From positions 1 through 54,057 of the IMG/VR virus record IMGVR_UViG_3300027986_000324: a stretch of 54,057 nucleotides of DNA, one strand, 5' to 3'. Origin of the DNA: a virus. Lineage: Duplodnaviria > Caudoviricetes. The position numbers were made by a program, and so were the translations under genes. Positions 1 through 54,057 of this stretch are shown one piece after another (the stretch's first letter is position 1; every line of letters begins with the position of its first letter). The notes beneath the pieces are model-generated. The model did no database searches, was not told where the DNA came from, and saw nothing but the letters and a program-made list of their open reading frames with translations.

Positions 1-7725: not shown

Positions 7726-9060
7726 TTAGTGGACGTCGTACCCGATCAGCGTTACGGATTCGCTCTCGTTGGCCAGCGAGGCCGCGAATTCCAGGGTCAT
7801 TGCCGTGTTGGCCGTGCCAATCTGATTTAGCCCACACAAGTGCACACTTCCATGTTGCGCTGCAGTGTTCGCCGCCGCGATCTGCGTAGACCATAGGACC
7901 GTTCCCGCGCCCGTAGCTCCATCGCGTAGGTTAATCGTTAGAACGGTCGCAGTCGGCGCTGTGGACGCGCCTGCCGACACCGACACGCAATCGGCCACAT
8001 GCCGCACTCCAGCGCCGCCGGCTGCCTTGCTGGCCGTCGCCTGCGAGCCCGCAGCGGGAGAGCTCACCACGCCGGGCCAGCGCGATCCCTTCTCCATCAT
8101 CGGCACACCCACATTCAGGGAATTGCCCAGAAACGCGGAAGACGTAATCGGAGGGAAGGCAGTCTGGAAAACACAAAGGGGACAAAGCTCGGAAGTGATG
8201 GCCAGGGTCGTTGTCGTGCTGCCACCATTGTTCGTGAAACGGATGCGCACATTTTCCGAGGTCATCTGGAAGGTGAGCGCCATCAGCGGCGAGTTCGCCA
8301 CCGATGCCGGCACGGTGATACTCGGACTACTCAAGTCAGGGCTCGAGCAATTGGCGTTCTTGCACTGGTCCACAATCAGCGTGCCAGGCTGGTCCGTCAC
8401 AATGTTCACCTGGTAGCTGCTGATGCCCAGGGTCGAAGTGTATGTCCCCGTAAAAGTCGCGGACGAAGCCAGTTGCGCCGTCGTCGTGTTGTTTGTGTCT
8501 CGGACAACGTTCTGCACGATATTAAAAGGGGTACCAGTGCTACCGGCGGGAGGCTGGACCGTCAGAACCGGCCCGGCAGGCGTACCAGCCGTCCCCCCAG
8601 CAGGAGCTGGGGCCGGCTCAATCGGCTTGCCAGAAAGCAGCAGGACTATGTTGGGCGCTCCGCTCCCGATCGCGGATTGCCGCACTCTGAAGTTCGTAGT
8701 GGCGTAAGCGCCGCAGTTCCAGGCCCGGGACTGGTTCGAAGGCAGCGCTTCGCTGCTCTCCTGCAGCGGCGTGTCACCGCGGCTGCAGTTCCTGAGATCC
8801 CAGGTCCGGCCGCCGTCCGGCGTGTACTCGAAAACCAGCGTTGACCCGGCATAGGTTCCACTCACGCCGATGCCAACCGATCCGTAATTAGCGCTGGTCA
8901 CCGTCAGGCATGCGGTTGCAGGGCAGTTATTGTCCGCTTGGGTGTAGGCCGTGGTGAGCTGCGCGGAGTAAGAAACATCCGACTGAGCCACCAGCAGCGG
9001 CGAGCAACAAAAAAGCGCTGCACAGAGCAGCGCCACCATCACGATATTGGATTTTTGCAT
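7726..9060 (-). CDS. beta-rich virion/fibre-associated protein with signal peptide
   Basis: Start MQKSNIVMVALLCAALFCCSPLLVA-Q; Thr/Ser/Gly-rich beta domains; located between the ejection and spike genes. Confidence 0.7.
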   Translation of the reverse strand: MQKSNIVMVALLCAALFCCSPLLVAQSDVSYSAQLTTAYTQADNNCPATACLTVTSANYGSVGIGVSGTYAGSTLVFEYTPDGGRTWDLRNCSRGDTPLQESSEALPSNQSRAWNCGAYATTNFRVRQSAIGSGAPNIVLLLSGKPIEPAPAPAGGTAGTPAGPVLTVQPPAGSTGTPFNIVQNVVRDTNNTTTAQLASSATFTGTYTSTLGISSYQVNIVTDQPGTLIVDQCKNANCSSPDLSSPSITVPASVANSPLMALTFQMTSENVRIRFTNNGGSTTTTLAITSELCPLCVFQTAFPPITSSAFLGNSLNVGVPMMEKGSRWPGVVSSPAAGSQATASKAAGGAGVRHVADCVSVSAGASTAPTATVLTINLRDGATGAGTVLWSTQIAAANTAAQHGSVHLCGLNQIGTANTAMTLEFAASLANESESVTLIGYDVH

Positions 9061-9088
9061 TTCCTTTTCTATTTGCCTCCGTGTCCCA

Positions 9089-12000
9089 TTAAGGTTTGCT
9101 TCCAAACGCCTCGTCGAATGCCTGCTCCGGGCCAATCGTCGGTCCGCCCAGGAGTGGCCGCTGCGAGTCAGCCGCATCGCGCACGTACTGGCGCACCTTC
9201 AATCCCAATGTAGTGGGAGAGGTGGACTGCAAGTGTTTCGCCAGGGTCACAGCCTCGGGAGAGTACTTTTCATGGCCGAACATGCTCTGCTGCCGAAGCA
9301 GATCATCAATACTCTGGGCCCCGTGCGTGCGCACATCTTCCAGCAGGTCCACCGCCTGCTGCACATCCGGACCAATGTCCCACTGGGGCACGCCGTCCAC
9401 GCGCGAAAGCGGCGCCACCATGCGCTCTAGCTTGGTGCGGACCGTGACTGGCGTCGACTCGATCTGGGCGGGATCGCGGAAGTAGCGCCCAACCAGAAGC
9501 TTGGAAATTCTTTGCTTGCCGGCTTCGGTGAGTTCCGTCTGGCCAGCGTAAGCGGCACGCTCTTGCGGACTGATCACTCCATCGTTCGTCAGGCGGTCCA
9601 GCACCTGCAGCCCGGACTTGTCATTCAGCACATCAGTCAACTTAGCGTCCGGACCAGCCGCATCGAGCCGCCCGGCGATATCGTCCAGCGTGCCTTGGCT
9701 CACCCGCCGCGAATCCGTCACCGCACGCTCCGCCGGCGTGAGCTCCGCTCTGCCGACTTTATTGAAGTCGGTTACCGCGCCCTGCTTGCCGGCGGATCCG
9801 TCAAATTCAGAGTCATCAATCTCCCGCACCAGCACCGGCTGTTTCATCCCTTCAATGGTCTGCGGATCCACTCCAAATTGACCTGCCTTCTTAATGAGCA
9901 GATTCTTATACGCCGTCGCGCCATCCGGGTTGTAGCGGTACACCCGGTCAAGGATCATCGCGCGCCCGTTGCCGCCGAGAGCGTTACCGCGCGAGTCGAT
10001 CACAATTGGACCGTTCGTCGCGTCCGGGTTGTCCGTGATGTGGAAGGCAGGATCGAACCGGCCAGGAGCGCTGTTAGAGATAACCTTGCCCTGGTTCACG
10101 GCGTTCGCGTAGTCGCGGTCATTGGTGAGCGCGTACTTGGAATTGGGCTGGAAGGTAACGCCGGAGTGAGACGCCTGGATGTCGGCTAGCTCGCGGACCT
10201 GGTAGTGTGCCGGATAGCTGCGGTCCTCGCCAGGGACTGGGATGCTGGTTTCTCCGCCGCCCGCAATCGGCGCACTTGTTCCACGCGATTCTTGAAGCGA
10301 TCGGCCCGCTGCTGCTGTTCCGTTTTGTGCTGAGGCGTCACTGGTTGAACCTTCAGAAATAGTAGCACTGCCGGAAGCGTTGTCAACAGAATTATCCGGC
10401 ACGCGCACCATGCGCTTCGTCACCGGATCCTGGACCAGGCGGGTCTTAGATCGCAGCTCTGCCAAGCTGCCGGCGACAGGAGCGGGCTCCTCTTCCTGCA
10501 GTCCCAGACGCTGCGCTCGCGTCGTATTGTCAAACGCCGGCGGTTCGGAAGTCAGATTCGAAAAATACGACGATGGCGGCGCTTCAATTGCCGTGCGTTG
10601 CGGCAGCAGCAGGCCCAGCCGTGATTCTCGTGTGCCAACTCCAGTCGCGGGAGGCGTGAAGTCAACCGATCCGCTCGAATCGGCGGGAGGTGGAGTGATG
10701 ATAGGACCAGGTCCAAGCAGCCCCTTTGGAGGCGGAGGCTCATACTCGCCTTCCCACACCGTAGGGGCGCTGGGCTCCGTTTTGCTGAAAGCCTGCTGAA
10801 TCAGGAAATCCGGATTGTTCAACTTCGCCGCATTTTGTCCGGCGCGCAGCTTCACCATGCCGGCAGCGACACGGCCCGGCTCCCTTCCCACAATGCCGCC
10901 CGCAATGTCCCCCAGGCCTTGCATGCGTCCAGCAGTCTCATATAGCCCAGCCGGATTCTGGCGCTCTGCTACATTGATGCGCCGGTCAATCACGTCCTGC
11001 AGGACCTTCAGCGATCCATACCGCTGCTTGAGCTCTGCGGCTTCTGGGCCGCTCAACTGTCCAAACGCATCGCTCTCGAGCTGCCTCAGTCCGTCCAGCT
11101 CGGCATAGAGCGGCGCGAACTTCGGATCACGGCGCAGACCCATCTCATTCACCTTAAATTGCGCCTGCTGGCTGCGGAGCTGGTTATTCAGCTCCTGGAT
11201 CCGGTCCTCAACTTTGGCCACGGTCATCTGCTGGCCGTCGTAGTCAGCCGCCGCATCCTGGATATCATCCACCGCACTGCCCAGCCGCCGCTTCTGGATA
11301 TCGGTCATCTTGTCCACCACGGCGTTAATTCTCTGCGCTACAGGGGAAGCATCCAGTGAAACGTTGGCATTCGGATTTAGGTGGTTATTCTCGAACTCGC
11401 TCCACACGTCTTTCTTGGCTTGCGTTACGGCCGTCTCCGCATCCTGCAGCGTCATGTTTGCAGGGTCAATGCCAAGTGTGTCCAGCGCCCGCCGTGCGTC
11501 CGGCAACGCCCGCTCGACATGATCCCCGAAGTTCTGAATCGAGTTGCGCGGTTTGGTGGCCTTGGTGAACGCCTGAACCGGCGTAAGGCTCTCGGGATCC
11601 ATGCCGATGACGGTATTGGTGACAGGGTTATGACGCGCTATATCCGCACCACTCTTCACCAGCGCCGTTGTCGTCTGTCCGGCATCCTTCACCGTCTGGA
11701 TCGCCGTGTCGGTTAGACCAGGCTGCACCGACGACTTCTGGTCGTACATCGCACGCAGGGCTTCTCCCGTATATGCATTGCCGCTGGGAGACTCCCAGAA
11801 GCCGCTATTTTCGTTGTAGCGAAAATTCTGACCCCTCCACGTCATGAAGTCAGCAGCCGTCGATTTTGGCCCCGCAAACAGCCGACTAATGAGCGGATTC
11901 CCTGCCTGGCGTGAGAGCGTATCGTGAATCGACGACAATTGGGCTTCGGTGTACTGGGTGCCGCTCGGCCCTTCATAGTTCCCCGCCGCATTCTTTGGAA

Positions 12001-12637
12001 AATTCTGATCGCGCCACGTCTCATAGTCTGGTACCTTCGCGGAGCGCATCCCCATGTACGCGCCCAGGCCGATCCCGGCGACGTTCGTCAGAAATTGCGC
12101 TGTCTCCGGATCTGCGCCCATCTTCTGGATGAGTTTGGTCGCGCCCGTCTGTGCCGCCGTGGCAGGTGCGGCCAGGGCCAGAAATTCAGGGTTCGTCGCA
12201 GCCAGGGGCAGCGCGACCGATTCTCCCACGCCCTGCATTGTCTGATTGACTCCCCTGCGAATATTGCCGTGACCCACCTGATTCAAACCACCGGCAACGT
12301 CTACAGGACCAACCGCCGGTCCGCCGATCATGGCCGCCGCGCCAGGACTTGTTCCGGTCTCGGTGCCCTTGGCGCCCATGGACTTGAGTACTTTCCCCGG
12401 AAACGTCAGATCGCTGCCGTGCGTGACATCGGCCCGCAAGTCTTGCAGCCAGCCGGTCAGGCCACCCGGCTGGGGTCGAATCATCGGGGTGTTCGCTGGG
12501 CTCTGCGTTGCCGCAGGAGCGTGCTGCGCAAACCAATCGTCGCCCTGCGGGCTGCTGGATGTCCCAGGAGGGGCAGCGACAACGGCAGGCGGTGCGTGCT
12601 GGCTAAACCAATCTTGACCTTGATTTTGCTCTTCCAT
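9089..12637 (-). CDS. large DNA ejection protein (gp16 position) with C-terminal DdrB-like ParB domain
   Basis: Third of the ejection trio; N-terminal DWF.QHAP repeats; C-terminal YQVREL.DI.ASH...NDRDY...GPIVID..G....GNGR.M.L motifs. Confidence 0.75.
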   Translation of the reverse strand: MEEQNQGQDWFSQHAPPAVVAAPPGTSSSPQGDDWFAQHAPAATQSPANTPMIRPQPGGLTGWLQDLRADVTHGSDLTFPGKVLKSMGAKGTETGTSPGAAAMIGGPAVGPVDVAGGLNQVGHGNIRRGVNQTMQGVGESVALPLAATNPEFLALAAPATAAQTGATKLIQKMGADPETAQFLTNVAGIGLGAYMGMRSAKVPDYETWRDQNFPKNAAGNYEGPSGTQYTEAQLSSIHDTLSRQAGNPLISRLFAGPKSTAADFMTWRGQNFRYNENSGFWESPSGNAYTGEALRAMYDQKSSVQPGLTDTAIQTVKDAGQTTTALVKSGADIARHNPVTNTVIGMDPESLTPVQAFTKATKPRNSIQNFGDHVERALPDARRALDTLGIDPANMTLQDAETAVTQAKKDVWSEFENNHLNPNANVSLDASPVAQRINAVVDKMTDIQKRRLGSAVDDIQDAAADYDGQQMTVAKVEDRIQELNNQLRSQQAQFKVNEMGLRRDPKFAPLYAELDGLRQLESDAFGQLSGPEAAELKQRYGSLKVLQDVIDRRINVAERQNPAGLYETAGRMQGLGDIAGGIVGREPGRVAAGMVKLRAGQNAAKLNNPDFLIQQAFSKTEPSAPTVWEGEYEPPPPKGLLGPGPIITPPPADSSGSVDFTPPATGVGTRESRLGLLLPQRTAIEAPPSSYFSNLTSEPPAFDNTTRAQRLGLQEEEPAPVAGSLAELRSKTRLVQDPVTKRMVRVPDNSVDNASGSATISEGSTSDASAQNGTAAAGRSLQESRGTSAPIAGGGETSIPVPGEDRSYPAHYQVRELADIQASHSGVTFQPNSKYALTNDRDYANAVNQGKVISNSAPGRFDPAFHITDNPDATNGPIVIDSRGNALGGNGRAMILDRVYRYNPDGATAYKNLLIKKAGQFGVDPQTIEGMKQPVLVREIDDSEFDGSAGKQGAVTDFNKVGRAELTPAERAVTDSRRVSQGTLDDIAGRLDAAGPDAKLTDVLNDKSGLQVLDRLTNDGVISPQERAAYAGQTELTEAGKQRISKLLVGRYFRDPAQIESTPVTVRTKLERMVAPLSRVDGVPQWDIGPDVQQAVDLLEDVRTHGAQSIDDLLRQQSMFGHEKYSPEAVTLAKHLQSTSPTTLGLKVRQYVRDAADSQRPLLGGPTIGPEQAFDEAFGSKP

Positions 12638-12882
12638 TGTGTTTAACTCGTGTTGCCTTGGTTGCCTACCTTATTTATTACACGCCCGCCCAGGAAGCCC
12701 TCTATACGGTGCTTTTCGTTGCCTTTGCCGTCGCCTTCTGGTGGGGCATGATCCGAGTGTCCAAACGGTTAAGGCGAGGCCTGAATAGCGCCACCGGCTG
12801 GCACGTTCCCGATCCGATGGAGCGCAGCATGAAAAATCCCATGCGCGAACGGGCAAGCGATCCCGGTTCCAGACGGCTGTAA
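12637..12882 (+). CDS. small antisense-oriented membrane protein (start uncertain)
   Basis: Fills the gap between two ejection genes on the opposite strand; TM segment ALYTVLFVAFAVAFWWGMI followed by basic residues. Confidence 0.4.
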   Translation: MCLTRVALVAYLIYYTPAQEALYTVLFVAFAVAFWWGMIRVSKRLRRGLNSATGWHVPDPMERSMKNPMRERASDPGSRRL

Positions 12883-12889
12883 ATCCCGC

Positions 12890-14728
12890 CTACTGCTGCA
12901 CAACCTGCGCGCCCTGGTCCTTATAGTGTTGCACCTGGTCTGCCGGCACAGGCTTCACCGTTCCGTCAGGGGCCTTCATCATCACGGTAGCAGCCCCGCT
13001 ATTCTGCCGAGCAGTCGCCGAGGGCTTTATGTTCAGCCGTTTCTGAATGTCCCCGATCTGATCGGCGTTCGACTGCTTCCGGTTTGCCATATCCGTCTTC
13101 AGCACGTTGGCCACGCTAAGAATTTGGTTCAGTGTTGCATTCTGCGGCGACAGCGCCATGATCTCTTCCCGACCTGAATCGCTGAGCTGACCTCGTAGCC
13201 CAGGATTGTTGGTTACCTTCGCAATTTCTGTGAGTGCCACTTGTCTCGCGGCATTCACCGCTGGATAGTCCGTATCACCAGCCAAGTTCGCTTGAATGAC
13301 GCGCCATGGCTTGTTGAACCAGGGCGAACCTTCTTTGTTCAACACCCGCCCGGCCACATTGACGAAGTTATCCAGGTTGCGCCCGGCTGTCTTCTCGAAT
13401 GCGTCCACCTGGTCCGAACTGGCCTGGAGCGCGTCCAGTGATTTCCGGTTGGCTTCATAGGCCGCGGTCGCGGCTGAGATGCTCTCGCCCCGATGCAATT
13501 CTCCGGCCCGATTCATAATCGACTGCAACATTGCCCTCGAACCAGTGCCGTACACGCGCGGCAACTGTCCCGTCTGGAAGTATCGCTCCGCAGCCTGGTC
13601 CAGCGCCGCATCATTCATCCCCTTGCCGCCGACGCTGTTCTCCACCATTACCTTCGCCGCAGGGGCCCAACCTGCCTTGGCTTGCTCGTAATCGCTCGCG
13701 CCCTTCCCCGGATGCTTTGCCAACCAGTCCTGCATGCTCATCATCTCAGGCGTAGCCGTCTTCTCTTTCTCCGTTCCCAAACTTGCCACCAGCTTGGCCG
13801 CCTGCGGTGAATACTGTGCCGGAATACCCAGGTTGGTGACCTGGTCCTCGCTCAGACCCTGTGAGCGCATCAGGAAGGACCGCGCCGCATCCCAGCTCGC
13901 CTGGTCCGTGGCCGGCCCCATGATCTGTGCAGCCGTCTGGAATCCAGCTTTCCGCGCTCCAGTGTCCGCGGTTTCCTTCCGCGCCCCAGCCGCCGTCTCC
14001 GCCGCTGTTACCTCACGCTGTTTCGCGCTCATCGCGATCGCGTGATCCACCACCGTACGCAGCATCGCCGGATTCTGCTGGATCTGACTCCGCAACTGTT
14101 GCACCTGCTGGTCGAACCCGCCGCCCGCCGCATGCGCTAAGAGCGTGTCCGCATCGTTCGGATTGTAGCCACCCGCCTTGATTGCGTTGGCCACATTCCC
14201 GATGTAATCGAGCGCCGCCGCCTGATGGTCCCCTGCGGCCTTGCGTAAATCCGCATTCGTCTTCTGGACCTCCTTCATTCCTTTGAGGATCTGCACTCCA
14301 TACGCACCGCCAGCGCGCATCACATCTTCATCGCTCGGCATGGCGCCGGCGCCAGCCGATCCCGGCTGCGCTCCCTGCGTTGTGGGAGTGCCAGGTGCAG
14401 ACGGCCCAGCTCCGCCAGCCGGTGCACCGCCAGGGATCCCACCACCGCCAGCGTCCCCAGCCTGCGTCCCATCGCCGCTTGCGGGCGAGCCAGGCCCGGC
14501 AGAGCCATTGCCGGAGAGCAGGTCCGAGACGCGCTTGCGCGCCGCCATCTCCAGCAACGTGTTCTGGTTGGCCAAGGATCCGGCCTGCGCCTGCTGCTGC
14601 AAGATCTGCCGTTGAATGGGAGCTTGCGCGAGCAGGCTCTTGAGCTGGACCATGCGCGCCATCGCGGCCATAGGGTCTTGCTGCTCCGGAGGCCGGACGC
14701 CTAACGCTGGAAGCGGAATCGATGCCAT
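12890..14728 (-). CDS. DNA ejection protein (gp20 position)
   Basis: Ala/Gln-rich helical protein, second of the trio; C-terminal VMMKAPDG....VP.DQV motif. Confidence 0.75.
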   Translation of the reverse strand: MASIPLPALGVRPPEQQDPMAAMARMVQLKSLLAQAPIQRQILQQQAQAGSLANQNTLLEMAARKRVSDLLSGNGSAGPGSPASGDGTQAGDAGGGGIPGGAPAGGAGPSAPGTPTTQGAQPGSAGAGAMPSDEDVMRAGGAYGVQILKGMKEVQKTNADLRKAAGDHQAAALDYIGNVANAIKAGGYNPNDADTLLAHAAGGGFDQQVQQLRSQIQQNPAMLRTVVDHAIAMSAKQREVTAAETAAGARKETADTGARKAGFQTAAQIMGPATDQASWDAARSFLMRSQGLSEDQVTNLGIPAQYSPQAAKLVASLGTEKEKTATPEMMSMQDWLAKHPGKGASDYEQAKAGWAPAAKVMVENSVGGKGMNDAALDQAAERYFQTGQLPRVYGTGSRAMLQSIMNRAGELHRGESISAATAAYEANRKSLDALQASSDQVDAFEKTAGRNLDNFVNVAGRVLNKEGSPWFNKPWRVIQANLAGDTDYPAVNAARQVALTEIAKVTNNPGLRGQLSDSGREEIMALSPQNATLNQILSVANVLKTDMANRKQSNADQIGDIQKRLNIKPSATARQNSGAATVMMKAPDGTVKPVPADQVQHYKDQGAQVVQQ

Positions 14729-16027
14729 TTAGACTGCCCCTCCTTGCTGCTGGCTCAACAGGCTCAGCAGCGGAATCATCGAACCAAAGTTGCTCAAACT
14801 GCTCAGGCCGCCGCCGTAAGCGTTGGCCTGCCCGACGTAGCCGCTGGCCCTGGCCGCGCCGGCGTTATTCAGGTCCTGGCCGATCTGCGCTCCAGACGTC
14901 AGTAACGTGTTGCCCACACTGTTGGCCGCACTGGCCCCCGCCGAGTTGAGCTGGCCCGCTGAGACTTGTCCCATGCCGGCAATGGAGGCCAGACGGTTGA
15001 ATTGGTTGGCTTGCCCTTGCTGGAATTGGTTGTAGGCCTGCTGGTAATCAGTCAAGCTGCGGTTGTAGACGTTTTGGTACTCGCCGCTCGCGTAGTTCTG
15101 CGCGTACTGCTGCAGCGCCTTGGCGGATCCGCCGCTCAGCAGACTGCCACGCGCCGCCGCCGAGTTATTGAGCGCCTGTTCGCCCTGGTTCAGGCGGAAC
15201 TGAAACCCGGGATCGTTCTGCTCGGTTACGTCCGTGGGCGCCTGGAACTGGAACGGCCATTGCTCCATCAGTGATCCCGGCGCTCCCAAAGCAGGATTCA
15301 CTAAAGAAGATAGCGGGACCATGCTCGATGGAGAGCCTGGTGCAGCAGTCGGCGGCCCCAGGAAACCGGGCGCTGTCGAAGTTGCGCTCTGCGGAGTCGC
15401 GCCAGTCGCAGGGCCATTCGTCGCGGTTACCGGGCCCTGGAGTGGATCCATGATCGGGCCGCCTTGCGGCGCATTGGTGAGACCCCCAGGAAATCGGCCA
15501 CCCGGTGCAACTGCGCTAAAGCTGGATGGATCCACGCCGCTCAACAGTGACGACATCGGCACCATGTTGCCGCCCGGCTGTCCCGACGTGAACGGTTGCG
15601 CAAAGGCTCCATCGCCACCAGCAGGACTCGGCACCGTCAACTGCGCGTCCGGAGTGGCAAACGGATTAGGCGCAAGACCTGTCTGGCCGGGCTGGCCCGG
15701 TTGAGGCACCAAGAACGTTCCTGGCGTAGGAGTAGAAGCAAAGCTAGAGGGCTCAATGCCCATGAGACTGAGCAGGTTCGCTTCAGCGCTTGAGCCGCCC
15801 TGCAGGAACGGCGCTTCGTTCGCCTGCGCCTGGCCAAACTCCTGCTCCTGGAATTGCAGCGCCGCCTGCGCATCTTCATGTTGCAGTTGAGCCGCTTCCT
15901 CAGCCGCCTGCGCTTGCGTCGATGCAGCTTTGCCGGCAGCATTCGCGCCCAGCAGGCTGCTGGTAATGCCGCCGGCTGCCGAGAGGCCGCCACCGATAAG
16001 AAGTCCCACTCCTGAACTGATTGGCAT
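14729..16027 (-). CDS. DNA ejection/transfer protein (gp7-like)
   Basis: Gly/Ala hydrophobic N-terminus; DPGFQFRL.QG..AL.NSAAARG.LLSG...KAL..Y.Q.YAS.EY and GAARASGYVG motifs. Confidence 0.85.
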   Translation of the reverse strand: MPISSGVGLLIGGGLSAAGGITSSLLGANAAGKAASTQAQAAEEAAQLQHEDAQAALQFQEQEFGQAQANEAPFLQGGSSAEANLLSLMGIEPSSFASTPTPGTFLVPQPGQPGQTGLAPNPFATPDAQLTVPSPAGGDGAFAQPFTSGQPGGNMVPMSSLLSGVDPSSFSAVAPGGRFPGGLTNAPQGGPIMDPLQGPVTATNGPATGATPQSATSTAPGFLGPPTAAPGSPSSMVPLSSLVNPALGAPGSLMEQWPFQFQAPTDVTEQNDPGFQFRLNQGEQALNNSAAARGSLLSGGSAKALQQYAQNYASGEYQNVYNRSLTDYQQAYNQFQQGQANQFNRLASIAGMGQVSAGQLNSAGASAANSVGNTLLTSGAQIGQDLNNAGAARASGYVGQANAYGGGLSSLSNFGSMIPLLSLLSQQQGGAV

Positions 16028-16039
16028 GATTGTTTCTCC

Positions 16040-16498
16040 CTACCGGATCATCTTGGTATAGACCCGCTCGATTTCCGTCCAGCCCATTGCTTCAAACAGG
16101 CGCCCCTTGTCCCGATGTAGCTTGGTTGCGGTGATCATCTTCGTGATCCCGCGTGCCTTCAGTGTCTGCTCGACTACCTGAAACAGCCTGATCCCGGTCC
16201 GGCCTTTGCGATACTCCGGCAGCAGGAAATAGACATCCGTCAGGGCCATGATGTCGCCCTTGTAGTGGAGGTGGGTATCGAGAAGCGAGCAGTGATAGCC
16301 GACCAATCTCCCGTCATCCCGCAGGGTGACAATGTGCAGCATATTGGCTTCGTCCAGCTTTCGATAGCGCTCGTAGTCAACGTCCAGCTTGATCTTGTCC
16401 TTATTGAGCGCGATCTCTTCCCAGTGCAAGGCGAAGAGCGGGTCCATCTCTGCGCGCTTAATATCGGACCAGCGCTCGAGCTGGTAGGTAAGGCTCAT
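16040..16498 (-). CDS. GNAT-fold acetyltransferase-like virion-module protein
   Basis: LVGY...DVYFLLPEYRKGRTGIRLF...LFEAMGW; position just upstream of the ejection genes. Confidence 0.85.
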   Translation of the reverse strand: MSLTYQLERWSDIKRAEMDPLFALHWEEIALNKDKIKLDVDYERYRKLDEANMLHIVTLRDDGRLVGYHCSLLDTHLHYKGDIMALTDVYFLLPEYRKGRTGIRLFQVVEQTLKARGITKMITATKLHRDKGRLFEAMGWTEIERVYTKMIR

Positions 16499-16610
16499 TC
16501 GATCCATACTCCGGGGATGATTTCGCAGCCTTGGCCGTAGCCAGCGATTCGGTTTTTGAGCCAGGCCCAAAAGCGGGCTGATCTGATTCGTCTGTTGCGT
16601 AGGAAAGTGT

Positions 16611-19600
16611 TCATTGGATTTTCTGCACAATAAAAAATATGCCGTCGAAGGTGTCTGTGTTTGGTATGTTCACGGTCACGGTGATCGTGATGCTGGAAGT
16701 GGCTGTCTGATTAGAAGGGGAACCGGAATTACCTTGAAACGCGCCTGCGTCAGAGAAAGCTGGATAGCCCACAAAATTCTGCGTAGTCGTACTCAGGCCC
16801 TGCACCACTTCTTCATACCAGGCACTGACAGTGTCGGGAACGGTATGGGTCCAGCTTAAAAAGCCGCTGCCAAAATTCAGCTTTACAACCCATGCAGCCG
16901 TTCCCGTATCGTGTCTTATTCTCCATTTGATGTCCAACATCTGCCCTGCCAGCAGGGTATTGGCGGGGAGTGTATAGGTATAGAGAACCTGATCTGCACT
17001 GTTGCCAGTCGTGTTGGGTGGCGACGTGACTCCCTGTGAATTCAGGAGGGTGACACTGTTAGCGCTGTTCGCTCCGGTCAGATTTGCGCTTGTGATTTGA
17101 TTGCTGTTGAAGTTGTACGTCTGCCCTGCCGGTGCGGTGCCCCCATTGACGTCTGCCAGCGTTGGCTGCGCTTGCGCCGGAACTCCCGAAGTCGAAATGC
17201 TGGTCAAGAAGTTGTGGGTTGCCGCTGCAATCGATTCCACGCCGCCCAGCGTCGAAGAAGATGGATTCGGTAGCTGCGCTCCGGTTGCCGTGCCTGAGAT
17301 GTCAGTGAAGGCCGGCTGCGCACAGGTAGGCGCAGCATCCGCATTGTCGCCCGTCTGAAAGTTGTGGGTTGCGCAGCTCCCCGTTCCTCCCGCCGCACCA
17401 GTGGAGGCCGTCATGTCCGTTCCGGACCACTTGAAATATCCGCCAGTAGTGGACGGATGCGCCAGCCGTTGCCATGTTGGCGTTGCACCGATAGCAAACA
17501 GGCCATCCCCGCGAACTGGACTCGCCGCCGTGGTATCGGTGTGAAACGCGCTCAGTAGCGCATGTGGATCTTGCGCCGAGGATACCGTTCCAGAAAGGTC
17601 GCCGAAGCCAAGCTGCGCCGAGACGAACAGCGAGCCATTTCCCCTCAATACGTTTCCAGCCGCAGCAGCTGAGGACACCAGAAACCCCGTTGTCGCATTC
17701 ACCGCGCCGGTCACATCCAGCGCAAAGGCGGGGGACGTCTGATTGATGCCCACATTGTTATTGCTGCTGTTAATGGTGAACTGCGCACCCGTGGGCGAGC
17801 TGGAATTGTGGATGACAAACTTCCCGCCATTGATCCCGTTGCCGTTGTCTGTAGACCCAAACCACCAATTCACGCCGCCAGCGGCAGAGTTGCTGATCAC
17901 CATCTGGTTCGCGCCAGCAGAAGTACTTGTCGCCACATTGAACAGGCCCAGCGGGTTATTCGTTCCCACGCCCACGTTCTTGGACGCGTTGATCGAAAAC
18001 GCAGGCGATACCGCCGAGTTCACGCTATTGATGATGAACAGACCGCCACCCCCGGCATTGCCGGTGTCGGTTGACCCCAGGTACCATTCAGACCCGCCGC
18101 TGGCCGCGTTCTTAATGCCGATCTGCGGCGCGCCGGCGCTGGTCGTGCTTTGCACGACGAGATTCACATCCGGCGAGCTGGTTCCAAGTCCCATCGTTCC
18201 CCGGTCCACCAGGACGGTGTTGCTGCCTGAATCGGTGAGCGAGATCCCGCTGAAGCTTCCCGCGAGGCGCGTATTGGTAACGCCGGAATTGATTTGCAGG
18301 TCAGAGGCCGGCGTGGTGCTGCCTTCAATCACCCGGAAGTTGTCCACCTGGACGTCATCCGCGCCATTGGCGATCAACAGATGGCGCGCGTCTGAAGTAG
18401 GGACACCGTTCGAGTTGTCCGTGTCGATGTGGACGTGCGAACTGCCGTCCACCACGAACGCATGCCCGATCAGGGACACGGTAGGCGGCGCAGAGCCAGG
18501 CTGTGTGAAGGTGCCGAGGCTCACAGCGGTGGTGCTGCTCGAAGAGACGGTGATTGCCTTCTCGAATCCTTCCGATCCGGAGGCCCCATTCGTCGGCGTA
18601 ATGTACACGTTCGCCACCGTCACCAGTGGCGCATCCGTGGGCGCGATCGGCAGCGTGAAATTGATCGTCTGGTTTCCGCTCGTGAGCGTGACCAGGCTCG
18701 ATTCCGGGCTGGCCGTCGATTCGAGCGAAAGCGCCGAGGAGTTGAACTGCCTCTGCCAGGTGTACTTCAGAAAGTAGGTTCCCACGGGAAGCGTCCCGCC
18801 GGCAGCGACGGATGCGCTGGGGAAACTGGACGGCGCGGAAGGAGCGCGATGCACTTGCGCTTCGGCGTCCGAGTCGCGCACGCTCACATCGTGCGCATTT
18901 TGAATCCAGTAGGAGATGCCGTTCGATTCGGATGCGGAACCGGAAATATCCACATCCGCCCCGCTGTCGATCCAGATCCCAGGCCCCACATTGGTAATCG
19001 AGTATGCCTGCTGCAGGGTCACCGCGACCGGATCGTGCAGATGAATACCCGGCGCGGCATTGAGAATGGTCTTCACGTTCCGGAAAGAACACAGGATGCA
19101 GGTATCGACAAAAATCGCATCCGAGCACGCGTGCCGGACCTCGACATCCTCAATGCGCAAATCCTCGGTGTTCGATTGGTTCACCAGGTGGAAGGTGATG
19201 TTGCCGCCAAAGATGGCGTTAATCCCTGGACCCCGGAAGGTCATGCCCTTCAGGAGGAAATGGTTTACATCATTGAAGACAATTGTGCGCGACTGGAAAA
19301 GCGGATTCTGGGGAATGATCACCGTGCTCTGCCGTCCATCGCCGATCAGCGCTTTCATAGTGGGCTGATAGGCAAGCGGAGCGTTCGTGTTATCGATCAC
19401 ATAGACGCCATGCGGCATGTACACGATGGGCGCCGTGGGTGTGGTGTCATTGATGGCGGCCTGGATGAACGTCGTATCATCCTGCGCCGGATTCCACCAG
19501 TAGGCCTCAGCCACGAAACTCAGAGTGTTGGCCGCCGGAGAAGAGAGCGTGACCTGGGTTGGACTGATAAAGCTCGCAATCGAGCTCCAGGTATCGCACA

Positions 19601-19904
19601 CATTCGAAGCGCAACCGCCCGAGATCAGGATGTTCTTGCCGACGTCTGTAGGGCTGAATGTGTCCCAGGAAGTACTGTTCAGCGTGAAGGTCGCCGATCC
19701 GGCCGTCAGGGTTCCGGAGTAGGACTGCTTCCCCGTTCCGGTCAGGCTGTTGCCGTAATTGCGTACATCCCGCACGGGCTTATTCTTCAGCTGCCGTTCC
19801 CAGTCGATCTGCTGCGCGCCGGCAGAACGAGCGAATAGCGCGAGAATGGCCAAGACGGTTAGAGCGAAGCCAAACCAGAATTCCTTCCAGAATCGCGCCA
19901 TCAT
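16611..19904 (-). CDS. large tailspike/fibre (beta-helix plus repeats) with signal peptide
   Basis: True start MMARFWKEFW at 19904 (TGATG overlap); VRNYG...DDTTFIQAAI...VYMPHGVY pectin-lyase-like entry; NVG.GT..P fibre repeats. Confidence 0.85.
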   Translation of the reverse strand: MMARFWKEFWFGFALTVLAILALFARSAGAQQIDWERQLKNKPVRDVRNYGNSLTGTGKQSYSGTLTAGSATFTLNSTSWDTFSPTDVGKNILISGGCASNVCDTWSSIASFISPTQVTLSSPAANTLSFVAEAYWWNPAQDDTTFIQAAINDTTPTAPIVYMPHGVYVIDNTNAPLAYQPTMKALIGDGRQSTVIIPQNPLFQSRTIVFNDVNHFLLKGMTFRGPGINAIFGGNITFHLVNQSNTEDLRIEDVEVRHACSDAIFVDTCILCSFRNVKTILNAAPGIHLHDPVAVTLQQAYSITNVGPGIWIDSGADVDISGSASESNGISYWIQNAHDVSVRDSDAEAQVHRAPSAPSSFPSASVAAGGTLPVGTYFLKYTWQRQFNSSALSLESTASPESSLVTLTSGNQTINFTLPIAPTDAPLVTVANVYITPTNGASGSEGFEKAITVSSSSTTAVSLGTFTQPGSAPPTVSLIGHAFVVDGSSHVHIDTDNSNGVPTSDARHLLIANGADDVQVDNFRVIEGSTTPASDLQINSGVTNTRLAGSFSGISLTDSGSNTVLVDRGTMGLGTSSPDVNLVVQSTTSAGAPQIGIKNAASGGSEWYLGSTDTGNAGGGGLFIINSVNSAVSPAFSINASKNVGVGTNNPLGLFNVATSTSAGANQMVISNSAAGGVNWWFGSTDNGNGINGGKFVIHNSSSPTGAQFTINSSNNNVGINQTSPAFALDVTGAVNATTGFLVSSAAAAGNVLRGNGSLFVSAQLGFGDLSGTVSSAQDPHALLSAFHTDTTAASPVRGDGLFAIGATPTWQRLAHPSTTGGYFKWSGTDMTASTGAAGGTGSCATHNFQTGDNADAAPTCAQPAFTDISGTATGAQLPNPSSSTLGGVESIAAATHNFLTSISTSGVPAQAQPTLADVNGGTAPAGQTYNFNSNQITSANLTGANSANSVTLLNSQGVTSPPNTTGNSADQVLYTYTLPANTLLAGQMLDIKWRIRHDTGTAAWVVKLNFGSGFLSWTHTVPDTVSAWYEEVVQGLSTTTQNFVGYPAFSDAGAFQGNSGSPSNQTATSSITITVTVNIPNTDTFDGIFFIVQKIQ

Positions 19905-20257
19905 CAGTGTCTGTAAATCGCCTCGTGCGTGTCGCCCGGCTGCGGAATGTAGGCCGCCGCGTAGGTGATGCGGTTGCCGGCCAGCGTGAAGCCAATGCCC
20001 TGCGTCAGCTTCTGGCCGTTTTTGTAGAGTTGCAAGCTGCTGGCTGGATTGGGAGAGTTCGCCAGCGTAAACACGGCGTTGACGCCGTTGATGGTCCCTT
20101 GCGGGATCTCGGCATCGGCGAAGTTCGCGGTGCCCGTGCTGCCGCCCGTGGTGCCCTGCGTCTGCAGCCATTTCTGCCACGCAAGGTTGATGTTGCCTGC
20201 GCCGTCAAAAAAAGGAGTTCGCAGAAGACCGGGCGGAAATTTAGAACCAGGGGCCAT
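19904..20257 (-). CDS. small tail protein
   Basis: GTINGVNAVFTL...LQLYKNGQKL...FTL.G..IT beta domain; follows the gp10-like gene. Confidence 0.7.
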   Translation of the reverse strand: MAPGSKFPPGLLRTPFFDGAGNINLAWQKWLQTQGTTGGSTGTANFADAEIPQGTINGVNAVFTLANSPNPASSLQLYKNGQKLTQGIGFTLAGNRITYAAAYIPQPGDTHEAIYRH

Positions 20258-20283
20258 AAGGACTCAAAAGGAGCAAGCTACGT

Positions 20284-20297
20284 TCCAGACGTCTGGA
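20284..20297. promoter_or_regulatory. perfect 14-bp palindrome TCCAGACGTCTGGA (member of a dispersed motif family)
   Basis: Intergenic; related copies at 14891, 27349, 34372, 38962, 44589 and 49661. Confidence 0.6.
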
Positions 20298-20315
20298 CTG
20301 GAAGCGAGGCCGCGC

Positions 20316-22154
20316 TTAACCGCCCTTCCGGAGCTGGCTCACTAGCCGCTCTTGCGGCGCAAAGCCCGGCGTGGCCTGCAGGTAAGCGTCCACGATGCGC
20401 CACGGGATCGCGTCGCTGGCGCTCACTTCGTAAATGCGGTCCCTGGACCGTCCCAGCCGGCGCGCAATCGTCCGCGTCCTGAAATTTCCAGCTTGGCCGC
20501 AGTTCATCACCCGCTCGTTACTCCAGGTCTTCCCGCCGTCGTCGCTCCATCGCAGCATGATCTGCGGATCGCGTGGATAAACGGTCGGCGGCTTCGCCTG
20601 CACGACGCCTCCATTAACCATCAGGCCAGTCAGCAATTGCGTCCCGCTACTGGCCATCGGATAAGAGCCCGCGTACGTCGCGGAGAACGCGACAGCCGTC
20701 ACGCCAAGAACCCCGGTGATACTGATGGAAAGTTGCCAAGATTCATTGGCCGTAGTTCCGTCATTGAGCAGAACGACTTGCGCAGCGGCCCCGCCGTGTG
20801 CCGTTTGAATGGCCCCAAGATCAGTGATGGAGACGTTCCACAACACTCCATTGGGATCCTGTAGCGTGATAGTCGCGGGAAAGATCGCGGCCTGCGTGAA
20901 AGGCGGAATGGGTCCCAGCCCAGGCTCCAGGTCAATCTGCATCTCGTGATGGAAGGTCCACTGCTGCTCAGAGCTGATATGCGGCGCCCGGCGGATCCGG
21001 CGGATCGCGTTGCCAAAGTCATCGGCAAAACTCCAGCCGCTCCCGTTTTGTGTTGGAATCGACATCTGGTAAATGTTGCCGCTGGCCCAGTCCCCCACCA
21101 GGTGTTTGCCGAACGCGTAAACGTGACAGCGGCTGCGATGCGCCGTAAAGGCTGCATTCTTTGCATCCCAGAAGGCCCGTTCGTGCCACATTTGCGTGGC
21201 CACGTCGTAGACCCAGGTTTTATTGGCCGAGGGAAAGTACAGCACCCAGAAGGAATGCCCTTGGTCCTGGTACGTGTAACCGATGGCGTCCGCAATCGTT
21301 GGATACGCAGCCCAGGCCGTCTCTGTCGCATGGTTGCTCACCCGCACCGGGCTGTAACCCTGTGCCCGCCATGCCATCCCCCCCCCGCGATCATCCGCGC
21401 CCAACCAGAACACACTATTGTCCAGCCGCACCGCGCTGGCCGGCGCGATAATGCCCTGTTCGATGTATCCTCCGGGAACCACGTCAAAAGGAAAATCTGC
21501 GTTACCGGAGTCGTAATAGGCCACGCTTTTCGTCGCGCCCCACAGCCAGATCTCCCGATGATCCACCAGCATCGCGATCACGACATCCGGAAAGACGCTT
21601 ACGGTGCCGAAATTGGTCAGGTCCCAAGCCGCCGCATTGTCCGGGCTCGAGACATAAAATGTCTGGGACGCTGCCTGCAGCGCGATAAAGAATCCATCAC
21701 TAAAGCCGACCTGTGAAATTGGAATACCGACAAGCGCCCCGATGATGGTCAAGGTGTTGGCCTGCATGTCGAACAGATAGGGTATCAACCCGCTGGCAAT
21801 GACCACCTGCGTAGCGGAGGCGGTGAACGCTACGGGCAAGAGGTCGTTCGTGACACTGCCCCACACCGTAATTGCTCCCTGCGGGTTGATCTCAAATAGA
21901 GTCCCATCGCCAACCGCAAAAACTCGCAGCCCCACGATAGAGTCGATCGCAAGGATTCCGCGCACCTGCTTGACCGCATGGCCGCCCACAACCAGAGTCG
22001 CAAACACCGCCAGCCCCGGCGTGGGATACAAGGCCATCGCGCTCTTGCCCTGTCCGCTCTCGATCTGCTCCACGTACCAATTGAGCGTCTTCTGTGCATC
22101 GGCGTTCAGGGATTGCGACTGGTAGGACGGGCCAACAAAGGCGAAGCGTGCCAT
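20316..22154 (-). CDS. tail hub / packaged DNA stabilization protein (P22 gp10-like)
   Basis: N.Y.E......KS..ALYPTPGL, YQDQGHSFWVL, TWVYDVATQMWHER and IMLRWSDDGGKTWS motifs. Confidence 0.9.
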   Translation of the reverse strand: MARFAFVGPSYQSQSLNADAQKTLNWYVEQIESGQGKSAMALYPTPGLAVFATLVVGGHAVKQVRGILAIDSIVGLRVFAVGDGTLFEINPQGAITVWGSVTNDLLPVAFTASATQVVIASGLIPYLFDMQANTLTIIGALVGIPISQVGFSDGFFIALQAASQTFYVSSPDNAAAWDLTNFGTVSVFPDVVIAMLVDHREIWLWGATKSVAYYDSGNADFPFDVVPGGYIEQGIIAPASAVRLDNSVFWLGADDRGGGMAWRAQGYSPVRVSNHATETAWAAYPTIADAIGYTYQDQGHSFWVLYFPSANKTWVYDVATQMWHERAFWDAKNAAFTAHRSRCHVYAFGKHLVGDWASGNIYQMSIPTQNGSGWSFADDFGNAIRRIRRAPHISSEQQWTFHHEMQIDLEPGLGPIPPFTQAAIFPATITLQDPNGVLWNVSITDLGAIQTAHGGAAAQVVLLNDGTTANESWQLSISITGVLGVTAVAFSATYAGSYPMASSGTQLLTGLMVNGGVVQAKPPTVYPRDPQIMLRWSDDGGKTWSNERVMNCGQAGNFRTRTIARRLGRSRDRIYEVSASDAIPWRIVDAYLQATPGFAPQERLVSQLRKGG

Positions 22155-22157
22155 AGG

Positions 22158-22886
22158 TTACCGGCTCACCGGTCCATCTGTAATCCAGTTGTAGTGGCCG
22201 CCGCGCTGGTTCACCAGGGCCGTATCGCAGCGGAGATCGAGCAGAGGAATGTTCAGCGCCTTGATGACTGCCTTGCTGGACACGGCCTGCGCCGCGACCA
22301 CCGGAGGCACATCCGAGCGGCCAAACTCCGGAGCCAGATCCACCGCCAGGTTGTAGCGCAGCGCCTTCATATACCCAGGCGGAAACGTCTCATCCGTGAC
22401 CAGGTCCGGAAACTGCGTCAGGGCCGTCCACGTGTACAGCGCAAAATTAACCTGGACGTTCGGAATCGGCCAGAAGTTCAGCGTCATCAGCGGAAAACCA
22501 AGATCATTCCAGACTTTCAGCGGCAGCGAGCTGGTAATGTTCTTGACGGGAATTGCCTGCCAGCCCGCGTCCGTCAACAGCTCGAGCGGCAACTCCAGGG
22601 GCTGCGCCGCATTGGTCAGGCTGATCACTCCGACGCGGTCCACGCGCGGAGGCCGGGGAAGATTGAAGTCACCGCCCGCGCCCAGCGTATAGGCTTGCTT
22701 GAGCACGGCGGGCACGACAACCTGCCGTTGGATAGTGAACAGCGCCAGGCGCTCCGTTCCCCAGGAATCGATCATCTGGTTCAGGATGGTCAATCCGTCA
22801 TTGGCCTCGGCCGCGGTGGGTACTTCTCCGCTGGCGAGGACGCCAATCAACCGGAGCGCGCTGGCGATGAGATCGTTTGCTGTCAT
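22158..22886 (-). CDS. head-to-tail adaptor (P22 gp4-like)
   Basis: MTANDLI..ALR.IGVLASGE....E.NDGL..LNQMIDSW; PPGY.KALRYNLAV.LAPEFG. Confidence 0.85.
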   Translation of the reverse strand: MTANDLIASALRLIGVLASGEVPTAAEANDGLTILNQMIDSWGTERLALFTIQRQVVVPAVLKQAYTLGAGGDFNLPRPPRVDRVGVISLTNAAQPLELPLELLTDAGWQAIPVKNITSSLPLKVWNDLGFPLMTLNFWPIPNVQVNFALYTWTALTQFPDLVTDETFPPGYMKALRYNLAVDLAPEFGRSDVPPVVAAQAVSSKAVIKALNIPLLDLRCDTALVNQRGGHYNWITDGPVSR

Positions 22887-23461
22887 TGTGGCTTAGGCCT
22901 TTTGTGGGCTTGCTCGATCTGGCCAATCAGGTCTGGCCGGTTTGTCTTGTCAGGGTCAAGATCCAGCTCGAACAGCGCGAAGGCGTAGGCAGCCAGTCGG
23001 CGCTTGGTCCAGTCCGTGAAGTCCGGCAAGCGATTCCCCACTTCCCCCAGTTGCTGCAGGAGAGTGGCTTTGTCTTGGCTGAGGTCCTGCAGTTGCCCTT
23101 GCAGCGTCGTTACGTTGAGCTGCAATCTGGTGTTTTCTTGCCCAAGCATCACGAGCCGCTGTTCCAGTTGCCCGACTTTCTCTTCCATCGCATGGTCAGG
23201 CCCAACGGGCTGAATTCCCGCCTGCGAAGGAGCAGCCGCCGGCTTGCCCGGAGTATCGCTCCATCCGGCTCCCAGTTCCTTTTCCTGAAAAGGATTCTGC
23301 ACGAGCACAGGTGCTAGCGTTGCGTGATATTTCCACTTCGGAAAATCCTGATGCTCGTACCGGATTTCCAGATAGGTTCCCTTATCGTAGACATGAGGAC
23401 CTTTTACGATCTTCATGTGCTCTGCCTGTTGATTCGGCATGAGAGGTGGCGTTGTAGCCAT
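22883..23461 (-). CDS. hypothetical head-module protein (coiled coil)
   Basis: QDFPKWKYH N-terminal motif, central heptads; AAGGAG RBS. Confidence 0.7.
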   Translation of the reverse strand: MATTPPLMPNQQAEHMKIVKGPHVYDKGTYLEIRYEHQDFPKWKYHATLAPVLVQNPFQEKELGAGWSDTPGKPAAAPSQAGIQPVGPDHAMEEKVGQLEQRLVMLGQENTRLQLNVTTLQGQLQDLSQDKATLLQQLGEVGNRLPDFTDWTKRRLAAYAFALFELDLDPDKTNRPDLIGQIEQAHKRPKPQ

Positions 23462-23497
23462 AAAGTGATTTCTCCTTTGTCGCGAAAAGTGTGAACA

Positions 23498-23700
23498 AAC
23501 TCGGCAGAAGGTTGAGAGAGAGAACCTGCGCCCACCATGCAGCGGTCATGGAAACCGGGCATCCCCAGCTGCCCGGCGCGCCCCTTGCACCCCTAACTGC
23601 ATGGCGACATTCGCGGCGATTACCCGCCGCGCGCCCACCAACTCTTCAGGAGAGAATTGGAAACCGCTGTGAAGCAGAAGGCCCGCTTTTCTCTGCCGAA
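23498..23700 (-). ncRNA. candidate structured RNA in late-operon intergenic gap
   Basis: Multiple stems and two copies of CGGTTTCCA-stem-TGGTGGGCGC. Confidence 0.4.
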
Positions 23701-23715
23701 ACTCTGGATAGCTGC

Positions 23716-24822
23716 TTAAATCGGGTAATACGTGTAGTGGATGATTCCACCCGGTGAGTTCGTGGTTGTGGCCGTGGTCGCGGCACATTGGAATGTCACC
23801 GTCAACACTACGTCCTGCAAGTCCGTCTGCAGCAGGATGGGCGATGCCGGCGTGAAGGTCACCGTGTAGAAAGCTCCCGCCGTGGTTGTGGCCGTGTTGA
23901 ACGACCCCACCACGGGAGTAATCGCCATCGTTCCCGAATCGAGCCTTGCCGGCGCGACCGTGGAAGGGGTTTCCGACGCGCCAGAGGCCGGATAGGTCAC
24001 CTGCCCGAACACAATCGAGCTGTTGAACGTTCCCGAGGCCAGCGTGTTGGCCTGCGTTCCAAGCGCACCGCCCTGTACTCCGTAATAAAACACGAAGTTC
24101 GTCAGGTAGACGCCCTTGCCCGGCTGCGTGTTGGACAGCCGCTGCGGAACGTGGACTTTACAGACGTATGTATGGGTGTTCGTACCCGTCGAGGATGTCT
24201 GCGCCTGGACAACGGGAGTGGCGGAAGCGCCCGTGGTGGTAAAGCCGTTCGTTCCCGTCGAGTTGCCGGAAACGCTCGAATTGCACTGGGAAAAGGTAAA
24301 CGGGATCGCGCCGTCTGTGAACTTGTACGGCCACGGGCTTGCCTGCCTTACCCAGATGTTCGTGTTCGAGTCGCACGTGAAGACGTCCCCGCTTGCCGCT
24401 GAGACGGTAGGCAAGACAGGTTCAAGCGATGCCGTGCAGGACCCGTTTGGATCGAAGTTTTTGAAGAAGTTGGGCGGCCCCACGTAGACCGTAGCGCCGG
24501 ACACGTGGCCGCGAGCCTGCGTGCCCCAGATGCCGCGCGCCACGGACACAAGACCAGTGCTTGCGTTCACGCCCAGGACCTGCATGAACTCAGTGTCCAC
24601 CACCACGATGCTGCCGTTTTGATTGCCCTGCGTGGGTGCGGTGAAGCCGGTGAGCGAAGCGGGCTGGATCTGCGTCTGTAGCACCACGCCGCCCGTCGCA
24701 GATGTGCCGCCGTTTACGGCAGCAGAGAGAGTCGTCTGTTGCAGTGTGGACTGTCCCAGCGCAGCCATGCTCGCCAGGACCGCCATCAGAAAAACACCAA
24801 AAGTTTTCGTCAGGAACCTCAT
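23716..24822 (-). CDS. putative head decoration/fibre protein with signal peptide
   Basis: Directly after the coat gene; GAGGAG RBS; MRFLTKTFGVFLMAVLASMAALG-QSTLQQTTLSAAV; V.RG..GT.A..H.SGATV beta domain. Confidence 0.75.
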   Translation of the reverse strand: MRFLTKTFGVFLMAVLASMAALGQSTLQQTTLSAAVNGGTSATGGVVLQTQIQPASLTGFTAPTQGNQNGSIVVVDTEFMQVLGVNASTGLVSVARGIWGTQARGHVSGATVYVGPPNFFKNFDPNGSCTASLEPVLPTVSAASGDVFTCDSNTNIWVRQASPWPYKFTDGAIPFTFSQCNSSVSGNSTGTNGFTTTGASATPVVQAQTSSTGTNTHTYVCKVHVPQRLSNTQPGKGVYLTNFVFYYGVQGGALGTQANTLASGTFNSSIVFGQVTYPASGASETPSTVAPARLDSGTMAITPVVGSFNTATTTAGAFYTVTFTPASPILLQTDLQDVVLTVTFQCAATTATTTNSPGGIIHYTYYPI

Positions 24823-24837
24823 TTGCGTTGTCTCCTC

Positions 24838-24868
24838 AAAAGTGAAGGAGGCCATCACTGGCCCCCTT
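24838..24868 (-). terminator. probable intrinsic terminator after the coat gene
   Basis: AAGGGGGCCA-GTGA-TGGCCTCCTT followed by CACTTTT. Confidence 0.55.
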
Positions 24869-24912
24869 GGAAGTTGTCTCAACCTGTTGTCGCGCGAACG
24901 CTTGCGGAGTGC

Positions 24913-26130
24913 TTAGCTAGCCACGCGGCACGCGAGCTCCGGATACAGCGTCGTCCAGCCGCCCAGAACATCGAGGCGGCAGGGGAAGCGGTCGGTGTTG
25001 ATGTCATAGGCCTGCACCATGCGCATGCTGATGCCGAGTTGTTTGTCGCTCACGCGGGATGCGTGATGCACCCCGCCGGGAAGAAGCAGATCGGCGCATC
25101 CCCAGGCAAAAGCATCTTTGTGGTAAGCCAGCCCCTGCGGGCTGTTCACGGCGCCAGCGCCGCTCACGGTCACAACAGCGTTGTTGGCGGGAGAAGCGGT
25201 CGCAGTCTGGAACGGTCCAGCGGTTACGATGCCTTGGCCGCCAGGCCCCGCGATCGGGATGGCCGCCAGGCCGCCGCCGCCAGAGACGACGTTGGCCAGT
25301 ACCACCCAATTCGCCAGCACGCCCGTGGATTGCCGGTTCTGTGGGTTGACCGCGAACACGCCCGCAAACTGGATCACATCGCCCTGGTTCAGTACTTGGG
25401 TGTTGTTGTTCCAGCCGCTCGTGTTGATCACGTTGCCCACTTGGCCGGCGCCGTTCACCACCGGAGCGCCGCCCTGTGCGCCAATGACCTGGACCCTTAC
25501 GTTCTGGTCCATGACCCAGTCAAAGTCAATGGTCTCGCCCATGATGCCCCGCCGGTATTGCGAAGCGATATCGGACGACGCCTGGAAGAGTCCCTTCAAA
25601 GCATCAACGATCACCGCTTGCATGCCGGGCGAGATGGCGAGGCTTCTCTGCCCATCGCGTGGAGTTGCCTGCTCATCCAGCCGCTGTGCTGCTTGCAGAT
25701 AGGTAAGCAGGGCGTTAGGAATCGTTCCCGGAGTGCCCACCAGGTTAAAGACGTTCAGGTATTGACCGGTGCCGTCAAAATCAATTCCGTTGGCTACGTT
25801 CGCCACGGCGGGCTTGATGAAGCGGTCGGCAAAGTCGTCAATACTCAGCGTCAGGTCGGCTGACGTAAAGGCCAGGTCGCAGCCGTACTGTGTATTGAGC
25901 GCCAGAGGCACAAAGGTCTCCGTCGCATCTTCAATTTGCAAAGCCTGCCCGCGCCGTCCAATGTAGCGCGGCGGTTTGCGGATGTTGAGCACGGTCCCGA
26001 TCTTCGCCCCGGTTTTCCCAAAGGAGTCGTCAAAATCCTTGCGGACTCCCCGGAAAAATTTCAGATTGTTCTCGAGCACGCGCAACGCCTCGCGCGTGAT
26101 CATCGAGATAGTCAGCAGTGTGTTCGCCAC
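24913..26130 (-). CDS. major capsid protein (P22 gp5 family)
   Basis: ANTLLTI.MITREALRVLENNL, KIG..LNIRKP, F..RFIKPA, LAYHKDAF and CRLDVL.GW...YPELACR motifs. Confidence 0.95.
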   Translation of the reverse strand: MANTLLTISMITREALRVLENNLKFFRGVRKDFDDSFGKTGAKIGTVLNIRKPPRYIGRRGQALQIEDATETFVPLALNTQYGCDLAFTSADLTLSIDDFADRFIKPAVANVANGIDFDGTGQYLNVFNLVGTPGTIPNALLTYLQAAQRLDEQATPRDGQRSLAISPGMQAVIVDALKGLFQASSDIASQYRRGIMGETIDFDWVMDQNVRVQVIGAQGGAPVVNGAGQVGNVINTSGWNNNTQVLNQGDVIQFAGVFAVNPQNRQSTGVLANWVVLANVVSGGGGLAAIPIAGPGGQGIVTAGPFQTATASPANNAVVTVSGAGAVNSPQGLAYHKDAFAWGCADLLLPGGVHHASRVSDKQLGISMRMVQAYDINTDRFPCRLDVLGGWTTLYPELACRVAS

Positions 26131-26149
26131 GGATTACTCTCCTCGGGAT

Positions 26150-27262
26150 TTACCCGCGACGGGCCCGGTCTTCCTGGTCGCGCAGCCGTTTGTAGTCTCG
26201 ATACGGCAGCTCATCCATCGGTACCGTCGTTTTGGTGGAAGACCCGCCCACGGGCGTAATCGGCGCCGGGGCTGAGGTCTGGGTTGGCTTCTTGGGAGGT
26301 GGCGTGGTGGTGCGTGTTTGGGAACCGTTGCCGGCAGCCGTGCGAGTCTGGGATCCAGTCGAAGTCCGCGTAGCGCTCTTGCCGTTCGCGGTATCTCCGG
26401 CGCTGGGTTTTTCAAGTTGCAGAGCAGCTTCGATTTGCCCAATGCGCGTGACCACTCGCATGGGGCTAACTTCCACCAGTTCCGCCAGCTCCTGAATCAC
26501 CTCCGGATGCTTGCCCAGGTAGTAGGCAATTTCCGGTCCTATGTCGCCAGCTTCGATAATCGCGACCTGCGCGATCATGGGAATCGTTGCCGAACTTCCC
26601 ACTACGTCGCGGAAGTCCGGATACTTTTCCTCGGCTGCCTTCGCCGCCGTGTCGTACACGCGACGGACCTCCGCGGTCCGCTGCTGTGCAGCCTGGTCCT
26701 CTTGAGTCTTGGACTGCTTCGCGGTTTCGTCGTGGAACACTTTCCGCGCAGCCCAGAGATTGTGGTCTCTGATCCAGTCCTCGTAGGCTGTAGCGCTGCC
26801 GCGATACTTGGCATCGGCGAGTTGCGGCTCCGGATCCGGCGTGGCCGCAGCGGTCCTCGGCTGCGTACCCTCGCCCGTTCCATCGCCTGCGCCTTTGCCC
26901 GTCTTCTCGACCTGCGCCCGGAGTGCATCCATTTCTTCCTGTTGCTCATGGATGCGCCGCGTGAGCGTATCAATCCGCTTCTGGACGCCAGACTTGCGCG
27001 GTCTCCCGTCGCCTTCCTGGTCTCCAGCGGCCCTCGGCTGCTCTTCCCGTTCTTCGCCACTCTCTTCTTCGTCACCAGCCGCTTCCGCTTCGGCTGCGCT
27101 TTCGGTTTCCTGTGCAGAAACCCCGGATGATGTCTGCTCTCTTGACTCCTGTTCCTGCCCCTGTTCCGCGGCAGCGTCAGAGTCGCCAGCGCGCAGACCG
27201 GCTGCGGCTTGCTCGACTGCTTTCTGTGAGTCCGTTGTGGATGCTACGGTGATTTCCGCCAT
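26150..27262 (-). CDS. scaffolding protein
   Basis: Acidic N-terminus; GVQKRID.LT, GPEIAYYLGKHPE and APAPITPV motifs; lies between portal and coat. Confidence 0.9.
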   Translation of the reverse strand: MAEITVASTTDSQKAVEQAAAGLRAGDSDAAAEQGQEQESREQTSSGVSAQETESAAEAEAAGDEEESGEEREEQPRAAGDQEGDGRPRKSGVQKRIDTLTRRIHEQQEEMDALRAQVEKTGKGAGDGTGEGTQPRTAAATPDPEPQLADAKYRGSATAYEDWIRDHNLWAARKVFHDETAKQSKTQEDQAAQQRTAEVRRVYDTAAKAAEEKYPDFRDVVGSSATIPMIAQVAIIEAGDIGPEIAYYLGKHPEVIQELAELVEVSPMRVVTRIGQIEAALQLEKPSAGDTANGKSATRTSTGSQTRTAAGNGSQTRTTTPPPKKPTQTSAPAPITPVGGSSTKTTVPMDELPYRDYKRLRDQEDRARRG

Positions 27263-27366
27263 GGATTGTATTTCCTCCAAGAAATTGAAACCGCGACCTT
27301 ACGGCCGTCGCTTAGCCGTCCTGCAAAACTTGATGAACTGCGCCAGTTTCCAGACGTCTGTGACGT

Positions 27367-29661
27367 CTAGGGCGCAACCGCTGCTGCAGCGGGTGGCGCT
27401 CCCGAGTTGCCGGGGCCGTTACCAGGTCCACCGCCAACCAGCACCGGAGCCGGGGCTGCGCCTTCTTCCCCGTCTTCCTGGTCGATGCCCATAGAGTTAT
27501 GCAACTGCTCGAGCCGCCCACTGATCGCGCCCAACTGGGCCTGTAACGCAGCCAGCGCGCCTTCGCCCCGAATCTTGGCCTCGACCGTCAGGAGCTGCAC
27601 TTGTGATTGCATCGCCGCAATGCGTTCCTTGGACTCGAGGTCCAGACGTTTGGACTTGATCAGGTCCGTCGCGGCGCTCAGTTCCTGGACCAGCGCCCCA
27701 TGCTGCTGCATCATCGCCTGCAGCTGGGATTGCATCTTCGTGAGCTGCGTCTCCGGGTCCTGGTCGCTGTCCTCCAGAAGCTGGGGCGGCAGCATCTTCT
27801 TGAGCCGGTCGGCAATTTCCTTCGCGCCCGGCCAATCCATGTTCCGCACCAGCAGATCACCGGCGGCCTGCATCATGTTTGGATACGCCTGGACCAGCGC
27901 CATCATCGAAGCCACGGCTTCCTGCCTCTTTGATTGATAGCTGGGACCCGTGGAGACCATCACGTCGTAGCGGCCCACACCCACGTCGTAAATTTTCTTC
28001 ACGCTCTGCATGAGATCGAGCGCGGCCACCTCTTCCGCGTTCGCGCCCTTTTGCGAGTTGAAGAGGCCCACGTGGTCCACCGTGCCATCCGGACGAATAA
28101 TCCTCTGGATGCGCGGCGCGTCGTAGATGTGCGGAATCAGATCGATCAGAAGCCGCCCGCTGTGGCGCATCGAGCGCGCCAGGTTGTCCGTGAAATTGAG
28201 CGTGCCCAGGTCTGTCTGCTTCTGCCGCGCCAGAATTGCCTTGCCTGACTCATCTGGCCCGCGCTGCCCCAGACTGGCATCGTAGATGCCGGTCGTGGCC
28301 TTCATATCGTTGTCTGCCTGTCGCACCATCAGCGACATGGCCTGAATCGGCGGCTCGAATTGTTGCCGCGCCGGCGGAGGAACTAACGCGCCGTCCACCG
28401 TCTTTGGCTTGTACGTGAGCACGGCCAGGTTGCGCGTATTCGATTGCCGCCACTCTTCTTCATGTCCTTCAAGCTGGCCTTCAGCTGCAACGTGCGGCGC
28501 TTTCGGCGCCAGCGCAATGGTCTCCGTGGCCGCGGAAATCCAGTAGTTATACATCCGCTGCGGATCCTTGTAGTGTCGCAGCAATCCAGCCACGTGGCGC
28601 TCGCCGTCCACGTCCACGTCGTCGCCTGTCAGCGGCACAATGGGGATCCACTTCCCGGCCCAGTCGCGCTCCGCGAGAATATCGAGCGCGTTGATCTTGG
28701 CCCACTTCACCTGCCGGCGCGAACTTCTGCGCTTCGCCGTCACTGGAGGCGGAGCCTGGGGAGGCGGAGCCAGCTCGCCGGGCTGGGGCTGTCCGGTCAT
28801 CGCCTGCAATTGCTCCTGGTACGCCTGCAGCTGATCCTCGTGAGCCTTCAGGTGCTGCTCGTACTCGTCTTCCTTCATCACCGAGCCATCCGCCAGCCGG
28901 ACCAGCTCGATCGGCGTCTCTTCCACGTAGAAGTACTCGGCAATGCGAATGGTGTCCTTGTCCAGGCCGTTCTGTAAGGGCTGGTCGCCAATGCTGATAA
29001 AGTCATTGAGCGAGGCAGCCGACGAATCCGGATACTTGGCCTTGTTTTCTTCAGCCGAAACGTCTTCCACGATGAAACCGAACCGGGCATCCGACTTGTC
29101 CGGTTCCAGGCAGTTCGGATCCAGAAAGACCTTGAACGGGTTTTTAATCCGTTTGATCTTGATTTCCTGATCAAAGCCAGCATCGTCGATGTACTCGGTC
29201 ACGATGCGCCAGTACCCAAACCCGCACCGGCCCATGCTGTCAAAGGCTGTGTCGTAGGCGATCTCGGCATCGCTGATCACTTCAATGTGCCGGACCGTGC
29301 CCTGCAAGATCTCTGCTGTCTCCGGATCGGAACCATCGCCCGCTGGGTTAATCACCGTGCTGGGGCGCTGCTGCCGTTGCTCATTCGTGACTTGGCGCAG
29401 GAACTGTGGTGCGCGATTCATGATCAGGCACGGACGCCCATCCGCCTGTCGCTGCGTCTCGATATCGGCAGGCCACTGGCGGCCAATCGAGAATTGCAGA
29501 TCGTCCAGAGCCTCTTTGCGCGTCTTCGCCTCGGCTTCCGCGCATTGCTTGAAGCGGTCCTGCGCGAGCTTCAGGAAGGCCTGGACGTTGCGCTTCTTCG
29601 TGGTTGCATCATCGTCCTGGCGCTGGTCGGTATGTGTGGCTTCGTTGACGGTGTCGAACAT
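27367..29661 (-). CDS. portal protein (P22 gp1-like)
   Basis: DL.F..G.QW, RPCL..N, KDPQRMYNYW, SGKAILARQ and GRYDV.V.TGPSY..KRQEA motifs. Confidence 0.95.
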   Translation of the reverse strand: MFDTVNEATHTDQRQDDDATTKKRNVQAFLKLAQDRFKQCAEAEAKTRKEALDDLQFSIGRQWPADIETQRQADGRPCLIMNRAPQFLRQVTNEQRQQRPSTVINPAGDGSDPETAEILQGTVRHIEVISDAEIAYDTAFDSMGRCGFGYWRIVTEYIDDAGFDQEIKIKRIKNPFKVFLDPNCLEPDKSDARFGFIVEDVSAEENKAKYPDSSAASLNDFISIGDQPLQNGLDKDTIRIAEYFYVEETPIELVRLADGSVMKEDEYEQHLKAHEDQLQAYQEQLQAMTGQPQPGELAPPPQAPPPVTAKRRSSRRQVKWAKINALDILAERDWAGKWIPIVPLTGDDVDVDGERHVAGLLRHYKDPQRMYNYWISAATETIALAPKAPHVAAEGQLEGHEEEWRQSNTRNLAVLTYKPKTVDGALVPPPARQQFEPPIQAMSLMVRQADNDMKATTGIYDASLGQRGPDESGKAILARQKQTDLGTLNFTDNLARSMRHSGRLLIDLIPHIYDAPRIQRIIRPDGTVDHVGLFNSQKGANAEEVAALDLMQSVKKIYDVGVGRYDVMVSTGPSYQSKRQEAVASMMALVQAYPNMMQAAGDLLVRNMDWPGAKEIADRLKKMLPPQLLEDSDQDPETQLTKMQSQLQAMMQQHGALVQELSAATDLIKSKRLDLESKERIAAMQSQVQLLTVEAKIRGEGALAALQAQLGAISGRLEQLHNSMGIDQEDGEEGAAPAPVLVGGGPGNGPGNSGAPPAAAAVAP

Positions 29662-30402
29662 TTACCCCATCCAACTCCCTTGCATCGATCCGGCCGACAT
29701 ATACTTAGGCTTGGGCTGCTGCTCTACAGGCTTTGTCTTCATCCGGTCCCGCCCGCTCATCACGAAATACCGCGTGCACGCCATCAGGTGATACTTGTGA
29801 TCGTCCACGATGCGCCCGTTCGTGTCGCGCTGGAACGTGCGGAACTCTGTAAACCAGTTTTGGCAGGACTTGAACACCTTGAGCTTGGCCGTGGCCATCA
29901 ACTGCCAGGTCTCGTAGATGCCGGTCTCTACCGAGTTATTCGCCTTGTCGATATCGAGCCCCTGCGCTCGATACATCTCCAGCAACCGGCGACCATCCGC
30001 CTGCTGCCGTCCATCCGCCGCCGGATCAATCACCCCTGGAATCCAGTCACCGCGCGACCGGATGCCCGAAGCGTGGATGATTGGCTCTGCCAACCCCCGG
30101 TAATACTCGGCATACAGATAAATCACGCCGTTTTGATTGTCGCGGGCTCCCCAGATCGCCGCAGTCTTGTTCCAGCCCACGTCCATGCCGTACGCGCGCG
30201 GCCAATGCACCGGAATATCGAAGTCAAGGACCGCGATGTCCGTCTCGGCAATCGGATAGATGGCACCGGCCCCGAGCTGGGGCGCGCCCCGTGTCCGGGC
30301 GTCCCGCTGGTACGCGGGAATTTCCTTCAACAGCTCAGCTTTGGCTTCGTCACTGAGGTGCGGAACGTCATCCCACGTAGCGGTAACGACAAACTTGGAC
30401 AT
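29662..30402 (-). CDS. terL: terminase large subunit, C-terminal part (end of ATPase lid plus RNase H-like nuclease)
   Basis: TWDDVPHL...RDARTRG.P.LG.GAIYP, GMDVGW and HLMACTRY; matches the second half of P22 gp2-type TerL. Confidence 0.9.
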   Translation of the reverse strand: MSKFVVTATWDDVPHLSDEAKAELLKEIPAYQRDARTRGAPQLGAGAIYPIAETDIAVLDFDIPVHWPRAYGMDVGWNKTAAIWGARDNQNGVIYLYAEYYRGLAEPIIHASGIRSRGDWIPGVIDPAADGRQQADGRRLLEMYRAQGLDIDKANNSVETGIYETWQLMATAKLKVFKSCQNWFTEFRTFQRDTNGRIVDDHKYHLMACTRYFVMSGRDRMKTKPVEQQPKPKYMSAGSMQGSWMG

Positions 30403-30827
30403 TAGGAGATGGTTCCAACTCCCACCGACTGGATCGTGACCTGGCCCGCGTTGTTTACGGTCACCATGAAGTCGCGGAATGTGTTCGTCGCGATGGTGGC
30501 CGTCCCGTTGATGGTCACGCCTGCGCCCGCGGTCAGGGTCACGGTGTTATTGCCCGTGTTGGTAATCCGCAGCATGTACGTGAAGTTAGCCGGCGGAGTG
30601 ACAGACAGCGAGGCCTGCAGATCGGCGAAGAGTTGCGCCGCCGTGCGCGTGGTGAGAGCGTTCGCGCCGTTGGCCGTGGTGGTCAGGTTCACCCAGAACC
30701 CGCCCGTCATCAACCCCTGCGTCAGTGTGGCGTTCGAAAGCGCCGTGGAGTTGAACTGCGGCCCCAGCGTGGAAAGAATGTCCTGAATGGCGGATGCGTC
30801 AAGGGCACCCTGATGACCGAATGACAT
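30402..30827 (-). CDS. small beta-rich virion (decoration-like) protein
   Basis: LTT.TAAQL...LRITNTG..TVTLTAGAGVT..G; AGGAGG RBS. Confidence 0.65.
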   Translation of the reverse strand: MSFGHQGALDASAIQDILSTLGPQFNSTALSNATLTQGLMTGGFWVNLTTTANGANALTTRTAAQLFADLQASLSVTPPANFTYMLRITNTGNNTVTLTAGAGVTINGTATIATNTFRDFMVTVNNAGQVTIQSVGVGTIS

Positions 30828-30861
30828 AAAGCCTCCTTGCAAAAAGTGTGTTTAACTTCGC

Positions 30862-31866
30862 TTACAGACCGATGATCCCAAGGATGTCGGCTTCGCTCAT
30901 CATCACCAGGTCGCCATCCTTCACCAAGTCCCCATACGGGACGTTTACGGAGCCAGAGATGACAACGCGGTCCCCTGGCTTCACTTGCGTCTCATGGAAC
31001 ACGCCCTGTTCGTCTTTCTTGCCCGGTCCCACCGCGAGCACCAGGCCTCTGAGTGCTTCGGTGCGGCCTACACTCGGAATCACGATGCCGCCCTGCGTCT
31101 GCGCTTCTGGCGGATCGCGACGGACTAGCACGCGATCATGGAGGGGCTGGATGTGGCCCAGGTCCTGCGGCGTGACCTTGCAGCCCTTCTCCTCTTTGTC
31201 TGCGCCGAATGTGATTGGCTTCGGCATGTCGTCGATACGCTTGCGCCCGACCGCTGGGAGCGTTCGAAGGCCGCGTTTGCATGTTTCGCACCACGGTGCA
31301 CCGTTGAATGGCACGTCGCTATGTCTCTCCCAGAATCCGAGCACCAGGCCTCTGAGTGCTTCGGTGCGGCCTACACTCGGAATCACGATGCCGCCCTGCG
31401 TCTGCGCTTCTGGCGGATCGCGACGGACTAGCACGCGATCATGGAGGGGCTGGATGTGGCCCAGGTCCTGCGGCGTGACCTTGCAGCCCTTCTCCTCTTT
31501 GTCTGCGCCGAATGTGATTGGCTTCGGCATGTCGTCGATACGCTTGCGCCCGACCGCTGGGAGCGTTCGAAGGCCGCGTTTGCATGTTTCGCACCACGGT
31601 GCACCGTTGAATGGCACGTCGCTATGTCTCTCCCAGAATCCGAGCACTCTATTGCAGTTTGTGCACCGTAATTCCTCCATGTCGTCTCCCGGCTGAACGG
31701 ATGACTGACAGTTGCAAGAGAACGCGCTGTCCTGCACGAAACCGCCATTCTCGGCATTTGGCTGCTGGCGGTATTCAGGGCATGTTGGCTTGTGAGTGCT
31801 GCGACTGAAACCTTGCGGCATGTCGTCGTACACTCCCACGCGGTCCGGCACAATTCGATTGCTCAA
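30862..31866 (-). CDS. groES: GroES co-chaperonin domain with Cys-rich N-terminal extension and internal duplication
   Basis: IQPLHDRVLV....E..T.GGIVIP...G.VLAVGPGK...VKPGDRV...MSEADILGII; CTNC/CETC upstream. Confidence 0.85.
   Translation of the reverse strand: MSNRIVPDRVGVYDDMPQGFSRSTHKPTCPEYRQQPNAENGGFVQDSAFSCNCQSSVQPGDDMEELRCTNCNRVLGFWERHSDVPFNGAPWCETCKRGLRTLPAVGRKRIDDMPKPITFGADKEEKGCKVTPQDLGHIQPLHDRVLVRRDPPEAQTQGGIVIPSVGRTEALRGLVLGFWERHSDVPFNGAPWCETCKRGLRTLPAVGRKRIDDMPKPITFGADKEEKGCKVTPQDLGHIQPLHDRVLVRRDPPEAQTQGGIVIPSVGRTEALRGLVLAVGPGKKDEQGVFHETQVKPGDRVVISGSVNVPYGDLVKDGDLVMMSEADILGIIGL
31035..31647. repeat. tandem 303-bp duplication bounded by CGAGCAC
   Basis: CGAGCAC at 31035, 31338 and 31641; the two 303-bp units look identical by eye. 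Confidence 0.95.
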
Positions 31867-32099
31867 AATCCCATCCTTCTCGGTCGCAATAGACTGCTCA
31901 GTGGAACCATCCGCGCCGATCCAGCTTTCAACGGTTTAAAAGCGGGACGAATCGGCTTGATCGGCCCAACCCGCACGGGCTTCATCTTGGGCGCCAGGTT
32001 CTGTCTCGATTGAGCCAGGCGCGGCTGCCGCAGATTCAGCGTGCCGGAGGGCCACAACGATTTAGGCGAAGTATTGGCAGGGCTTCCCGTGATGGCCAT
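31863..32099 (-). CDS. small basic Pro/Arg-rich protein
   Basis: Coupled to neighbouring genes; ends MVPLSSLLRPRRMGF. Confidence 0.6.
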   Translation of the reverse strand: MAITGSPANTSPKSLWPSGTLNLRQPRLAQSRQNLAPKMKPVRVGPIKPIRPAFKPLKAGSARMVPLSSLLRPRRMGF

Positions 32100-32329
32100 T
32101 ACTTGCTCCTCAGCAAGGACCGCAGCGGCACCATCTTTTGCTTGATGCCCGGCCAGTCCCGCTTCACCTTCGCCCGCACCTTCGCCTTTGTGCCCGGTGA
32201 TCCGTACTCAGACACCCTTGCGAGCGCATTCCTGGCCCTGCCAATGGTGTCATCCGGATATTTGCGCTTACCGGGAAGCGCGAAATCCGAAAGCGGGAGC
32301 GACTTGCGCTTGGCTGCGGTTAAGCTCAT
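32099..32329 (-). CDS. small basic phage protein (DUF6582-like)
   Basis: LTA..RK.LP.SDFALPG.RKYP......ARNALARV. Confidence 0.8.
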   Translation of the reverse strand: MSLTAAKRKSLPLSDFALPGKRKYPDDTIGRARNALARVSEYGSPGTKAKVRAKVKRDWPGIKQKMVPLRSLLRSK

Positions 32330-32640
32330 GACTGCTCTTCGCCGGCGCCTTCCTCTTCCGCTTCCCCGCCGCCCGGTTCCGCCTCGTTGTCGCCCTTCAG
32401 GTGTGCGACCATCTCGGCTTCCTTGACGCCGTGCGCGTCCATGACGTGCTTCACCATCTCCGGGCCATTGGAAAAGGAATACGTCACCGGCCGGCGAAAG
32501 CTCTTGTAGTCAAGAGAGTTGTCGAAGTGGTGTTCTACCGTGTGCCCGCCGTTTTCACTGTTGCGGATTTCGGTATGGTCCAGTTTCTTCTTGCGCGACC
32601 CACCGCCGCCGCGCTCCGCTTTTGCCTCTTTGTACGCCAT
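32326..32640 (-). CDS. hypothetical protein
   Basis: GGAGG RBS; EI...ENGGHTV.H motif; acidic tail. Confidence 0.7.
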   Translation of the reverse strand: MAYKEAKAERGGGGSRKKKLDHTEIRNSENGGHTVEHHFDNSLDYKSFRRPVTYSFSNGPEMVKHVMDAHGVKEAEMVAHLKGDNEAEPGGGEAEEEGAGEEQS

Positions 32641-32654
32641 GCGCCCTCCAGAAA

Positions 32655-33413
32655 TTAGGTTTCAGACATCTGTATTCCCAAAAAGTCCTTGATCAACTCC
32701 GTCATGCCCTGCAACGGCGTGAAGGTGAGCAGGATCAGGCCGTTCGTGGTCATCGTCCGCATCAGGCATTCCACATAAATCGGCTTCGGGCACTCCTCAT
32801 CCAGCCAGATCACATGTTTCTCTGATCCCTGGAAACTCTCCCGGCCCTGCTCATAGCTCTTGAACGTCAGGACACTTTCGCCGCCGCTCGCGTGCTCCAC
32901 GTAGACCGTTTCCACCGCCTCGGGAACGCCTGGCTTGGACACGGACCGCAGAATCGAATCACCCGGCAGCATCCCGGTGCCATGATGGCCAGGCTTGCCC
33001 AGCAGCTTCGGCTGCAGAATTTCCTTGTGGACCGTCTTGCTCGTGTCGCCTGCCGCCCAGGCATCCACCGGATGCGTGAAGCGCCGCCCGTTCCACCAGG
33101 CCGGGTAGCGCCCCGTGAGGTGCAGCGTAAGCTCATATGCGCCCACGCCTTCTGTCTTGCCCACGCGATTGGCCGCCAGAAAGCAGCGCTCACGGTGCGT
33201 GACGCCCGCTGCGAAGAATTCCAGGTGCCGAGGATAGAGTTCCCGCCGCAGCGGCCCATGGTCCGGATAGAAGCTATCAATCCGGTTCTCAAGAGCCAGC
33301 CGCTCCATCTCCTCCAGCAGCTGCAGCGCCTCCTCCAACTCCTCCGGCTTCAGCAGCGCGAGATCGCGCTCGCTGAAGGAGTTCCACAAATCGATTCCTT
33401 GCGTCGGCGACAT
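32655..33413 (-). CDS. terL: terminase large subunit, N-terminal ATPase part
   Basis: Walker A AANRVGKT, FKSYEQGRESFQG, Walker B IWLDEE and coupling motif LTFTPL; stops shortly after. Confidence 0.92.
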   Translation of the reverse strand: MSPTQGIDLWNSFSERDLALLKPEELEEALQLLEEMERLALENRIDSFYPDHGPLRRELYPRHLEFFAAGVTHRERCFLAANRVGKTEGVGAYELTLHLTGRYPAWWNGRRFTHPVDAWAAGDTSKTVHKEILQPKLLGKPGHHGTGMLPGDSILRSVSKPGVPEAVETVYVEHASGGESVLTFKSYEQGRESFQGSEKHVIWLDEECPKPIYVECLMRTMTTNGLILLTFTPLQGMTELIKDFLGIQMSET

Positions 33414-33819
33414 TCTTGACCACCAAGGGCGCTTTCGCATCGCCCGAAATCTTCAACTGCTGCGCCGGCTTGCCCTCCACGCGATCCGCCATCACAGCAA
33501 ACGCCTTCGCTTCGCCACTGGCAAACAGCTCGCGCACCATCTTTTTGGCCAGCTCCGGATTCTCCACCAGGACTTCCAGAATCGCGTCCGTGAACGGCTT
33601 CAGCTTGCCGGACCGTCCATGCGGGTTCTTGACCTCGCCCGGCTTGATCTGAGTCGCCCGGCCCACCGCCGGATCGATGCCCTGGCCGAAGAACTTCTTC
33701 CCGCCGCCGTTGCCAGTTTTCCGCCCTTTCGATGGCGCAGCCGGACGGCCCTTATCCTTGCCCTTCCCCTTCCCTGCCGCCCACCGCTCCCTGCCCTTCC
33801 CCTTTTTGCCGGATGCCAT
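33289..33819 (-). CDS. terS: terminase small subunit (DUF5681-like)
   Basis: TQIKPGEVKNPHGR and DRVEGKP.Q motifs; overlaps the terL start. Confidence 0.8.
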   Translation of the reverse strand: MASGKKGKGRERWAAGKGKGKDKGRPAAPSKGRKTGNGGGKKFFGQGIDPAVGRATQIKPGEVKNPHGRSGKLKPFTDAILEVLVENPELAKKMVRELFASGEAKAFAVMADRVEGKPAQQLKISGDAKAPLVVKNVADARNRFVELLQRARSRAAEAGGVGGGAAAAGGDGAAGS

Positions 33820-34353
33820 CTACTTGCTCTCTGGAAACGGCAGAGTCTCCGGAAATGGCAGCTTCAGCGACTCGGTCACCGCCTTGGCGATGCCGACGAT
33901 GTCGCGCTTCCATAGGCCGTACAGCCGGATCTCCTCGGCAAACCCCTCGAAGTCATGCGGCAGGCTCACAGGCACTTCGTCTTCCATGCCAGCGTGCTTG
34001 AGTTCGTGAAACACCAGGGCTTCCATCTGCCAGTAATCCAGGGCGGAGTCGCGGCAGTTGTCCGCGCCAAACCAGATCACGAAATCCATGGCGGAAAAGT
34101 AACGCAGCAGCCCGGAAGGCCGTTGACATGTCCCCAGGATTACCTTGCCCTTTCGTGAGCCGCCCGAGGCCTTCCACAAGTACGCAATGTTGGCGTCCAC
34201 CAGAGGGGCAAGAGACGCGCGCGACTCAATGAGAGCCTTCGCGATCTTCTCGCAGCCCGAAGCCTGGATCCAGTCGCCCTGGACCTCGAAATCGTGCTTG
34301 CTGGGAACGGGAAACTTTGCGTCCGGATCGCCACCCAGAATTAACCGCTTCAT
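33820..34353 (-). CDS. putative phage metallopeptidase
   Basis: IAYLW, DFVIW, ALVFHELKH (HExxH) and HDFEGF..E.RLYGLW motifs. Confidence 0.85.
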   Translation of the reverse strand: MKRLILGGDPDAKFPVPSKHDFEVQGDWIQASGCEKIAKALIESRASLAPLVDANIAYLWKASGGSRKGKVILGTCQRPSGLLRYFSAMDFVIWFGADNCRDSALDYWQMEALVFHELKHAGMEDEVPVSLPHDFEGFAEEIRLYGLWKRDIVGIAKAVTESLKLPFPETLPFPESK

Positions 34354-34380
34354 CGTGTTTCACTCTCTCCTGACGTCTGG

Positions 34381-34415
34381 AAAAGTAAACGGAGGAAGCT
34401 GTGGCTTCCCCCGTC
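34381..34415 (-). terminator. possible intrinsic terminator
   Basis: ACGGGGAAGC-CACA-GCTTCCTCCGT followed by TTACTTTT. Confidence 0.45.
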
Positions 34416-34419
34416 CAGG

Positions 34420-34596
34420 TTATTTGTGCGTCGTAACGGCGGCCGCTGGCTTCCGTGCGCAGTGCTTCTTGCCGATGGTAGCCACCTTCATCACGACGCA
34501 GCCCGCTGGTTTGAGCACGTGCGTGTAGGTTTTCTCCCCAGCGTAGAGCGCACCCGCCAGCGCCGCAGCAGCCAGAATCGCGCCAGCCGGAGGCAC
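34420..34596 (-). CDS. small membrane-anchored protein (58 aa, not in ORF track)
   Basis: GTG overlaps the previous stop; AILAAAALAGALYAG then a basic tail with two Cys. Confidence 0.45.
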   Translation of the reverse strand: MPPAGAILAAAALAGALYAGEKTYTHVLKPAGCVVMKVATIGKKHCARKPAAAVTTHK

Positions 34597-35282
34597 TACT
34601 TGCCCCCTGTCATCGGGACCGGAACGCCCAGGACGTGCATCTTAGGCACGTTCACCTTGGCTTTCCCGAAGTCCTTGGAAATTTTCTGGTTATATTCCTT
34701 GGCGATTTGCCGCGCTGATTTGCCAGACGGTTTCTGCACAGGCGCGGGCTCTGTATGCTTGCCGCTCGTCTGCACAGCCAGGAAGTCCACGCCCGGCATG
34801 CCCACCCCGAAGAAGAGTTGAGCGGTGACCGGAGCCGGCGCGGAGTTTCTAATCAACAGGCCCACGTCCAGCAGAATCAGCTTCACTGAGGCAATCGCGG
34901 CAGCCACCGCAGCCGTGACCTTCGGATCGGCCACGCCCACCGCCGTCAGGATCGCGCTCAGATTCGTCTGAGCATCACTCAGCGACGCATTGATCTGGCC
35001 AAGCGCAGTCGCGGGCGCCGCTCCCAGGTTGGCCTTGTACTGGCCCACCAGGGACTCGATCAGCTTCAAATCCGCGCTCACCTTGCCCGCGTATTCCGTG
35101 ACCTGTTGGACGTAGGCCGCATTGCCAGGAGAAACGATGTTGACTACGCTGATGGCGATATCCGTCGCCACCGGCAAGTCAGCCAGGACTGTATCGATCA
35201 GCGACCCAGAGCATCCGACTTGGGGAACGCAAAGGCCGAAGATCAGCAGGAAGGACAGCAGAACAGAACCGAACGATTTCAT
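34596..35282 (-). CDS. lipoprotein, helical with hydrophobic C-terminal segment (lysis/envelope cluster)
   Basis: MKSFGSVLLSFLLIFGLCVPQVGC lipobox; GGAGG RBS. Confidence 0.75.
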   Translation of the reverse strand: MKSFGSVLLSFLLIFGLCVPQVGCSGSLIDTVLADLPVATDIAISVVNIVSPGNAAYVQQVTEYAGKVSADLKLIESLVGQYKANLGAAPATALGQINASLSDAQTNLSAILTAVGVADPKVTAAVAAAIASVKLILLDVGLLIRNSAPAPVTAQLFFGVGMPGVDFLAVQTSGKHTEPAPVQKPSGKSARQIAKEYNQKISKDFGKAKVNVPKMHVLGVPVPMTGGK

Positions 35283-35455
35283 TTCTTCTCCTCCATTCGT
35301 TGCTTCAGTTGGTCCACAATCGACTGCACATAATCGCCCGCCGAATCGACTACTTCCGGCGTGCTGAGCTTGATTGTGGTTTGCTTCTTGTTTTTGGTCA
35401 CCCCGTAGTAACGGTCCAGCGTGATGACCAGCGAGACATCCAGTGGCTCGCTCAC
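35279..35455 (-). CDS. hypothetical protein (58 aa, not in ORF track)
   Basis: GTGA and ATGA overlaps at both ends; MSEPLDVSLVITLDRYYG... Confidence 0.5.
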   Translation of the reverse strand: MSEPLDVSLVITLDRYYGVTKNKKQTTIKLSTPEVVDSAGDYVQSIVDQLKQRMEEKK

Positions 35456-35670
35456 ACTTTGCCTGCGTCCGGATCCACGGGGCCAGCCGGCAACTTAGTC
35501 GATGGCGCAGCATTCCAGGCCGTTTTAAAGTTCGCGGCGATAGCATGAAGGCTGCTGTACATCCAGCGATAGCCCTTGCCGTCTTTGCTGTCCGGTTCCG
35601 GCATGCCGCTGACCAGGCCGCTGAAGATGACCCAGCCGAAGAAAATCCAAAACCAGGGATCGTGTGGCAT
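35452..35670 (-). CDS. small membrane protein, holin-like
   Basis: WFWIFFGWVIFSGLVSGMPEP...YRWMY..LH..AAN. Confidence 0.6.
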   Translation of the reverse strand: MPHDPWFWIFFGWVIFSGLVSGMPEPDSKDGKGYRWMYSSLHAIAANFKTAWNAAPSTKLPAGPVDPDAGKV

Positions 35671-35671
35671 A

Positions 35672-35878
35672 TCAGTCCGCCCCCGCTCGACGCGCTCGGC
35701 TCAGCTCCTCGATCGGCGAGGGCTGAAATCCCTCTGGATAAATCACATGCCCGTTCACGTGACGGTGTGGCGGAAAATCCTTCAATACATCGAGGACCCT
35801 GTTTGCGGCAGATATCACCTTCCAGGCCGCGATGATCAGCGTCAACAGCTCGCTACCGTGCCACAGGTATTCGCTCAT
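35672..35878 (-). CDS. small single-TM protein, holin/antiholin-like
   Basis: MSEYLWHGSELLTLIIAAWKVI; GAGGGG RBS. Confidence 0.55.
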   Translation of the reverse strand: MSEYLWHGSELLTLIIAAWKVISAANRVLDVLKDFPPHRHVNGHVIYPEGFQPSPIEELSRARRAGAD

Positions 35879-35896
35879 TCTCTTCCCCTCGAAATT

Positions 35897-35922
35897 CAAA
35901 AGGCCGGAGGTTAATCCGGCCC
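35897..35922 (-). terminator. intrinsic terminator at the head of the late operon
   Basis: GGCCGGA-TTAACC-TCCGGCC followed by TTTTG. Confidence 0.65.
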
Positions 35923-35984
35923 GATGGCTCTGGCGATTTCTCCGCGACCCTCCATTCCTCACCGCGTCGCGTTAACGGTGAAAC

Positions 35985-36164
35985 TCAACCCCGATTCGGG
36001 CTGCTCTGCACATTGACCGGTGCGCCAGGCGGCAGCGCGTTCACGCGCCGATGGATGCCAGGCCGCGCCAGCTTGACGCCCTTGCGCGCGGCTTCCTTTT
36101 GCGCTGGACAGTTGCCCTTATGGCTCGCACTGAGCGGATGCCCGCAATCGCTGCAGAAGCGCAT
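35985..36164 (-). CDS. small Zn-ribbon-like protein (59 aa, not in ORF track)
   Basis: MRFCSDCGHPLSASHKGNCP; starts 3 nt after the upstream stop. Confidence 0.5.
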   Translation of the reverse strand: MRFCSDCGHPLSASHKGNCPAQKEAARKGVKLARPGIHRRVNALPPGAPVNVQSSPNRG

Positions 36165-36167
36165 CGG

Positions 36168-36635
36168 TTACCACCGGCTCGATCCGCTCGCGTTCTCTAC
36201 GCCCAGCGGTCCCACCCGCACGGCCTTGGTGTCCCCCACGAACGGCCACATCCGAATCTTCTGCTGCGCCCGCTCGATAAAGTCTTCCGTGGGCTGGCCC
36301 TGCCTCTCCAGCAGGTCCTTGGCTAAGGCGCTCAAACGCCCTGTCCTGGACCGTCCCATCGTGCCCGCGTTCGCTTCTACCTCGGTCCGCTTGATCGTGG
36401 CCGAAGAAGGTTTCAGCTTGCCGCCCTTCACCCGCCGGGCATAGGTTCCATAGGACGCGAAATGGTGGGAGATCAATTCAATCTCCCCGGTCAGTAGCAT
36501 GTCTGCGCGCTCGACCATGGAGAGATGCGCGTGAAGGCCCAGAGAACAATCCGGACGGATGTTGCGTCGAACCAGAGCCTCGTACTCGTCGCGGCTCAAT
36601 AAACAGGTTTTGCGGGGATTTTGGTTGCGGCTCAT
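36168..36635 (-). CDS. hypothetical basic protein, first gene of the late region
   Basis: 155-aa ORF; no family recognised. Confidence 0.6.
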   Translation of the reverse strand: MSRNQNPRKTCLLSRDEYEALVRRNIRPDCSLGLHAHLSMVERADMLLTGEIELISHHFASYGTYARRVKGGKLKPSSATIKRTEVEANAGTMGRSRTGRLSALAKDLLERQGQPTEDFIERAQQKIRMWPFVGDTKAVRVGPLGVENASGSSRW

Positions 36636-36903
36636 TTTGGGAATGCGCTGCCTATACGATTGAGGAGCGCCCAGTTATCGTCCGTGCGTCTGACGTGTTG
36701 CAATTGTCTTCCCTTCCCCTTGATTCGTGCGACCCTGCCTGTTTTGGCGAGGGCCGCACATTTTGCCCAGGTATAAGGAGAAGGTTGGATAGGATTATGG
36801 GGATTAAGGCCCTATACACTCAAGTTGCATTTTCGCAACCACTATAGATTGCGGCTACCTTCCGATAGTTTACAAACCAAACAAAACAAAGGTAATATAG
36901 TTG

Positions 36904-36932
36904 TTGACAAACCCAACTAACGGAGATACACT
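36904..36932 (+). promoter_or_regulatory. sigma70-type promoter
   Basis: TTGACA-17 nt-TACACT; downstream inverted repeat GCCGTT-ACC-AACGGC. Confidence 0.75.
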
Positions 36933-36969
36933 CCTAATCAAGCCGTTACCAACGGCAGGAGAATACAAA

Positions 36970-37815
36970 GTGAGAAACTTCAACAGCTTTTCCCGCAGCA
37001 GCAACCAACCCTTAACCCTCGACCAAATCGGCCAGCTCGCCCCGTCCGCTATCGCTATCACAGCGCACAGCAGCCGCTCAGACCGCTATGCCTACATCCC
37101 AACCCTGCAGATCATCCAAGGCATGGAGAAAGCAGGATTCCTGCCATTCTCCGCGAAGCAGTCCCGCACCCGCCTGGAAGATCGCCGCGACTTCACCAAG
37201 CACATGATTCGCTTCCGCCATGTCTCGCAGGAAGTACAGGTCGGCGGCTCTTTTCCCGAAGTCGTACTGATCAACTCTCACGATGGCACCAGCGCCTACA
37301 AACTGATGGCTGGAATCTTCCGCCTGGTGTGCAGTAATGGCCTGGTCGTCGCCAGCTCCATGCAGGACAGCATCACCGTCCGCCACCAGGGCAACATCAT
37401 CCAGGCCGTGGTCGAAGGCAGCACCCGCATTATCGAGGCCGCGCCCAAGATGCTGGACGCCGTAAACAACTGGACGGGCCTGATGTTGACGGCAGGCGAG
37501 CAGCAGGTATTTGCCGAGGCCGCTCACTCCATCCGCTTCGGCGACGAAGAAGGAAAGACCGACACACCCATCAAGCCTGCCCAGTTACTTCAGGCTCGCC
37601 GCACCTCTGACACCCGCAACGACCTGTACACCACCCTGAACCGCATACAGGAAAATGTCATCCGTGGCGGAGTTCGCGCCTTGGGGCACGATGCCGCTGG
37701 CCACCTTCGCCGCACTACCACCCGCGAAGTCAAGGGCATTGACCAGGACGTGAAACTGAATCGGGCTCTCTGGACGCTGGCCGAGAAGATGGCCCAAATC
37801 AAGAACGAAGCCTAA
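36970..37815 (+). CDS. DUF932/DUF945 family protein
   Basis: H.SRSDRY.YIPT, FTKHMIRFR, LINSHDGTSAY.L.AG.FRLVCSNGL and N.IQEN.IRGG motifs; AGGAG RBS then GTG. Confidence 0.92.
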   Translation: MRNFNSFSRSSNQPLTLDQIGQLAPSAIAITAHSSRSDRYAYIPTLQIIQGMEKAGFLPFSAKQSRTRLEDRRDFTKHMIRFRHVSQEVQVGGSFPEVVLINSHDGTSAYKLMAGIFRLVCSNGLVVASSMQDSITVRHQGNIIQAVVEGSTRIIEAAPKMLDAVNNWTGLMLTAGEQQVFAEAAHSIRFGDEEGKTDTPIKPAQLLQARRTSDTRNDLYTTLNRIQENVIRGGVRALGHDAAGHLRRTTTREVKGIDQDVKLNRALWTLAEKMAQIKNEA

Positions 37816-37816
37816 T

Positions 37817-37871
37817 CGCAGAGCACGGCCCGCAAGGGCCGTAATGCGGCAGGCCGGTTGCAAGCCCGGCC
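37817..37871 (+). ncRNA. twister self-cleaving ribozyme, type P5
   Basis: CGCA-GAGCA-[CGGCCC GCAA GGGCCG]-UAA-UGCG-GC-A-[GGCCGG UUGCAAGC CCGGCC]: P2, P1 and P4 stems, UAA cleavage loop, and both pseudoknot pairings (GC/GC; UGC/GCA). Confidence 0.85.
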
Positions 37872-37890
37872 AGAGAAGGCAGGAGGTTTT

Positions 37891-38196
37891 ATGACGTGCT
37901 TACGATCCAGGGATGCAGGGCAAACATGCAAGCAACTGGAAGAGCAGGGACTGAGTCCGGACGAATTGTGCGCAAATTGCGCCAACGACTTCCGCGCCGA
38001 CCTTGGACAGGCCGCCCTTGATGCATTCGCAGAAGCTTCGGGGACCAAGGATGACATGGGCTATACCGATGAAGTGCCGACGATCCTGACCGATTTACTG
38101 GCGGACCTCATGCACTATTGCCGTCGCGAAGGCCTGGAATTTGCGGCGATTATGCAGCAAGCCCAGGCGTACCACGCCGACGAAGTGGCGGCATGA
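37891..38196 (+). CDS. hypothetical protein
   Basis: AGGAGG RBS; LTDLLADLMHYC...G..F.....A...H..EV helical family. Confidence 0.75.
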   Translation: MTCLRSRDAGQTCKQLEEQGLSPDELCANCANDFRADLGQAALDAFAEASGTKDDMGYTDEVPTILTDLLADLMHYCRREGLEFAAIMQQAQAYHADEVAA

Positions 38197-38306
38197 TTTC
38201 GCATGGATTTAAACTGTTAATTCCGCCGCGCCCCAGTATTCCCGGGCAAGCGGGACGTCTCGGGTGGTACCGGGCAGGCCGGGCGTAAGACGGCCACAAA
38301 CTCGCC

Positions 38307-38498
38307 ATGAACAAACGTGAACGGGTGAAACGCGCAAGGACCGCAGGCCGGCAGACGAGTGCAGCCAAGACCAAGGCCGCCCGTGAGAACGGCAAGCGAG
38401 GAGGACGCCCAGGCAATCCCGAGACTGCCCGGATCATGGCAGAACGGGGCTGCACGCGGCAGATGGCGTCTATGGTTTTGCGTGGACTGCGGAAATAA
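38307..38498 (+). CDS. small basic DNA-binding protein
   Basis: TSAAK.KAARENGKRGGRP motif and a short HTH-like tail. Confidence 0.7.
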   Translation: MNKRERVKRARTAGRQTSAAKTKAARENGKRGGRPGNPETARIMAERGCTRQMASMVLRGLRK

Positions 38499-38715
38499 CT
38501 GGCAGGTCGAATTGCTGTGGCAGCACCTGGACCGTGCGCCGTCCCTTCCCCGGTCGGCGGATCATTCCTTCTGACTCCATCTTTTGCAGGTACTTGTTCA
38601 CCGCCTGGCGCGAGATGCCCAGCTGCTCCGCGATCTCCGCCTCGGAAGGCGAATTGCCGTCATTGCGGCCTTTGTATTCGCGAATGGCCTGGAGAATCTC
38701 AGAGCGCCGATCCAT
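38470..38715 (-). CDS. LexA-DBD-like winged HTH regulator
   Basis: ILQAIREY......SPSEAEIAEQLGISRQAVNKYLQKMESEGMIRR; GAGGAG RBS. Confidence 0.85.
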   Translation of the reverse strand: MDRRSEILQAIREYKGRNDGNSPSEAEIAEQLGISRQAVNKYLQKMESEGMIRRPGKGRRTVQVLPQQFDLPVISAVHAKP

Positions 38716-38917
38716 CGCCCCTCCTCACGATCTTGCCAAACTTCATCCACTCCGGAGGCCGGCAGCCGCCCTCGACCCAGTCCCTTCCCTGCTCGACGAA
38801 CCACGCGGCCAGTAGCAGTAAGCCGATTAGTGCGCTCAGCAGCAGGACCGCAATCGCCTGCAGCGCCTGGCCGCTCGTGTTCCATGCCTTTTCAAAATCG
38901 CCCTGCAGACGCTTCAT
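38699..38917 (-). CDS. small TM protein
   Basis: One hydrophobic segment; coupled to neighbours. Confidence 0.55.
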   Translation of the reverse strand: MKRLQGDFEKAWNTSGQALQAIAVLLLSALIGLLLLAAWFVEQGRDWVEGGCRPPEWMKFGKIVRRGDGSAL

Positions 38918-39474
38918 GCCATGCCTCCAAACAGTGCGATTTGCTCGCCCTCAATTTTCCCGACGTCTGGAACGGGCAGCTCTTCCAGTTCCACGGCCAC
39001 CGGGCGGCCGCCGTGCCCGTCATACACCCACTGGCAAAAGGCGATGATGCGCGCCGCGCTCGCATTCCGTACGCCGTCCCATTGCCCGAGGTAGCTTGGC
39101 CCGTCGCCCCGCTTGGCCGTGTGAAAACTCACTTGGCCTTGCGGGAGGTCCACATAGAGCACCCAGGAGTAGCCAGGTGTCTTTTCGTCCCAGCCCCAGC
39201 CCCATGGGATATACGATGTGCCCGAGGCCAGGCACAAGGCTCCCAGGCTCTTGTCCAGCTCGCGCAGTGCCCAGTTCTTTTTGTCGTAGGCCATCTGCCG
39301 ATAGGAACCCTGCCCCCGGATCCCGCCGCGGTATTGCTTCGCCCGTTCGGAACACTTGCCAGCGCGGAAGAGATGTTCCGCGACCACGCCCAGCATCCCT
39401 TTCTGGCGCAGGGCTTCGTAGAAGGCGGCTGTGGCCTCGCCGTTCGAACCCTGGTAGATAGATTCGGCGTTCAT
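38914..39474 (-). CDS. conserved phage hypothetical protein
   Basis: LFRA.K.S.RAK.YRG...AYDKK and WVLYVDLP.GQVSFH...Y.GQWDG motifs. Confidence 0.75.
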   Translation of the reverse strand: MNAESIYQGSNGEATAAFYEALRQKGMLGVVAEHLFRAGKCSERAKQYRGGIRGQGSYRQMAYDKKNWALRELDKSLGALCLASGTSYIPWGWGWDEKTPGYSWVLYVDLPQGQVSFHTAKRGDGPSYLGQWDGVRNASAARIIAFCQWVYDGHGGRPVAVELEELPVPDVGKIEGEQIALFGGMA

Positions 39475-39480
39475 GATGGC

Positions 39481-39819
39481 TTATTCCCCCATCCCTTCAA
39501 ACGTGACAATATGATCCCGCCGCAGTTTGCCGCGCTTCTGCCCACTCCTCTTGCGCTGTACCGTGACGTTCCGAATCAGGATGGTTCCGGGCAAGCATCG
39601 CGTTTGAACACTCAGCCCTAGGCGACGGGAATAGGTTTTGATCGTCTTCCGTTTGACCTCGGTGGAGACGTCTGTAAACCTGATTTTGACAATCTCCTCT
39701 TCGCCGCTCTTGAGGTAATTGAGGGCCTGCCATATGTCCAAGTGCTTGGCGGCTTCCGCTTTCTGCCACTCTTGAAGCGTTGCGCTTTCGAATAAACGTT
39801 GCGGCTGGTTCGGGATCAT
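39481..39819 (-). CDS. hypothetical basic protein
   Basis: ORF in the operon, ATGA-type overlap with the ACP-like gene. Confidence 0.55.
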   Translation of the reverse strand: MIPNQPQRLFESATLQEWQKAEAAKHLDIWQALNYLKSGEEEIVKIRFTDVSTEVKRKTIKTYSRRLGLSVQTRCLPGTILIRNVTVQRKRSGQKRGKLRRDHIVTFEGMGE

Positions 39820-40079
39820 CGCGGAACTCCCTTCAGCCGCCACTTCAGGTAGTGGATGATGGCACCCACGTCCTTCAGGCTGCCGCGCTGGGCCAGAGTC
39901 ACCGCAATGTCAAATTCCTCTTCAATCCTGCGCCACACGTACGACTCGCTGCCTGGATCCGCCCCCAGTTGCGACAAGGATTGATCGGAGTAAATCTCAT
40001 CCACTCCTATCGCCAGTGCCTCGGCAATGATTTCGCGCATTTTCAGATCGAGATTGACAACTACTGGCTGTTCAGGCAC
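39816..40079 (-). CDS. acyl carrier protein-like protein lacking the canonical DSL serine
   Basis: REIIAEAL....DEI.....L..LGAD(PG)S......IEEEFDI.V......LKDVG..I.Y. Confidence 0.8.
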   Translation of the reverse strand: MPEQPVVVNLDLKMREIIAEALAIGVDEIYSDQSLSQLGADPGSESYVWRRIEEEFDIAVTLAQRGSLKDVGAIIHYLKWRLKGVPR

Positions 40080-41061
40080 GCCGCCTCCAGTCCTTCGCGC
40101 CCCGGACCTCCACGATCCGGCACATACCCTCCAAACGCGAATGCACCCGTTCCCCTACCCGCTCCCGGAGACTCTCGACGCGCATCGCCCGCTGGGCTGC
40201 GCTCTGCGGCATCGCCGCCGTGTCCCAGGGCAGATTGGTGGTCACAATGGTGGACCGCCGATGGCTGTAGCGCTGGTCGATCACGTAATACAGCATCGAG
40301 CGGTTCCAGTCCGTCAGTTTTTCCGGCCCGATGTCGTCGATCACCAGCACATCCGCTTCACAGATGTCGCTCACCAGGTCATAGGCAGTTGCCGCATTTC
40401 CGTCGTCGTCTTCGATCTGTCCGCTCACGCTCGTAAACGTTCCCTGCAATTGCTGCAGCAACGCCGAATAGGAGCGAAACAGCGCCCGCGCGCCCTTGTG
40501 TTCAATCAGCATCCGCAACAGCGCCGCCGCCAGGTGCGTCTTGCCGCCGCCCGTGGGCCCCCAGAACAGCAGCCCAGGCCTTTCGAGCTTCGGCCACTCC
40601 TGTACATATCGCCCCGCCGACATGCGCGCCATCTCCAGGGATCCATTGCCGGCGCAGAGATAATTCTCGAGCGTAGTGCCCCGAAACTCTTCCGGAAGTC
40701 CAGCCATCCGCAACAGAGATTTGGCGCGGCGCGCCTTCCAGCACTCGCATCGCGCCGCGACCCGCTTGCCGTTCTCGAGGCGCATCACAAATCCACTCGG
40801 ATCATCCCGGCAGACCGCGCACTCGTAAACCACTGCGTCCGCGGGCTCCGCTGCAGCCAGCTCTCTCTGCGCCTCGGCCAGCTCGGCCTTCATCTGCTCT
40901 TTCAACAGTTCCCCGGCCTGCCTCATGCCCGCCGGCAGCGCAGCTCTGCGCGTGACCGGGCTCAGAGCATTGCCGTCTTCCGCAACTCCATGCTCACGCC
41001 GGCGCTGTCTCAGCAGCTCTTGCATCTGCTGGACCTGCTCGGCTGTGAGTGCTTGGGTCAT
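40072..41061 (-). CDS. DnaC/IstB-like helicase loader ATPase
   Basis: CAVC...CEC Zn site, GPTGGGKTHLA, LVIDDIG, TIVTTN and RVHSRL..MC motifs. Confidence 0.92.
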   Translation of the reverse strand: MTQALTAEQVQQMQELLRQRRREHGVAEDGNALSPVTRRAALPAGMRQAGELLKEQMKAELAEAQRELAAAEPADAVVYECAVCRDDPSGFVMRLENGKRVAARCECWKARRAKSLLRMAGLPEEFRGTTLENYLCAGNGSLEMARMSAGRYVQEWPKLERPGLLFWGPTGGGKTHLAAALLRMLIEHKGARALFRSYSALLQQLQGTFTSVSGQIEDDDGNAATAYDLVSDICEADVLVIDDIGPEKLTDWNRSMLYYVIDQRYSHRRSTIVTTNLPWDTAAMPQSAAQRAMRVESLRERVGERVHSRLEGMCRIVEVRGAKDWRRRA

Positions 41062-41963
41062 TTCGTGGCACCCAATTCGAGTTGCTGTTCTACCTTGTCC
41101 CCGCTCCCCAGGATGAGCTGCTGTCCGATCAGGTCCACATTCGGGTCGTCAGGGGTCTCATGCTTCAGGATCCGGATGAGCGCGCTCTTTGGTGTGCCCG
41201 ATCGCTCCGCCGCAATCGCCGCCAGATGAGCCCAGACCCTGCCAGGCATCTCCACCGCTTCCGGGTTGCGGCGCTGCCAGTCCTTCTCCTCGAGCTCCAT
41301 CTTGGACCGCCACCGGCTGTAGTGGATTCCATCGGAGGTGGTAAGTTCTTTGCGCTTCGCGCGAGAGTGTCCGTTTTTTCTCTCTCCCGCTTCTTCTTGT
41401 ACTTCCTCTAAGCTCCTGGTACTTCTTACTTCCTTATATGCACTGTCATTTGGTGACAGTGCCGTGCTTTTGGTGACACTGCCACTGTCACCTTGTGAAT
41501 CGGCAGTCTCACTTGGTGACGTTCCAGTGTCACGAACTGACGCCGGGTCACTTTTCGTGCCACTGTCATCTGGTGACACTCCAGCGTCACTTGGTGATGG
41601 TGAGTCCTCGGCGGATGCCGGGTCGTCTTGAGGCTGGAGGACCAGGCGATAGAACAGACGGGGAGGCCGATGGTCCGTTTTCGTGACCTTCAGCCAGCCC
41701 CGGTCTTCCAATTCCGCCTGTCCGTTCTTAATGCCGTTGCGGCTCAAACCGCAGCCTGAGTCCTTCCGTCTGCCGGTCTTCTCGTTGACAATGCCGTGCA
41801 GCAGCTCGTCATAGGTCAGCTCCGGAAAAGCTTCCCCGAACCGGGTATGCTTGAGGATGTAGGCCAACAGCTTGAGCCCTGCCTCTTTCAGCCCCTTCTC
41901 AGCGTCAAAGGCCTCCAGCGGCATCGGCACGAACGGGAAATTGATTTTGATTCCCTTGGCCAT
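41058..41963 (-). CDS. replication initiator (lambda O-like position)
   Basis: N-terminal wHTH (GCGLSRNGI......LE.RGWL), low-complexity linker with iterons; upstream of the DnaC-like gene. Confidence 0.8.
   Translation of the reverse strand: MAKGIKINFPFVPMPLEAFDAEKGLKEAGLKLLAYILKHTRFGEAFPELTYDELLHGIVNEKTGRRKDSGCGLSRNGIKNGQAELEDRGWLKVTKTDHRPPRLFYRLVLQPQDDPASAEDSPSPSDAGVSPDDSGTKSDPASVRDTGTSPSETADSQGDSGSVTKSTALSPNDSAYKEVRSTRSLEEVQEEAGERKNGHSRAKRKELTTSDGIHYSRWRSKMELEEKDWQRRNPEAVEMPGRVWAHLAAIAAERSGTPKSALIRILKHETPDDPNVDLIGQQLILGSGDKVEQQLELGATK
41441..41605. repeat. replication origin iterons inside the initiator gene
   Basis: CACTGTCA-TTTGG-TGACAGTG at 41441 and several GTCA-N5-TGA(C) variants up to ~41600. 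Confidence 0.75.
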
Positions 41964-42193
41964 CAGGCCACGACGGTCACGTTCTCGGCCTTTAGACCCT
42001 TCGCCCCGTGGACCAGGTCAAACTGTACCTGCGCCCCTTCGTTGAGCGTCCGATAGCCGTCCATCCGGATATCGCTGTGGTGGACGAAGACGTCCCCGCG
42101 CTCCGGATGGGTGATGAAGCCGTAGCCCTTGGAACCGTTGAACCACTTCACCGAGCCCTGGTGGCGCTCGCTATTTCCGTTTCCGTTTTGCAT
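41963..42193 (-). CDS. csp: cold-shock domain protein
   Basis: [35 protein letters not shown] and [10 protein letters not shown]. Confidence 0.95.
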
Positions 42194-44288
42194 TCGCTTT
42201 TCTCTCCTTCTTCGGTTGTTTACCGCTGTCGCCGGCTTTATCCTTCGCCAGCTTTTCCTTTTCCGCCTTGCTCTTAGGCCGCTTCTTTTCGAGCAGCGCC
42301 TCGGCATCCGCCAGCAGCTTAGCGGTGTCGATCTTGTAGGTTGCGGCAATGGTCGCCAGAGGCGAGGACTTCGGCAGCGAGGTGTTGTAGTAGAACTCCT
42401 CCAGGCCCATTTCCGGCTCCAAGGCGCAGATCACCAGCATCTTCATCAGATCTCCCGCCTTGAGTGTTTTCGCGAACCGCTTCAGCGGCGAGCTATCGAA
42501 TCCCGCCGTGCCTTTGATGTCATAGACGCGCTGGACCTTGGCCTGGTCGCGATGGTCCATCTTGCTCAATATCCAATCGAGCACGATAGGTGCGTCCTTT
42601 GCGCTCAGTTCGTCGGGCAGCTTGGGTACCAGAGCCTTCACTACGCTGTTGCGAAAAACGAACTGTACCCGCTGTTTCCATATCTCCACACGCCGCTCGA
42701 AGCTAACCGGCGCATGCCCGCTGCCGCCGCCCGAACTGTAGGAAGACCTGTAACTATGCTGCTGGCAGTTCTCCTCGACGCAGATGTCCACAATCTGGCC
42801 GATCTTCTTGCCATCCACGTAAATGGCCCTCTGCGTCAGCTTGCACTTGGGTTTTGCCAGTTCGTAAGCGCCCGGATGGAGCACGCCAGGCTCTGGCTTA
42901 TCGCCCCAGTGCAAGTGGTCTTCGCTGATCTTCTGCACTGAGGGCGCCTGCGCGGCTTTCCCCTTGTCCGCTTTCTTCCCTTCCGTCTTCACCGGCTCTG
43001 GAATCTGCATCACATCGCGCACCGCGACAATCAGATCCTTGCCTTTCAGATCTGGATTGCCCTTCGGCGCGTCCTTGAACCAAACGGCAGGACCAGGGCC
43101 GCCCTTATAGCTCACGTTCGCCGAGGCACCCTCTATGCCGAACTCCTCCCGGACCCGCTCCATGACCTGATCGTTCGTCGCGCCACTCTTGCGCAGTTTG
43201 TCCCATGCGCCACCGGAAGCGTGCAGTACGAATTGCAGGCGTTCCCGCTGAGCGTCCGTCAACCCCGTGGACGGCAGCTCCGGCGCCGGCGCGGCAACCT
43301 TGGCCTCTTCCTTGATCCGGATCTGGATAAAGGCGTCCTTCTTGGCTCCGTAGCAAGTAGGATCGGTGCAGGTGTCGCCTCTCTTGACGTCTGCAAAAAG
43401 GCTGGGATTGCTTCCGGTGCGCTTCGGGCAATTGGTGCAGGCCCCTGCGCCTTTGACCAGCTCCGCATCCTTGGTGTCGAACGGCGCTTTCGATAGGTCG
43501 ATGTGGATGTGGCTGGCAATCCAGGCACGCAGCCGCTTTACGCTCACAGACGCTTCGGCGGTCGGGTCCTTCATGACCTGCGCCAGGGCCTTGTATTCCT
43601 TGTCGCTGTCGTAGTCGCGCTCCGCTGCGCCGCCAAAGCACTCCAGAAACACCTGTTCCTGCTCTTTCGGCTGCAGGCGGCAAATCTCTGTTGCATGGCT
43701 GGCATGGATCTTCCCGGCAAAAAACGCCTCCTGGATCGGCGGCAGCAATTGCGCCAACTGCATCCGGGCATAGACGTGGCTCAGCGACTTTTTGGCCACC
43801 GTCTCCGCGATGTACTCGACGGTGCGGCCTTTGTCCAGCAGGACCTTGTACCCGAGTCCCTCTTCCAGGGGATGAACATCTTCGCGCTGGCCGTTCTCGA
43901 CGATCATCAGTTCCAAAGCCGTGTCGTCATCCAGGTCACGGATCTTGCAGGTCAGAGTCTCCATCTTCACCAGCTTGGAGGCACGCCACCGGCGCTCACC
44001 AAACACCAGCTGGTAATACTGGTCGCCCACTGCCGTGCCTTTCGGCAGCAGCTTCAGGTCCTCTTTCGTGGCAAACCGTGGACGCACCAGCGCATCCTGG
44101 ATCACGCCCCCGGTTTTCAGGATGGACGCGCCCAGCTCCGCCAGGCCCTCATCGCGGAACGTCTTCCTCGGATTCAAGGGAGACGGGAGGATTATGTCCA
44201 GTGGAATTTCCATGTTGCCCCGGTTGGCGGCGGCTGAAACTACGGCATCCGGCGCGCTGGCCGGCTGGGTCGGTACCTCGGTGTTCAT
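42171..44288 (-). CDS. parB: ParB/RepB/Spo0J family protein, long form
   Basis: [34 protein letters not shown] and C..CPKRTG...C.D..C. Confidence 0.92.
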
Positions 44289-44302
44289 CTAGTTCTCCTC
44301 TG

Positions 44303-44686
44303 TCATAGAAATTTGTGAACCACGTAGCAGGCCAGGAGCAGCAACGCGCCCCAGGCCAGCGGAAAGATTGCGGGTCTTGCGAAATTCCGGCGCGGCCTGG
44401 TCTTGGCTTCCGCGCGGATCGTTCCCTTTTGCGGATTGATTACCAGGGCCGTCCCGTTCTCTATCGCCTGGATCACATCGTCACGCTTCAGCCATTGGAG
44501 CGAGGCTTGAAAAGACTCTTGCGAAATCCCCACAGGCAAGATGCCCTCTTCCATCGGCCACTGGGATCGAGGGCAAAGCCGCGCCTGTTCCAGACGTCTG
44601 TGATTCAGCCACTCCGGGGAATGGAGATATTCGTCCATCTCTTTGAGGTACCGTGGCGGAATTTCAAAGCGTCGCTTCTGCCCCAT
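44303..44686 (-). CDS. hypothetical protein with C-terminal TM
   Basis: GGAG RBS before MGQKRRF; C-terminal hydrophobic segment. Confidence 0.55.
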   Translation of the reverse strand: MGQKRRFEIPPRYLKEMDEYLHSPEWLNHRRLEQARLCPRSQWPMEEGILPVGISQESFQASLQWLKRDDVIQAIENGTALVINPQKGTIRAEAKTRPRRNFARPAIFPLAWGALLLLACYVVHKFL

Positions 44687-44910
44687 GGCTCTATACTCCA
44701 AATTGGTTTTCGTACTGCGCGGGGTCCCAGCCTTCCTCGCCGATCCGCATCTGCTTCGGGTCCTCGGCCTCTTTCGGTTCCAGCCCCCTGCGCCGCTCTT
44801 CGTCCTTGCGGGCCATCGAGGGATGCACATGCGGGACGATCGATCCATCCGGGAAGCGCGGTCCCTCGGCACACGTGCAGGCCGTGAGCAGCTCCACCCG
44901 CCGAAAGGCG

Positions 44911-45183
44911 CTAGGCGGATCGGGCTGCCTTGCTTCCGTTCTTCGCTTTGTCCGCTTTCCTGGCATCGTCCTCTTTCAGCCAATCGCTTGCGGCCTGAAA
45001 GGCCGGCACGTAGCCGCTGCCGATCCCGCGATAGAGCGCTTCACGCATCAGCTTCGGCAACCGGTGATAGTCCGGCCCGCAGAACGACCAGCGCGGCTGC
45101 TTCTTCTTCCCGCAGTGGGGGCACACGGGCGAGTAAAACGACGCAATCGCGTCTATCGGTTTCGGTTGCGTCGCTTCGCTCAT
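44911..45183 (-). CDS. small Zn-finger-like protein
   Basis: CPHCG......SFC..DY..LP. Confidence 0.65.
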   Translation of the reverse strand: MSEATQPKPIDAIASFYSPVCPHCGKKKQPRWSFCGPDYHRLPKLMREALYRGIGSGYVPAFQAASDWLKEDDARKADKAKNGSKAARSA

Positions 45184-45392
45184 TTCCGCTCCCCCAATTC
45201 CACGGCTCCCAGTTGGTCGAGGGCCAGCCGCACCCGGTTTTCAAATCGGGCGAGATCTTGCGCTGCGTCCTCGGCTCGTCCCGCCAGGGCGTGCTCGGCG
45301 TAGTACTCGGCCCACTTCCTGGCATCGGAAAGAAAATCCTCAGCCAGACCGACAAGCCTGCAATTGCGCTCCATTCGTGCGGTCGCGCTCAT
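45180..45392 (-). CDS. hypothetical helical protein
   Basis: ATGA overlaps at both ends. Confidence 0.6.
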   Translation of the reverse strand: MSATARMERNCRLVGLAEDFLSDARKWAEYYAEHALAGRAEDAAQDLARFENRVRLALDQLGAVELGERK

Positions 45393-45586
45393 CGCTCTAA
45401 AGTCCGGTAGACCGTGGTCTTCCCGATCCCAAGCAGCGCCGCCGCAAGCACCTTGTCGCCCTTGGTGAGTACTAGCGCGCGTTCCACTTCGCGCCGTTTG
45501 GTTTCAATCAGAGGCCGGATCTTGAATCTCTTCCGTAGTTCCTCCAATTGGCTGCGGGTGGACTGTTTCTTGTTTGTGGTTTTCAT
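45389..45586 (-). CDS. Fis-like HTH protein
   Basis: VERALVLTKGDKVLAAALLGIGKTTVYR; AAGGAG RBS. Confidence 0.85.
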   Translation of the reverse strand: MKTTNKKQSTRSQLEELRKRFKIRPLIETKRREVERALVLTKGDKVLAAALLGIGKTTVYRTLER

Positions 45587-45621
45587 GGCTTCTCCTTTTT
45601 TGACCTGGATTGAATTCGCTC

Positions 45622-45864
45622 TTACGCTGCCTTCCCCTCAGCTCGTTTTCCCAGCCCATGTGCGGCAAAAATGTGCCGTTGCCACTGCTGGTAGTTGTGA
45701 AAACTGACGAGGTGGATCTCGCCCGGCTTCAATTGCCGCTGCACGATGCAGTAGCGGCACGCCGCTTTTTGAACTAGATTCTTCCCGAACATCACCAGAA
45801 GCGGAGAGCGCCAGGCGATGTCGGGAAACGTCATTTGCAATTCGTGTTCATTCATAAAAATCAC
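45622..45864 (-). CDS. hypothetical protein (C..C...H...H)
   Basis: ACRYC and WQRHIFAAH; GAGGAG RBS. Confidence 0.6.
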   Translation of the reverse strand: MIFMNEHELQMTFPDIAWRSPLLVMFGKNLVQKAACRYCIVQRQLKPGEIHLVSFHNYQQWQRHIFAAHGLGKRAEGKAA

Positions 45865-46080
45865 TCCTCAGAGCCTGGCCAGCGGAGCGTCCATGCTTGT
45901 GCGATTCAATGGGTCGCACAAACCGTGTCTACGTCTCCGCCGGCCAGCTCCTCTCCCGTCTCCCTTTCGGATCATCGCTTGCCTATCCAGCCGCTAAACC
46001 AGGTTCAGCTCGCTCCCCGGGGAAACCCTGTCAAAGGAGGACTGAAACCAGGGCCTCTCCAGAGACGGGAAAAACGATTG

Positions 46081-46290
46081 TCATTTCGCCTTCTCTGCCG
46101 CCTTAATTGCCTTCCGCAGGTGCCCTGTATGCCAGCCGCCACACTTGCACGCCTTCTTCTTACTGGACGGAAATACCACCAGGCGGATGTGGTGCTCCTC
46201 GAATTGGCGGCAAACTTCCATTTGTGCAGCCTCATAAGAAGCATGTCGCGCATGCGTCTCGCACGCCGACTTGGAGCGCGTGCGTAGCAT
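46081..46290 (-). CDS. small Zn-binding basic protein
   Basis: C..H.RH.SYEAA...CKCGGWH.GH. Confidence 0.6.
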   Translation of the reverse strand: MLRTRSKSACETHARHASYEAAQMEVCRQFEEHHIRLVVFPSSKKKACKCGGWHTGHLRKAIKAAEKAK

Positions 46291-47312
46291 CAGAAGCTCG
46301 TGTCCTCCTCCTGGTAGAACTCAATGCCGTGCAGAAGCGTTCCATTCGGCAGCTTGGACTTGCGCGCGTACTCCCCTACTTTCTTTTCATCAATCGTGAG
46401 CCAATCACGCGGCACGGCCGCCGCGTCCAGAACACGAAAGCGGTAATTCACTCGTCCCCTCCCTACTCCTTGGGGAACCTCAGAAGCAATTTGCACTTTG
46501 GGTGCAGTCACGGGAGTAGAGAGCAGCTTATCGGCCAGAGCATCACGGCCAGCAGCCTGCGCTTTCTCCGCATCGCTGATCCGTTTATCCTCAGCATCGC
46601 GCAACCGTCGCGCTTGCTCCTGTTGCGCTGCCTCGGTCGCTCGCCGTTGCTCGGCGCTACGCCAGGCTGTACAGCCTTTTGCCAGGTGCTCCTCGCCCAC
46701 GCCCACCAGTTCGCCCAGCTCCTTCTCCTTGGTCAAGACGACACCCTTGACCGAGTCGATGGATTGCTTCGGCGGTTTCATCATGGCGGTGATCCTGCGA
46801 CGCAGGACGGCCAGCTTTTTACCCAGCTCGCCGGCCTGCTCGTAGGTGGCAGCGTTCGTAACTTCAATCTTGAGCGCCTGATTGGAAAGGTCCGATATTT
46901 CCGTCACCAATGGAGCGCAGAAAGCGTCCATCTTCTCCCGGAGATGCGTGACCATCTGCTCGAAAGGTAGAGGCGGGAATCCCACGCTGTCCTGCCCCGC
47001 TTCGAAGGAGATCGCCAGCACGGTCACCGGAACCATGTCGGCTGGCTCCTTCGGAACCGTGATTACAGGCTCATCCTTGGGAGCTTTGTCTTTGGTGGAA
47101 GCTGCCGCGCCCACTTGCACGAAGTTCTTCTTAATGAGCGCCCATGCCCGGCCCTTGCTTTTGTCGCCCATGAAGTCGTCGAAGTTTCGGGGAGGAACAT
47201 CGCTATAGAAATACTGTCCTCCCGCGAGCGTCTCAACGCCCATGACCTTGGCCGCTGCGTCGTACCCCGCGCGACCGATTGCGGTACTGCCTTCAATCGT
47301 TATCCAGTTCAT
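46290..47312 (-). CDS. KTSC-domain protein fused to long coiled coil
   Basis: STAI...GYD......V....GGQY.Y.DVP...F..FM...SKGR (KTSC), then coiled coil and VPRDWL.IDEKKV. Confidence 0.75.
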   Translation of the reverse strand: MNWITIEGSTAIGRAGYDAAAKVMGVETLAGGQYFYSDVPPRNFDDFMGDKSKGRAWALIKKNFVQVGAAASTKDKAPKDEPVITVPKEPADMVPVTVLAISFEAGQDSVGFPPLPFEQMVTHLREKMDAFCAPLVTEISDLSNQALKIEVTNAATYEQAGELGKKLAVLRRRITAMMKPPKQSIDSVKGVVLTKEKELGELVGVGEEHLAKGCTAWRSAEQRRATEAAQQEQARRLRDAEDKRISDAEKAQAAGRDALADKLLSTPVTAPKVQIASEVPQGVGRGRVNYRFRVLDAAAVPRDWLTIDEKKVGEYARKSKLPNGTLLHGIEFYQEEDTSF

Positions 47313-47320
47313 GGCATCTC

Positions 47321-48646
47321 CTAGAAAGGCACTTCGGCATGGGAGCCGTCTGCGGATTCGGATGTGGGGGTTTGCGGTGTGCCATGCAAGGCAGCCCATT
47401 CGTACTCGGCTTCTTCGCGGGCCATCGCGATCAATGCTTCCAGGGCGCCACGGTTGTCAGTCTGCTTGGGACCAGCCGCATCGGAGATGTCAGGGGTTCC
47501 CTCAGTCTTTGCCCTTTCCTCAAACTTGCGCAGCATCAGGAGCTGGAACTCGACCTGGTCCACCGTCTGAGCTGCAAAAGCCGTCTTCGAGCGCGTTCCG
47601 GTAATGGCCTCACCTACAAATTGCCGAGCTACCTTGGTGGCCGTGTCATTCTTGGGGAAGACCACCCGCATCGTGGCATCCCAGGTTTCAAGCGCCTTTT
47701 TCTTGCGCAGATAGGAGCCATTGGTTGCATGATCACCGCCAAACGGGTTAGCTCCAGCGGAAACCGTCTGATGCTGGCCGCCGATGTTTAGGGCTTCCAG
47801 ATAAGGACGGAAGCAATCGAGCACTGATTTGTACTCGCCGCTCTTGTAGCTATCACGGTCGGCCCACTGGAATACCTTGCCGTTCATTGGCCACACCCGT
47901 CCTTTCTGCACCGTGGCTACGTGAATCTTGCGCGGCGCTACAAGCTGGACGGCTCCCTTCTTCCCCTTCTTCTGCTTCAAACTCTGCGGAGCGTTGGGAT
48001 CGGTCATCGACTGAAAGTGAAGGTTCACATCCGGCTCATGGCCGAATTCCCCTTCGCCCTTCATCTTGTAGTCACCTTTGACCGTCTCTGTGTTGACGTT
48101 GCCTTCTGCGTCGATCACGTCTACCTGGTCATACTCGAACCCGCCGCGACCGCAGGCAATCGTATGCAAGGGGCAATTGATGAACAGGTCCGCCCATTCG
48201 CGCCACGGATCCTTGACCGCCGGCCAGTGCGAGAGCATCTGCCGGTAGCTGGTGATCCTGTGTTCCCTCATGTAATTGGCTACCAGCGTTGTCCAGAACT
48301 TGGTCATGCTGTCAGGAACCAGGACGCAAGCTCCGGCCCTCTTCGCTTGCGCGACGGATTCAATCAAGGTCGCCAAACTCTTAGTGGGTACAACCAGCAG
48401 GTCAACCCCTTCCGCGACAAAGATCGGACGGATGAAATTTGCGCCATTCTCCGAGTCCACCCAGACCACGGGCGCACCCTTATAAAATTCTTTGGAGATC
48501 CCAGCGGCCAGAAGGGCCGCAGTGGTTGTCTTACCGGACCCAGGCGGGCCCTCAAAGCCAAATTTCCCGAAAGCGACTTGCGCACCTTCTTTGGTTAGAT
48601 TGGTGAAGAAACTCGACGTGTGGTTATCTGTTCCATTTGCGGCCAT
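47321..48646 (-). CDS. AAA ATPase, Sak4-like recombination protein
   Basis: GPPGSGKTTT, VDSENG, DSMTKFW and KMKGEGEFGHEPD motifs; AAGGAGG RBS. Confidence 0.8.
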   Translation of the reverse strand: MAANGTDNHTSSFFTNLTKEGAQVAFGKFGFEGPPGSGKTTTAALLAAGISKEFYKGAPVVWVDSENGANFIRPIFVAEGVDLLVVPTKSLATLIESVAQAKRAGACVLVPDSMTKFWTTLVANYMREHRITSYRQMLSHWPAVKDPWREWADLFINCPLHTIACGRGGFEYDQVDVIDAEGNVNTETVKGDYKMKGEGEFGHEPDVNLHFQSMTDPNAPQSLKQKKGKKGAVQLVAPRKIHVATVQKGRVWPMNGKVFQWADRDSYKSGEYKSVLDCFRPYLEALNIGGQHQTVSAGANPFGGDHATNGSYLRKKKALETWDATMRVVFPKNDTATKVARQFVGEAITGTRSKTAFAAQTVDQVEFQLLMLRKFEERAKTEGTPDISDAAGPKQTDNRGALEALIAMAREEAEYEWAALHGTPQTPTSESADGSHAEVPF

Positions 48647-48695
48647 ACAGGCCTCCTTTTCGGATTTTCGATTACTAGCCATACAGGCTTTGCTG

Positions 48696-48899
48696 CTAAA
48701 CTCTGTCCCCGGATGCCGCGATCTTTTCGAGCGACGTGTTGATGGTCTGCGCGACCGTAGGGGCAAATTGGTACTCGACGCCGGCACTGTGCCGCAGCAC
48801 CGGATGGAGCAACCGCGTCATCCGCGCCGCCATCATCACCAGCTGGAAGCGGTTGGCGATGGACTTCTTGGCTCCGTGGACGGCATCGGTCCGGCTCAT
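48696..48899 (-). CDS. RNA polymerase omega subunit-like protein
   Basis: I.NRFQLVMMAAR..R.L......TI..SLE.IAA resembles the RpoZ NRF.LV..AA.RAR.L...AL.EIA pattern. Confidence 0.65.
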   Translation of the reverse strand: MSRTDAVHGAKKSIANRFQLVMMAARMTRLLHPVLRHSAGVEYQFAPTVAQTINTSLEKIAASGDRV

Positions 48900-49171
48900 G
48901 CGTTCCCTGCTCTCTCTGTGTCCGCCGGCATCGAGCGTTTCTCGGGAATCTCTTCCCACTCGTTCTCCGGACGCTCCATCACTTCCGCCACGTGGGCCAC
49001 CAGGTCCTCGATCAGTAGGCCGTTGAACATTGCGCCTCCATCCTCACGGGGACTCTCGCTCCGCCACCGGATGGTTGACCAGGCGTGGAAGCGAGAGCGC
49101 GTCCCGTGGATGAATCCGCAAGCATGCCCTGCTGCGGAATGTCGGATTGGAAAACGTTCTTCATGAATCGT

Positions 49172-49741
49172 TTAGTTCGCTGCCGTCTTGCCTTGCGCCA
49201 GAGCCAGCTTCAAGTGCAACTCCATGGCTTCCAGGATCAGCTCCGTTGCGGTAATTTCGCCCGCGGCTTCCCGCTCCTGTAAACTCTGCAGGCTGATCTC
49301 GCACGCATCCGCTGCCGATCCAAAATGAATCCGCACGACGTTGCACACCACCGCCGCCAGTCCCCGCGCCAGGTAGAAATCCACTCCGGCCATTCGAGCA
49401 CCGAGGCCTTCGAGCGCCCCCTCGGGACGCGCGCCGCAGTAGTAGCGCGACACGTTGGCCAACGGGATGTGATTCGTCTGTCCGTCCGCGCCCTCGATCT
49501 GCAGGACCGCCCCGGCGACAACACGGAAGGAACCAGGAGCCTTCAGCGGCAGGTGGAGACGATGCTTGTAGCTGCTGGCATCGGTATCGAAGTACTCAAT
49601 GTGCAAGACGGGATGGTCTGGGTTTCCGTCGTCCCCGTTGCCGCGATAGAACTGCTGCTCTCCAGACGTCTGCAAAGCGGCGGCGACTTCCGGGGTCTTC
49701 TCGGTGTCCGCCAGTTCGATCCTGTTTTGGTTACGTTCCAT
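49172..49741 (-). CDS. hypothetical protein
   Basis: GGAGG RBS before MERNQNR. Confidence 0.6.
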   Translation of the reverse strand: MERNQNRIELADTEKTPEVAAALQTSGEQQFYRGNGDDGNPDHPVLHIEYFDTDASSYKHRLHLPLKAPGSFRVVAGAVLQIEGADGQTNHIPLANVSRYYCGARPEGALEGLGARMAGVDFYLARGLAAVVCNVVRIHFGSAADACEISLQSLQEREAAGEITATELILEAMELHLKLALAQGKTAAN

Positions 49742-49991
49742 TGCTTTGTCCTCCAACAATCTCCAGCTTCGGGACCACGTAGCCCTTGGCAACCAGCTTC
49801 TTGAGCGCCGCCGTGATCGTCCCTGGCACCACGCCCAGCCGGGCCGCGAGTTCTTTGTTGCGCGGCGCTTCGTTCCCGGACTGCTTTTCCGCCTCAATGG
49901 CCTGCAGCAGCCGCTGTTCCGTGATCGAAAGGAGCGGTTTTTCCGCTTCCCCAGTCGCGGCTTTCTTCTTTCTTTGTGTCGATGGTTTCAT
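49731..49991 (-). CDS. winged-HTH regulator (Cro or repressor candidate)
   Basis: TEQRLLQAI........P..KELAARLGV..GTITAALKKL..KGYV; first gene of the leftward operon. Confidence 0.85.
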   Translation of the reverse strand: MKPSTQRKKKAATGEAEKPLLSITEQRLLQAIEAEKQSGNEAPRNKELAARLGVVPGTITAALKKLVAKGYVVPKLEIVGGQSNGT

Positions 49992-50000
49992 GGTCGCTCG

Positions 50001-50160
50001 CTAGTTGACTAATTAGTGTACTAACTAGCTGAGATGCACATTACGCCTAAGCGGGAAAGCTTGTCAATGAAAAAATGCAGTATTTTTGAAAGATTTTACG
50101 ATTTCTCTTGACAGGCTGATTTTGATGGCCCTATAGTCCACTAATTAGTTAACCAGGAGG
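50001..50160. promoter_or_regulatory. divergent early promoters with ACTAATTAGT operators
   Basis: Rightward TTGACA(50108)-18 nt-TATAGT; leftward TTGACA(50067)-18 nt-TAATGT; palindrome ACTAATTAGT at 50008 and 50140, variant at 50020. Confidence 0.8.
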
Positions 50161-50169
50161 TCCCCAGGA

Positions 50170-50490
50170 ATGACGTTTACTGCCGCACCCGCCCAGCCGC
50201 TGTACACCGATGAAGGCCTGCGCGTGCTCCTGGCCGAAGACTGGTTCATCTATGTGGTGAACGAAGCCGATGGCCTGGTCTGGATCTACAACACCGAACT
50301 TTGGCCGGAATGGACAGACGACGCGGTTCCGAACTTCGAAGAGCCCCCCATCATTGCTATGGTTCCCTTCGCCCATCGCCACCAGCCGCAACGCCTGGCC
50401 AAGCTCTCCTGTAACTACTGCCACGCGCGCGGCCCGGAAGATCAGCAGACGCTAGCGGAGTTTGAAGCGTCCCTTGCGAGGAAGGCATGA
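50170..50490 (+). CDS. hypothetical protein
   Basis: AGGAGG RBS; first gene of the rightward operon; H.H...CNYC. Confidence 0.7.
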   Translation: MTFTAAPAQPLYTDEGLRVLLAEDWFIYVVNEADGLVWIYNTELWPEWTDDAVPNFEEPPIIAMVPFAHRHQPQRLAKLSCNYCHARGPEDQQTLAEFEASLARKA

Positions 50491-50687
50491 GCTATCCGCC
50501 AACGACTGCACCGAATCCGCATTTCTTCCTTGAAAACGGCGTCAAGGTTGAGCGGTTCAAGACGGGCCTCGGCTTCTACATACACTTTGGCGACCGTTGC
50601 TATGCCGTCACCCAGAACGGATCAAAGGACCTGGCGGAGACAATCGGCAAGGTACGTCAGAGCGAGGAATGGGAGAAGAACGCATGA
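50487..50687 (+). CDS. hypothetical protein
   Basis: ATGA overlaps. Confidence 0.6.
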   Translation: MSYPPTTAPNPHFFLENGVKVERFKTGLGFYIHFGDRCYAVTQNGSKDLAETIGKVRQSEEWEKNA

Positions 50688-50884
50688 TCCGACGCGCACC
50701 AGTGATTTTTTGCGATAACGAGCACGGCATGGGCGAAGTGAGTTTCCCGCCAATCGCCGAGTTGGAGGTCCAGGCCTTCATCGACCCGGTAAGCCAGCGG
50801 GAGTTGCGAAAGCAAGCAAAACAGGCTGGATGGAGCCGCCACAACGGGGCAGACTATTGCCCGAGCTGCACAGAGAGCCTATGA
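50684..50884 (+). CDS. small Zn-finger protein
   Basis: IFCD...LRKQAKQAGW.....DYCPSC. Confidence 0.7.
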   Translation: MIRRAPVIFCDNEHGMGEVSFPPIAELEVQAFIDPVSQRELRKQAKQAGWSRHNGADYCPSCTESL

Positions 50885-51120
50885 CCGCCCTCTCCCAGCG
50901 CAAGACGCGCCTGTCCTTTGAGACCAGCGACGTCGTCCGCTATCGCGGCCAGCTCCGCCCCGTGATCGTGGAAGCAAATGAGTTCACCGCCTTCCTGCGA
51001 TTGAAAGGCACGCGCCAAAGATTCGAACTTTCCTATGCCGGCATGTGGAACCAGGCCGTCAAGGTTGCCGTGGAAAAGAAGCGAGCGGAGAAAAGGAGCA
51101 AAACGCATGGCAGTGTGTAA
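50881..51120 (+). CDS. hypothetical protein
   Basis: RPVIVE......LRLKG.RQ..EL.Y; ATGA overlap. Confidence 0.65.
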   Translation: MTALSQRKTRLSFETSDVVRYRGQLRPVIVEANEFTAFLRLKGTRQRFELSYAGMWNQAVKVAVEKKRAEKRSKTHGSV

Positions 51121-51793
51121 ACGTTGTGGATGCTGCGAAGCACAGACTGGCTTTACCCTCTGCATTTTCTGCGAAGACGGTGTTGCATGCCCGAACCGGA
51201 AGCGCGCTGGCTCTCTGAGTGCGCCGCCACCGCTCCCGGCCGTCTCAAGCAAGGTTCAAACAAATCACCATCCTGAATCTCCTCGGGCTGCTGGAAACCT
51301 CACGGACCAGGCCAAGCAGCTAGGGACTACGAGCTCACGCGAAAAGCAGCCCCAGGAGATCCAGAACAATCCCAGAAAGGAAAAGAGAATGCCACGATTC
51401 TGCGCCTGCGGCTGCGGTAATCCCGTCGTCAACCGTCACCCTTACCTGAAGGGCCACAACCCTGCAGGCAAGCAACCCAAAGCTCTCTCCAGCGACAAAG
51501 CCAAAGTGAAATGCCGGCGTCCTGGATGCAATGTGATGATTCGGGCGAACACGAAGAGCGGATGCTGCGCGAAGGACTTCTATTGGTCCACCAAGAATCC
51601 CGTGGACATCAAACCGCGCGCGGTGCGCCAACCTTTGCCCCCCCCGCAATTCCAACACCAAGGCCGCCAGTGCCGATCCTTCTATCGCCAACATCAGCGT
51701 TCCCGAATCGGCGCTAGACCGCTTTTGGGCTGCGCTCTCCTTGAACGAGAAAGCGGCGCTCTTCGTGCGGCAACTCGAAGGGAATTGAGTTGA
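51107..51793 (+). CDS. Cys-rich multi-Zn-motif protein; C-terminus possibly frameshifted
   Basis: CKRC..CIFC, CACGCG.....YLKGHN and C...GC...CC motifs; AGGAG RBS. Confidence 0.6.
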   Translation: MAVCKRCGCCEAQTGFTLCIFCEDGVACPNRKRAGSLSAPPPLPAVSSKVQTNHHPESPRAAGNLTDQAKQLGTTSSREKQPQEIQNNPRKEKRMPRFCACGCGNPVVNRHPYLKGHNPAGKQPKALSSDKAKVKCRRPGCNVMIRANTKSGCCAKDFYWSTKNPVDIKPRAVRQPLPPPQFQHQGRQCRSFYRQHQRSRIGARPLLGCALLERESGALRAATRRELS

Positions 51794-52692
51794 CTGCTAT
51801 CTCCAGGCCGGTCCTGCGGTACCACGGCGGCAAGTTCCGTCTGGCCCCTCTTATTCTCGACCTCTTCCCGCCGCATCGGGTCTACACGGAAGTTTTCGGG
51901 GGGGGGGCTAGCGTGCTTATGCAAAAGCCGCGCTGCTATTCAGAAATCTACAACGACCGGGACGGCGAAGTCGTCAACGTTTTCCGCGTGCTGCAAAACC
52001 CTAAGCGAGCGAAGCGCCTCGAGGCGTTGCTGCGACTCACGCCATTCGCACGTGCCGAATTTGAACTGAGCTACAAGCCCACGCGGAGCGAGGTGGAACG
52101 GGCGCGGCGCACGATCATCCGCAGCTTCATGGGATTTGGGTCGGACTCGGTTACTCGCCTGAAGGCCAGCCGTGCCGGCTTCAATACGCGAATCAGTTCA
52201 GTGATGCGAACCGGATTTCGCTGGAACTCAAACCGATCCGGAACGACCGCCGCGAGTGAATGGGCTGTCTACCCCAACATGATTCGAGCGTTCACGGAAC
52301 GTCTTCAGGGCGTAGCCATCGAGAATCGGGACGCCCTTGCCATCCTCAAAAAGATCGATCGCGAAGACGCCCTTCACTATGTTGACCCACCGTATCCGAT
52401 CCATGTCAGGTCCCGGCGCGACGGTTCACAACGGCTGGAGCATAAATACCGCTATGAGATGACAGACAAGGACCACGTCACTCTCGCCTCGGTGCTGGTG
52501 TCCCTTAAGGGCATGGTCATCGTGTCCAGTTACCCGGGCCCTCTGTATAGCCGCCTCTTTGAAAAATGGCACAGAGTCGAATGGACCGGAGGCCAGTTCT
52601 GTAGCGCCAATTCCAATTCCCAGACCCGCACGGAATGTGTGTGGCTGAATCAGGCGGCCTATGATGCGATGCCGCAAAGGAGGCTGCTGTGA
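51790..52692 (+). CDS. DNA adenine methyltransferase (D12/Dam class)
   Basis: LRYHGGK, EVFGGGASV, EIYND.D.EVVN.FRVL, IEN.DA, YVDPPY and TECVWLN motifs. Confidence 0.95.
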   Translation: MTAISRPVLRYHGGKFRLAPLILDLFPPHRVYTEVFGGGASVLMQKPRCYSEIYNDRDGEVVNVFRVLQNPKRAKRLEALLRLTPFARAEFELSYKPTRSEVERARRTIIRSFMGFGSDSVTRLKASRAGFNTRISSVMRTGFRWNSNRSGTTAASEWAVYPNMIRAFTERLQGVAIENRDALAILKKIDREDALHYVDPPYPIHVRSRRDGSQRLEHKYRYEMTDKDHVTLASVLVSLKGMVIVSSYPGPLYSRLFEKWHRVEWTGGQFCSANSNSQTRTECVWLNQAAYDAMPQRRLL

Positions 52693-52931
52693 GCCTAGCC
52701 AGCACGAAGTGCGAGAAGCGTTACGTCACCACAGAGCAGGCTGCTACCTACTCTGGCATTCCCGCGAATACCCTTCGCGCCTGGCGTTCGGAGGGGAAAG
52801 GGCCAATTTACTTCAAACCCGCTGGCCGCGTGCTGTATGATCTGCGGGAACTGGATGCGTTCATTCGCTCCAGCGTCCGCACCAGCTCTGTGCGCGCAAA
52901 GCTAGGAGCCGAGCGGAATGTCAGTGTTTAA
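52689..52931 (+). CDS. xis: excisionase-like HTH protein
   Basis: TTEQAA.Y.G....TLR.WR..GKGP.Y.K..GRVLY....LD.F; immediately before int. Confidence 0.85.
   Translation: MSLASTKCEKRYVTTEQAATYSGIPANTLRAWRSEGKGPIYFKPAGRVLYDLRELDAFIRSSVRTSSVRAKLGAERNVSV

Positions 52932-54057: not shown

Follow-up and report, generated by a model that had tools for sequence, protein, structure and literature searches.

A type-P5 twister ribozyme directly downstream of a DUF932 gene in an Acidobacteriota provirus

What kind of RNA occupies the short interval between a DUF932 gene and the next gene of an Acidobacteriota provirus, and what would it do to the messages of the two genes that it separates? The window (the whole 54,057-nucleotide stretch of DNA analysed here) is an entire IMG/VR record classed as a provirus, the complete provirus of an Acidobacteriota MAG, and an earlier note, made from the letters of the window alone, had proposed a type-P5 twister ribozyme at 37817–37871. 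That twisters form a class, with three permutations and two pseudoknots, is established (PMC5408937), and the reviews credit the description of the class to Roth et al. 2014 (PMC5408937, PMC6765202).

All 4227 Rfam families were searched against both strands of the whole window, which gave a single match at gathering level: Twister-P5 (RF02684) at 37817–37869 on the + strand, covering the model from end to end (positions 1–58 of 58) at 56.9 bits against a gathering score of 37.6 (E = 2.9e-9), and the best-scoring family of clan CL00120 at this position. The earlier note had named a covariance-model search as the way to check its assignment to the type-P5 twisters; that search, with a full-model match well above threshold, supports the assignment. 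As RF02684 matched none of 14 control genomes and the E-value is as low as 2.9e-9, a chance match was rejected. When the operon (33000–46000) was searched with permissive filters, Twister-P5 was the sole match at E ≤ 1, and no hammerhead appeared there.

In the Rfam alignment, the window ribozyme agrees with the consensus at 27 of the 29 positions given in upper case as highly conserved, and the two departures (G to A at model position 9, nucleotide 37825, and C to U at model position 48, nucleotide 37859) pair with each other. Bar these two partners in pseudoknot T1, the conserved nucleotides of L1, the P1–P2 junction, L2 and L4 are present. The MFE fold of the 55 nt at 37817–37871 consists of exactly P2, P1 and P4 (−31.6 kcal/mol, z = −3.25, with none of 200 shuffles as good), and both the alignment and the fold give the P5-permuted helix order (P2, P1, P4) with P1 and P4 each closed by a loop. 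A reading of 37800–37900 places every element that the earlier note had listed where Table 1 gives it. The stretch 37817–37871 (+) is a type-P5 twister, and a textbook-quality match. It shares with the known members of RF02684 (clan CL00120) the order of elements, the conserved nucleotides, the two pseudoknots, the U–A dinucleotide and a location near phage genes, and nothing structural sets it apart from them; its host is an Acidobacteriota provirus. A standard Rfam scan finds the ribozyme, and it should be annotated as Twister-P5.

A P5 stem that joins the ends is optional in the Twister-P5 family. A candidate for it, a 4-bp GCCU/AGGC pairing, appears only in the predicted MFE fold of 37800–37900, and would fit the P5 permutation.

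Table 1. Coordinates of the ribozyme elements and flanking features in the window
Feature	Position	Strand	Details
Upstream gene, DUF932 protein	36901..37815	+	304 aa from first TTG (start putative); PF06067, phrog_12094
Possible P5, 5′ strand GCCU	37810-37813	+	would pair with AGGC 37877-37880; includes first base of the stop codon
P2, 5′ strand CGCA	37817-37820	+	pairs with 37845-37848; Rfam alignment, MFE fold
L1 strand GAGCA	37821-37825	+	GCA 37823-37825 is the T1 5′ half; Rfam alignment, covariation
P1 hairpin CGGCCC-GCAA-GGGCCG	37826-37841	+	strands 37826-37831/37836-37841, loop GCAA 37832-37835
UAA junction	37842-37844	+	Rfam model 30-32; predicted scissile phosphate between U37842 and A37843
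P2, 3′ strand UGCG	37845-37848	+	Rfam alignment, MFE fold
GC, T2 5′ half	37849-37850	+	pairs with G37864, C37865
P4 hairpin GGCCGG/CCGGCC	37852-37871	+	strands 37852-37857/37866-37871; Rfam alignment, MFE fold, covariation
Loop L4 UUGCAAGC	37858-37865	+	UGC 37859-37861 is the T1 3′ half; GC 37864-37865 is the T2 3′ half
Possible P5, 3′ strand AGGC	37877-37880	+	directly 5′ of the Shine-Dalgarno; predicted in the 101-nt MFE fold
Shine-Dalgarno-like AGGAGG of downstream gene	37881-37886	+	sequence reading
Downstream gene, 101 aa	37891..38196	+	start ATG 37891; phrog_3963 (unknown function), E 2.2e-10

The scissile bond of twister ribozymes is the U–A (N–A) step in the junction adjoining P1, and its A is highly conserved (PMC5408937). 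In the window, U37842 and A37843 lie directly 3′ of P1 by the Rfam alignment and by reading of the sequence, and the bond between them, which had been named as the cleavage site, agrees with the published definition. The AGGAGG of the downstream gene follows 38 nt after A37843, close to the roughly 40 nt first estimated for the distance to the next ribosome-binding site. Cleavage at U37842/A37843 is predicted to leave a 2′,3′-cyclic phosphate on one product and a 5′-OH on the other.

Two pseudoknots can be read in the window ribozyme: T1, made of G37823–C37861, C37824–G37860 and A37825–U37859, and T2, made of G37849–C37865 and C37850–G37864. The GCA/UGC of T1 had been taken for a compensatory variant. 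Phage twister-P5 sequences (at least 117 stretches) were gathered from IMG/VR with a conserved-core pattern derived from the window ribozyme itself. A strict motif filter that demanded all four closing P1 pairs retained only 17 sequences; it was replaced by a filter on P1/P4 pairing and then by our own covariance model, built from seven gap-free examples (the window among them) and containing P1, P2 and P4 only, with T1 and T2 left out. Searched against 87 sources, this model gave 99 matches at E ≤ 0.001, corresponding to 89 distinct rows, and pairs were counted on the 89-row alignment using the structure with T1 and T2 added as pseudoknots.

Standard pairs fill 94.6% of the cells in this alignment, compared with a shuffle mean of 71.0% (none of 500 shuffles was as high), and when the partner columns are shifted by 1–3 positions as a control only 30–42% of cells are paired. 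Changes on both sides occur in 18 of the 21 pairs. Although both pseudoknots lay outside the search model, T1 is paired in 98.1% of cells over the 89 distinct rows, with all three of its pairs covarying, and T2 is paired in 100%; the P2 pairs are 91.7–100% paired over the same rows. The middle pair of T1 is U–A in 55 rows, G–C in 16, C–G (that of the window) in 8, A–U in 3 and U–G in 2, and the inner pair is G–C in 69, A–U (again that of the window) in 13, C–G in 2 and G–U in 2, so that, ranked by frequency among the 89 rows, the middle pair of the window comes third and its inner pair second. In a motif-based count, both variable T1 pairs are standard in 52 of 52 distinct sequences (shuffle mean 32.8, maximum 39). 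As T1 covaries and the pairs of the window are among its common variants, GCA/UGC is compensatory, as the earlier note had supposed, and represents ordinary variation within the family; set against the Rfam consensus (G–C/g–c/G–C), the T1 of the window (G–C/C–G/A–U) lies within natural covariation and entails no structural difference. The P1 pair beside the active site, C–G in the window, is unpaired in 50 of the 89 rows.

The ribozyme is intercistronic, and both flanking genes lie with it on the + strand. The upstream gene product matches Pfam family PF06067 over residues 55–291 (E = 1.3e-43) as well as phrog_12094 (E = 5.6e-94), and a Candidatus Angelobacter sp. MAG contains a stretch with 100% identity to the gene. 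With its TAA stop codon at 37813–37815, the ribozyme begins at C37817, confirming the start 2 nt past the DUF932 stop that had been described, and it ends 21 nt 5′ of the next start codon. The downstream 101-aa ORF has no Pfam match. The ribozyme sits in a block of + strand ORFs (35443–41229) between minus-strand structural and replication modules; the minus strand encodes portal, major head, scaffold and head-closure proteins, and the provirus also encodes ParB-like, replication-initiator-like, exonuclease and Sak4-like proteins. Among the ORFs scanned in the + strand block, DUF932 is the only one with a Pfam family, and the other ORFs tested there yielded one PHROG only, the phrog_3963 of unknown function in Table 1.

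On the + strand, no terminator-like site was found between the DUF932 stop (37815) and the next start (37891). P4 is followed by AGAGAAGG, and there is no U-run after either hairpin; the reading of the element as an intrinsic terminator was rejected on both counts, and, as no U-run follows the hairpins, the downstream genes can still be transcribed.

The placement of phage twister-P5 copies was compared among the matches listed, of which the P1/P4 pairing filter retained 58 of 88; as the pattern was taken from the core of the window ribozyme and only the matches listed were used, the figures describe a biased subset. Among these matches, 50 of the 58 copies have an ORF of 50 aa or more whose end lies just upstream; between its stop and the ribozyme, 29 of the 50 have a gap of ≤2 nt, 13 one of 3–9 nt and 8 one of ≥10 nt (median 1). 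Downstream, 47 of the 58 copies listed have a start preceded by a Shine-Dalgarno sequence; the median distance is 26 nt, and in 44 of the 47 it does not exceed 50 nt. With the first ribozyme base 0–2 nt past the stop, as in 29 of the 50 copies among the matches listed, a ribosome terminating there would lie over P2, L1 and some of P1. The folding of the ribozyme may possibly be coupled to translation termination in this way; the tight spacing from stop to ribozyme could also simply reflect the compactness of phage genomes.

The 50 upstream ORFs among the matches listed are diverse, with only nine Pfam families represented and one member of each, including AcrIC5, the S-adenosylmethionine lyase family, an ArdC-like metallopeptidase domain and the DUF932 of the window, at one locus each. 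A specific association of the twister with DUF932 was rejected, as just one of these 50 ORFs, that of the window itself, belongs to that family. With AcrIC5, S-adenosylmethionine lyase, ArdC-like and DUF932 genes represented, there is a hint that anti-defence or early accessory genes are common among those next to the ribozyme.

Arrays of Twister-P5 copies were also seen, with six copies in L052, five each in L066, L098 and L120, and three each in L064 and L119. Those of five or six copies span L052:2681–5407, L066:530–4438, L098:49–1992 and L120:5713–8093. Within these four arrays the copies share one strand, at spacings between a few hundred nt and about 1.2 kb, and each lies between small ORFs; they look like ribozyme-punctuated operons. 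The stop-adjacency figures, the sharing of a site after one orthologous gene and the arrays may already be contained in Roth 2014 or Weinberg 2015.

The site that follows the stop codon was compared across 26 viral loci with DUF932 homologues (35–66% identity) and seven other genome loci. Directly after the stop, Twister-P5 is found above threshold in three of the 26 viral loci (L009, 44.5 bits; L010, 54.6 bits; L011, 53.7 bits) and Hammerhead_II in one (L019:3929–3996, 62.3 bits). Below threshold, Hammerhead_II matches follow the DUF932 stop at L003:3858–3917 (33 bits, E = 0.0079) and, in an Acidobacteriales MAG, at L029:2349–2410 (a full-length, weak match of 20.9 bits, E = 0.032 in a 181-nt search). 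All three of these type II hammerheads start at the DUF932 stop codon, that is, at the site of the window twister, and in the hammerhead alignment, L019 included, a GCAA-capped hairpin directly precedes the conserved GUC. No known ribozyme family was found at E ≤ 1 at the post-stop site of the remaining DUF932 loci. The DUF932 gene does not need a ribozyme, as none exceeds the Rfam threshold at this site in 22 of the 26 viral loci. In 13 of 19 distinct ribozyme-free loci the first 50 nt have an unusually stable fold (z < −2, mononucleotide shuffles), and in four ribozyme-free loci (L018, L020, L024 and L026) a T-run, judged by eye, follows the hairpin.

The neighbourhood of the gene varies as well. 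When five neighbouring ORFs of the window were compared by tblastn (E ≤ 1e-3) with the 33 other DUF932 loci, none had a homologue there, while DUF932 itself gave 34 hit lines across them; a conserved gene pair was therefore rejected, and the ribozyme sits at a mosaic junction. Mapped on a DUF932 tree, the twister label requires three changes, at least two of them forced by well-supported branches. The backbone of this tree leaves 11 of its 24 inner branches open, the rows of L010 and L034 contain stops or frame problems, and the clustering of the twister label cannot be told from random (48 of 500 shuffles were as low). A single origin of the twister at the DUF932 site is not supported, though on a poorly resolved tree.

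What the ribozyme does is probably, and we hold this with moderate confidence, to cut a two-gene provirus RNA, uncoupling the decay and translation of the co-oriented accessory cistrons. The two genes would be transcribed as one RNA, in which the ribozyme would fold into P2, P1 and P4, with T1 (GCA/UGC) and T2 (GC/GC) locking the helices together, and the RNA would cut itself between U37842 and A37843. The DUF932 message would then keep a 27-nt 3′ tail, composed of the GC-rich, GCAA-capped P1 hairpin and a U carrying the 2′,3′-cyclic phosphate, and the downstream message would begin with a 5′-OH and would carry the P4 hairpin 9 nt, and its Shine-Dalgarno 38 nt, further on. The polymerase would proceed, and the cistrons would become separate molecules with hairpin-protected ends, so that their decay and translation would be uncoupled. 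We infer cleavage in vivo, a transcript shared by both genes and an effect of cleavage on expression; the comparative data, drawn from sequence, fit this hypothesis.

The ribozyme could instead be active for the sake of the downstream gene only, with the fate of the DUF932 message incidental. The one bacterial self-cleaving ribozyme known to have a settled role is that of glmS, whose cleavage destabilises the mRNA, and the downstream message of the window could likewise be marked for decay by its 5′-OH, as the glmS product is reported to be; alternatively, cleavage could free the ribosome-binding site for better translation. The parallel is that self-cleavage in an mRNA leaves a 5′-OH product whose fate sets expression (partly from PMC6765202). 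The glmS ribozyme, however, is a 5′ UTR element that depends on a metabolite cofactor, while the window twister stands between two cistrons and shows nothing to suggest a ligand-binding domain. Control of the downstream gene would suit a cleavage site only 38 nt 5′ of AGGAGG (37881–37886), a predicted P5 whose 3′ strand would abut the Shine-Dalgarno, and a start codon no more than 50 nt away in 44 of the 47 copies with a detectable downstream start among the matches listed; self-cleavage alone can, moreover, switch on translation in eukaryotic RNA viruses (2026, PMC13725137). However, the most constant feature of the copies among the matches listed is their adjacency to the upstream stop, with a median gap of 1 nt, which ties the element to the upstream gene, and the orthologous DUF932 sites carry plain or terminator-like hairpins, which act on an upstream 3′ end. 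The MFE fold is also predicted to leave the Shine-Dalgarno unburied by the ribozyme. We therefore regard a purpose confined to the downstream gene as unlikely.

Still less probable, in our judgement, is that the ribozyme is mainly the boundary element of a mobile gene cassette, carried along with small accessory genes and persisting by hitch-hiking or by helping modules to be exchanged, with little benefit for expression. The mosaic junction, with its five neighbouring ORFs that lack homologues in the 33 other DUF932 loci, is of the kind that such an element would mark, as are the three label changes on the DUF932 tree (two of them forced by well-supported branches) and the arrays of five or six copies that flank single small ORFs in L052, L066, L098 and L120; the identities of flanked genes are likewise described as "not constant" for prophage hammerheads (PMC3088659). 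Nevertheless, the catalytic core is under strong purifying selection and all of the helices show compensatory changes, which argues for a selected activity, and a tree with 11 of 24 inner branches open, on which the clustering of the label is not distinguishable from random, weakens the case for exchange. That the element is an inactive relic or a look-alike, its GC hairpins acting as passive structure (a transcriptional pause, an attenuator or a barrier to RNase), appears very improbable. Many computationally predicted ribozymes did not cleave in assays (PMC8782182), and ribozyme-free homologous loci make do with hairpins; here, however, every conserved core position is intact or compensated, both pseudoknots can form, the score exceeds the family threshold by 19 bits, and a passive role as terminator or the like finds neither a U-run 3′ of either hairpin nor a terminator-like site at the locus.

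The uncoupling of cistrons by self-cleavage has precedents in the literature. Type II hammerheads (RF02276) were reported in prophages by Perreault et al. 2011 (PMC3088659), where multiple hammerheads flank single accessory genes, including the anti-restriction gene ardA, and where it was proposed that long phage transcripts are processed into mRNAs of one gene each. The same proposal is repeated for twisters in a 2019 review, which also notes that twisters and hammerheads have gene neighbourhoods in common near phage genes and describes as undetermined what role the thousands of self-cleaving ribozymes of bacteria and phages play (PMC6765202); among the later papers on function that were listed, none settles the role of self-cleaving ribozymes in phages. 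The class, its phage context and the idea of transcript processing are thus already published, and the window adds a member in a known type of context and leaves the general question of the role of phage ribozymes unchanged.

Type II hammerheads are a close known counterpart by position, as they occupy the site of the window twister after DUF932 homologues (L019, and below threshold L003 and L029). They are likewise permuted, with a hairpin immediately 5′ of the cut, whereas their fold and catalytic core are unrelated to those of the twister. Intrinsic terminators and 3′ stabiliser hairpins, as seen at the ribozyme-free DUF932 loci, similarly place a GC-rich hairpin a few nt past the stop; the difference is that in the window the 3′ end would come from self-cleavage of the RNA and not from release by the polymerase. 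The P1-capped twister product, the hairpin of the L019 hammerhead and the plain hairpins of relatives, taken together, suggested to us a role in giving the upstream gene a protected 3′ end with transcription continuing.

A broader and more tentative reading, to which we give somewhat less than even weight, is that Twister-P5, type II hammerheads and plain hairpins are interchangeable "3′-end modules" of phage accessory genes, chopping operons into pieces. If so, both ribozyme permutations would furnish the new 3′ end with a stable hairpin, within 1–2 nt of the cut, and the modules, beginning at the stop codon (median gap 1 nt), would give a terminator-like protected 3′ end without halting the polymerase. 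Five or six repeats within a few kb, as in L052, L066, L098 and L120, would then produce single-gene, hairpin-capped messages, and some such operons may be anti-defence because the flanked genes include AcrIC5, SAM lyase, ArdC-like and DUF932 genes. DUF932 orthologues that carry a twister, a hammerhead, or a plain or terminator-like hairpin at the same position to the nucleotide provide a clean natural experiment.

Several other structured stretches were noted at the DUF932 loci. Long GC-rich ones lie directly after the gene at L006:3799–3880 (identical to L007), L008:3811–3910 and L021:1731–1800 (identical to L022 and L023); none of these post-stop stretches matched an Rfam family at E ≤ 1, and by the logic of shared gene context the stretches of L006, L008 and L021 are candidate sites for unrecognised processing elements. 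At L002:3811–3866 and L004:3919–3976, a common UUGCUACUG is followed by a hairpin of 8–11 bp and then by AGA(A/G)UGGAG just before the next start. Elsewhere at these loci, a sub-threshold Proteo-phage-1 RNA was seen at L021:3591–3693 (39.8 bits; threshold 42), and a sub-threshold Hammerhead_3 (30.4 bits; threshold 48.5) at L033:340–396, about 1.1 kb upstream of the DUF932 gene.
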